The notes under the pieces are model-generated. The model did not search any database, had not been told where the DNA came from, and worked only from the letters and a program-made list of their open reading frames with translations. This document shows positions 1 to 64,000 of a stretch of DNA of 64,000 nucleotides, piece by piece (position 1 is the first letter of the stretch; the number at the start of each line of letters is the position of its first letter). Source of the stretch: Elsinoe ampelina (Eukaryota); the NCBI GenBank assembly GCA_010093995.1, contig ML992507.1:741576-805575 (forward strand). Reading direction: 5' to 3'. Both the position numbers and the translations under genes were made by a program.

Positions 1-54
1 CATTCTTGCCTGAGCTTGAAAGGCATTGAACAGATGATACCGAGCGCATGAACT

Positions 55-811
55 GTGCTCGGGGTTTTCATGGCTAGTTGGATGGCGTTTTCAGTCTCCT
101 TCTCCTATGCGGCCCTCTTCCCAGCAATTCCAGAGATTGCTTCGAGCTTCAATACTACTCGGACCATCATAGATATTTCTAACGCTGTCGTCTTCGTCTG
201 TATGTATGGCCTTGTCAGCATTCACCTGGGTTCCCATCATGGAGGTCTCTGGCAGGAGACTCGCTTGGTATGCTGCAACATTTGTGTTGCTCGCCTTCTC
301 GATAGCGACAGCGGCGGCCACCCAACGTCGAGACGTGGGTCGCAATGCGATGCTTGTCGCTCCTTCAAGGGACCGTCTTTCACATTGCTGGACAAGCACT
401 ACTCGCAGATATTTTCCCGCTGGTAAGGCCTTACAATTCTTGCATGACTACCAATCACTGACCCTCATTCTACCAGATTAAGCGAGGTTCTCGTCGGGAC
501 CATCACCGGTCGGTGGGCTGAACACGTATTGCGTGGAAGCTTGTCCGGCGCAGCGCACAAGGGTGGTCGCGGGGAAGTACATGTTGCAGTATATCGGTGG
601 GGCAGCGGCGACTGGCGGATTCGTGCCGATGATCGATAGCATCGGGATTGGGATGGCAGGGACGGCGACGGTGGGGATGGTCATGCTTGCTGGGGTGTTG
701 ACGGCTACTGTGGCTTGGCGTGCAGATGAGTGGAGGGGTGGCGGTACGGGTGCGATCAGAGGGGTTGCGCAACAGATTCAAGTACGAGAAGTCACTGGGG
801 CGCGAAGCTAG
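55..811 (+). pseudogene. MFS (DHA1-like) transporter remnant, 5' end uncertain at window edge
   Basis: TM-rich MFS pieces in three frames: ...LFPAIPEIASSFNTT..., ALSAFTWVPIMEVSGRR (GRR loop), PNVETWVAMRCLSLLQGTVFHIAGQALLADIFP, then C-terminal GLNTYCVEACP...KYMLQY...MIDSIGIG. Frameshifts near 200-208 (tatg duplication) and ~320; intron 423-477; the middle helices are absent. Confidence 0.7.
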
Positions 812-1024
812 ACGTCTTTCCCAGGAGCCCAAAGGACACTTCACATGGGATCACTGCTTGGGTGTTTGGAGCCCCACCAGCAGCTTGACTATCACTGGAT
901 AAGAAATCGCATTCAGGTCCAACGTGTAACGATACCACAAAAGATTGCAAAATTTGTCCAAAATATCCGATCCGTACCGTCTCCCCCAGCCCAATTATCC
1001 AGGATCAAGTCAGTGGTCGTCTCC

Positions 1025-2245
1025 TCACAAAACCGACCCTCCATTCCAAGCAAGACGATTCGGCGACCCATCACCAACAGCATAGATCGCATTCTGAGTA
1101 GCAAGATACTGGATCAAATCCGCCGTCTGCTGCACCGGCAACCCATTCGGGTTCTGCGGCAGAGCCTTGAGGTACACCACCAACCCAGCCACGACCGGAC
1201 TGGAGAAAGACGTGCCCGAGCCCGTCGCGAGTGACGTAGGAGAGTCCTTCCAAGTAGACTCCACAGCTGTACCGTCGGCGAAGATGTCAACATTCGGCCC
1301 GTAATTGGAGTAAGGGGCGCGCGAACGTCCATCGGTAGCGCCGACGCAGATGGCTTTAGGGGCCGAGCACGGCCATCCGTTGGCTGGCTCGTTGGAGTTG
1401 CCCGCGGCCACCACGACGGTGATGCCGTAGTTGTAGGCGATGGTGATCAGGTCGTCGAAGGTCGGGTCTGGACCCCCGCCGTAGGAAATGTTGATGACGG
1501 CTTTGCTGGCGCGGCCGTTGTTGATGATGTCGTGCACTGCCCAGTTGAAGCCGGCCATGATGTCGCCTCCGAGGCCGCCGCCGTCGTCTTGGGCTATCTT
1601 GACCGAGATGAGGTTGGTTCGCTTGGCTGAACCGTAGGTGGCGGCGCCGACCATACCGGCCACGAAAGTGCCATGGCCGCCTAGGTCGGTGAAGCCAGAT
1701 GTGATGCCAGTGGCTGTGACGACGCCGTTGTAGGCACGGCCGCCGAATTCGACGTGGCCAATGTTAATGCCGGAGTCGATGATGTAGGCCCAGGTACCTA
1801 CACCGGCAGAGTCATCGTAAACAAAGGTTGTCGCGGCAGGGTCACGGTTTCCCAGACTTTTTAAAGCTTTGGGCGCATTGCCTTGAGTGATCTTGGCCGA
1901 TGGGTAGTAGATTGGCTCGCGGGCTACTGATTGGACGTCAGACTGGGCCTGCAATTCGGCGACAGTGGCTGGGTCGAAGTGACCCGAGTATCCTTTGAAA
2001 GAGCCCAGGTCGAACTCGTGGGCGATGCCGTCAAACTGGACATTGTCATCTCGCTTTGCGAGATTGCTCGTTTGGATGTCTTGGAGCCTTGCAATGTGGC
2101 TGGCCACGTCAATTGATGGTTTGAGTCTGACGATGTACCGATCAGAAGCATTAGTAGTACCGTCTCTGCGTACGGGGACAGCAGCAGCGCCGGCAAGAGT
2201 ATAGAGGGAGGCAGCGAGTGCGCCAAACTTCGCAAAGTAGTGCAT
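1025..2245 (-). CDS. Secreted subtilisin-like serine protease (S8, proteinase K-like) with I9 propeptide, 406 aa, intronless
   Basis: Signal peptide MHYFAKFGALAASLYTLAGAAA; propeptide YIVRLK...GYSGHF; catalytic motifs YIIDSG, GHGTFVAG, GTSFSSP; oxyanion AAGN. Confidence 0.93.
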   Translation of the reverse strand: MHYFAKFGALAASLYTLAGAAAVPVRRDGTTNASDRYIVRLKPSIDVASHIARLQDIQTSNLAKRDDNVQFDGIAHEFDLGSFKGYSGHFDPATVAELQAQSDVQSVAREPIYYPSAKITQGNAPKALKSLGNRDPAATTFVYDDSAGVGTWAYIIDSGINIGHVEFGGRAYNGVVTATGITSGFTDLGGHGTFVAGMVGAATYGSAKRTNLISVKIAQDDGGGLGGDIMAGFNWAVHDIINNGRASKAVINISYGGGPDPTFDDLITIAYNYGITVVVAAGNSNEPANGWPCSAPKAICVGATDGRSRAPYSNYGPNVDIFADGTAVESTWKDSPTSLATGSGTSFSSPVVAGLVVYLKALPQNPNGLPVQQTADLIQYLATQNAIYAVGDGSPNRLAWNGGSVL

Positions 2246-3358
2246 GGTGCGAATGAAGTGCTCAAAGAGTGGTTGATGGAAATTTGGCCCTGAGACCTGC
2301 AGCATGGTTGACTTTATACAAAAGATGAATCTCACTCACCTTCACGGATATTCGCGATTCAGCAAATGGCATTGCAGCATTATGGATTGGGGGAATACCA
2401 ACCCCGCTAGATTTGGGTCTATACCGATTGCTTCTCCAGGTAAAGGCAGGCATCCTGCTTCGAGAGGATGGTAAAGTACGCAAGTCATGTCCGCAATTTC
2501 CAGGGAGGTCCGAGCGAGATCTCGTGTGGCCTGGGGCTGGTAGTGGTAGGCTGAGTATAAGCCAATATTGATGGGCAGAGACCGGTGATGTTGCTCGGCA
2601 GCCAACCCGAGTCGAATGGCTTGACCCTGACCACTGGCGTGACCACATGGCTCCTTGCAAGGGACAGCATTAGCAGGACCTCGACCGTTTCCTGTCAGAT
2701 GAAGATCAACTTCAGCTGTAGAGTCCCAATTTGGTGTGATCTACTCGAGCTTGAATGGCCTTCACCGGTCGATAGATTGCGACGAGCTGAGCTGAGGATT
2801 TGACCGGTTTTGCAGCTCGCCAAACCGGGCAGCTCTCACACAGTGCAGACATATCGGCCCCAGTCTCAATGACCCACGCCGCATACTGTCTTCCAGATCC
2901 GTGTGTATCTTTCTGTACAAGTCCAACAGATCAATGTATGACAGGTTTCGAAATGATGAGAAGACAAGGTGAAGCAAAACATCGGAGTAAGCAATGCAGA
3001 CACTTTCCCCTCGAGTCGACCAATCAGGACAAGTTCGCTTGCATCATGCAGACTGCACGCCTCGCCCGCCATCCTTCTATTCTCTATCCAACATGCTTGC
3101 TGCAATTTTTCTTGCGTACATGACTTTCACCGGTCCCAATGGTACCAACAGCGTTACATTGTGAGACTGCCGGCAGTGACAATGTAGAGCTGCAGCAAAC
3201 GGGCGAACTAAGAACCTCGGTATACTTCCTTCGTCCCCCCAGCCTTTCACCCCCTTCCGGACCCCTAATCAACCACCTGCCAGCAGACCGACCAAAAGGA
3301 AGCAAAATGCGACCCCCGCGACAACCTGGTATTCATCAAACTAGAACCAAAAAGCAAA

Positions 3359-3477
3359 AGATACAGCACCTGGGATTCACACGTGGCCACCCACCGCATT
3401 ACTAATCAGGCGATCAGTTGCTTAAATATGGCAGATCTGACGGGATGCCTTGCTTTCAACTGTCTATGGCCGTATCT
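3359..3477 (-). rRNA. 5S rRNA gene, dispersed copy 1
   Basis: 119 nt AGATACGGCC...GTGCTGTATCT with complementary ends and 5S-typical core (GATTAGTA...GGGTG.CCAC.TGTGAATCCC), followed by a T-run Pol III terminator; near-identical to two other copies in the window. Confidence 0.93.
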
Positions 3478-3590
3478 GACAGTGGAAACACATTCTGCCA
3501 ATATGTCCCTTGTCCACCAATGTCCAGTACACGTGCAATGTCCGACCGCTACGAAAAGTGCTCCACCGCCGATGACTCCCACGCACCGGT

Positions 3591-5451
3591 CTACGCGTTC
3601 AACTCCGACAATGCCAAAGCGTACACCCGCTCCATCATGCGCCGTTCCTGCTCATCCCTGACATCCTCAGTGACAGAGACCGTCCCATTATTCTGCAGTG
3701 CTTCGGTCACCATAGCCCAGCCATTCTTCTGTGGTGTACACTCGGCGCCTGCATCCGGTAGTGTACCGTTGGTGAAGTAGTCCCCGATAGCCCTCATCGT
3801 GCAGAGAGATGGATGGTTCGCAACGCCATGCTGCGATCATGTCAGTCCACGTCCTCTATCCAGACGATGCAGCGACTTACCCCGTGCCCGTTGTGGACAA
3901 GTAATCTGGCGCCGTTGAACGCCGTCGCTGCTTCGAACGCATTCTGGAGTGGCGTGATGGGATCGTATGGGCTGTTCGTCAGCATCACCGGATAGCTGGT
4001 GTTGATGCCACGAAAGACGCCTTCGAACGGTTCCGGTGATTGGAACTTCCACTGGGAACAGACCCAGACTTGGCTCGAGAAGGAGTCCGGGAAGGTACCG
4101 CCGCCCTGCAGCTGTGCTTGTACGGATGAGTACATGTCTCCTGGGTTTGATGCACGAAAGGCAGAGTCCAAGCAGGCGACTCCATGGAAGGCATCCGTGC
4201 CTAGGTTCCACGCAGGCTCTGGCGGAGGAATATCGTCGGGGCTGAAGTCGAGGTATGGAGAGAAGTCACCGCTCAGGGTTTGGTTGACAAGACTCGCCAG
4301 GGTGAAGTACTGATTTGGTCGGTAGACGAATCTTAGCAGGATAGTCTTCAGCTGGCTGAGAAGTGGGAGGCCTTCTGCCGACCCCCACCAAGGGGCTACA
4401 GGAAAGTTGTCTGGTAGGGTGAGGTTCTGCGCTCTGACCTCTTCGAGGCTGTCGACAAGGGTGTCCATAAGGGAGTGCGCGCTGGTACCCTCGCCATTGT
4501 AACTGGCAAGCGGGCAGATCAAGGGGCCTGCTTCAATGCATTCCGTAAAGAAGTGCAGCAGACTCTTGACGGTGTCCCGGGTGACGGTGAGCCACTGGCC
4601 GGCGTAGTAGTCGTTAGGTGATACAACGCTGTCGAGGAGCATGCGTTCAACCCGATCAGGGAAAATGCTGGCAAATGTCTGCCCCAGAATGGTTCCGTAC
4701 GACCGTCCCCAGAACCGGAGTTGACCATCTTCGTTGACAGCTTCGGCAATCTTGAGGAGGTCGCGGGCAACATAAGGAGTGCCGAGGAAATTGCCAGTGG
4801 CTTCCTGTTCTTCTTTGCAGCGTTCGGCAAATACTCCACCATCCCCCCAGGCCTTATTCTGGAACAGCCCCAAAGCGTCGATCATGGGAAAGGTGTCGGT
4901 ACGATTGTACTGGTCGCTGCGCTTCGAGAGAACTGGGGATGGCGAGCATGAAAATGGAATAGTCCGACCAACGCCCCTGCTTTCTGTTAGCTCACATTCG
5001 CTGTGTTGAATGCTGTATATCGACTAACCTCGGGTCAAATCCGATGATATCGTACTGATCTCTGAGTACGCTTTGCTTGTCAACAAGTGTAAGTCTCCGG
5101 TCGCGTCTCGACTTACGCTGCATATGCACCTCCGTTTGTGGCAACTTCTTCTACACCAGAGAAGCCTGGCCCTCCTGGCGAGAACACTAGGCTTCCTTTT
5201 GCAGGCTGCTGGAGCGCTTTCACTCGAATTAGCTGAAGAAGGAGACTGGTAGAATTGGCTCTGCTGTAGTCCAGAGGAACTTCCAGCGTGGCGCATTCGA
5301 TTGGATCAATGATCCTACTGGCTAGCGCGGGAGGGAAGCCTAGGTCGCAAGCATTCCAAGCAAGCTGTGTTACTGCATCGCCACGTGGAACGATGGCTCG
5401 ACTGTATACCACAGATGAGAGTGAGAAGAAGACAAGGGAAGATGATCGCAT
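3591..5451 (-). CDS. Secreted alpha/beta-hydrolase (TAP-like / peptidase S33 family), 4 exons
   Basis: Signal peptide; CATLEVPLDY, SPGGPG, GFDPRGVG, nucleophile WGRSYG, PYDPITP, GHG|HG. Introns ~5071-5116, 4977-5028, 3831-3880 with GT..CTRAC..AG. Confidence 0.88.
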
Positions 5452-5831
5452 GGTTCTGGAAGATGTGCTGGAGTTGAGATTGATGATGACCTACCCACTC
5501 ATCGTCCATAATGCAATACTTATACTTGAACGAATACCAGTAAGCATTCGTGCACCTTGACGTTGACATGCGGTGTTTGAATGGTAGAAGAAGCTGTGCA
5601 AGCCTGAAGATGAAGTTGCCACTCTGCCAAGATCTCCGCCCCGCTGCGCTTTTCCTGTTCGGGCCCAATGCGCCGCTCTTCAGGCTGCGTCCGACAACTC
5701 CGTCCTCGCATGTACGACTGCTTACGCCAAGATTGTGATATGATCTTGCATCAGCGGCTGGCTGGCCATGCGCCTCACTCTCTCTTAATGGAGCTGTACA
5801 CCTTCATGATCGTGCAAAGTCGTCCATCGTC

Positions 5832-7272
5832 ATGCCTGGAGTGCCTACCAGCAAGAGCTGCGACGCCTGCCTGAAGTCGAAGAGGAAGGTGGGATTGGCT
5901 TACAACTACGCGTATCGGACGTAAGCATGGCTGACACGAGCTAGTGCGATCGACAGCCGCCGGCATGCTCACGTTGTGCTAGACTAAAGATCCCCTGCAT
6001 CAATGCTGGTGTTCGGAGATACAGATTCTTCGCCATTGAAGGACGACGAAAGGATGGAGCTACCATGTTAGTTGTCAAGCCACCGTCTAGAGTCACCCTT
6101 GTAGCGGCACCACAAGGGAATGCGACAACCCGACTTGCTGGTAGGCTTGTGACGCAGCTGGGTGTCAGCAATGTCCGGTACAACATCCGAATGACTTACG
6201 GACCCCTGCTAAGCGACATACCGCGTCGACTTGGTGAAAACGCTGTGTTGGATGCTGCTACAGTAGCTCTTGTAGCTACATTTGATGATCTAGCCTGTGG
6301 ACAAATGTCACAGCAGAGATTTAGGGCTTACGGTGAAGCATTGTCTGAGCTACGCCAGGCTGTCCAGAATCCAGCAATGGCTCATAGTCCGTTGACATTG
6401 TGCGCTATTCTACTGATTTGGATATGCCAAGGGTGGATTGGCGGCGATCAAAGCAATGCCCAAGGACATGGTGCTGGCTTCCTCCGGTTGATCAGTCGGA
6501 CTTCGTTGCGTCACTCGCGGGATCCTTTCGAGCTGACTCTTCTGCATACGATCCTTGCTTCTACGGTATGTCGAAAATCTGGTCAGACATGCAGAGCTGA
6601 TGGAAATAGATCTTCGAGGCTGCATTTGACCCCGACCTTGAGCTAGAGCCATGGGTGTCTGACTTCATGCTGGCCGGCGGCAAGAAAGATGACATAAGTG
6701 TCATGTCTTGCCTTTTGCAGCTGTCGAGCTTCCTGAAATATGATTACGAAGTACTTCCGCAGCTGCGCCGATACTATCATGCTATGAAGCAGAAGTGTAT
6801 AACGATGCGGGATCTCTTGGGAAACATGTCGCATCCGGGAGTTTCGGAACAAGCTCAGATCGTCGCCGCAAGCTCCGTGTCTGCCTTTGGCTTGACCTCG
6901 GGCGTGGCTTTAGCATTGAATGGTATTGCCAGGGCGTACGACCCTGATGATCCCCAGCTCGTGGATGACTCCGATCGTCTGCATCGGGACATCGTTGGTC
7001 TTGCAAATCGTGCTCGAGCGTGGCTACCCTTGGCTGGGGGCTGGATTCCGATAGCTCCAGAGTTCGCTTGGCTTGCAAACTCAGACCCCGTGAGACAAAG
7101 AGAAATCGAGGAGACATGGAATCGATGCTGGAAGGAAGTGTCACATTCGCCTTTCGGCGTATCAAGCCGATTCAAACAGAGATTCGATCAGCTGCGAGCC
7201 AGTGCCGCGATAAATTACCAATATGGTCAAGACATAGAGATCTACCATACAGGCATGATTGCGGCTACCTAG
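5832..7272 (+). CDS. Zn(II)2Cys6 fungal transcription factor, 3 exons
   Basis: Spliced N-terminus MPGVPTSKSCDACLKSKRK|CDRQPPACSRCARLKIPC (intron 5889-5944) is in frame with ORF 6065-6646; second intron 6567-6610 joins ORF 6655-7272. Confidence 0.88.
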
Positions 7273-7826
7273 ACTCCCGCTACCGCCCCAGCGATCTCTG
7301 CGACAGAACCCAGCTGTTTATTCTCAGCATCTTGACCTTGCATCGTTGCCACCCAGGCACACAAGATGAGGTCCACCACAAAGTCATTCCCGGACACGAA
7401 GATCTCCAGCAACCACTGTTTATCCCTCATCCCCGGCAGCTTTCCTCTTGCCAGCAGCGTACCTTGCTCATCTCGGAGCTCTTCGAGCTTCTGCTCCCCA
7501 GGACGTAATTTGAGCTTGCCAAAGGGCGCCTCTATCTCTTTCCCATAGCGCATGCCCTCCCAGCTCTGCTTGACTTTGATTTCCTGGCCATGTAGGTGGA
7601 GGCGAATGGTACCACTGAGGGATGATTCTTTAAAGGTGCAGAGTTGAGCTCGCGAAGGTGTCAAGCGGAGCACTGTGCCTCTGGCGATGGCAAAGGATGC
7701 CACCTCTCGATTTGCCGGGTCGACAGCTTGAATGTGATACTTGGATAGTGGAGCGCTGAAGGTGAGATACGGCATCGAGGGTGCCATATCCTTTGATTTG
7801 AATAGTGAGGATAGACCGAACGTCAT
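7269..7826 (-). CDS. Conserved-looking hypothetical protein, 185 aa (possibly tubby/LURP-like beta-rich fold)
   Basis: Single ORF with ATG and upstream TATATA; beta-strand-like pattern with a C-terminal hydrophobic helix (VVDLILCAWVA). Fold assignment is tentative. Confidence 0.65.
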   Translation of the reverse strand: MTFGLSSLFKSKDMAPSMPYLTFSAPLSKYHIQAVDPANREVASFAIARGTVLRLTPSRAQLCTFKESSLSGTIRLHLHGQEIKVKQSWEGMRYGKEIEAPFGKLKLRPGEQKLEELRDEQGTLLARGKLPGMRDKQWLLEIFVSGNDFVVDLILCAWVATMQGQDAENKQLGSVAEIAGAVAGV

Positions 7827-8502
7827 TGGAAATTTTGAGTCTAGAGGTTGCAGATCGAATGCTCAAGACAAGATTCACGCTGCCATGGACTCCAGTAGTA
7901 TATATAGCTTTGGTTTCGTGGTCACTGCAGTTGCCCTCGGATGAACCACTTGTACCTGAAGATCGTTTCCCGATGGGGCAAAACGCGCCGCCCAGGCGTC
8001 CTGCGATATAAAAGGCAATGCTGACTATGAGATGAGGCACGCATGGCAGCCTGGTACGCATGCATGCTGACATGCGTGTCTCGCGCAATCTTGCTGGGTA
8101 GATCAACACATCATGAAGTCACAATCAAGTTGTGTCAAAGTAACGGCCCTACTGCTCAGCAATCGAATTATCTGCTACCAGCAGTGGTCGAGTTCGCGCG
8201 CATTTCAGGCTTTGCTGTTTATAATCATCATATCATGAACGAACTACTACAAACCCTCTGCTTCTAAGCTTCTTCAAGTTACACTTCAACCGTCTAACGG
8301 TTCTGCAAGCGCTACCTGTATGTTCGGGGTTCAATCTAATGCAGGTCCGACAGGTAAGGGGGAGACCGCTCCGAGCTCAGTGTGCTCCAGACTGGACGTG
8401 CTGATGTTCGAGCGGCTTCATTTCCCCTGGTAGGAATGGCATAGTTCTTGACTTGTTCTTTTGTAAGCATTCTGTGTATCTTATATCTAACCATGTCGTC
8501 GC

Positions 8503-9518
8503 TCATGTGAACAGCATCCCGCCATTAGCACATACCACATCCCCCGTCACCCACTTCGCCTTGTCGCTGCACAACCACGAGATGATACCTGCCACATCCT
8601 CTGGCGTACCACATCGAGGCGCAGCCGGAACATTTTTGTTCTGTTCCTCCATCCGCTTTAGATGTGTCTCCCCAGCAGCTCTGTACATGTCGGTATCGAC
8701 TGGACCAGGATTGACTGCGTTGACTGTGACGTTGTACTCATGGCCCAACTCCTTTGCCCAAACACGCGTTAAGCCTTCGACAGCTGCTTTGCTTGACGCA
8801 TATACGGTCTGGGTAGCATAACCACCTCTTGCTGAGATGGAGGAAAGGTTGACGATGCGGTTGGCGTGAGTTCGATCGAAGTGTGGTAGGACGGCTTGGG
8901 TCATGAAGATGACAGAGCGGACGTTGACGTCCATCAGCTTCGTATACTCTTCGACGGTGACTGATGCCAGGGGAGTGTTCTGACCAAGTCCAGCGTTGTT
9001 GACGAGAATGTCGATAGTGTTTGTCGAAAACGCCGAGAGAGTCGCGTCGATGATGACTCTAGGAGATGCGAGATCCGCCATATCTGCCTGCACGCAGTGG
9101 GCACGACCGCCCGAAGCCATAACGGACGAGACTAGATCTTCAGCCAGTTTTTCAGAGGAGGGAGAGACATAGTTGAACGCCACCTGCAAGTCTTAGTGCG
9201 GGGCCACCACTTGTTGTTGCGCATGGTCGGATGTCGGAAGGCGACCGCGTGCTGTTTGGGCTGGTCATGCGAGAAAATTGCTGCAACATCGCCAGCAATA
9301 CGGTACAGTGATACCGATATCACGAATTCCAAAGTATGCCGTTCTCTTCTTTGGGAAGATTACAACTACCAACGCACCGCAAAGCCAAGGATACCAGCGC
9401 ATTATACAGCAAAGGTTTTACTCACACTTGCACCTTCTGCCGCAAGCTCTTTGACGATCCCGGCACCAATGCCCCTCGCGCCACCAGTGACTATCGCGAC
9501 TTTGCCTTTGAGCGACAT
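8503..9518 (-). CDS. Short-chain dehydrogenase/reductase (FabG-like SDR), 2 exons, ~257 aa
   Basis: Exon 1 [18 protein letters not shown] (TGxxxGxG); 242-bp intron 9184-9425; ILVNNAG, YASSK catalytic motif, VNPGP. Confidence 0.92.
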
Positions 9519-10814
9519 GTTGCAGCGAATAAGAAACTGCTACGGCCTCGTCCTTATGTCTAAAGCCTCAAATTCCACCGACACTCAGATGTCAGCAATG
9601 AAACAGGGTCCTTCGTGATTCGAGATCCGAGGTACAACGAGCAACTTCGGTGAAAAAACACACCGTGGAATTGTGTGATGTTGGCTCTCACAGCTTGACG
9701 AGGTGAGGTCGCCATGTCCAGCCCGGTTTCGGCGATGGAACAGCCGAGCATATCTCGCGCATCCGGGCCGACAGAAGTCGCGTCAGTTTGGCGTGCGGGA
9801 CCGAGCTGTCAGAAAGTCGAGCTGTTGGGCGTTTTGATCACCGACGCATCATGATAGACCGACTACTCACGTGTAATCGATGATGCTTCGACGAGAGAAT
9901 CTGCAAATAGCAATAAGTGCTGGGTTATGTCTTTGGTCAAATGTCACTGTTTTGATGACAGGATGTTGAGACTGGATTTGGGGGCGCGGCGATCATTCCC
10001 ATTTGGGTCATGCTTTCCGTGACCACCGCTCTCGAGATTCTGCTGGACCTCGAATTCAGAAACAACCACAACCTACCACATCCTTTCCCGAGCACCAGCC
10101 ACAATGCCACCTGTCGCGTTCCTGCAACGGCTCTGGTCAAGATCGACTGGCTCATTGATAACAAAACACTGTTGCACTCGCGGCGGTGGTGGTCGATAAC
10201 GAGTCAACCACGGGGTCCCGTATCTCTCTCCACGATAAGACATTGAGCCCGACAAGGTCTTGCTGCACTTGCAGCTCGAATGAGCACGCAGGCGATCAGA
10301 ATGGCCTCATTCTGCCTTGAGTAACACGACCTTGGGCATTGTACCTCACGTCACGTTCGAATCGATGGTGTGAGTGATTTGATGGCCAGATTGACCCTAG
10401 AGCACGGGGGTCCTGCGTCCATGATCACATGGAATCAGAGCTATGGCCATGTCCAACGAGAAGTACCTCCGCTTGCTGCCGTCCGGGGTAAATCCCATAA
10501 TAACGGCCCAACTTTCATGGGTGTTGAAACCAAATCCGTCTAGTGTTTGCGTGGCATGACCACCAACACCTGACACGAAGCCCGGAGGCGATTTGATGCC
10601 CACCAGCTCTTCAACGGCACCATGATTCCCGATTCAGCCCTGTTCCCGACGCCCCTGATGGGCAATAGGTCCATGATAAGACCATTGTATATGATAAGTA
10701 TCATCCTCCCCAGCATACCGTCTGCTTTCCGTCATATCTGCCACCAACCTCGTCGTCGCTCCGTCAACTCCCTCTCACAACCACAAGCTCTTTCACAGCA
10801 CATTCTCCTCAATC

Positions 10815-12104
10815 ATGTCAAGAGTCTTCAATTATTTGGGCTGGGGCAGCGCACCTCCCAAGCAGGAAGAAATCCAGAATGCAGTCCGAGCACTGCCGGC
10901 GTCCTGGTATACCTCCAAAGAGATGTATGAGCTTGAGAGGCGTGCCATATTCTCAAGGAGATGGCAAATAATCACACACCGTGCTAGACTACAAAAGGCC
11001 GGAGACTTCGTTCGCTTTGAGATAGCCGGCTTCAGCTTCGTCGTGGCAAAGGATAGAGAGGGCAAGATCAACGCATTCCACAATGTTTGCAGGCACCGAG
11101 CCTATCCTGTCATCGAGAAAGAGGAGGGCTCGGCGAAGATCTTCTCATGCAGATACCATGGCTGGTCCTATGGTATCAATGGCAAGCTCGCCAAAGCACC
11201 AGGTTACCAGGATCTCCCAGGATTCGACAAATCCCAGAATGGACTGCTACCCATTCACACACGTATCGACAGCAAGGGCTTTGTCTGGATTAATCTCGAT
11301 GGTAAGAAGACTCCCGAAGTCACCTGGGAAGAGGAATTCGATGGAGTAGACGAGCAGGAGCGATTCAACGCATTCGACTTTGACAACTACCAATACGACC
11401 ATTCCTGGGGCATTGATGCGGACTACAACTGGAAGATCGCCGCCGATAACTACAATGAGTGCTACCACTGTGCAACCACACACCCCGACTTGCCAGCTAT
11501 TGCCAACCTGGAATCCTATGATGTACACCCCAAGGCTTCGCACATCGACCACGACGCTGCCACAACAGACGAGCAGAGAGCGGCAGGCATGACCATTGCT
11601 AGCACATATTACTACCCTAATGCCTCCACAACAGTCAAGTAGGTCTGATCTCATTGACGGAAAAGTTTGACATGCTGACCATAATCCAGTCCTCACTTCA
11701 TCATGATCCAACGATTTGTCCCCTCGAGCGCCACCAAGTCACACATCAGCTACCAAGTATTCCGGAACAAGAACTCCTCGGAAGAAGACTTCCAGACCGT
11801 GAACAAGATGTACAAGCGGGTCATGACTGAAGACAAAGCACTCTGCAATGCAGCACAGAGGAACCTCAATGCCGGCATCTTCATCAATGGTGAGATGCAT
11901 CCAAAGATGGAGAAGGGACCTCTCTACTTCCAGAGTGTCACACGGACAATGGTGACGGAGCATCACAAACGGGAACAACTCACTGGCAAGGAGATCTGGC
12001 CAGCGCAACAGCAGCTGCCAGAAACTGCTGGGATCAGCAAGGCAGATGTCGAATTCTGCTCCGGCCTAGCATGCTCCACCAACCAGGAGCAGCTGGTATG
12101 GTAA
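10815..12104 (+). CDS. Rieske [2Fe-2S] non-heme iron oxygenase alpha subunit (choline monooxygenase / betaine demethylase-like)
   Basis: Rieske ligands HNVCRH...CRYHGW; mononuclear iron site NYNECYHCATTH and EDKALC; intron 11639-11689. Confidence 0.92.
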
Positions 12105-12724
12105 ATTCGGACGAGATTGGCAGTCATGATTGATGATACCTTTGTTTATCACATGGTCGGTTGAGCTAGGACTCCTGCATATTCATAGCGATTTCTTGCT
12201 GTTGTCATTATATCTAGATTGAATACCACCCTAATTTGGACAATAAGTTGAAGCTTTCTCCGATTGCGCTCTTGCTCGCGCTCTTGCTCATTCGCTTGCT
12301 CGAATCGCCGTTGTGCCTTCAAGTGTCTGACCGCTCTTCGTAACTCATCTTATCGGAGATCTGACTGGCAGGGCGTGCCTGAAGCATATCGGACATGTTG
12401 ACCATGGAAGAAGGCGTGTTCATGCCAACCAATCACAAGGCACGTCGCGGCCTCGGGACGATGAACCGCTGGAGCAAGCCCGCGAGATCTGCACCGGGCA
12501 CCGACGCTAGTGCCTAATCGGGACACAAATTCCTGGCCAAAAAAGGAAATCAAGCCCATGGGCAACTCGAACAGCACCCGTGGCCACCATTTGTTCTCCA
12601 CCTGATACGTACCCTATCGCCGGCCCGGCTTGACCAAGATGGGTCTCGCTATGGACTGCCGTCCGATTCATACTGTGAGGAGCAAACATATCCGACCAGG
12701 TTTAAGACGCTGTGATCGGGCTAA

Positions 12725-15418
<2,694 letters not shown>

Positions 15419-15725
15419 GCGATGAAGCATTGCAGGGTGGGCCGCAGTCAACGTAGTGCATGGGTAATGATGGTATAATGCGATCAATGTCTTGTCCAAG
15501 GTATACCTACCAGTGTTCGGCACCTGGTAAAGCATCAGGATGCTGAAGCCTTACGATCAATTACGAATGTTTCAAGTATCGGACAATTGATCGCGGTCGA
15601 CTACGAAGATACCAAGCCTTCACATGAAGGCATGGGCGCCGAAGTCGCGGAGTCATGCTCTTCTAGCCGATACAGGTCAGTCAATGGAATGAGGGGTTAT
15701 ATTGTTTGACATTGTACCTCCCCAC

Positions 15726-15844
15726 AGATACGGCCACAGACAGTTGAAAGCAAGGCATCCCGTCAGATCTGCCATATTTAAGCAACTGATCGCCTGATTA
15801 GTAATGCGGTGGGTGACCACGTGTGAATCCCAGGTGCTGTATCT
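15726..15844 (+). rRNA. 5S rRNA gene, dispersed copy 2
   Basis: 119 nt AGATACGGCCACAGAC...GTGCTGTATCT followed by TTTGCTTTTTTT terminator; TTATATT about 27 nt upstream. Confidence 0.93.
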
Positions 15845-16229
15845 TTTGCTTTTTTTGTACACTTTACTTTCCTTCTTCCTACGCAAAGGATAGGGCAAAT
15901 GAGAATTCGTTGCGTGTGTGCTGGACACAGTTGTCTGGACACAGTTGTCGCAGATCATGACAATGCGGGGACAACACGTCGGACAATCTGCTGCCGAGCA
16001 CATTTTCCACGTTATTTCATGCGCATCTTCACTTTAACTTAACTTTTGACCTGGACGAGTATCGCTGATATTTCTCCGTCGGCACGGTCTAGACATTCCC
16101 GTGCATCATACCGATGTAACGATGTTTGAGCCGCGTGCCGCTTAATTCGGGCAGCTATATAGACGCAATGGAGTCAACATCAACAAAGGTTTGCGTCGTT
16201 TCCTTCAGTCTCGACATACTCCCATCACG

Positions 16230-17934
16230 ATGCGGCTCCCGTATACTGCAGTCTTTAGTGTGGCAGCTGTAGCTGCTGCGTCGAGCAACTCCTCCAACTC
16301 CACTTATATCAACCCCGTATTGCCTGGGTGGCATTCTGATCCTAGCTGTACATACGTTGCCGATCACATGAAGTTGTTCTGCACAGTTTCTACCTTCTCG
16401 ACTTTTCCTAGTATCCCGATTTACTACAGCGAGGACTTTCTGAACTGGAACCTCGCCAGTAATGCCTTGACACGACTGAGCCAGGCACCTCTGCTGTCTT
16501 ATACGACCTTTCAGTCTCAGAATGATGGATTATGTGCCCCAGCCATAAGATATCGGAACGGCACATTCTATGTCATCACCTCATATGTATCCATTCAACC
16601 CACATTCACAGCCAGGGGTCTTCTTTTCAAATCCACAGACCCTTTTGACGAGGACTCGTGGGGAGATCCACTCCGATTCGAGGTCGGACATATTGATCCT
16701 GGTCTATACTGGGACGACGATGGTACCGCCTATGTCTCTTACGCCGGCCTATCCCAGCAGACTCTCGACCTGGAGACCGGACTCCGTGTTGGACAGTACC
16801 GGATATGGAACGGCTCTGGAGGCAGACTACCAGAAGGACCGCACATCTACAAGAAGGACGGATACTCGTGTCTGCTAGCCGGCGAGGGTGGAACAGAGCT
16901 CGGCCACCAGGTCACCATCGCCAGATGGACACTCGGCCCCGCGGGCCCGTACGAGGCTACGCTGGCAATCCGATCTTGACGAACAAGAACATCACAGAAT
17001 ACTTTCAAACAGTCGGACACGCCGATTTCTTCCAGGATGTGAACGGCAAATGGTGGGGTGCATGTCTCGCCATCAAATCCAGTCCAGAGTGGGTGAACTA
17101 CCCAATGGGTAGAGAGTTTGTCCTGTTCCCCGTGACCTGGAGTGAAGGAGAGTGGCCCATCCTCGAGCCAGAACGGGGTCGAATGATTGGCTGGTCACTG
17201 CTTAGTCCAGCAGCGAACAGTTCGGCCATCACAGGACCAGACGTCTTCGATTTTGAATTCGGCTTATCACTCCATTTCCCTTCATCTTCTGGCGATTGGC
17301 ACTCGAAGGCACATTCACCGTCTTCCCCGAGGACCATCCATCAAGCCTGCAAATCATCCCATCGCAGTCCAATCTGACAGGCAGCCTAGAAGTACCTTCC
17401 GAGATCGCCTTCTTCGGTAGACGCCAAACCCACACCCAATTCAACCTGACCCTAGACCTCCACTTCCGCCCCGAGGCCGCAGGCGAAGAAGCAGGGATCA
17501 CTCTTTTCCTAACGCAGTACCAACACATCGACCTCGCGCTCATACGCAGCGATACCTCTAAAGCTAGCACCTCCGGCCTGTTCCTATGATCCCAGTCGAC
17601 CGCAAACGGCAAGCCCGACCAGCCAGTGCCAGACACCATCGCGCATCCGCTCCCCGATGCCTGGCAGGGTAGTCCAGTCCGCTTGAGCGTCCAAGCTGTC
17701 AACGAGACGCACTACCATCTTACTGCCGCTTCCGTGGAGAATGCATCGCACGTGCTGGATTTTGGGTTTGCACCGGCCACGGTCCTCTTCGGAGGCACGG
17801 GGTCGTTTACCGGGACATTGCTTGGGATGTATGCTATGATTAATGGCGGTACGGGGGGGATGCCGGCGTATTTCAGCTGGTGGAGGTATACGGGGGAGGC
17901 TCAGCAGATTGACAATGGTGGTCTCATTGCTTGA
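16230..17934 (+). pseudogene. GH43 beta-xylosidase/arabinofuranosidase pseudogene
   Basis: Signal peptide, NPVLPGWHSDPS, IDP.LYWDDDG, PEGPHIYKKDG, QTVGHADFFQD, MGRE, C-terminal FTGTLLGMYA. Frameshifts at ~16955 and ~17272; in-frame TGA at 17587-17589. Confidence 0.85.
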
Positions 17935-18456
17935 AACTCATCTTTGCGGAAGTGGTCGGCTTCTGGCAGTGGCAAAGAATGACTTTGTTCGTCACGGTAA
18001 GGGTACAGAAACGGGCCTGCACAGGTCGAGAATGTCACACTGAGATTGTCCTGTCATAAAAGAGTGGCATAGACCAACAAGGATGGATGAATGACATTAT
18101 TGTCACCACAATGACTGCTTAATAAAATGTGCTCTGTTGAAGAGTAATCGTACCCAAAGTTTTCAGCACCCTTCATTGCATTCTACCATGCTTTTAACTA
18201 CAGCTCGTCACTTTTACATGCCTTCTTGCTTGGTACCCCTTGCTGATGGCTCGTTCCCGGTCTTTTATTCGTGCTCGATACTACCAGCTTACAACGCCTC
18301 TATCATGATTAGTTCTGATCCCGATACAGAACGTAGGGACCTGGTAGTACCTTACCATCCATGATCCCAACAGGCGTTGCGGAGCATGCGTCCACCACTT
18401 CCGCTTCTTGACTTGGCTTCCTCGATTGATGCAATTGGTAACCGGAAACGCGACCC

Positions 18457-18765
18457 TCAGTCACCACTAGCATCCTTGGGGTCGCTACCACTCACACCAC
18501 TGGCATCTCTCTTTCCACTGGGTGCAGATTCGGAGCCGCTACCACTCACATCACCAGCATGCCTCTTGCTACCAGGGGCATGCTTCGACTCGCAACCACT
18601 CACATCACCAGGGTGTCTGGCCGATAGTACGAGCGAATCAGTGTGAAGCAGATCCCCAGCAGGGGCGGCGCGGAGTCCTAGCTCGACCTGGCCGGCTCTT
18701 GAATAGGCCTGGATGAGAGCGGGCAGGAGGCCGAGAAGGATGGTAAAGTTGATAGGTGCGACCAT
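18457..18765 (-). CDS. Small secreted repeat protein with Kex2 (KR) sites, 102 aa
   Basis: Signal peptide MVAPINFTILLGLLPALIQA; units HPGDVSGCESKHAPGSKR / HAGDVSGSGSESAPSGKR / DASGVSGSDPK-DASGD, with 54-bp DNA periodicity. Confidence 0.65.
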   Translation of the reverse strand: MVAPINFTILLGLLPALIQAYSRAGQVELGLRAAPAGDLLHTDSLVLSARHPGDVSGCESKHAPGSKRHAGDVSGSGSESAPSGKRDASGVSGSDPKDASGD

Positions 18766-19831
18766 TGTGAAGTTGTAGGGGGTTGTAAGGGGGATGATTG
18801 AAAGTGTTCAAGCGGGTCAGTTGTTGTGAGTGGGCGTAGGTGCTGCTTGATGAGAAGATTGTTGTATGGCACATTCTGCATTTTGGTAGTGTGATGCTGC
18901 ATTGATAGGTTGTGTCGAGGTAGCTTCGTTATCCTCCTTTGATACTCGGGGTATCTCCCTCGCTCTTACTGGTCGGGATTACCAGGAAAATATTCCGATG
19001 TTGATGGATACGGCACTGGACCAATGGGACATAGACACTGTAATCTCCTCACGGCGCCCAATGACATCGGCAGATCACCCTCTCCAGACGGAGGTACTGC
19101 TCTTTTCGTGCAGGCTATCGGTTCCTTATGGTAGTCTTTGCCACGAGTGAGACGGGTGGTGAGGGATAGTCCTCGCCGTCGCCTCCCCTGAGGTCAAGGG
19201 AAGGTGGCGATGCGATTGACTCGGGAGAGCCGAAGAAACAATCTATTTCGAAGAATGCACGGCTTCAAGAAGCGCCGTACCGGATGAGAGGCCCATGATA
19301 TGGGATGCTTGGAGCAACATAGGTTTCCCCATATGATGTGCCATATCTTCCCATCAATCGGAAAGATCGTTGCAGATCCAGGATCCATATGCCAGGGAGT
19401 TAGGTAGGTAGCCAGAGAAGTTGAGACCTCACAGTATCTTCCTGGCAGACTAAATGATAGCAAATACGTGTGCAGCGTCTCCGTAGTACTAGCAGGTGTT
19501 GTCAAAGCTTGCTGAGGTCTGTCCATGGGATGCCGTAACCTCTATCTGCCTCATATGGCAAGCCGCGTCCCCAACCTGTGTGTCAAAGGGTACTGCCTCG
19601 AGAAGTCTCAGGTAGACCTCTCAAGGAGTAGCTTTGCGAACATGAAATGTCCATGGTCAAAGCTGCACGGTACGTCTAAGAGAGACCCAAAAATAGTCCA
19701 CAGGCATAAGCCGCAGCCCTCGGAATGGAGGCTCGCAGGTCACCGCCCATATACCTAGTGGACCAACACAGGAGGAGCACAACGGCGACTCCAATATGAC
19801 TTGGTAGTATTAAACATGCAAAAAAAGAAAA

Positions 19832-19950
19832 AGATACAGCACCTGGGATTCACACGTGGTCACCCACCGCATTACTAATCAGGCGATCAGTTGCTTAAAT
19901 ATGGCAGATCTGACGGGATGCCTTGTTTTCAACTGTCTGTGGCCGTATCT
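19832..19950 (-). rRNA. 5S rRNA gene, dispersed copy 3
   Basis: 119 nt, differs from copy 2 at one position (25 G>A); followed by TTTTCTTTTTTT terminator; ATATAT upstream. Confidence 0.93.
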
Positions 19951-20856
19951 GCCAAGGCCTGTAAAATGATATATGATCTTGTATAATTTTGAAGGGTGAT
20001 GCAAGAAAGTAGGCAATGGCTCTGCCGCAGCACCGACAGATGCTACCGTCCGTCACTTGGTGCTATTGTCCGTCACTCAATGGCCATGTTACTCAGGCTG
20101 GTACCTGTATGCTACAAGCAGGTATGCCCCTCTTTGTCTTCTCCTTTTCTCTCAGCCGGTATGATTGTACAGGACCGGACCATCACCCTCGCCAAGCCTA
20201 CCCTTGAAACAAGCACCAGCCCCCAGCCCTACGACTCGCTCGCTTGGGAGCCACGAGTCAGCCACCCCACGTGTCACGGCCGCAGGGCCCGTGGGCCTGA
20301 GCGACGATCTGCGTTGTCCGGCGATCGTGTGTTGGTGTCCTGAAATGGAAAAAGGTGTAGCAGGGGTGACCATGGGAGTCAATGGTTCCGGATTGGGCAA
20401 CATTCGCGCGGATTAGACTACATGGTGGTGGTGTTAAAGTGACCCGGGACGGCTGGAATGAATTGTGTGATTGATTTGTACTGTATTCGACAGAGTATTT
20501 GATATAAACCCCTGAGTGGTCGATTTAGGTTGGGAGACGGGCAGAAGGTGTGTGTGTTGCCTTGTGCCAGGAATATACTCGGTTATAGTTGACCTTGTAG
20601 GTCGTGGCACGGAGTCGTGAAGCGACGATCGTGCGTGCTGTACGGCATGCCAGCGACATGGTACTAGGTCATCGAGATGTGGTTGGGTACCTTCGTTCAT
20701 TGTTGGCCCCTGCGGAGCCATACGGTGTGCGTAGTGACAACAACATAGTTCCGATATGATCTGAGTGATCCGCTCGGGGACTTTACCAGGCGTAGCTCTC
20801 CACTACCAGTCGGCCAGATAGAGCAGATAGTTCGTGGTGAGCCTAACGGGAAATGC

Positions 20857-21964
20857 CTACCAACCGTAACGATCACGAAGGGCGTACAACGCCAACAGAG
20901 ACACCAACGCTATCACACTGAACGTCAACCTCCACGAAGCCTGGACCATGGTTAATCGGAAAGTCGGTGTAAATTACACCGCCTGTCAAAGACGTACCCC
21001 AGGTGACGATCCCATTGGTCGGCTCGGAATCAGGCCTCCCTTCTCGTCCGCGGAGCCGCTTGGAACGATGCTACTCTGGCCTTTATCCGAGTAGGCTGAG
21101 ATAGTGCGGATTGTGATGGAGAAAGGACCCTTTTGTGTGCCGAAAAAGCTTTGACAGGTTTTAGCGTGGTTGTGAAACGGCATCAAGAGCCGGGATGTTG
21201 GGTGAACAGACCTCCGCATCATGATGCTGATTCGCTTGATAGACGAAGTTTCGAGTGGCTTCGCGTCGTCTTGCTCTCTTCCACGATAGGTTGCCTTGAA
21301 TTTAGACCATGGGATCAAGATTGTGGTAGAGGATGAGTGGTCGATTGTGGATGGTGAGGGGGTTGTGAAATCGTACTCGTACGATGTCGTTGCCTGTTCC
21401 CGACCATTGTCGGCATTCTTGGGAAGTAGCGAATCTTTGAGGATTAGTGTATACTTCTTACCTGCTCGGTATTAGAGGCAAACGACGTCTGTGGATGCGG
21501 TATGTATGTACCATCTGCTTTGTCGACGTTCACTCGGATGCCGTCAAAGTTGGACAAATTCCATGTCCGAGTGTCGTCTGTGGTGCGTTGACTGGCGAAG
21601 CCGGCGCCGCCAAGTGTGTCGATGTCGAGATCGCCAAAGAAGCGCCCTGAGGAGCCATCTGTCTCGAAATAGGACTGTACCAAGGGCGTAATTAGTTTCG
21701 TGTTGCACCACGTGGGCAGACGGCTTCAGCTGAAGGGAGCGAAGATCCATGGTCTGCCACAATCAAACAGAATTGCAAGCGTATCAAAGGAACACACCTC
21801 TGATTTCCCACCACGGACTCTATCATCACTGGCTGTCCAATCCGAAGCCTTCCACTTCCTGATGAAATGTGTTAGGGTAGCCTGATCCACTGTTTGATGG
21901 GCAGGAATAACTACTTCTCCCCTCCGAATAGGTCAACGGTGGACGACGTCAGAGCCTGGACCAT
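20857..21964 (-). CDS. CIA30/NDUFAF1-family protein with predicted C-terminal membrane anchor, 6 exons
   Basis: WTASDDRVRGGKS, FFGDLDIDTLGGAGFASQRT, IPWSKFKATYRGRE, IMMRSFFGTQKGPF. Introns 21859-21914, 21675-21797, 21462-21511, 21149-21211, 20941-20997; last exon ASWRLTFSVIALVSLLALYALRDRYGW*. Confidence 0.82.
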
Positions 21965-22073
21965 GTTCGATAACCTCTTGGACGGCTGGTGCTCAGTATC
22001 AAGATGAAATGAAGCGGGGAGTGTATAGGCGAAGAGCAAGTATTGGGCAAGAATGCGGAGTTTACTGTACCAA

Positions 22074-22332
22074 TGTCAACCGAGGCATAAGCTGGAGCGC
22101 CAAGAAGACCCTGATTCAGTTTATCCCAAGGTTGAACTAAACACTTATCCACTACTCTACTAATTTATGATCAAATTAGATGGTTATTGTCTTAATCTGT
22201 TATTACTTAGGAGTTCTATTGATTTATCTATCTCTTAGTTTATTAGGTTAAGTATTTATATAGTTATAATTTACCTTAGTTTAGTGAATTAGGTAGTAAT
22301 TAATCCTTTTTCCTCCCTTATACAAGTTAATA
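22074..22332 (+). repeat. Copia 5' LTR
   Basis: Aligns without gaps to 34201-34459; differences are C>T/G>A transitions. Confidence 0.95.
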
Positions 22333-22614
22333 GTTATAAGCCCGGTATAACTACCCCTATATAAGTATATTACTTAGTTGCTTTCCTACTCTATTTATTA
22401 GTTAATTCTCTACTATTTTACTTTTTAAGTATTAGAATCTATTAAGAACTGTCTTAACTATAACTACAGGATTTAGGTGTTAATAAAGGGATAAATAACT
22501 ATAGATACTAATACCTTAATAGCTAGAACATCTATTATCCTTGCTATATTAGCTAAATAGGCTAGCTAGCTATATATTATTAAGATAAGAGCATTAAATA
22601 CTAAGATATAGAAC

Positions 22615-23079
22615 TATTACGAACTAGTAGGACAAGCTAGAGCATAGAGATGTTAGGACTAATTAAACTACTAAGGTTATTACGTAACCTAGCTCGATGT
22701 TTACTTAGTTCTTTATCTTCTCTAGTAGCTCTACTCTAGAAACTATAGAGCGTATAGGATTACTAGTAGACGTATACTCTGTCTTCTCTAGCGGCTCTAC
22801 TATAGAGCACATAGAGTATATAGAGTATATAGTAAAGAACATATATATATAGGAATAGTCCTTACCTTATATAAGTACTATAGTTAACCTTGTCTAGATA
22901 GCGAATACTAGTATTACTAAGGCTAGCCTTTATAATACTATCTAATTGTACTTTATTATCTATAAGATATACCTTCTCTAACTCTTACCTTAGTACTATA
23001 CTACTATAGAAGTAGAACTACCTTGTTCTTAGCTTAGCTTAGACTACTAATGTAAGCTATATTTAGACAGTTCGTAACA
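22615..23079 (+). repeat. Gypsy 5' LTR
   Basis: Gapless match to 29172-29636; ends GTTCGTAACA. Confidence 0.95.
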
Positions 23080-23195
23080 TTTTAACTACCCTTACTATAG
23101 TATAGCACGCTATAAGGTTAATAAGTAACTCTTACTCTAAGTTACTATTAGCATCTTCGATCGCTAGTAAGCTAGAAAAGCTTACTATTAATAAT

Positions 23196-25181
23196 ATGTC
23201 TACTACTAGTTTAACCTCGAGTAAATATAGAAGGTCTCTTAGTATAGAGGAAGAATAGAGTAAGCCTAAGTTAGAAGTAGAACTCTTCTATAGGGACCGC
23301 GCCTACTTAAGGCGCTTCCTTATTTAACTTAAAGCTTTCTTTACTCTAGAGAGAGATAAGTATACTAACGACGTAGTAAAGGTCCTCTATACTAGAATAT
23401 ATCTTAAAGGCGCTACCTTTAGGTAGTTTAAGCCTTATATAAGTAGCTACCTAGATAGATAACTAGGCCTAGATATAAAGGCTATCTTTAAGAGCTTTAG
23501 TATCTTCTAGGCAAAGATTAAGTAAGTCTTTAATATATCTAATAAGAAATATATCGCCGCGACGAAGATCTAATAACTATAATAACGTAGGTCTATAGCC
23601 TAGTACTATTCCTAGTTCTAATAACTTATAATACACCTAGACTAGAATAATAGTGCTAAATATTTAGTATTCTACTAAGGACTAAGTAACTTAGTCAAAG
23701 ACTAAATAATACCTAAGCTACCTAATAGCCTCTAAGAACTAGTAGATACTATAATTACTATTAATAACTAACTTTACAAACGACGTATAGAACGTTATAG
23801 AGGATATAAGGTAAATACTAGATATACGCGTTTCTCTCGAAACTATAGAGACTCTATAGAACTTAACGTTATACGCGAAGGTTGCCCCTTATAGGTACAA
23901 GGCCGAAGTTATAGAGGAAAGTTCCTTAGTAGAAAAGAGAAAGAGAAGTATAGATAAGACAATCTATATTTTAAGTATAAAAGACCTAGGTATTAGGCTA
24001 GGGACTACTAATAAGAGGCGCTAGCCGATAGATTATATATAATAGTTGCCGGGCTAGTAGAGAAAAAGGCTAACACTACTATAGAAGACCTAATAACCTT
24101 TAGCGTAGGTAAGGAAACATAGAAGAAGTCTATAACAACTTAAGAGGTAATAGAATTCTCTCTAGATATTACACTTAACATTTCTACAACTAATAGCAAA
24201 TAATAAAGCTAATATATAACACTATTATAGATAGTATATTATAATAACTCTTGTTATATTTACTTATTAGACAAGTAGAAATCTAGTTAGTTTCTATATA
24301 AGCTATCTAAGCGTAGGTAACTAACGAAATAGCTAGACTAGAAACCTAACCTAGAAGAGCTCTCTATAATTAGTAGTAATATTAACTAACCTTAGAGAGT
24401 AGTTAGCGACAATTACTAATATACGATTATTAAGACGAAGTATTAGAACGTAAGTGCTATATAACAATATAGTAGTCTTACCTTTAGCTCTTATAGCAAA
24501 CTATAAGGAAAGGCATATTATATATCGCTCTAGAAATGTATAAATCTAGATTGTAAATAGTACTATACTATTTACTTATACGATATACTTAGAGAAGAGG
24601 CTATTAGTCTTAAATATACTATAGACTTCTTAGTAATCGAAATAGATAGTACTATTCTCTATAGCTAAGTACGGGAATATACTTAGTATAGCTTTACTAA
24701 CTATAACTATACTAGAGATAGTAGCAATAAAGAGAAATATAACGAAGAATATACTAAATAACTATAATATAACAACATAGATAACAATTTATCTAACAAC
24801 GACAACGATATACTACTACTAGGTAGACGACTTAAAGTATACCTTATAGGGATATAGAGAAACTATATAATAATATACACCTATTACTAGAACAGAACAC
24901 GACAAGATAAATCTACTTAACCTACTTTCGTCTTTAATGCTAATACCTAGCTATACCTAGAGAGAATAGTTATACTAATATAAGTATATAACACTACTTA
25001 GTGTAACTAATAGAGAATTATTAGACTTTATAGTCATTAAGGAACGTAAGTACCGGAAGTTTACCTCGCTATATTAAATAATAACAAGACATAACTAGCC
25101 TAATAGATATAGTACTAATAGTAGATACGCGTAGGAAGGAATTAGCTACTTATCTAAGGCGCTATAATAACAAAAAACTAG
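23196..25181 (+). pseudogene. Gypsy ORF1 (gag with long C-terminal extension), RIP-disrupted
   Basis: ATG at 23196, zinc knuckle and two W..C-x4-C-x2-H motifs share one frame, which ends in AAAAAAC-TAG at 25172-25181. Confidence 0.7.
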
Positions 25182-28100
25182 CTAGTTGTTACCTAATAAG
25201 GTAAGATAATAACACTAGCTAAAGCCTTAATATAATAAAGATCCATATATTAAATTACTTTATACTAGAAGTCTAGATACAAGAAAATAAGGTAAGAGCA
25301 ATAATAGATTTAGGAGCTAACTATAGCTACGTCTCTATAATAGTTACTAATTAGCTTAAACCTTATTAACATTAGAAGGAGTTACCTTATCTACTTACTA
25401 TAGCGGATAGAACCCCTATAGAAAAGGATAGGAAAGTTACTTAGGAACTACGAAACGTTATAATTAGAATTAGGACATATATAGAAAAACAATTAATTAA
25501 TATAGTTAACATGTAGTATAATATAGTACTCGGCATAGACTAGCTTTAATAATACAATCTAGACGTAGACTAGATTAAAGAAACACTTAAATTCCCTAAG
25601 TACAATTATAGGACGTAGGAAGTATAATTAGCTCTATAGATACTAACTATAAGGACAGTATAGGTACGACTAATAGTTAGAGCTATTACTAGCGTAAGTA
25701 ATTAAGCACTTCCGCTAGAATATAAAGACTTTAAGGACTTATTTAAAGAAAGAGAAGGTATTATAGTCTTACTCTAATATAAACTATAGAATTATAAAAT
25801 ACCTTTTAAAGAGAGTAAATCCCCGATATACTATTAAGGTCTTATACTACTATTAAAACAAGAGAAGAATATCCTTAAGAACTATATTAATAAGTACTTA
25901 CTTAAAGGATTTATATAACTATTAAAATTACCTATTATATACGAAGTGCTTTTTATACTAAAAAAGGATAGAACGTTATAAATATACATTAATTACTAGA
26001 AACTTAATACACTTACTAGGAAGAATCGCTATCCCCTACTAAGGATTAACAAACTTTAAGACCGACTACTTAGAGCTAAATAGTTCACCGCGATTAACAT
26101 TAGGGACGCCTATTATTAAGTATAAATAAAGGAGAGCAAGGAGTAGAAAATAGCTTTTAGAACGTAATAGAGTCTATATAAGTACCTCGTTATACTCTTT
26201 AGGTTAACTAATACTCCTATAACCTTCTAAGAGTTAATTAATAACACTCTATAAAAATACCTTAACGACTTTATCTTAGTATATTTAGATAATATTATTA
26301 TTTTCTTAAAGACGTATAATAAACATATAGGATATGTTTATAAAGTACTATAGAAACTAAAAGAGAAAGACCTACTAGTAAAACTCTCTAAGTATAAGTT
26401 CTATAAGTATAAGATACAATTTCTAAGCTATGTTATATCTACTAATAGTATTAGACCTAATCTGAGAAAGATTAAGTTAGTAAATAACTAGCTAGAACCT
26501 ACAATAGTTAAGGAAATTTAAGCGCTACTAGAGTTCTTTAACTACTACTATAAGTTTGTTAAAGGATTCTCTAAGGTAGCTACGCTAATATCTAACCTTA
26601 CGAAAAAGGAAACTAGCTTTATCTTCGACAAGAGATATAGGTAGGCCTTTAAGGAGCTAAAGCTTAGGCTTACGATAGTACTTGTCCTAGTACTCTTCGA
26701 CCTAGACTAATAAGTACTACTAGAAATAGATACCTTAGACTTTGTAATAGAAGCGTATCTAGCGTAGAAGAACGTAGAAGAACGACGCTGCCTAATTGTA
26801 TACTACTTACGAAAAATAACTAGACTTAAACTTAACTACGATATATACGACAAGGAATTACTTACGATTATAGAAGCGTTCTATAAATAGAGAGTATACC
26901 TAGAAGAGACGACCTTACCTATATAAGTCTATACTAACTATAAGAACCTTCTATATTAGACAACAACTAAGGTTCTTAATAGATAATAGGTTTAATAGTT
27001 AGAAACACTTATAAGCTATAACTTCTAGATCTACTATGTTAAGGAATTAGAGAACAGCGGAGTAGACGCTCTTAGTCGCTAGCTAGATTACTTAAAAAAT
27101 ATAACAATAATAGAGGCCTCTATACTAAAGTAGTAGGACGGCGCTTTAGTCTATAAGCACCTAAAGGTAGAGCAGTTATATAGCCTTACCTAGGAGCTTA
27201 TATAAGAACAGAAAAAAGAAGTTATTTAAATACACTATAATAATCTAACTATAGGATATAGTAGGATCGATAAGACTATTAAACTTATTATATAAAACTA
27301 CCTCTAGAAAGAACTCCGAAACGATATTAAGACATATATTGCTATATATAATACATGCTATAAGTCTAAACACTCTCGATATAAACTATATAGCCTACTA
27401 TAACCCTTACTACTACTAGACAAACTATAGTAATTAGTTACAATAGACTTTATAAGACCTCTACTACTATTAGAAGAACCCCTTATAGGTGTAAAGTATA
27501 ATAGTATTCTAGTCCTAGTAGATAGATTTATAAAGTATTACTATTTTATACTATATAAGACAATAGTAACTATCGAGAATATAGCCTTTACCTTTCTCTA
27601 AATAATTGTTTTACGACATAGAGTACTACGAGACCTAATAACTAATAGGGATAAGCTATTTACGTTATAATTCTAGTAATTATTTGTAGATCTACTAAGA
27701 GTCAAATATAAGCTATTAATCTCCTTTTACCTATAAACGAATAGATAAACTAAATAGGCAAATTAAGTACTAGAGTAGTACCTACGCTACTACCTAAACT
27801 ATAAGCAAGACTTATAAGTAACACTATTACCGCTTATAGAGCTTACTATTAATAATAGAAAGTTAGTAAATAAAGTTTTACTATTCTATATAAACTATAG
27901 AATATACCTAGATCTATACTACGATATACTCGGAATTAAGCTAATATCTAAGGATATAAATAAACTAGTAGCTAACATTAAGAAGTTATATAACTAGCTA
28001 TACTAAGATATAGTATTTATATTATAAAGAATAGCAGGGTTTACTAACTAGAAGAGAATTGTAGAACTAATTCTATAGGAGAGAGAGAAGGTTTACCTCC

Positions 28101-28570
28101 TTAGTAAAAACATTAAAACGAAACGACTAAGTAAGAAACTTAACTATACTAAACTAGAACCCTTTAAGATCCTAGAAAAGAAAAACAAAAACATATATAA
28201 ACTAGAACTACCTAGATATATAAGGATCTACCTAGTCTTTTATATATTACTATTAGAGAAAGTACTATAGGACGTAGTACCTAGACCTATTAAACTAGAT
28301 AAAGAAACATAGAAGCTATAATATAAGATTAAAAGAGTTTTACATTATAAATCTATAAGGGGAAAACGTTACTATCTTATTCACTAGAAAGGACATTAGT
28401 ATAGTAAGGCAATATAGGAACTAGAGGAACACCTTACCTCGTAAGTAATTCTAGATTACTAAACTAAAAACCTATCCTAAGTAAACCGACTAGGTAGGCT
28501 AGACGCTACTAACACTAAACAAAAACGAGAACGCCTAAGGAAGACTACTTAGCCGATAGAAGCACCCTAA
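25180..28570 (+). pseudogene. Gypsy pol (PR-RT-RH-IN-chromodomain), RIP-disrupted
   Basis: PR, RT and chromodomain motifs lie in one frame, -1 relative to ORF1; ends are approximate because RIP created many stops. Confidence 0.85.
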
Positions 28571-29097
28571 TCATTACTAAATAAGGAACTCTAATTAGAG
28601 TTAGGTATAAATAATTACTAATCCTATAGTAGAACAGGATCTACTAACGATAGTATTTCCTCTTACTCTAGGACTTAAATACGAGTTTCCTCTAGGGAAA
28701 TTGCTTTCTCCGCCTTATTCTCTAGTTTCTATATTGCTTCGCGTAGGTAAAGCTTATCGCCTATAGCTCTTTAATAAGCCTCTTTTGCCTTTTTATAAGC
28801 TTCTTTAGCTTCCTTTCTAGTAGCCTTAGCTATAACTAATTCCTTTCGTAAATAAATATACTTAGACTAGAGACGCTACTATTCTAATTTTATTACCTAA
28901 ATATTATAACTTAAGTAGTTACTTACGACATACTAGCTATAGATACCCGACCGAATATAGACCTTATAGTCTAGCCCCTTCGATTTACAACAAGAATAAG
29001 CCTATAGTATATTAGTTCTAAATAGTTTAATAAACTCCGAGAGATTCTTTTATATAGATGTACTAGATTTACTATGTCTTTAACAACTAGAAGGCAT
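28549..29097 (-). pseudogene. Antisense extra ORF of the Gypsy element (Zn2Cys6-spaced motif + coiled coil), RIP-disrupted
   Basis: 183 codons without frameshift; internal stops are all TAA/TAG (derivable from CAA/CAG/TGG); TAT/TGT codons spaced C-x2-C-x6-C-x8-C-x2-C-x7-C at 28998-28906. Confidence 0.65.
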
Positions 29098-29171
29098 ATT
29101 TAGTATATAGTATATAAAGATAGAGAGAGATACTTACTTATTAGGACAACTCGATTAAAGGAGAAGAGTAA

Positions 29172-29636
29172 TGTTATAAACTAGTAGGACAAGCTAGAGT
29201 ATAGAGATATTAGGACTAATTAAACTACTAAGGTTATTACGTGACCTAGCCCGACGTTTACCTAGTTCTCTATCTTCTCTAGTAGCTCTACTCTAGAAAC
29301 TATAGAGCGTATAGGATTACTAGCGGACGTATACTCTATCTTCTCTAGCGGCTCTACTACGAAGTATATAGAGTATATAGAGTACGTAGTAAAGAATATA
29401 TATATATAGGAATAGTCCTTACCTTATATAAGTACTATAGTTAACCTCGTCTAGATAGCGAACACTAGTATTACTAAGGCTAGCCTTTATAATACTATCT
29501 AATTGTACTTTATTATCTATAAGATATACCTTCTCTAACTCTTACCTTAGTGCTATACTACTATAGAAGTAGAACTACCTCGTTCTTAGCTTAGCTTAGA
29601 CTACTAATGTAGGCTATATTTAGACAGTTCGTAATA
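29172..29636 (+). repeat. Gypsy 3' LTR
   Basis: Starts TGTTA after a purine tract; followed by TSD AGAAC. Confidence 0.95.
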
Positions 29637-32011
29637 AGAACCTTATTAATCCCTAGAAGACTATTAAACTAAAAGGGCTCCCTAAGCCTTAGAGACTAGA
29701 GGTAGTAAATACTAACTTCTTAGTACTCTTCTAGATATATAAGGAGGAATAAGTATAATATAATAAATAGTATAAGGCCTTAGCTAATTTAGCTAGCCTT
29801 ATTTAGTTATTAATTACACTATAAGTTCTTATTATTATCTAACTAGAAGGGGATCCTTATCTATAGGCTATTCTTAGAGCATTAAAGAATAGATTTACTC
29901 TATCTAATATAGCTATTTAGCTTAAGATTAAAGTACTCTAGAGAAAGTAGCTATCTAGCTCTTCCTTATAGAATATAGACTATTAGCTTTAGTAATAGGA
30001 AGAGGTTATAGACAAGGCTAGGAACTATAATCTACTAGAAGCTTAAGGCTTAAGGCTATAGAGAGACTTCTTACTCTCTATCTTAAAGGCTAAACTAGCA
30101 TTTACTAATAAGTACCTTATTAATCTAGATTTACTAACTCTACTAACTATACTTAAACTAATTACTAAGTTTAGACAGTTTTATAAACTCTATAAGCTAT
30201 ATAGTACTATAAAGGCTAGTAAGGGAGCTACGGCCTTCCCTATAGCTACTAAGAATATTCTTTATAAGAAACCTAGTTCCCCTAGGAAGCCTAAATATAT
30301 ATACTAAGGCTAGTATAAGTAGATTAAGTACTATTACTTAAATAAGTATCTAAGGCTAGAAGGATAGACACTAAACTAGTAGACTATAAAGGAGGTTAAA
30401 CAAAGGCTAAATAATAAGACTCTTAAAGAGAGAATTAAGGTTTCTATTACTAAGGAAGTATAACATTAGAAGGAGTTAACTCTACTAGTGTTAATTAACA
30501 TAGCTATTACTATTAGATTATACTTAGTATTTATCTTAGCTACTACTAACATCTTAAGCTTATAGATACTAGATTCTAGAGTAACTAATTATATCTATAA
30601 TTACACTATAAAGGACAGATATAAAGTTACTAGAATTATAGAACCTTATAAGAAGCTATTCTATAGTAATACCTTACTTAGTATTAAGAGTTAAGGAATT
30701 ATTAATATTATAGCTCTTTATAAAGGAAAGCCTATAATTATCTATCTTATAAAGGTAGCCTATATACTATTAATTATAACTAATCTAGTTAGCCTTAGGA
30801 GGTTTATTAATAGTAGAGTCTACTAGAACACTTAAACTATAAAAATTAGCTATAAAGGAAAAGTACTCTTCTTAGTTATACTAAAGTATAACTAATATAT
30901 TCTTAAGAATAACTCTAAAGTTCCTAATATTGCTACTATAGCATTAAGGGATAATAATAATTGTCTACTATTAGTATTTATTATAGTTACTATAAGGACT
31001 AATTAATCTTAGTATAAAGTTATAGGCTATCTAAGCCTAGAGTCTATTAATTACCTTTTAACTACTATAGTTAGTAGTAAGCTAACTCTAACTAAGCCTA
31101 GTTTAGTAGCTTAACTAATTTATCTTAGGTCTTTATATTAGACTTATAAGCTATTAAATACTTAGCAGATTATATTAAGAAGCTCTAATACTAAACTTGC
31201 TATATTAAAGCTATTTAAGAGAACTACCTTTAATATTATTATTAATAGATTTACTAGCTATAATAAAGTAAGATATATAAGTTACTTTACCTATAGGACT
31301 ACTAACTATTAACTAGTTACTACCTATACTTATAGATATAAGATTAATAAAATCTATATTAAGATAATTACTTATATTAAAACCAATCTTAGCTTTAAAA
31401 TTAGATTCCTTAGGAGTAACAATAAGAGAGCCTTTAGCCTTAAATTTACTATCTTTCTAGATAGTAAAGGAATCTATTATAAGCTATCTACTCTATATAC
31501 TTAAGCTTAGAATAGCTATAATAAAAGGATAAGAGCTATACTATTAAGGAGAGTAAGGGTAATTACTATCTTTGCTAATCTACTAAGGGAATTACACTCT
31601 AAACTATATAGATTAGTAGCTTATCTAATTAATAGAATACCTCTTAAGAAGCTAGACTAGAAGACTTCTTTTAAGCTAGTTTATAGATATTCTTTATTAG
31701 TTACTTATCTTAGGCTACTTAGATATAAAGCTTATACTTTAGATAAGCTTATTATAAGTAGTAACAAGCTTACACTAAGGGCTTACATTAGCTATTTAGT
31801 TAGCTATAACTTAACTAACATCTTTAGGATCTTTATACTAGCCTCTAAGAAGGTTATTAGAATAAGAGATATTAGATTTAATAAAACTTAGTTCTATAAG
31901 CTAGAGGAGTAACCTTAGCTAAAACTAATTAGATTATTTAATCTACTAAGGCTCCTATAGGAGGTTAATAAATCTAAAAGGGTATATAAAGTAGAGAGAA
32001 TAACTAAACTA

Positions 32012-32106
32012 AATCTAGTTTACTATCTAGTTTAGTATCTAGTTTAGTATCTAGTTTAGTATCTAGTTTAGAATCTAGTTTAGAATCTAGTTTAGAATCT
32101 AGTTTA
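32012..32106 (+). repeat. 12-bp tandem repeat (about 8 x ATCTAGTTTAG[T/A]) in the Copia integrase-RT linker
   Basis: Directly visible tandem array; unit length is a multiple of 3. Confidence 0.85.
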
Positions 32107-32362
32107 GTAGCTAAACTAGATACTATCTTAGACTCTAAGTTAGAGCAATCTAGATTAAGAGCTAAGCCTACCTTAGTAGCTAGATAAGAGTTACCCTATT
32201 ACACTAAATTAGTTACTACCTCTATTAGACTAATTAGATAAGGCTATTCTAGATCTAAACCTAGCTTAGATCTAAGAATCTTTACTAAATAAATAGCTCT
32301 TTAATACTTTAGCCTTACTACTATCTATAGTAGTATAGCTATCTCCTCTACTACTAGGAGGA

Positions 32363-32802
32363 NNNNNNNNNNNNNNNNNNNNNNNNNNNNNNNNNNNNNN
32401 NNNNNNNNNNNNNNNNNNNNNNNNNNNNNNNNNNNNNNNNNNNNNNNNNNNNNNNNNNNNNNNNNNNNNNNNNNNNNNNNNNNNNNNNNNNNNNNNNNNN
32501 NNNNNNNNNNNNNNNNNNNNNNNNNNNNNNNNNNNNNNNNNNNNNNNNNNNNNNNNNNNNNNNNNNNNNNNNNNNNNNNNNNNNNNNNNNNNNNNNNNNN
32601 NNNNNNNNNNNNNNNNNNNNNNNNNNNNNNNNNNNNNNNNNNNNNNNNNNNNNNNNNNNNNNNNNNNNNNNNNNNNNNNNNNNNNNNNNNNNNNNNNNNN
32701 NNNNNNNNNNNNNNNNNNNNNNNNNNNNNNNNNNNNNNNNNNNNNNNNNNNNNNNNNNNNNNNNNNNNNNNNNNNNNNNNNNNNNNNNNNNNNNNNNNNN
32801 NN
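32363..32802. other. Assembly gap (440 N) inside the Copia element
   Basis: Run of N characters. Confidence 0.99.
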
Positions 32803-34200
32803 TAATTAATAGAATCTAAGACTTATATAGTAACTCTAGTAGCTAAGATCTTTAGAATACTTATAGTATTACTTACTTATAAAGATATAAAGGCTATCTA
32901 GATAGATGTTGTTAATATCTATATTAATAGTTCTATTAATAAGACTATCTACTATACTATCCCTACTAGATTTAAGCTAGTTATAGATAATCTTATAAAG
33001 GACTATCCTAGTATTACTCTATTAGATGTAATTCTGCTACTTAATAAAGTATTATATAGCCTAAAGTAAGCCTTAGCTCTCTAGTATACTAAATTTACTA
33101 CTACTCTAAAGAGTATTAGATTTACTTAAGCCCCTAAGGCTCTATACCTCTAAATAACACCTAAAGTAATAATCTTCTTCTTTATAAATAATATTACTAT
33201 TATATATCTTAAGAAGTATAAGGAGAAAGCTAATACTATTATTATAGCTCTCTATACTAAATATAAAATAAAGGTACTTAGAGATCTAAGCTAGTTTCTA
33301 GCTATCTAAGTTATAAGGGATAGACTAATAAAGAAACTCTAGCTTAGCTAAGCCTAGTATATATAACAGATATATAGTAAGTTTATTATAGAACTAATAA
33401 GGCTAGTGTTAATACTACTACTAATTAAGATACTCTAACCTTATAAAGGCTAAGTATTACTATAAGAGATCTACCTATATTAGTAAAAAGTAGAATCTAT
33501 TAACTTTATAGTAGTTATTATAAGACCTAATATAGCCTTTGCTACTTCTAGATTATTAGAGTATCTAATAAATCTATTACTAACTTACTAAAGGATAGTA
33601 AATAGAGTAATCTAATATCTCTATAAAACTAAGAATTTAGCTTTTACTTTTAATAGCTTAATACTACTACTAATCTTTTAAGCTTTATTAGATACTAGCT
33701 TTAGTAGCTACCTAATAAGGAAGAGCCTTTAAAGCTATCTCTTTAAGATATTTTAAGGATTAATTAACTAAAAGGCTATAAAGCAACTAATAGTTATAAT
33801 ATTAACTATAGAGGCTAAGCTACTTACTCTTATAGAGACTACTAAGTAAGCTATATAGTAGAGAAGGCTAATAGCCTCTATCTATCCCCTTAAACATATT
33901 AGTATTTAGTATAATAATTAGTAAACTATTAGTCTTATTACTACTCTAATAAAGAAGCTAAATATATATCTTTACTATATTAATATTTATTATTATTAGC
34001 TAAAATAAGAGATTAATTAAGCTAGAGATCTATCTAGCTCTATCTTAGTAATATAGACACTATTAGTAGACACCTTAGCTAATAGATTTACTAAATTACT
34101 ACTACCTAGGAGGTATAAGGCCTTCTTATAATAGCTATCCTTTAAGTTAGTAGTCTACTAACTAGCTATTATAGAGTTATAGCTACTTAGTAAAGGGGTA

Positions 34201-34459
34201 TATTAACCGAGGTATAAGCTAGAGCGCTAAGAAGACCCTAATTTAGTTTATCCTAAGGTTAAACTAAACACTTATCTACTACTCTACTAATTTATAATTA
34301 AATTAGATAGTTATTGTCTTAATCTGTTATTACTTAGGAGTTCTATTGATTTATCTATCTCTTAGTTTATTAGGTTAAGTATTTATGTAGTTACAATCCA
34401 CCTCAGTTTAGTGGATCAGGCAGTAATCAATCCTTTTTCCTCCCCCACACAAGTCAACA
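34201..34459 (+). repeat. Copia 3' LTR
   Basis: Ends ...AAGTCAACA followed by TSD ACCAA. Confidence 0.95.
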
Positions 34460-35497
34460 ACCAATCAATCGGGCGGGCAGAGCTGAAGTCCGATTCACCA
34501 CGCTAGAGCAAAAGCAGTTGGCGGTCTATCCTCGTCGATTGGCTACGAGTCAGCCCTGTGCAGAATTTAGATCAGCCACGCATCATGCCGTGCAGTCTTC
34601 GCGTGTCGCCAATGACAATAATCCGAGGGCACTCGCGCCCTGCGAGCGACGCTAGACACCCGACTGGGAAGACATGCATGCCACTTCGCTCGCCTGGAAT
34701 AGTAGGGTACCCTTTTGTGCTCTGGATGTAACGTTCGTACAGGTCGATAATTCTAGGACGCGAATGAGTCGATGGCACGTTTCGCCTGCAGATGGATCAT
34801 GTCATGCGGGTTGGATGTTGCGTACGCAGCAATAGATCGGGTGAGGCAGAGTAGCTATTGTCGTCGAGCTGAATCGTTGGGCTATGAGGAAGTATCAATC
34901 CTACCAGGCAGAAGGCAGAGATGGACGTTTGCCATCAGCGAAGATCGTCCAGGATGCTATTCCGTTTCCCTCTGGCAATGCAGGAGAAGACAAGGCATCT
35001 TCCATTCAAACGTCATGGTACAGCTTGAAAGACGGCTGTGCTCCCCGCCATCCCGCGACTTCCGCGTAAATTATCGTGATAGTTCGTTGCCTTGTTGACT
35101 GCAGGGTGGGTCACGTTCTCATGCAGGACAGGTACGAGCACTCGAGCTAGTACAGATTGGATGTGTATCCTGCGCAAGGAGTAAAAACTTTGGGTGGAAT
35201 TATTGCTCATGCATTTCGTAGCTCGGCGCTGCCGAAGAGGATTACAAATGAATTTCTATCTGGTATTTCTGTCGTGATGGGCTGCATGTAGCCTTTCATC
35301 ATCGAAGCGACTGAGGGGTGACTGTACATTCTCCCAAGATCCCTCGAGGGTCATGCCTTTCCGTATAACCCAAGATACTCCAAGAAAAAAAAAAGCCCAT
35401 GGTAGCAGAAGACCGCCCCGCAGTGATCCTGAAAATGCTCGCGCTGTCGTGAATGTCCGTGAAACTCCTCCATCATATCCTACATTCAAATACGTGC

Positions 35498-36434
35498 TCA
35501 TGATTGCTCAAAGGATTGGAATGGTGGTGACATGGGTATCATCATCGGTGTCTGTGGGAATGTGTTGAAGTCCCCTGGTGACCCGGCGCTCGAGTATTCG
35601 TAAATGTCGCATAGGTCTGGTGTCTGTTCTGCGATTAGTATGAGATTCTGCTCTGAGAGTAGTGGAACGGTTTCGCTCACCAGAGATTCTGGGAATGAAG
35701 AGGCAAAGGACATGTCCATTGAGTTCATGGGCATGTAGCCAGGAAGGCTAAGAGGACTGATGTCGTGCTCCAGAAACCCTTCCTGCTTGATTGGGAGAGT
35801 CTTGTCTGACCATGCAAACGACTGGTCCACTGGCTGGAGGTATGGCTGGTACTGGTAGGTAGGATCTGCGTTAGGGAGGTAGGAGAAGTTGCCGGCCGGA
35901 AGCTGAGGAGATGCAGGAGTCTGGAAGGAGTCGAGGGTAGGAAATTGGAAAGGTGGTGGGGAGGTCGAGAGTTGGCGAGTATGCTGACTCGAGAACATGG
36001 TCCAGTCTTCTACTGCTGTCCTGCCATGTGATGCTGGGGTGGACTGTGCTGCCGGTGACTGCTTTCGTTTCGAGCTGGTCGAGGAGGTCGACTTTTTCGA
36101 GTTTGAGCGGGATGGCTCTTTGGATGGGAGTGACTGAGGTTCAGGTTCTGGCGAAGTAGAGGAGGCGGCCTTGCGCTCGAGGTCTTCCAATCGCTTCTTC
36201 AGCTTCTTCCCTGAGATGGTATTAGTATTGGTCAGCCATATTAGTCGAGGTATACTCACTGTAGTTGCGTTGAGCAATCCTGTTCTGTATCCGTCGCCTC
36301 TCAGCGAGGTCTGAGATCTTGGTCCAGTCTTCATTGGGCTGAGCACTTGCACTGAAAGCACTGCTGGTGTGGTGGGCGACACCGTCCCTCGACGATGTGC
36401 CATAAGTGTAAGAGGATGTTCTCCGATGATCCAT
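35498..36434 (-). CDS. bZIP transcription factor
   Basis: SSAFSASAQPNEDWTKISDLAERRRIQNRIAQRNYR|KKLKKRLEDLE basic region; introns 36211-36259 and probably 35624-35680. Confidence 0.9.
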
Positions 36435-39400
36435 GGTGTATGTGAGTGGAGGGTAGGAAGGTAAGAGGCGAAAAGGCCAGGTCGGGAGTGAAGAGCACAG
36501 ATGGGTAGACAAACCGGATTAGAGATCAGGATCAGGTGGGATGAGGCAAGGAACATATATGTCAGTCAAGTAGATGGAGCTCGCACGGATACAATGGCCG
36601 TGGAGGAGCTAACGGCCGAAAAGATAGGCAAAAGGGAAAGTGGTCTCTCTCTATTGCGGATGCGCCAGGCGTTCGTGCCAAAGACGGCATGAGCCATAGT
36701 TAGGCCAGGACACAGGGCAGGACCAAGTGCAGGGTGCATGATCGGTCATGCATGGCAAGGGACCCGGACCTGAGCGAACACAAACGCCGAGTGTGGTCTG
36801 AAGGAATGGCACAGCCAGCTTGCACCGAGTCCGAGTCGAGTGCGACGCTGCTCGGAGCGAAACAAAGCGATGTGACACCGTTGATTGGACGTGGAGCGGC
36901 TGAGCCAAATTGTCCGAACCTACATTTGGTTCAAGGCTCTCGAGGTCCCCGCTATGCGGCGCTATCCCCAAGACACGTTTGGGGCATCCCACTGTGGAGC
37001 TCCAGTACTGTGGTACTATTCTCGTTCTACCCTCCAGATTTCTCATTATTGAGATCCATAGGGCTACAAAATGACTAGCCACTGCTTTCCAGAAGAGGAG
37101 TCGGACAAGAGTATCCGCAGGGGGTTCAGCCACAAAATCAGGCCGACTCGTGTTGGTTGTCCAATCTGCTGCCCACGCTCCCTGTTCTGTCACCGAGTCG
37201 TGCAAATGAAACCATAGAACGCCCTATGGCTGGTATGAACATACGAGAAGACGACATGAGGTAGTAGTGGGCGGTGTGTGGCTCCTGTGGCATGATGCAC
37301 CCGTCGTGCATGGTATGCAGTCGACGCCGAACGACCTGCGCATTCCTTGCAAACTCTGTACAGGGTGGGCTTGCGAGAATCCACCAGGGGAAGTCAATTG
37401 ACCGACGTTTCCATGTTTGTGGTGCGGTGAAAGCAAAACAGTTTGGTGCAGCAGTCGCGGTGAACCAGCGGCACGGGGCCTGCATCCAAAAAGTACGCTT
37501 ATCCATTTTTGCTGCAAGCGCATCCTCAACCACGCATGGAAAATGACGAACTCGTCGTCGCATGACCAGAGATGGGTAGGGGTATCAGCCCTGCCAATAT
37601 CGGGGCCACGCTTTCGAAGTCCACCAAGGTTTATGACACAGCAAGAGATCTGCAGCTTAATCACCGCTCTTCAGGCGGTATCGTTGGCACCAATTGTTTT
37701 GTCACGGTCGGGTTGTAAAGTCCGTTAAATCCAAAGCTCGATGCTGCGCTGCTTTTTCCCAGTCACGTCTGCCTGGTCTCCCGTCTCGTTTGGTAGCACT
37801 TGACTGGTACGCGTAGCTCCCGTCAGTCTTCAGGTCTTGATTGCGAGGTTTCGACTGTGACGCAGTTCATGTGCTGTACCATTTGTGTCCATACGCATGG
37901 TCGAATCATCGACGGTATGCAGTCTATCCTTTATCGCATCTCCACCATGAGTCAAAGATGCCGCTTGTGACGGCTGGCCACACTGATGAAACAGTATATT
38001 GTCCTCCCATCCAAAAATGTCTCCGAAGTGGTCGGACGGTATTCCGCTCTCGACAAGGACGATAGTTATACCAACAGTCCGAGCTCAGTATAGCCAGCAA
38101 TCAGCCTTACCAGAGTTCCGCCGGCGTGGTCAGGGACTCGTCCTGTGATCGCAAGGTGGATTGTCACTCGTCCAGCTGGAGATGGTGCACTCCTGATTGA
38201 CCGCTCAGGCTGTCGATCTGTTCATCATCTGAAGACGTCCAATCAACTAGGGCTTCATCAGTTCAACAGCAACATCGACCGTGCTGGCGTTGAAACAAAC
38301 CACACGGCAGACTCCGTCTCCTGCCCAAACGAAATCCAATCTTTGGACGTGCCGACTTCCCGATCACCTTCAACTTCAGCCCGTGCTTCTCTCTTTAGGG
38401 TTTCTTTCCTATTCTCAGACCTGCCACGCTTGCGGACACTACGCGTAACCCAGAAGTCTATATTTGCCGAAGCAGGGTCGTGATCGCTCGGCACGTCAAG
38501 TTCAAAACTCTCGCTTGGATGCAGACCATTTTCCCAATTCGTTCAAACCTCACCTCTATGTTCATCAAACACATCTCGTTTGGAGTCAAGTCCGTTATCT
38601 CCTGGATCGATGGGTCTATGCCAAGTGACAGATATTCTATGGTGCACTTGGAATACCGCCAGTATTACAAAGGATGAGCCGCCGTAGGATTACAAACCAC
38701 TATCCAGTAACATCGAAGCTGTCCAAATCGTCTTACCACAAATGGCAAAACGCTCACTATAGCACAGGACGATTGACTCCCATTGGTCAATTTGAGGTAG
38801 ACTTGTCTGGGGCTGAGCATGATTACGGAGCAATGCATGCTCCGAGTTAGCCAAGTAGTCACACCACAACAAATGGGCGATCGAGCATACTCATGCATGC
38901 CTATCGTTAGCTCGGTTCCTGCCTCCATGGAGTCGCCTTCACCGGTCTGATTGACTTCAATCATGCTTGGTCATGTCCGGGAATCTGGAATTATGATGCT
39001 GCGCCTTTCGATGCTCCGTTTCGCTCATATCCGCCACCATGACGACCAAAGAGGCCCAGGAAGTCAGTCATCCTTACCCTATACGGTACTGGATGTGGAT
39101 GCAGTATCTTGGCCTCTGCAAATCATGCACGCCCTTCACTTTGCATGACAATTTCGGACCCAACATGCGCGATTGCTGTGGGACCTTGCTGATGGTAAGG
39201 GCTAGACGCTTGCTAGCGCTTGTGGTCAGTCTTTCGAAAGGAGTAATGCTCTTGATGCTATTTTCACAAATGAGCCCTGACGCGCTATTCACTGTCAACA
39301 AGCTCATTCAGTGTCCAGCATTGCCCGTCTCGCGATGAAGAAGATTACCAACTGTCCAATCTCCACTTTGTTGACACACGCCACTGGGTCGAAGACACAT

Positions 39401-41536
39401 GGTCATGCACGGCTTCCGCAAAATCTCCCGCCGGCACGTATAAGGGAGCACCTGTCATCATCCACATGGCGGATACGCTAGACGCCAGCTCCCCCTCGTG
39501 AGCCTCTATGCTCTTCTCATCCTTCTACGGCTGAATGCCATCTCTAGACTGGACCAGAAGAAGTAATCTCTGGGAAAGATCCCAATGGCCATGTAGGTCC
39601 AGCCTCTTGACTATTGTTTGATCTCCACCTTGCATGATCTACTTGCCTGATTCATCCTTCACCATGTTTATCCATACTACACGTTCAGCCGCACGCTACA
39701 GTCTCACTATAGGACATGTTGGACTCCAGTGCAGCCCCTGACTGGCTGAGATTCATGATCCTACGATCGACGGCTGGTTGCTTGCGCTGCGGTGATGGCG
39801 CGACTATTCTCTGGCTGCCACGTGTGATCCTAGGACGCGTCGATCACGAGGTCAAATTTGGTTCCACGTCCTTCATTTGCATGACCCTTTGAGCAAATTA
39901 AGGGTCGGGGCCTTGAGAGTGGAGTTCAGCTGAGAGTAAGTGTGCATGTATTGAACGTGATCAGTACACTCCTCACATTATGCGACGTGTCAAGTCATCC
40001 TTATCTACCAAAGTTGAGCTGGGTACCATTTGTCACCTCCTGGAGCCTGACTTCGGGATTGAGGACATCTACTAGGGGATGAATCACAATGGTCATTGCG
40101 GTGAGGTCAACACTGTTCTAGCGAATTCCTTTATCGTGGTCTCCAGCACTGCATGTAGAAGTGTAGCAGGCTCAAACAACGCACGAGAGGTCCCCATTTC
40201 CCATTTCCCGTTTTCCCCTATACTGAACCACATGGTATTTGACCTCGATGCTGTCTCCATTTGTGTGATGTGCATGACCAATAAGGCAGAGAAAGTCAGC
40301 CACCAAGCCACAGTCGGCCCTCGCTTGTCTCCACAGCCACAGCGCGTAAAGCGTGCATGGAACACGAAAAGAACAGCACACAAACCTGCCCACATCTCGT
40401 GATTAATATGCATGCACGCCTGCAAATCCCAGGGGCTTCGCTTGCATGCACCTCTGCACCACCTCCTCGACGCTCCACGAAAACCACAACGCACACCGCA
40501 ACGGTCGTTCCACCACCTCACCCCACCACACCACCTGCACGTCCGCAACACCAAGCCACAACGTTCCCCGGCCTCCGGCTCCCCCGAATCATCCCTTGCC
40601 TTTTCACGAACACATCGGGTTGGGTTCAAGCCATGAAAAACCGTCCTGCATGACGCCGGATCCTCCAAAATCCCAAGCTACGCACACCCGCGCAGGACCC
40701 AGGGAAAAAGTAGTGTAACCCAAGACCCCCATCCCCGATCTCTCCAGACCAGGATGGCAGGACAGGGCACCCATGCATTCACGATGACAAAGCCCATCCT
40801 TCCATCCTCCCTCGCAGCTCGACTGGACTTTTCCCTTCTGTAACCTTCCATTCCTTCAAACTCCCACCGTGAATTACCACCCCGTCAGCGAGCACGACCC
40901 CCAACCCACCTTTCCCACTAGTCCCAAAGTGGAATTACGCATTCCGCACAGCCTGCCCCAAGGTACCATCGACGCGGTACCATCGACGTGGCCCCGGGTT
41001 AGTTGGAAGTGGGATGACACATGCTGTACTTTTCGTAGCGTGACATGGCGACGATACGGTACCCATCTTCTGGCCTAGCTGCATCGGGACACTGGCTGGC
41101 CTTGGTGTTTGTGCGACTTCAGCTGGGTTGGAGGGATGCCTGGACACGTGGAATAAGGCGGATGGGACGGGATGGGAGGGTCTATGAAGGGTCTTGGACG
41201 GGAGGGGACTGTATACGCTTTGGGGTAAATGGCAGGTCCGAGTGAGGGAGACTAAAAGGGCGTATTTGAGATGTTGACTGATCGTGCGGAAGCATGCGGA
41301 TGGCTTTGAGCAGGGGCATGGAGGGTGCTCGTATGGACATGTATCTGTGGTATTGTGTATGCTGGGTGATGCTGCTGGTGAGTAGGTGTTGTGAATGCAA
41401 ATAGGTGGCAGCCGCTGGATATCAGTAGGTATTGGCACTGTCAAGGTCAAGAGCATGTCCAGGTTTGTCTACTGATACATTCATGACTTTTCTCAACGGT
41501 ATATCATACAATACAGCCTCTGCGGCGAAGAGGACT

Positions 41537-42808
41537 CTACTTGAGCCGGGCAGATCGCCTGCGACCTGTGGTCTCTTCTACCTTTTGCACTACCTTCTCC
41601 ACTGCAGCTTTGGTCTTGCTCTTCTTCTTTGGAGGCTTCTCGTCTTCCACCTCTGCTCCAGAGTCTGCTTGGTCTTCTTCTGACTTGACGCCGTTGCTCT
41701 GACCGGCGGCCCTGCGAGAGCGTTCCCTAATTGCAGCAAGAGTCTCTTCGATTTCCTTCTTGAGACCATTTGACTTGCGCTTTCCTCGTCCTTTGGCTGG
41801 CTTCTTCTCTTCGACGTCCTCAGCACCGTCTTCATCATCTTCTGCTTCGGCCTCCCTCTCGGCCTTGATCGCTGCGTCCGGCACAGCACCAGTCTTCTTC
41901 TGCCGGCTAAGTACCACTGCACTCGTCCTCCCGCCGACTGTCAAGAAGGTGATCTTCTCCCCATTCGGTAACGTGTTGCCATCCTTCTTCCCCTTGCCCC
42001 ATCGATGCTTCATCAGCCAGTCGGCCGGAAACTTTGACGACTCGGATAATGTATCCACCGCTGTGCCAGTGACATACATGAGATTGTGATGTAACGTCTC
42101 AATCTGCTCATCGCTGAACGTATTGCTGTACTGCTCCGGATGTATATTCGCTTGGTATAGCACCTCATCCGCGACCCAATTCCCCACCCCACTGATATTC
42201 GCCTGATCCAGCAGCAATGCCTTGATCGGCACCTTCTTCGACCTCATCTTATTCCCCAACCACTCCACCGTCAGCAGATCCTTGTCCACCACCGGATCCG
42301 GCCCATTCTCCTTCAGCGGACTTGTCTTCCTGAGCTCTTCCGCCGGTACATCCACCAGCCGTATCCTCGCCAATCTCCTCGCGTCCACAAAAGCCACCTC
42401 CCCCTTATCCTCTGCGTCCGTCTGAAGGACAAACTTCCAAAACCGCGGCGGCCAATCCGTGTCCTCTTTCGCAGGCTTGTAGTACGCCGAGTCATCATTG
42501 TTGAACTTGACCCAGCCTGTCATACCCAGATGCATGACCGGGTGTGGAGGCGAGTCTGCTACGAGCCAGAAGTATTTGCCTTGTTGGCGGGCGTCGAGGA
42601 TTTTCTTGCCGGTCATGGCTTTCTGGAAGGCAGAGGCGGAGGTGCCGACTTTGCCGTAGATGATGTCGTCTTCTTGTACAAGGACATTGGTTATGCGGCG
42701 GCCGACAAGGTGCTTCTTGAGGTAATGCACCACGCGGGCGACCTCGCCTATCTGGGAGAGGGTTAGTCATGAGAGGAAGGAAGGGCAGGGGAGGGGTACT
42801 TCAGGCAT
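41537..42808 (-). CDS. fpg: Formamidopyrimidine-DNA glycosylase (Fpg/MutM, fungal zincless-finger type)
   Basis: MPE|IGEV catalytic N-terminus (intron 42752-42799), QGKYFW, HLGMTG, H2TH KALLLDQANISGVGNWVADE, TVGGRT; basic C-terminal tail. Confidence 0.92.
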
Positions 42809-43297
42809 GTCGACAGTAGGGAATGTAGACTTTCCGTTTGCTCTGTAAAGGCTCAAGACTGAATATGCTGAACGCTCATAAGCTAGACGAAGCTGTACAC
42901 GATGTGAAGACGTGACTAATAATGGCAGATCGCGTCGCGTCAAAAACAGCTTTAGAGCTTCGAGGGAGCTCTCCACGTGCGGAGTTCGCTACATCATCGA
43001 TACGGAGTTCACTTCAGACCTTATCTTTACTCAACCACGCCCTTTCTCTTTGATAATTAGTTTGATAGCTTCGTCCCACGTGTGCTATGTGCTGTTTCTG
43101 TTTCGTACATACCGGAACATCGATACCAATCTTGTGCATATATTTTGCCTCGCAAGTATCTCTCTCCTACCAGTACTGATTAGCCCCCTGACATCCATTA
43201 GGTAATTGTGTAGGAGAAATTACATTTCCTTGTATATCAAGTTGCCTTGGCTCGTCCCAATCTGTTTCTCAATAGTCTCCGAGAGAGTGTCTGCATC

Positions 43298-44557
43298 ATG
43301 CTCTGGACGGCGCTGCTAGGTCTGGCCACTGTGCCATTGGCCACCTCCCACTCCCGTCACGACCACAACTCCCAAAAGACCTTCACGGATGCTGAACTTC
43401 AGGAACTTGAGCGCAAATGGGGAACAGATTGGGGCTTCTCAGGCATCTCCACCTTCGCTCACCTTCCTCACGTCCGCTGCCTCACCTCCCCATCCACTCC
43501 ATACGACATTGCCATCCTAGGCGCGCCCTTCGACACCGCTGTCTCCTATCGGCCAGGAGCTCGCTTCGGACCACGAGCCATCCGCTCTTCATCCTCCCGC
43601 CAGACTGCCCTGAGAGGCTACAACCCACGTGCCAAACTCAACCCCTACTCCTCCTGGGCCACCGTCCTCGACTGCGGCGACATCCCCATCACCCCCTTCG
43701 ACAACATGCTCGCCCTCCGCCAAATGACCGAAGCCTTCTCCCTCCTCTCCGCCCGCTCACCCAGTTCCGCCAACAGCAACTCCCCCTCCACCTACCAGCG
43801 CACCCCCAAACTCATGACCCTCGGAGGCGACCACTCCATCGCCCTCCCCGCCCTTCGCGCTCTCCGCAAAGCCTACAACCAACCCATCACCGTCGTCCAC
43901 TTCGACGCTCACCTCGACACATGGCATCCCGCCAAATACCCCTCAGCATGGGTGGACTTTACCCGCCTCGACGCCGAAGCCGGGACCTGGGCGGAGCAAT
44001 CCTTCTTCACTCACGGGAACATGTTCTGGCTCGCTCACCTGGAAGGTCTGATCGCGGGAAACTCCTCGGTACATGCTGGTCTACGCACCCGTCTGAGCGG
44101 CGTGGACGACGACGAAGAAGACGACAGGCAAGGCTGGCTGCGCATCCCGTCCGATGCGGTGGAGGATCTAGGCTGGGAGGGTGTGGCGAAGACGATCATC
44201 GAGCGCGTCACTGGTGGGAAAGGGGTGGGGCTGGGCGATGCCCCGGTGTATCTGAGTATTGACATTGATATTATTGACCCCGGTCTGGCGCCTGCGACCG
44301 GGACGCCGGAGCCCGGTGGGTGGTCGACGAGGGAGTTGATCAGGGTTTTGAGGGGGATTGAGGGGTTGAATGTGGTTGGGGCCGATGTGGTGGAGGTTAG
44401 TCCGGCGTATGATGGGCCGGGAGAGCAGACTAGTATGGCGGCTGCGCAGGTGGTGTTTGAGGTGTTGACTAGTATGGTGAGGAGGGGGGAGTTGGAGGCG
44501 GAGTGGGCGGAGTCGGAGCAGGTGGAGCAGGTGGAGAAGGGTAAGGATGAGCTTTAG
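43298..44557 (+). CDS. Agmatinase/guanidinobutyrase-like ureohydrolase with signal peptide and C-terminal KDEL
   Basis: GAPFD...RPGARFGP, GGDHS, HFDAHLD, SIDIDIIDP, TGTPEPGG, DVVEV motifs; N-terminal MLWTALLGLATVPLATS; ends GKDEL*. Confidence 0.92.
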   Translation: MLWTALLGLATVPLATSHSRHDHNSQKTFTDAELQELERKWGTDWGFSGISTFAHLPHVRCLTSPSTPYDIAILGAPFDTAVSYRPGARFGPRAIRSSSSRQTALRGYNPRAKLNPYSSWATVLDCGDIPITPFDNMLALRQMTEAFSLLSARSPSSANSNSPSTYQRTPKLMTLGGDHSIALPALRALRKAYNQPITVVHFDAHLDTWHPAKYPSAWVDFTRLDAEAGTWAEQSFFTHGNMFWLAHLEGLIAGNSSVHAGLRTRLSGVDDDEEDDRQGWLRIPSDAVEDLGWEGVAKTIIERVTGGKGVGLGDAPVYLSIDIDIIDPGLAPATGTPEPGGWSTRELIRVLRGIEGLNVVGADVVEVSPAYDGPGEQTSMAAAQVVFEVLTSMVRRGELEAEWAESEQVEQVEKGKDEL

Positions 44558-44829
44558 ATCGAAGTCGCCAAAGGGATGTGGAGATCGCTGGGGGGTTACC
44601 ATCGGGAATGTTGTTGTAGGAGCGAGCGATGGCGTTGTGGCGAGCGAGATTGCTGGACGGAGCGCAAAGATACGTGGACACGGATAAACGAATGTTACGG
44701 GCTACTGTCGCTTAATTTGCTACCATGCAGGCCGCAAATAAAGACCATTGACGCGGTTTAAAGGAAGTATATTCTAATATAGATCCTGCTCCCAGGTTTG
44801 TCACAATCGTTCCTATGTCACACTATCTT

Positions 44830-45910
44830 TCCTGTCCCTCTGCTCAGTCAAAGAGTAGCCGGTTGCTCTCATGCCTCACGTTGATCAGGGTATAATGCTC
44901 CCAGTCAGCATCTCGGACCATCACTACCAGGGGACACCTACCTCAATAAACCTCGGCCTCCCCCTCCCCACATCCCCGATCCAATTATGCTCATTAAACC
45001 CGGCCTGATGCTCATCCCCTCCAACCTCTCCCACCACCTCAACAGCTCCTGCAGACTCTTCGGCGTAGGCGGACTCCCATCATCCAACGGATAAAATCGA
45101 CCAGTATCTGTCCCACAGGCAGCACCTTCTCCTCTTCCCTCGCCATCGGTACCGAGTCCATCTAGGCTCCCAACGCCTCCCACTCCTCCCACTCGACATC
45201 GATTTCATGACATCCACAAAGTCATGCCCATTCTTTGCCATTAGATCAGCAATGGTCCACACCTCCGGCTTCGTGTCCCGATCGGTCTTCGGCCCAAGCT
45301 TGACCTTCTCGAAAGAAGCCCTCCCTGCTGCGTCGCCGTGGATCTCCCCTGCCCAGCCGTCGACTGAGAAATCTCATCCCCAGATGTCCGCATTGGTCCT
45401 GTGTAGGAGGGCGGCTTCGAAGGAGGAGTCATCGCTCACGCCGAAGGAGTAGATGATCCGCTTCGTTTCGTTGCTTTGCCGCTTTGCTTGAGCCCCTTGG
45501 TGGTCCGCCCCAGCTGGCGAAGGTGGAAAGATATCCTCGTATCGTGACATGCCGCATACCCACTTCCCTCCATCCCCTAGCCGACGCACTCGCTCAAGAT
45601 CCATGGGGCAGTAGAACGTCGGTCGGAGATAGTCCCATACGTGGTACGGGTAGATGAAGCCGTTGGGAAAGGAGGCCGTGCCGGATTCGACTGCCATTTG
45701 CTTGCGGTCGAGGACGGAAGGGACGCCAGAGATATTCGGCGTGGGTGAGGGAGGAGGTGAGAGAGGATGTTAGGGAGGGAGTTGAGTGGTGGAAACTAGG
45801 GGTGGAAGGGAGATTTTAAGCGTGAGGGGAAGGATGTACAGGGCCAGCAGGAGCAGGAAGAGGGAGAGAGTGATGGAGGCGAGGATGGCGCGGGTGCGAG
45901 CGGGTGTCAT
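44830..45910 (-). pseudogene. Membrane-anchored methyltransferase (Methyltransf_22/METTL24-like) pseudogene; 3' end approximate
   Basis: N-terminal TM; CPMDLERVRRLGDGGKWVCGM, IYSFGV..DSSFE, IWG*DFSV, K/IDVEWEEW, LPVGQIL. Stops at 45770-45772 and 45374-45376, frameshift at ~45203, further stop at ~45162. Confidence 0.75.
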
Positions 45911-46291
45911 GGTGCTCAGATGGAGCTTGAACACTGGAGAGTGGTGGGATTTGCTGACGATGGATAGTGGTAGGATAAAACGTTGCGCGAATGGGTTGAA
46001 ACGGATGGGTTGTTGATAGATTCCGAGGTCCTGATGTCGTTGCGAGGTGATGGACAGCAAGGACAAGCTATGCTTTTATGCCATGCTTCGTGATCTGCGT
46101 CGATCAGAAGCATTGTCTCAAGAGGTAACAAGGTACGTGGACTGTGGAACGTCCAGGGCTTGGGCATGGCTTGGGCATAGCTGGGCATATTGACCCGTGC
46201 TTGCTTACATGGCGCGTGTCTTGCATTGATCAGGAGCATGCCTTCTCTGCTATTCACCTCTTCCTTTCAGATATCTCTCGTTGATCCCAAT

Positions 46292-47798
46292 ATGGTCGCT
46301 TACGCAGTCACACTGGCCGGTCTAGCCATTGCTAATTTTCAGCTGTTCCACAGAAAGTACTATGAGGACAAATCGAAGCGACACATGGACGTCGAGCTCT
46401 CAGAACCAGATGAAGCATCTTGCGATTCGGGGGTCGACGCAGACTCGGTCCTGTCAGGACTGTATAGGAAATACTTGGCCGTGTACGTACTATGCGTGGC
46501 TGCAGATTGGCTGCAGGTGAGTGGTACCAGAGCCGAGTGGCAGCTAAACTGATTGAGTTGCAGGGGTCATATACGCACTCAATCTATCGTCAAGCTCACG
46601 GGCTCTCCACAGCGGCTGTCGCGCGGCTCTTCGCCATTGGTTTCGCCAGTGGAGGTGTCGCTGGAGTCTGGACCGGCGCAATTGCAGACAAATATGCGCG
46701 GAAGAAGCTTTGCCTGGCCTACTGCTTGCTCTACTCGGTCTCTTGTCTGGCTATTATAGTCTCTTCTGATTCTAGGTTGCTAGTCCTTGGCCGTGTCCTC
46801 GGTGGGATCAGCACAACGCTTCTCTACAGCGTATTCGAGACGTGGCTGGTCGCTGAGCTGCACAAACACAATACATACAGTGACTTTGTCCAGGACTGCT
46901 TTGCAAGCCTTGCTCTCATAAACGGGGCCGTTGCTATCGTCTGTGGCGTCCTGAGTGAGATACTGGTGTCGGCGAGCAAGTCGCAGAAGGCTCCCTTTGT
47001 GGCCAGCATATTCTGTCTATCACTGGCTTCGGTACTCATTGCCAGACAATGGGTGCGTGTCACCCAAATTGAGGAAGTCTTAACACTGACCGGAGGGTAG
47101 GACGAAAATATCGAGAGTAGTAATGACATAGCGGAAAGACCTAGCCATGATGTGATCGACAACTTTCGTGGTAATTTGAATGCATCCACGCGCGGAATTC
47201 GTCCTGACGATGGCAGATAGCAAAGTCCTTGCCTTGAGCTTTGCAACGTGTGTTATGGAAGGCTCCATGTACGCCATCGTGTTCCTGTGGACACCAGCTA
47301 TCCAAGAAAGCCGCGAAGAAGCACATGCACCAGGTCCAGCTCCACTCGGCTTAGTCTTTGCCAACCTGATGTGCGCCATGATGCTTGGCTCGCAAATTCT
47401 GGCCTGCTGGACCAAGAAGGACCATGCTGCAGAAACGATGAGCCACTATGTCCAACTAGGGCTAACGGTAGGGGCTTCTAGCTTATCCATATCGGTAATG
47501 ACGCATGCCGAAGCGATCCGGTCCCTGGCTTTCTGTCTCTTCGAAATGTGCACTGGAGCATACTGTCTGGCAATGGCGGCATTGAAACAGACGCTGGTCA
47601 GAGATCAGCGGAGGGGTCGGATCTATGGTTTGTTGAGATTACCTCTCAATGCATTCGTAATTGGGCTGTTGTCGATGGTTGTTGAAGGTCAGTGCGTTCT
47701 GATATCTACCAGGCGAAGTCTCCAGGAGACGCGTGCTCGTCGTCTGCGGCATCACAGTGCCTCTCGATACCCTCCTGATGAGAAGAATGATCAAATAG
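46292..47798 (+). CDS. MFSD5/MOT2-like molybdate-anion MFS transporter (divergent, possibly decaying)
   Basis: YLAVY...AADWLQ|GSY, GRVLGGISTTLLYSVFETW, EGSMY..VFLWTP, IYGLLRLPLN. Introns 46517-46563, 47053-47100, 47172-47216; the last putative intron 47688-47712 is only 25 nt. Confidence 0.75.
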
Positions 47799-48374
47799 AA
47801 CCTGGCAGAGTAGGAACTGTTGCCATGTCCCATTCCTGCCAAGACATGACGTTGAACTTCTCTCCGGGCAGAAGATGGTGGACTTTGGAGTGCTGCAGAA
47901 AGGACAAGGATTATGTTGTATTTACCCTTACGCTAGGACGATGGGGCTCTGTTGCATGAATGACCGACGTGCTAGGATTATATCATGTCAGTGCTTTTTT
48001 CGAAAATTGCTCAAGATGTGTGCAGCCATGACGAAGCCTTCAACGTAGCTTCCAAGTCAAAAGATATGTATCTGAATGAGGGCTGGTGATTCTTCACGCT
48101 TGCCTGCCTGCAAAACGAACAGCCCAGTTCCTAGGGCCAGCGTTGGTGGCTAAGCGCGCAGGGCACGCCATGCACCGAGGGGGTCCTGAAGGATCGTACC
48201 TGCATAGGGATCGAGGTACAATTGGCTAGCTGAATTCCCATGAGCCAATGAGTGACAATTCGCTGAACTCTGTCACGTGCTCGGAGCCCAGGAGAGTATA
48301 AGAATAGTGAGCCTCGCTCGAAAGTCTCTCAGACCTTCCTCAACATACACAGACGGCGGCAGGACCAAAAAATC

Positions 48375-48458
48375 AGCTCGATAAGGGGCTCGAACCCTTG
48401 ACCTTGAGATGCCTACGTGTGTAAGAGTCCCACGCTCTACCGACTGAGCTAACCAAGC
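48375..48458 (-). tRNA. tRNA-Lys(CTT) with 11-nt intron
   Basis: GCTTGGT-TAGCTCAGTCGGTAGAGC-G-TGGGA-CT-CTT-A-[CACACGTAGGC]-A-TCTCA-AGGTC-AAGGGTTCGAGCCCCTT-ATCGAGC-T; A and B boxes; downstream T-run. Confidence 0.95.
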
Positions 48459-48762
48459 GAGTCGTTGTTATGGATCAGAGCCAGTGCAGAAATTTTATAT
48501 ACCTTGGTAGCACAGCAACCGAACTTGATAGCGAAACCCCATTTGGCCGACAGCTCGATCAGACGCGTTTGATGCCCCACAGAGATTTCTGAGACATTCC
48601 ATAAATTTTCGCGTGTGTTGTGTGTAATATTAGTATGAGAGCACGAGCATTGAAGTGCGGACCCACGTGCATGCCAAGGCCGCCTCCGAACGTCGCCAAA
48701 AAATTTGGCCGCAAGCTCCTCCGAAATGTTTCTACGCGTGCTCTTAGCACATTCCCTCAACC

Positions 48763-50295
48763 ATGGCTGAACCTCCCAGCGCATCGGGCGCTTCTCCGTC
48801 ACCAGCAGCGGGCACCAATGCATCAATACCTTCGGGCCCATCCACCTCAGGCGCTGCCGCAGCGGCGGCGGAAGCAGCACCCAAGCAGAATCCCGCCTTG
48901 AAGATGATGGGTAGGTCCTTTTGTCCTTCCCCTTCCTCGGATGCTTATCTCGCCCTACTCCGAGTGACGGGCTCGTAAGATTGATCGCGTTCTACAGGCT
49001 TACCAAACTTCCGCTTCCGACTTCCATCCCGCAACTGGCTCATCTTTCTCACCGTCACTGGTTCTTTCACAGCTGCTGTGCTCTACGACAAGCGCGAGAA
49101 GCGGAAGATACAAGACAAGTGGATCTCGTTAGTATCCCCGCTCAAGGATGAGATTTTAGCACCAAACCAGCTTCCCCGGAAAGTGAAGATCTATGTTCAG
49201 GCGCCTCCGGGGGATGGGCTCACCCCGGCGAGGGAGCTATTCTATGAATACGTCAAGCCGATATTAGTAGCAGGAGGACTAGAGTGGGAAGTAGTAGAGG
49301 GCCGGAGGGAAGGGGACGTTCGGTGGGGTGTTGCGGAGGGAGTCAGAAAGGAGCGGAGACGGAAAGGGGAGGGCTCGGAACAAGAAGAGGAGGACGTGAT
49401 CAGGAATGCGAGGGAGAGAGTAGGCACGAAGGAGTGGGAGGGTGTAGGCGGTGAGCTGGTGATCGGGCGGCATACATGGAAGGAATTCATGCGGGGCCTA
49501 CACGAAGGATGGCTAGGGCCGGTAGACAAGCCCAAGGAGGAGGTACCAGAAGTCATTCCCGAGCCAGCGATGATTGTAGAAGACAAGCCTGGAGACGGAC
49601 ACAGCCACTCCAGTCTCGGCGACGCAACCGTATCCACCCTCGCAGACGTCGTAGACAACGCCTCCTCCTCCTCCGAACAAGCCCAAGCCCCAGTCGCAGA
49701 CCCAGAACCAGAACCAAAAGAGCCCACAGCCGAAGAGAAGGCCGAAGAAGAACGCAAGAAGCGCCTCAAACCCGGCCCTTATAACTCCACCACCGACTAC
49801 CCTTCCGCCTCTCTTCCGCGCTCGTTACCAGCCTCCCTCGGCCCCACCACAGTAATCCAATTCCCCCACCTCATCGGCTTCACCTACACACCGCGGCGAG
49901 TATGGCGCTTCCTCCACCGTCGCGAGCTCGCCGACTCCATCGGCCGGCAAGTAGCCGCTCTAGTCCTCGGGACACAGTACCGATCCTTCGACACGCAAAC
50001 CCCCGCGGACTCACCTGCTTCAGAAGCGCCCTTTGCCACTTATGAGGAGCCCGGCCAAGAACGGAGATCATGGGAACAACAGCGTTTACTGGCACATGAG
50101 GAAGGGGAGTGGCATAAAAGCGTCAAGAGGCGGGTACGGGAAGAGGGGAAAGAGGACGTCTGGCGGGATGAGATGGTCGTGGACGAGAGGATAGTGGGGC
50201 GGATGAGAAAGTTTGAGTTGAGCAGGGAGGACGAGGAGAGGGCGAAGAGGATTGGGAATGGGGAGGTGGAGGTAGGGAGGAAGGAAGAGGAGTAG
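48763..50295 (+). CDS. TIM54: Mitochondrial inner membrane translocase subunit Tim54
   Basis: NPALKMMG|LPNFRFRLPSRNWLIF..YDKRE, PPGDGL...FYEYVKPIL.AGGL, VIGRHTWKEFMRGLHEGWLGP; intron 48911-48997. Confidence 0.92.
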
Positions 50296-50520
50296 ACTGG
50301 CCCAGGCAATAGGTGCGAGGGGATTTTGGGGTCAGAGATTAGAGGCGCATAGGTATGAAGACGAAGTAAGGGCATGATAGCGTTCAGCATTCCCGGCAGG
50401 CATACCGGCGCTAGCCGGCTGTAGGATACCCATGTACAACAAGATAATACCATCGCGGCTCCAGCGCAGTTCTCTCTCCCTTTTTATTCCCTCGTCCATT
50501 CCCCACTCGGCCCCTATTTC

Positions 50521-51617
50521 TCAGTCCCCGCCAGTCATCTCCGCCAACTGACAAGTCCTCAACACAGCACGCTCAATCGCCCGCTTGACCTCCCTCCCCT
50601 CCTCCCACACCTCATGATGCTTCCCCGTCAACTCCATCGTCTCGAACCGCCGATCCCCCATCCGACCAGAGTAATTCCCTTTCTTCTCCACCCACTGCCC
50701 GTACCCTCTACTCTTGAACGTCCGCTCGATAAGGTCAACTTGTTCCCACTCCACCTGCTCGTCATCTCGGCTGTGCGCGATGAGAACATACCGCCCTTCA
50801 GGCCAGGTGGTAGGGGAGTAGTCCCCACTCGTTGGACTGACGGCGGTCCAGACGTCGACGGGCTGCAGGCCGGGAGTAGGGGGTTGGTGGCGGGGACCGA
50901 ATGCGCCGAGGGTGAATTCTTCGTAGATGGGTATGGTGGCGTTGTGGGCTATCAGGGCGGGAAGGTCGTAGATGCCTTCTAGGCCGAGGACGGAGATGGG
51001 TGGGATTGGCAGGGGGGTGGAAGGGGTGGAAGGGGTGCGGGATGGGCCGGTGGGGGTCCAGGTGCGGGACGTGACTACTTGGAGGGCGAGGGTGGCGCCG
51101 CAGGAGTGCCCTGCTAGAATGTAGTTGGAGGTGAAGTGGTAGGTGGTTTGGAGGTGGGAGATGGCGGTGAGGATGTCGTTGATGTGGTCGGGGTGGCGGG
51201 CGTTTCGAGAGGGATGGGCTGGGTCGGAGGGGTAGTCTGGGTGGTCTTGGGGGAATTCGGGGTGAGGTGAGAGGCGATGGTCGATGGAGGCGAGGCCGGA
51301 TAGTTGGGATCGTATACCGGAGGCGAGAATCAGTGATTGGGTTTTGTTGAAGGATGATGCGTTGATGCGTGGATCTCGCCAGGCGCCGCCATGGATGTAT
51401 CTGACACATTGTCAGACCTTGGACATTCTTGAGGTATTGATTTAATAGAATGAGATGGGCGCGTGGCAGCATGCTGAAGGTTTGATACCTACATTACCCA
51501 GAGCTTTTTCGAAGAAGGCTCTTTGTCTATCACGCACACGTTCAGTACGTTCCGGGACGACTTGTCTGAGTACGCAACATCTTCAGTGATCTCTCCTGTA
51601 TTACTCGCTATCGACAT
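50521..51617 (-). CDS. Kynurenine formamidase-like (Bna7-type) alpha/beta-hydrolase
   Basis: Manual translation after intron 51401-51492: IYIHGGAWRDP...SIDHRLSP...ARHPDHIND...LAGHSCGATLA...EGIYDL...AHSRDDEQV...GKHHEVW. One uninterrupted frame, largely missed by the ORF track. Confidence 0.85.
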
Positions 51618-52552
51618 AGTGCAGATGTCTTGTTCTATACTCTTGACATGGAGTTGGATGTGATGGAGGCATGCACGCACTTACTATACCCGATGCGGAC
51701 GGGGATAAGCGCGCGCTTAGCTTCGGGATGGCACGAGGGCAGACGATACTTCTCAATCAATTTGCCCAAAGCATGTGGTAGCGTGTGATCAATGACACAG
51801 CAATCTTCACTATGGCACGAGGTAATTCTTGATGCAAAACCCTGAGTTGGTTCGACTGAGGCAACAAGGCTGGCGGATTTGCGTAGATTGATGCTTGACA
51901 GCGGGACGACGGGATCAAAAGGCAATCGCACAACGGTCGGGCGGGCAAAAGACCACAATATTCATCATAATCCAGGCAGTGCAAACGAATGCTTGGATCC
52001 AGCAGCAGCAAACTTGTCCAAACCCCGTCTTGTCCTTGATTGGTGCCAACACATTCATTCTCCATCTGCAGCGAGGGTGGCAGGGTCTGACATCATCGGT
52101 CTGCTGTGCCCTGCCACGCAATTCTCACCTTTCTACGTAGATTCACTCGGCTGCAGGCAAACTCGACGCACAATTGTCCATCATCATTCTGGCCTGATTT
52201 CGATTGCACTTGCCTTTTGACACTTACAACCTCACCGCACCACACCTCATCCTACAAACAGACCTCTCACATCTTCACGACCATCAGTACACCAAGCTTC
52301 TCAACCTCTGGAACCCTCTCTCCCGCTAGCAACACCCGCCCATCTAATCCCTGGTCCCGCCAAGTGTACCACGGAAAGAGCTCCATTGCAACCCAAAAAA
52401 CCTCACCGCATCTCCTGCGACCTTATCAATAAACACCTCTTCACTCCCTCGTCGACTTCAATTTCTGCGACAGCAACTTCTGTGATTATCCTGGACTGGT
52501 TCCGGATTTCGCGCTTCACTTTTCACCTACCCCGCCTCTGGACCTCTTGACA

Positions 52553-54513
52553 ATGTCCGACTACGACGACGGCCCACGCCGTTACCGCCAAACCCGCACC
52601 CGGGCTCGCGACCCCCGCGACCCCGACTACGTGCAAGAAACAACCTACGTCGAACGTGGAAAAGGTCCGCCTCCAAGAGATCTGGTTTACCGGCATCGTG
52701 ATGACAGTGTCGAAGACATTCCTAGGGATTTTCCTCCTCCTGCCAGTGGAGATCGCTACAGGCGCAGTGGACGAGACTACTACGATGAGCCACCCCGCAG
52801 AGCCCGCAGCGCAGTAGGCAGGTCTCGTCGCTACGACGACGACTACGACTATGATATTCCTGCTGCCGCTGGCGCTGCTGGATATGCTGCTGGTCGCCAA
52901 CGCGAACGTCGTCGACACAAAGAATACGATCGCGACTATGATTCCGACTCTCCTTCTCCTCACCGCCGTCGCGACCGTCGCAAGTCCGGTGTTGGTGAGG
53001 TTCTCGAAGGATTGGGTCTGGGTGGTGTCGCAGGCGCACTCCTCGGAGGCGGCAAGAATCGTTCCCGCAGTCGCAGCCGCGATCGTCACCGAGATAGCGA
53101 CAGAGACTACCGCCGCGATAGCGCCCGTCACCGCAGACACTCCAGCTCGTCTAGCAGATCTAGCAGAAGCCGTTCTCGATCTGGCAAAGGCGGCAAGACT
53201 GAGCGCAAATGGGCTCAAGCTGCACAAGCTGCTCTTGTCGCTGGCGCAGTCGAGGCCTTCCGATCACGCAAAGAGCCAGGACCATGGACCGGAGAGAAAG
53301 GCCGTCGCATTGCAACAGCTGCTCTCGGAGCTGGTGGAATAGACGGTCTGGTCGATCGCGACCCTGATCAAAAGTCGAAGCGCCATCTTGCTGAAGCCGT
53401 CATCGGCGGTCTCGGCGCGAATCGTCTTGTCAACGGTCCTCGCAATCAAAGTGTCGGCCCAGATGGACGCGCAAGATCTCGTAGTCGATCTCGTTCCATC
53501 TTCGGTCGATCCATGTCTCGTGGTCGAGGAAAGGATGATCAAGGCGGCGGCGGCAGTGGCGGTGCTCTGAAAGACTTGGCGGCCGGAGGAGCACTTGCCG
53601 CTGCTGGTAAAGCCATCTATGACCGTGTGAGGTCAAAGTCGCGCCGTAGGAGATCTCCATCTACGAGCTCGAATGATTCGTATGAACCCCCATCACGAAA
53701 TCGTCACCCAAGAGGTGGCAGGAGAGACGACAATCGCTCACGCCTTTCAGATACTACGACCGAAGGCGGCCGCGGCAGAAACCAGCGCGGTCTTGATGCT
53801 CTTCCTGCCGCTGGTGGTGCTGCTGCCGGCGCTGGTGTTGGAGCAATGGCCAGGAATGGAGGAACTTCGATGAGGACTCGAAGTCTTTCGTCAAGTTCTT
53901 CTTCCAGCGACATGGAGGATGTTGAGAAAGCTCGCAAGCATATGCGAGGGAAGGAGCTTCTGACTGCTGGACTTGCAACCATCGCCACGATTCACGCCGC
54001 TCATGGTGTCTACTCCAGTATGGAAGCCCACGAGAAACGTCACAAGCTGGTCGCCGAGGGTGAGATGACTCCGCAAGAAGCGAAGAAGAAGCAGACAAAG
54101 GCTTGGGTTCAGGATGCTGCTGCAGTCGGTATTGCCTCTCTAGGTATCAAGGGAGCATTCAGCGAGTGGAAGGAAATGAACGAGCACAGGTTTGTGACCA
54201 ACCCCGTCTAGCATGACTCTGCTAACAATTGCACAGGAAGGAAATTCATGAGCTGCAGAAGCGTAAACGCGAAAAGGCTAAGCGCCGAGAGAAGCGTGAA
54301 AAGGCCAAGGAGCGCAACCAGCAGATGCGAATGATGCAGATGTATAACCCGATGATGATGGGAGGTGGTATGCCAATGGGTGGTATGAACGGGATGAACG
54401 GCATGGGTGGTCAAATGCCATACCAGCAGCAGATGTACCAGCCGGAGCAGGGCATGTATCAGGACCAGAACATTCCTCCACCACCATCCGGCCCACCACC
54501 ACAGAGGTACTAG
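52553..54513 (+). CDS. Arg/Ser-rich fungal protein, DUF3824-like
   Basis: AAQAALVAGAVEAFRSRKEPGPWTGEKGRRIATAALGAGG, ELLTAGLATIATIHAAH; intron 54190-54236; Met/Gly/Pro-rich tail. Confidence 0.75.
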
Positions 54514-55585
54514 GACACCGAGTGGCAAACAAGAGGCACTCCGCATTCACCCCACCACCACCAACCAAAACCTCACCACCCAACCCGAAACCACTACACC
54601 TACGGCAACCTCGAGAAAGAAAACCACGCCGACCTCGAACACGAGGCCCACGATCTCATCGCCGACGACCTCGACTAAGCCCATCATCATTGACGACAGC
54701 ATCACGAACAGCATCACAGCATCTCAAGCATAAGCATCAGTAAACACCAACAAAGCGCCTCCTTTGATCGAATAGCATAAGCGACTTCTCTCTCGGCTCG
54801 GACGCACGAGTAGCAGCGGAACAGCGCGGCATAGCAGACATGACCCCAGATAGCATGGAGGACAAATTGACGACCATGGAAGTAGCCTTGCCTGATGAGT
54901 TCGAGGGGAGAGGCACTGAGGGGAAGCAGGAGTGCTTGACGATCCTGTAGTATAGGAAAACCCAAATGGTAGTAACGACAATGCATGATCAGACTACCTC
55001 CTTCGTCCGTGACTGTGCATCTATGAGTGGGGAGGGGGTTGGGTGTGAGAGCGGACAATGGTAAGGACACGTGAAGTCGTCGAGTGTGTATTCAGGTCCG
55101 CTGCATCTACTTTTATGTCCTTCCCTACGCTATGCACCATCCTCAGTCTCGACCGCCGCCAGACAGCAAGACACCCCCCACCCACTCTCCAGCACCGACT
55201 CACGAGTCGTCACCCCTGTCTCGCCGCCTGCCACACGCCCCACCCGGGCGTCGAACCGTGAAAGGATACATACTCCTCCCCAGGCGCAGAGCATCCCACC
55301 TACGCCCCGTCACCCCCGTCAAGCCTCCATCGCGAACGAGACCGGCATGCATCTCGCTCGGCTAACATGGACACCCCTGGCGTCCAGTCGTTATCTGTAC
55401 GCCGCTTCGTCAACGGCGGTGTCGGCTTCGACGGCTAGTCTTGATATCACGCATGGTCATGTCATCTGTGCACGCCGCTGCTACTACCCACCCCACCCCC
55501 TCTTGGACTCACTTTGAGCGCGCCGTCTGTGGATGCTTTCCCTCGGGTAAGACGCCGTCTGGCGCAGACTGTCATGGGTAAAAGA

Positions 55586-58043
55586 TCATGCTTTGACTTC
55601 CTCTAATCCCTCCTTCAGCACTTTCTGTACCTCCTCCGGTAATCCCTCGGCGGCGTCCACGGCTTTTTGGATCCGTGTCTTGTATTCGCCCAGCGCAGCG
55701 TGCGATGGATCGAGTTTCTGGAGTGCCAGGAGGGATTTGAGAGCCAGTAGGGGTTTGCCTATCAATTGTCAGTCTTCGTCCTTGAGAGACATCGCAAGTG
55801 CACGTCGTCCACCGGACCCATCGGCCTTGAGAGCCGCGGGCCTCACTTCAGGCCAAGACACCAGCTCAGTGCAGGCAGAGGTACTGCTCCCGGTCCAGAC
55901 CAGGCACAACATTCCCCCAACCCATCGTGCATACCGGCATGGAAACCCAAGAAAGAGAAAGAAAAGGCAAACTCACCCCTCCGCAACCCCACCTCCACCC
56001 CCCACCCCTGCCCCTCCTTCACCTCAGGCGCCACCTCCAACACCCACCCCAAAAACCGCATCGCCTCCCCCAACGGCTCCTTGGTCCCCACCAACTCCTT
56101 CCCCTCGGGATCCGGATCCTCCTTCCTCCCCTCCTCCTCATCCTTCTTTCCCCCCTTAGCCGCCTCCCTCGCCCTCCTCTCCGCCTCCAGCTTCTCCGCC
56201 TCCTTGCGCTTCTTGACCGCCGCCTTCTTGTCCTCGGCACTGGAACCGTTCGCGCGCGGGCCAGCGAGGGACGGGTCGTCGTGCAGCGCCACGTAGATGT
56301 CCACGGCGGCGAGGGCGGCGCGGACGTAAAACGGGTGCGAACGCAGACGGTCTTCCCATTTGATCATGTCCATGTACGCGGCGATCATGCCTTTGCGCAA
56401 CGAGAAGGAGTGGAAGTCGAATTGGTCTTCGGTCCATGTGTCGAAGATGTCGTGGATGCTGCGGAAGCGCTTCAGGGCGAGGCCGTAGTTGCGCTGCCGT
56501 TGGTGGGAGCGGCCGTCTTCGTAGAGGAACCACATGCATTGCATGTCGAAGAGGTCGCCTAGGGGTCCGCCTGTTGCGTCTTTCCGGGTGAAGAGGGACA
56601 TGGTTTCGAGGGCCTGGGCGTTTTGGTCGGCGCGGAGTTGGTATTTAGCGCTTTTGGTGTTGATGTACCGGTCTTTGAGGTCCATTTCGCGGGCGGCGTT
56701 CATGGTGGTCGAGGCGAGGGCGATGTCACCGGCGTGTTTGTGGATGCGGGCTTTGTGCATGGTGTAGGTGTATTCTGTGGGGGAGGTGGAGAGGGTGATG
56801 CATTGGTCGATGTACTCGTGGGCTTTGGGAAGGTCCCGCGAGAGGTGGTAGTTGTAGTGTTGGGCGAGGAAGAAGAGGACAGAGATGCGCCAGGGAGAGG
56901 TTTTGTTGCCGTTCGTTTGCGCTGGAGGATCTTCGGACTCGTATGACTTGACAAGGTCGAAGATGATCTGCTTCTTCGACTCGTCTTGGTAGAGAGCTTT
57001 GATGTTGGCGAAGGTTGAGGGCACACCTTTCGATAACATCCGTCGGAGGTATGCGTCGGCCGTGGTCTTGAACTCGTCGCCTGTCAAAAAGTCCAGAGGT
57101 ATCCGTCTCGGCGCATCCAGTCTCTCGCTCTTATCCGCATATCCCTTGTATAGCTCGACCAACTTCTTGCTATCCTCCTCCTTACTCCGATCCAGTTTCA
57201 ACGTCTCCTCCAATCCAGCATAATACTCCCTACTCTCCATATTCCTCCCCAACAACTTCCTCCACGCCCTCTCGGCCTTGTCCTGCTGCCCCAAATCAGT
57301 CAAATACTTGGCCTTCAACTCCATCACCATCGCCCTATCAGGATGATTCTTGTATATCGACTCCAAATGCTCCAACGCCCTCTTACTATCCCCCTGCTCA
57401 GCAATCACCAAATTCTTATACACCGTCGCCCCGGCATGCTCCAAATCACTCCTCCCCGGCGTCCCCTTGAGCGTCCCCTCAAACGTCGTCAACGTAGTCT
57501 CGGCCCCTCCCAGATCCCCACTGAGATGCTGCGCAATCGCCATCGCCGTCCAATTCTGCCTCACCCCGGGCCGAGCCTGCAACATGGCCTTCCGACTCGC
57601 CACGAAACCGGGAAAGTCTCGCATCTGCACCTGCAAGAGAGCCAGGTCACGCTGGATCTGCACGCTGTCCGGGTCCAGCCTGAGCGCAAACTTGTAGGCT
57701 TTTATGGCTTCTTCGTAGTTTTTCACGGAGCGGTAGAGGAGGCCGTAGACGTGCCAGCATACGTGGGATTTCATGGCGTGTTTCAGGGCGAGTTTGGCGA
57801 GGTCAAAGGCTTCTGTGGAGCGGCCTTGGGAGTTGATGATGAGGGCTTTCATGGCGAGGGTGTCGCCGTGATCGGGGTGCTTTTTGAGGATTTGGTCGGC
57901 GACTTTGAGGCCTGGGAAGGGGTCAGATGGGGGATGAGTGGGGGCATTGTGAGGGAGGTACCTTTCTTGTACTGCTTGTTCTCGTAGAGCTGGACTACTT
58001 GTCGGAAGAGTCCTTGCTCTTTGCTCGGTATTGGTTTCGACAT
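55586..58043 (-). CDS. NAT1: NatA N-terminal acetyltransferase auxiliary subunit (Nat1/NAA15), TPR protein
   Basis: LFRQVVQLYENKQYKKG|LKVADQILKKHPDHGDTLAMKAL, SHVCWHVYGLLYR, DRYINTKSAKYQLR, DQFDFHSFSLRKG, DPDPEG; introns 57912-57961 and ~55759-55976. Confidence 0.93.
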
Positions 58044-58496
58044 GGTGAAGTCGGTGGTGGCGTGGACTCGGGGAATCCGACTGATCGCTGTGTGGATATA
58101 GTTTCTGAGATTCACCCGAGTGGGTCGTTAGGTGAAAGTTCGGGAGTGATCGTATAACCGTGTGGTGAGACAAGCCAATGCCTCAACTCAGTAGAGGTGG
58201 TAGGTGGTGAAGTGGTCAACTCGACAGCTCCGGACTTTTCGCAAGTGGGCCGAAGTTGATGCCAAGATTTGACAGCTTCATTTAGGCATAAACACAATTG
58301 CTCACTGACAATGTTGAAATCACACTCGACGCCGAGTCGCACTCTAAGAATCCATGATGAGGTAGATATCAGGTCCTATTATTGATACATGTCACCATCC
58401 AACCCAAACACCTTGCTATCCAAGCCTATATGTATCCCTCATTTCCCAGGTACCAGTTTCATCACCGAGATCCATCTCATGCCATGCTCCAGGCAT

Positions 58497-60479
58497 CTAA
58501 CCCTGACTACTAGTCCGACTCAGCGTTCCGATCTCGTTTCCTCTGCCTTCTCTCCTCAAGTACTCGTGGTACAGCTTCTCACTTGTGAAGTTTCTCGCTG
58601 ACCTGTTTGCCACGCTACTTGCAGCCGGACTTTGGGGCCTCCCACCGTCAATGCTGAGCCTGCTCAACTGACCAGTGACTTGCTCCTTCTCAACCATGAC
58701 AATCATCCAGACGCCGACTTTATCGTCGCTACCCATGAGTGGTGTACAATGGATCCATCGCTGTCTTGCTTCACCTTGTCTCCCGTCGTTGCCTGCAAGA
58801 GGCAGCCAGTTGATCTTTGCAGTGACAGATGTGCCGTGGGACATGGCGTCAAGGATACCTTCACGGACATGAGGCGGGCCACCGATCCGTTCGAGAAACT
58901 TGGTCTGAAGCAGACCGGGGATGCGAAGCGCCGGAGATGTAAATGTGATGCGCAGGGATGGGAATGGGCGGACCAGCAAGTAGTTCTGGTATACACCTGG
59001 TAGTCGACCAGATGGGCCAAATGAGCGATCTGGCCAGAGTGCACGTTCAGGTGGTGCCTCGTCATCCATGCCTAGAATGCGTCGACCGTTGCGGCTTTGA
59101 CGAGGGACAGGCGTGGCGGAGCGCGACTCCTCGGTGATTCCCATAGTAGCATTGCGAAGGGTGGACAGCTCGTCGTTGGAAAGCATAGCCGAAAGCTCCG
59201 CTAATATCTCAGCTGGGCGTCTGCTTTGACGATGACCCATACGTGAGTCGACTCTGTCTTTTGACAAGAGTTGAGAGAAGGACTCGAAGCCACGACCGTC
59301 CTCGATCAAAGACGAGACATCGATCTGACATCCGATGAAGTAGCGGACTGTGCCCTTGTTGTCGTAGAGAGGAGCAATCATGAGGAGATTGAGGAATGGT
59401 GTGCCATCACGACGACTGCCAAAATTAGCTTGCATCGCTCATCAGGGGGTGAGTGCATACTAATTCAGAATAGTTTCTGTGCATTCCTGACCAGCTCGCA
59501 GCGCGTCTATCATGCGAGTGATGGAGACATCGGCTGTCTTTGGTCCTTGCAAGAATCTGCAATTGCGTCCAATGACATAGTCTTTGCCGTATTGAGAAGT
59601 TGCATAGAATTCTGTAGCTCATATCAGCATCTTCCGAGTCGAGATCATGTGGTTAGACTGACCTTCAGAGGCGTATACAATAGGATTGTCGGGTAACGAT
59701 GGATCAGTCACACAGTAGACCTCTGCCAAACTAGGAATCATTTCCCTCATGAGCGGCGTACCCTGACCAGTGATCTCTTTGACGAGGGTATCGGTCACGA
59801 TCTGCACTAGTCTATGGGTGACGTAGCCGGGAAGTGCTTCACCGACGAGGTCATCGTTGGTTCCCTGAGCGCGTTGGTAGAAATGGTCATCCAGAGTGGC
59901 GGCAGTCATGTGCTGCCCCTTGTGGGCTGGTAGACTTTCAGCGACGGCATTAGCGTACTCTACCGCGGCGACGGCCTTTTGAGTGCTGAGGTAGTCGGTG
60001 AGGAGTGGTACGAGATTCGGTTTGTATTGTTGGAGGAATGATAGGAATTGACGTGAATGCTTCGGGTCCCGAAGAATAATGTTGAGATGGTCGGCACTGA
60101 AGAATCGTACAGAAAGGTCTTCGACGTTTGCGTGAGCATTTTTAGGTGGAGGCGGTTTGAGGTCGTATGATCCAACATCATCCTGGCCAGCTCGTCCGTT
60201 TTGGAGTACGGTATTATCTTGCGCTTCGAAAACATCATCCTGGTCTTGAGCACCAAAAACCGACTCGGGCGACATTGCTCCCAACCGCGACTCGGCGTCA
60301 GGCGGAGCCCCGAAAGGGGCAGCAGGCATGGTGGGAATAGCTTTCAACTCAGGTTGATCAGGCACGAGTTGCGAGTGACTCCAGGCGGAAGAAGGTCTGT
60401 TGAGAGCAGGAGTGACAGATCTGTATGAATTCGGAGGAGGTTTCGGTCTTTGACTAGAGCCTCTGGATGCGTCACCCAT
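58497..60479 (-). CDS. RGS-LOV type blue-light photoreceptor (RGS-like helical domain + LOV + C-terminal domain)
   Basis: VTDPSLPDNPIVYASE|EFY...VIGRNCRFLQGPKT...ETILNY|RRDGTPFLNLLMIAPL...FIGCQID; introns 59612-59662 and 59416-59460; upstream FFSADHLNIILRDP helical region. Confidence 0.88.
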
Positions 60480-61150
60480 TGTCCGAAGCTCTCCACAGTT
60501 TCTGCTGTAGATGTCGATTGGCGATCAATATCGTAGCGTTAGCTTCCGAGATGGCCCAGATCGGCCCAGAGTTTTGAGATCTGGTGGGCTGTGATGCTCA
60601 GGTACGCGAAACATTTGCGTATAGGAAGATGGGGGGGAGCAAGGGATAGGAATAAAATTTAGAGGTGGATGTCGTCCAGTAGTGGACACGACAGCGGATT
60701 CTTCGTTCATCGTGAGATGGTATCGCTTGCAAGCAGTGGCTTGACAAGGATCAATGCCAACGAGCGGGAAAGAGCTGCCCCATGTCGAGTTGAGCAAGTG
60801 CAGCGACTCGCAGCGAGTAAATTGACAGCTGGGCGAGCTGAACCAAAGATCTCTAGCAGATCCGTGCTGCATCAACGGGAGCAAAAAAGCAGCACGCATT
60901 TTTCTCGTCGACGTCATGCGGCGTCTGTAGGTAGGCCCCCCGGTTCCGAGCCGCAAAAATCAGACTTGAAGATCGATCATCTTGGATCGACAAGGTCCAG
61001 GTCGTTGGGATTCGTGAATTGCTGTTCTGATAATTTCTGAATTATCATCTCTATCCTCGCAAAGTAATAGACACTACCTCCCATGGCATTTGGGTATATC
61101 CAATGACTCCTCGCTTAAACCACATCCAACCGTAAACGTACAAATATATA

Positions 61151-63362
61151 TCAAGAAACCACCGGCGCAGTGCCATCCATGACCTTTCTCGCCTCTTCGA
61201 TCCGTCTACGGAGGATACGTCCCTCGGACGCATCCAGATCCTGGTCCTGCAGCTTCTCGCATGCATGTCTGATGCACTCAAGCAACATGAACATTTGCGC
61301 CCTATCTCGCAGACCTAGCTGTCTCTTCCCTGGCGTTGCCAACGCAGCGATGGCTATGGCTGAAGGAGGAGCAGGGATTGCTTGAACTTGAGCTGAGATG
61401 TGAGTGCTTAGCTGACGTTTGTGTAGCGACTCGGCGGGCTTTGCCTTGTCCTGGAGACCGACACCCGAGTCTGCGCCGTCGCTCCCAGCTGCTCGTTTGA
61501 CCGGCGATGGTTGCCGCGAGCGTACGCCTTCAGTGGCTGTAGCGAATGAGGTCGAACTGGATACCGAGTCGAAAGATGAGAAGCGTTTGTGGATGGTGCG
61601 CTCGATTTCGCGTAGCTTCTCGGGCGTCTCGGACTCGAGTGGTAAGGCTTCTGCTGTAGGACCTCTCGCAGTGTCGTCACTAGCCTCACTTTCCGTACCA
61701 TCGACCAGGTGATTGTCACCGCCGAGTGTGCTGTGGAGGAAGAAGTTGTGATAGTCGAAAGCGTCGACTCTGTCCTCATGCGCCGTCGCTGCAATTGGTC
61801 TTACGTTGGAGGTTGGGCTGAGGTCGAAGTCAATCATTTCATCAACGGAGCTGACCACATCACTCCCTTCTGATACCAACGAGAAGCGAGAGATCTCAGC
61901 CTGCTTCGGCTTGGGCTCAATCGGACGCCAGTCGGTCGTTTTTGACCTTCTTTTGTTCTGCTTTCCAGCCATTGGGTCGAATGTCTGAGAGTAGACACTA
62001 GTGGGCGATGCTGCTGGGACTACGACCGAAACTCGGTTCACCGATGAATCCACACTCCATCTAGACACAACGTTGTTCTCGCTGTGTTCCTCCTTGAGCT
62101 TGCCGACGACGGTTTTTGAGTATCTCTCAGCATCAGTGAATGGATTGGGGTTCCGCAAGTTCACGAAGCTCTGCCTTCTCAGACTGTCCTCTCGCGTCTT
62201 GTCCCTCAGAAGTGACACTCGACGATTCAATTCTTGCACCTGATTCTTCAATTCTGCGGTGGCGGGTGACGATCCAGTTTCATCGCTACCTTGACCGCTA
62301 GTTGGTGTTACTGGACTCGATATATTGCGTGTTGGCGTATGAAGTCGCGAGCTGCTCCGGAGGCTCTTTAACGATCTCATCTGTGGTAGTTCCTGGCTCT
62401 TGGATGCTCGTAGCGGCGCTGGTGCCCAATCTTCAGACTCTTCGTCTACGATTTGGGCGACTATCCCGGTAGGTGATTGGACAGGTGGGTGTACAATTGT
62501 GTTGTCACTTCGTCCTCTCACGTGACCAAATTTTGGGGCCGATGTTGACTCGGGCGAATAGGCGCTGTTCTCACTGCGGAAGAATCGATTCGTATATGGG
62601 GACTTGTGCATATGAACCGATGCTGCTCGCTGCAGGTTCTCGGCTGTCAAGGCTCGTGCTCCCTTGAGGTTTTGGTCCATGAGCTGTGGTGGTCAGTAAG
62701 GGAATTCTGACCATAAGAGGTACACCCACGTTCAGCCGCTTCTTTGCGTTGGCTAGGATCAATTCCGCTCGCCTGCTTAGTTCGGCCGAAGAATTCTCCT
62801 GCCGTCGTTGTGATCCCGATCGTGAGCGTGACCGGTTGCGTAGAAGCGCCGCAGGACTCCGTCCTCTGCCAGATTTTGTAGGGGTTGCTGCGCCGGAGCC
62901 TGCCTCATCGAGAGTGACAATGTCCGACTCTTCCCCATCATACTTGTATTCCGGAATCGCATCCCAGTCCAGTGTCGCGGTAGAAGTGGAAATGAATGAA
63001 GCCTTGCGTTGCATCTCTGGATTGTTCCACCGCGAATCCTCATCTTCGACAGTGCTAGACCGGGAGGCTCTTTTAGTGTCACCAGTGCTCAATCTGACGG
63101 TCAAGTAATTGTCGTCCTCTGTCGTGCTCCTTTCGAGACCTCTCCTCCTTGACATGGATCCCAAGCTCTTCTTTGGGGTGATCGTCCGGGGTACATCCTT
63201 ATCGCCAACTTGATCCAGCAGATACGAGGGTGAGGGTGGCCGGCCAGCTCGTGGGGGAGAGGTTGTCACATAGGCGGCCTCATTTGGGAGGACCATCTCC
63301 GGGTTGGTCAGGGTTGGAGAGGGAAGAGAAGCGATACTCTTCACGTGAATGAGAGGATCCAT
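61151..63362 (-). CDS. Hypothetical Ser/Arg-rich protein with coiled coils, 2 exons
   Basis: Two long ORFs joined by intron 62684-62729 (RRAELILANAKKRLN|LMDQNLKGAR); motif-like HEDRVDAFDYHNFFLHS. Confidence 0.8.
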
Positions 63363-64000
63363 TTTGATCGAGTCTTCGCGACCCGTGGGTCATAAGCTCC
63401 CACAACGAGACCAAACCTTCTTTCTCCGACAAGACCGCTGCATTGGCTTGTCTCAAGATCCGGAAGTAGTGAGTGATAACGCAAGCGAAGACTTGCTACA
63501 CCGAACCATGTTGGAAAGGGTAGGCGGGATCAAAGGTCAGGCTTCTTGGGGATCAGCGGAAAAAAAGGCGTTAGCGAGACCCGTTGACGGGCAGAATGAA
63601 CGGCGTGTTGCTTCGGCGGGATAGCTTGAGAGGAACAGGCAAGGTTGGTGTGCGTGATCGTCCGCCATGGGCTTGAGTGCCCGAGACATTCTGGGGCTCG
63701 CGCGCCAATCGCTTTGGCTCCAGGTTAAATGCCCTAGGGCGTTGAGATGCATTTGGCAGGAGAAGGGGAACGATAAGGAAGAGGGAGAAGAAGCTTCCTG
63801 TGTACCACATGTCGATACCTACTGTACGATTGAGTTGATAGTCGGCGGTTTCATTTGATATTGTTCTGCTGCAAGTGCGGCAGAGTCAACAGGTCAGGCC
63901 CGTCATCGACCGGATTTCCGGGTTCTGCTTGGAATCCCTGTGATGATCCCACGCGAGCAAGAGACAGGTCATGACAGTTGTGGTGGATGCGAGAGCCTCA

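Follow-up and report, generated by a model that had tools for sequence, protein, structure and literature searches.

A RIP-damaged retrotransposon with an antisense frame

The window, a 64,000-nt stretch of Elsinoe ampelina DNA (assembly GCA_010093995.1, contig ML992507.1), carries a plus-strand Ty3/gypsy retrotransposon at 22615-29636 (Table 1). Its two LTRs differ at 27 positions, transitions throughout, and the target-site duplication AGAAC is present at 22610-22614 and 29637-29641. The LTRs, the duplication, and the RT-RH-INT domain order are those of a Ty3/gypsy chromovirus. Pfam recognized RT, RNase H, integrase Zn, and SH3 domains in the pol remnant, which shares 48% identity with the pol of the sister element L110. 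No Chromo match was obtained in the window copy's own pol at E 0.01 (Pfam); L110 pol matched Chromo at 66 bits, and the Pfam chromodomain scored above cut-off in all seven intact relatives' pol proteins scanned, L110 included. The element sits in a block of AT-rich DNA whose RIP indices are strong.

Table 1. Features of the gypsy element and of its antisense gene (window coordinates)
Feature	Position	Strand	Basis or remark
5′ LTR, 465 nt	22615..23079	+	
gag remnant	23196..24200	+	48% identity to L110 gag; no Pfam match of its own
pol remnant (RT, RNase H, integrase, SH3; chromodomain-like end)	25166..28552	+	convergent with the antisense gene
Antisense accessory gene, about 182-183 codons, inactivated	28549..29097	-	17 internal stops; homolog profile match
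C-terminal tail, candidate activation region	28552..28647	-	acidic with aromatics in intact homologs
Coiled-coil region, codons ~68-150	28648..28896	-	homolog helix model and heptad-step lengths
Six-cysteine cluster positions, codons 34/37/44/53/56/64	28906..28998	-	here five Tyr and one Cys
N-terminal helix region, codons 11-31	29005..29067	-	S-T-x-R-R-x-x-L ... G-x-x-M conserved in intact homologs
75-nt leader, 3′ LTR end to ATG	29098..29172	-	polypurine tract ~29158-29171 (+); GTCCT core 29147-29143
3′ LTR, 464 nt, putative antisense promoter	29173..29636	+	

The gypsy element is nested inside a RIP-damaged Copia-type element, with RVT_2 and SH3_retrovirus matches downstream at 29640-34200. 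Outer direct repeats of the Copia-type element, 258 nt long, were found at 22073-22330 and 34200-34457, and it carries a 12-nt tandem repeat of about 14 units at 31988-32155. Elsewhere in the window, in gene-rich surroundings of normal GC content, a repeat of 130-160 nt occurs three times (3349-3509, 15694-15857, and 19819-19954; 89-98% alike, one inverted), possibly a small mobile element or a solo LTR.

The antisense frame lies between the plus-strand pol and the 3′ LTR, as the earlier note on this DNA had stated. Its claim that an ATG at 29097 opens 183 codons without a frameshift held for the coordinates, with the stop codon at 28551-28549, and for the continuity of the reading frame, but the frame is not open, being interrupted by the stops listed in Table 1. 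These stops are indeed all TAA or TAG; TGA, however, is missing from five of the six reading frames of this segment, so this argument is empty. The six TAT/TGT codons that had been read as former cysteines are TAT, TGT, TAT, TAT, TAT, and TAT in order (28998-28906). Their spacing of x2-x6-x8-x2-x7 was confirmed in the minus-strand frame, and the E/K/A-rich stretch that follows them is present. A profile built from 64 natural homologs matched this frame alone among the six frames of 22000-34500, at 29103-28645 with an i-E of 2e-26, the next-best match having an i-E of 2.4. The copy in the window is dead, makes no full protein, and serves as a pointer only.

Copies in the Elsinoe ampelina genome

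A genome protein search returned 112 matches, 100 of them near full length and each of those with at least five stops. From 80 loci retrieved, 64 distinct full-length copies were analyzed. The frame was free of indels in 63 of the 64, and transitions account for 97.6% of the differences that separate the window copy from the 63 others in the region of interest. Cysteine was retained at codons 34, 37, 44, 53, 56, and 64 in 5, 16, 0, 0, 6, and 2 of the 64 copies, respectively. Stop columns fixed in all 64 copies numbered three in the antisense frame and 5-11 in each of the other five; the pol frame, examined in two control windows, had one and five, resembling the antisense frame. The antisense frame follows pol in most genomic copies and is conserved across families, as is characteristic of an antisense aORF-3R. 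Neither the window copy nor a less-mutated one gave matches in word-indexed homolog searches, and Pfam returned just weak, unrelated DUF matches for both.

Four copies (G000:C6:180767, C6:167242, C16:476478, and C16:469029) matched codons 1-114 alone, which suggests a common deletion or insertion point.

Intact homologs and the six-cysteine pattern

The less-mutated genomic copy, L061, with its five stops read as X, was used as the query for a full HMMER scan of 1.84 billion representatives, which yielded 86 matches at E ≤0.001. Six cysteines were present in 58 of these, spaced x2, x6, x8, x2, and x6-8 in 57 and with x11 in one. Among the remaining 28 were six long, unrelated multi-stretch matches, some truncated proteins, and roughly ten that by eye have Tyr where Cys is expected, the outcome that RIP would produce. 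Tyr at Cys positions was seen in the database proteins P0032, P0044, P0048, P0056, P0060, P0064, P0066, P0080, and P0088, apparently RIP-damaged copies annotated as genes.

Cysteines 33, 36, 43, 52, 55, and 64 of the intact L110 protein align exactly to the six codons of the window. This protein shares 40% identity over 173 aa with the less-mutated genomic copy and 30% with the window copy. Natural intact homologs, on which the comparison relied in place of a back-mutated peptide, have Cys at all six aligned sites; the frame in the window is RIP-damaged. Intact members are 170-210 aa long and consist of an N-terminal helix, a basic six-Cys cluster, a coiled coil governed by heptads, and an acidic tail; S11, T12, R15, L18, G26, and M29 are invariant in 18 intact homologs.

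The consensus for Zn(II)2Cys6 domains is C-x2-C-x6-C-x5-12-C-x2-C-x6-8-C. Its x6 spacing is exact in 57 of the 86 matches, and the window copy keeps one of the six cysteines. Zn_clus (PF00172), with which the earlier note had proposed a search, was the commonest Pfam family among the members, found for 10 of 64 at E ≤0.1, but the matches are weak (best 0.0026). One homolog bears the UniRef name "Zn(2)-C6 fungal-type domain-containing protein". In the Atlas, the clusters in the neighborhood of two homologs consist of ascomycete proteins without names (62-210 members), and TM to Zn-cluster clusters was at most 0.32. A scan of IMG/VR gave one pattern match and no relative.

Position in related elements

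Metagenomes were scanned with one peptide pattern, which gave 36 loci, several of them the same element in different assemblies; a single pattern samples one subfamily. A 15-row alignment was used for this locus scan, the 64-row alignment being too diverse. Seven of the 36 loci were too short for the downstream side to be assessed. Among the 29 with at least 500 nt downstream, pol lies on the opposite strand directly downstream in 27; the location is conserved in related elements. The end of pol falls within about -15 to +134 nt of the end of the gene (17 loci measured). In 26 of the 36 loci the antisense frame stays open throughout the match, and the distance from ATG to LTR end is 44-121 nt in all 25 of 25 loci (75 nt in the window). 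No gene free of an element was found among the loci examined with long enough flanks.

The remaining two of the 29 loci are one element in two assemblies, arranged LTR-gag-gene-LTR without pol. In this 2.4-kb element (L112:4673-7086 and L113:7542-9955), the LTRs enclose a damaged gag and a six-Cys antisense gene whose frame is open. It is a non-autonomous derivative that has retained the accessory gene.

L110 is sister to the window's family both in the integrase tree (100/100) and in the accessory-gene tree (95/92, on a long branch). Overall, the two trees show only partial agreement (Mantel r 0.38, p 0.01, 15 rows), suggestive of some exchange of modules. L091, L111, L114, and L115 are placed differently in the two trees, a hint at exchange of the 3′ module between families.

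Selection on the antisense frame

Selection was assessed on 21 intact sequences after four duplicates and one truncated row were dropped. The dN/dS comparison among families that the earlier note had called for revealed purifying selection, with pN below pS in 210 of 210 pairs. Among the 25 closest pairs, the 18 that were unsaturated gave dN/dS of 0.05-0.16. The median dN/dS was 0.33 (36 pairs with dS of 0.05-2), a value that we counted against our best explanation. The signal was kept in codons 1-70 and in codons 71-140, outside the overlap with pol, in six of six pairs. Element-strand frames were open in 2, 1, and 0 of the 21 loci; being mostly closed, they argue that the gene is not the shadow of a sense ORF. 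We conclude that the stretch in the window is very probably a RIP-inactivated copy of a genuine third gene, carried antisense between pol and the 3′ LTR by an ascomycete clade of chromoviruses (Ty3/gypsy).

Predicted structure of the protein

The structure of the homolog P0003 was modeled with a mean pLDDT of 85. Its helices are one at residues 17-31, a short pair in the Cys region, and a long one at 75-159 with pLDDT above 90, followed by a C-terminal tail of low pLDDT. Among the Foldseek matches listed for this model, the first 23 are Zn2Cys6-type structures (E 0.36-6.8, none significant), with short matches at an rmsd of 2.3-2.7 Å over 33-37 residues. They include Cep3 in CBF3 entries, which we take to be of the Zn2Cys6 type. 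A wide structure search was filled by long helices (Z ≤7.5), and the best sequence match to a solved structure was Lac9 at E 0.2. Fold and family matches to Zn2Cys6 are all sub-significant.

The cluster carries a charge of +4 to +8 and the last 50 aa one of -4 to -12 (25 of 25 rows, duplicates included). After the third Cys and ahead of the fourth, K/R-V-H-x-R-S-G-K/R is conserved. The residue equivalent to Gal4 Lys18, the fourth after the second Cys in the Lac9 alignment, is Gly in 21, Asn in 15, Lys in 6, Arg in 4, and Ser in 4 of 56 homologs, and Gly in the window's family. According to passages of PMC6265462, Lys18 makes the sole side-chain base contact of Gal4 with CGG, and its place is taken by Asn in Pho7 and by His in Put3.

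In 52 of 60 homologs the distance between two conserved anchors of the coil is a multiple of 7, ranging from 49 to 91 residues with the gaps in mid-coil; the coil is 7-13 heptads long. Steps of whole heptads speak well for a genuine coiled coil. The peak of hydrophobic periodicity lay at 3.4-3.6 in 14 of 25 rows, whereas in 11 it fell on the edge of the scan.

The earlier note had envisaged a dimerizing protein of transcription-factor type. Modeled as a homodimer, P0003 scored 0.50 against 0.01 for the best of three controls, with at least 90% contact agreement between runs and pLDDT of at least 79. Among solved structures, 21 of 30 homodimers reach the mark used for dimers, as against 0 of 23 monomers; in eukaryotes, the figures are 17 of 29 homodimers, 1 of 7 without an older relative, and 0 of 30 monomers. 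A homodimer is supported by the modeling, but its predicted form is unlike that of Gal4. The modeled contacts (95-123, 88-130, and 102-116) are antiparallel around residue 109, an arrangement that would set one cluster at each end of the dimer. Structure models made without an alignment are known to be weak on the orientation of coils.

The leader and expression data

A palindrome between the polypurine tract and the ATG, centered 25-27 nt inside the LTR end, was found in 23 of 25 relatives. A score of at least 6 of 7 pairs was reached in 23 of 25 loci, whereas two control windows inside the gene reached it in 4 and 10 of 25; shuffles were beaten at p 0.05 in 16 of 25 loci. These counts are not independent, since the sequences are related. 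The arms occur in 19 different sequences and co-vary; Watson-Crick pairs make up 159 of 175, and the eight wobbles are without exception G-U as read on the antisense strand. In the window's family (score 5.0 in the window, 4.5 in L061) and in L110, the palindrome is weak. The window has the GTCCT core, on the minus strand, at the same offset as the relatives' palindrome. CGG/CCG triplets are rarer than expected upstream of the ATG (139 against 267 in mononucleotide shuffles, 21 loci), and CpG depletion may lie behind this low count.

Four runs from the same species, guessed to be RNA and available as contigs only, contained one 80-nt piece of LTR and left the gene uncovered, which is evidence neither for nor against expression. 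Short metagenome contigs with little but the gene were considered as transcripts and rejected, having no poly(A) or shared ends.

Proposed function and alternatives

We favor, at roughly an even chance, a positive trans-regulator, encoded by the element and acting on its own LTR. The accessory mRNA would start from an antisense promoter within the 3′ LTR or next to it, and its product would fold a Zn2Cys6-type cluster and bind zinc. The protein would homodimerize through its coil, and the dimer would bind DNA of its own element, most likely at LTR sites other than the standard CGG pairs. The acidic tail would then raise or protect transcription of the genomic RNA. By analogy with proposals for plant antisense aORFs and with known retroviral accessory genes, the protein would be a trans-acting accessory regulator. 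The evidence speaks against a plain Gal4 reading: the base-contact residue is variable, the Zn_clus match is weak, and the modeled dimer is antiparallel. The low CGG/CCG count upstream of the ATG, the only partial agreement of the two trees, and the use of one pattern for the locus scan also count against the favored reading.

It is possible, though unlikely, that the protein does not serve transcription and that an antiparallel homodimer, each end bearing a zinc cluster, instead joins two distant sites, such as the two LTRs, the cDNA ends, or element DNA and chromatin. Such a bridge or ruler would help in integration-complex assembly, nuclear import, or targeting. The antiparallel contacts of the P0003 model point this way, as do a coil whose ends are conserved while its middle (alignment gaps, residues 98-111) changes by whole heptads, a C-terminal coil end that is acidic in 59 of 60 homologs, and a basic cluster. 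However, the orientation comes from one predicted model of one homolog, folded without an alignment. Heptad-step indels would also suit a parallel coil, and a fixed LTR-to-LTR geometry would hardly be compatible with coil lengths that differ by as many as six heptads.

A related and tentative idea, about as unlikely as the bridge, concerns a broad clade of fungal chromoviruses. Their zinc-cluster protein may be a Gal4-type activator rebuilt as an antiparallel dumbbell, with a DNA-binding head at either end and a coil that each family keeps at its own number of whole heptads. If this were true, it would bridge two sites on the element, LTR to LTR or LTR to the hairpin by the polypurine tract, and would act in trans on pol-less copies. 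It would then be the first fungal retrotransposon accessory regulator with a testable mechanism.

A negative regulator or host modulator seems rather improbable. Such a protein would limit its element, in the manner of HBZ or of copy-number control, or would alter host genes, for example by trapping zinc-cluster factors of the host. The loss of the base-reading Lys in many members is in keeping with this, and the antisense position resembles that of HTLV-1 HBZ as described in parts of PMC11963269. Against this, the gene was never found free of an element among the loci examined with long enough flanks, and strong self-limitation is not suggested by the at least 100 near-full copies in the genome.

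We see a slim chance that the protein acts at the RNA level, on the hairpin beside the polypurine tract, as a Rev-like export factor or as a helper in packaging or priming. The variety of arms in 23 of 25 relatives and the confinement of wobbles to G-U on the antisense strand would suit a structure in RNA, and the pol-less element retains gag, the accessory gene, and the hairpin region. Against this, the hairpin is weak in the window's family and L110, one in-gene control window scored as high in 10 of 25, and the hairpin may be general to these elements, as all those examined carry the gene. Zn2Cys6 domains are, moreover, known DNA binders.

A chance pattern, or the shadow of a sense gene, in a sequence where RIP makes many TAT codons, could appeal to the two codons (44 and 53) that are never Cys in the 64 copies and to the lack of a Pfam or word-indexed match for the damaged sequence, but it is refuted by the homolog family with Cys at all six aligned positions, by the conserved location, by purifying selection in an antisense frame opposite mostly closed element-strand frames, and by the scarcity of fixed stops in that frame, as in pol, and is scarcely credible. 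The most promising leads are the coil with its heptad rule, the predicted antiparallel dimer, the gene-bearing element without pol, and the hairpin next to the polypurine tract.

Comparison with known systems

BRTN, the product of the Boty gene brtn, reportedly has a Zn2Cys6 cluster, coiled coils, a signal peptide, and a transmembrane segment, and MutB of the Yarrowia element Mutyl reportedly carries a Zn2Cys6 motif. Intact homologs of the window's gene differ from BRTN as so described in having no obvious hydrophobic leader (by eye), and the name BRTN does not occur among the named family matches. Boty is likewise a fungal chromodomain gypsy element with an antisense gene between pol and the 3′ LTR, although BRTN could be compared by description only. 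Passages of PMC7264820 place brtn, an extra antisense gene, in Boty of Botrytis cinerea and Sclerotinia sclerotiorum, and parts of PMC8365987, PMC4227169, and PMC5987419 also treat it. If the description of BRTN is right, the window's family is likely a further member of the brtn kind. The earlier note had cautioned that novelty needed checking, and the brtn precedent does limit it. Apart from the brtn citations, we found no zinc-cluster antisense gene described in fungal gypsy elements in the literature searched. Such a gene goes without mention in the relevant parts of PMC3248453, PMC6338049, PMC7175516, PMC10085805, PMC4600332, and PMC2447501, and the words "antisense", "zinc", and "Boty" do not occur in those of PMC3248453.

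According to passages of PMC7264820, what antisense accessory genes do for LTR retrotransposons is still an open matter. The present family makes the question directly testable, since it offers a small, well-folded protein under selection with a DNA-binding-type head, intact alleles found in nature, and a candidate cis-element. A further consequence is that fungal annotations include some "Zn(2)-C6 domain" or hypothetical genes that belong to retrotransposons as cargo and are not host transcription factors.

The family resembles Gal4-type factors (Gal4, Hap1, Leu3, Ppr1, Put3, Pho7, and Lac9; PF00172) in its six-Cys spacing, its basic cluster, and its downstream coiled-coil helix. Unlike them, its members are about 190 aa long, have no middle homology region, are borne by a retroelement, and carry the conserved K/R-V-H-x-R-S-G-K/R loop. 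The Lys18 position is mostly Gly or Asn, and the coil is long and modeled as antiparallel. Plant aORFs (Grande gene23, RIRE2, and Retand TRP28) and HTLV-1 HBZ also lie antisense between pol and the 3′ LTR, as parts of PMC7264820 and PMC11963269 describe; the same passages propose a nuclear or regulatory role for them and an own antisense promoter in Grande and HTLV. They differ in hosts and domains, and no sequence relation was seen (TRP28 was absent among the Pfam matches listed). Among Mutator-like elements, mutB of Yarrowia Mutyl and VANC of Arabidopsis exemplify, in sections of PMC6446971, an element-borne DNA-binding or anti-silencing factor of the sort proposed here, although these elements are DNA transposons and mutB lies in sense orientation.
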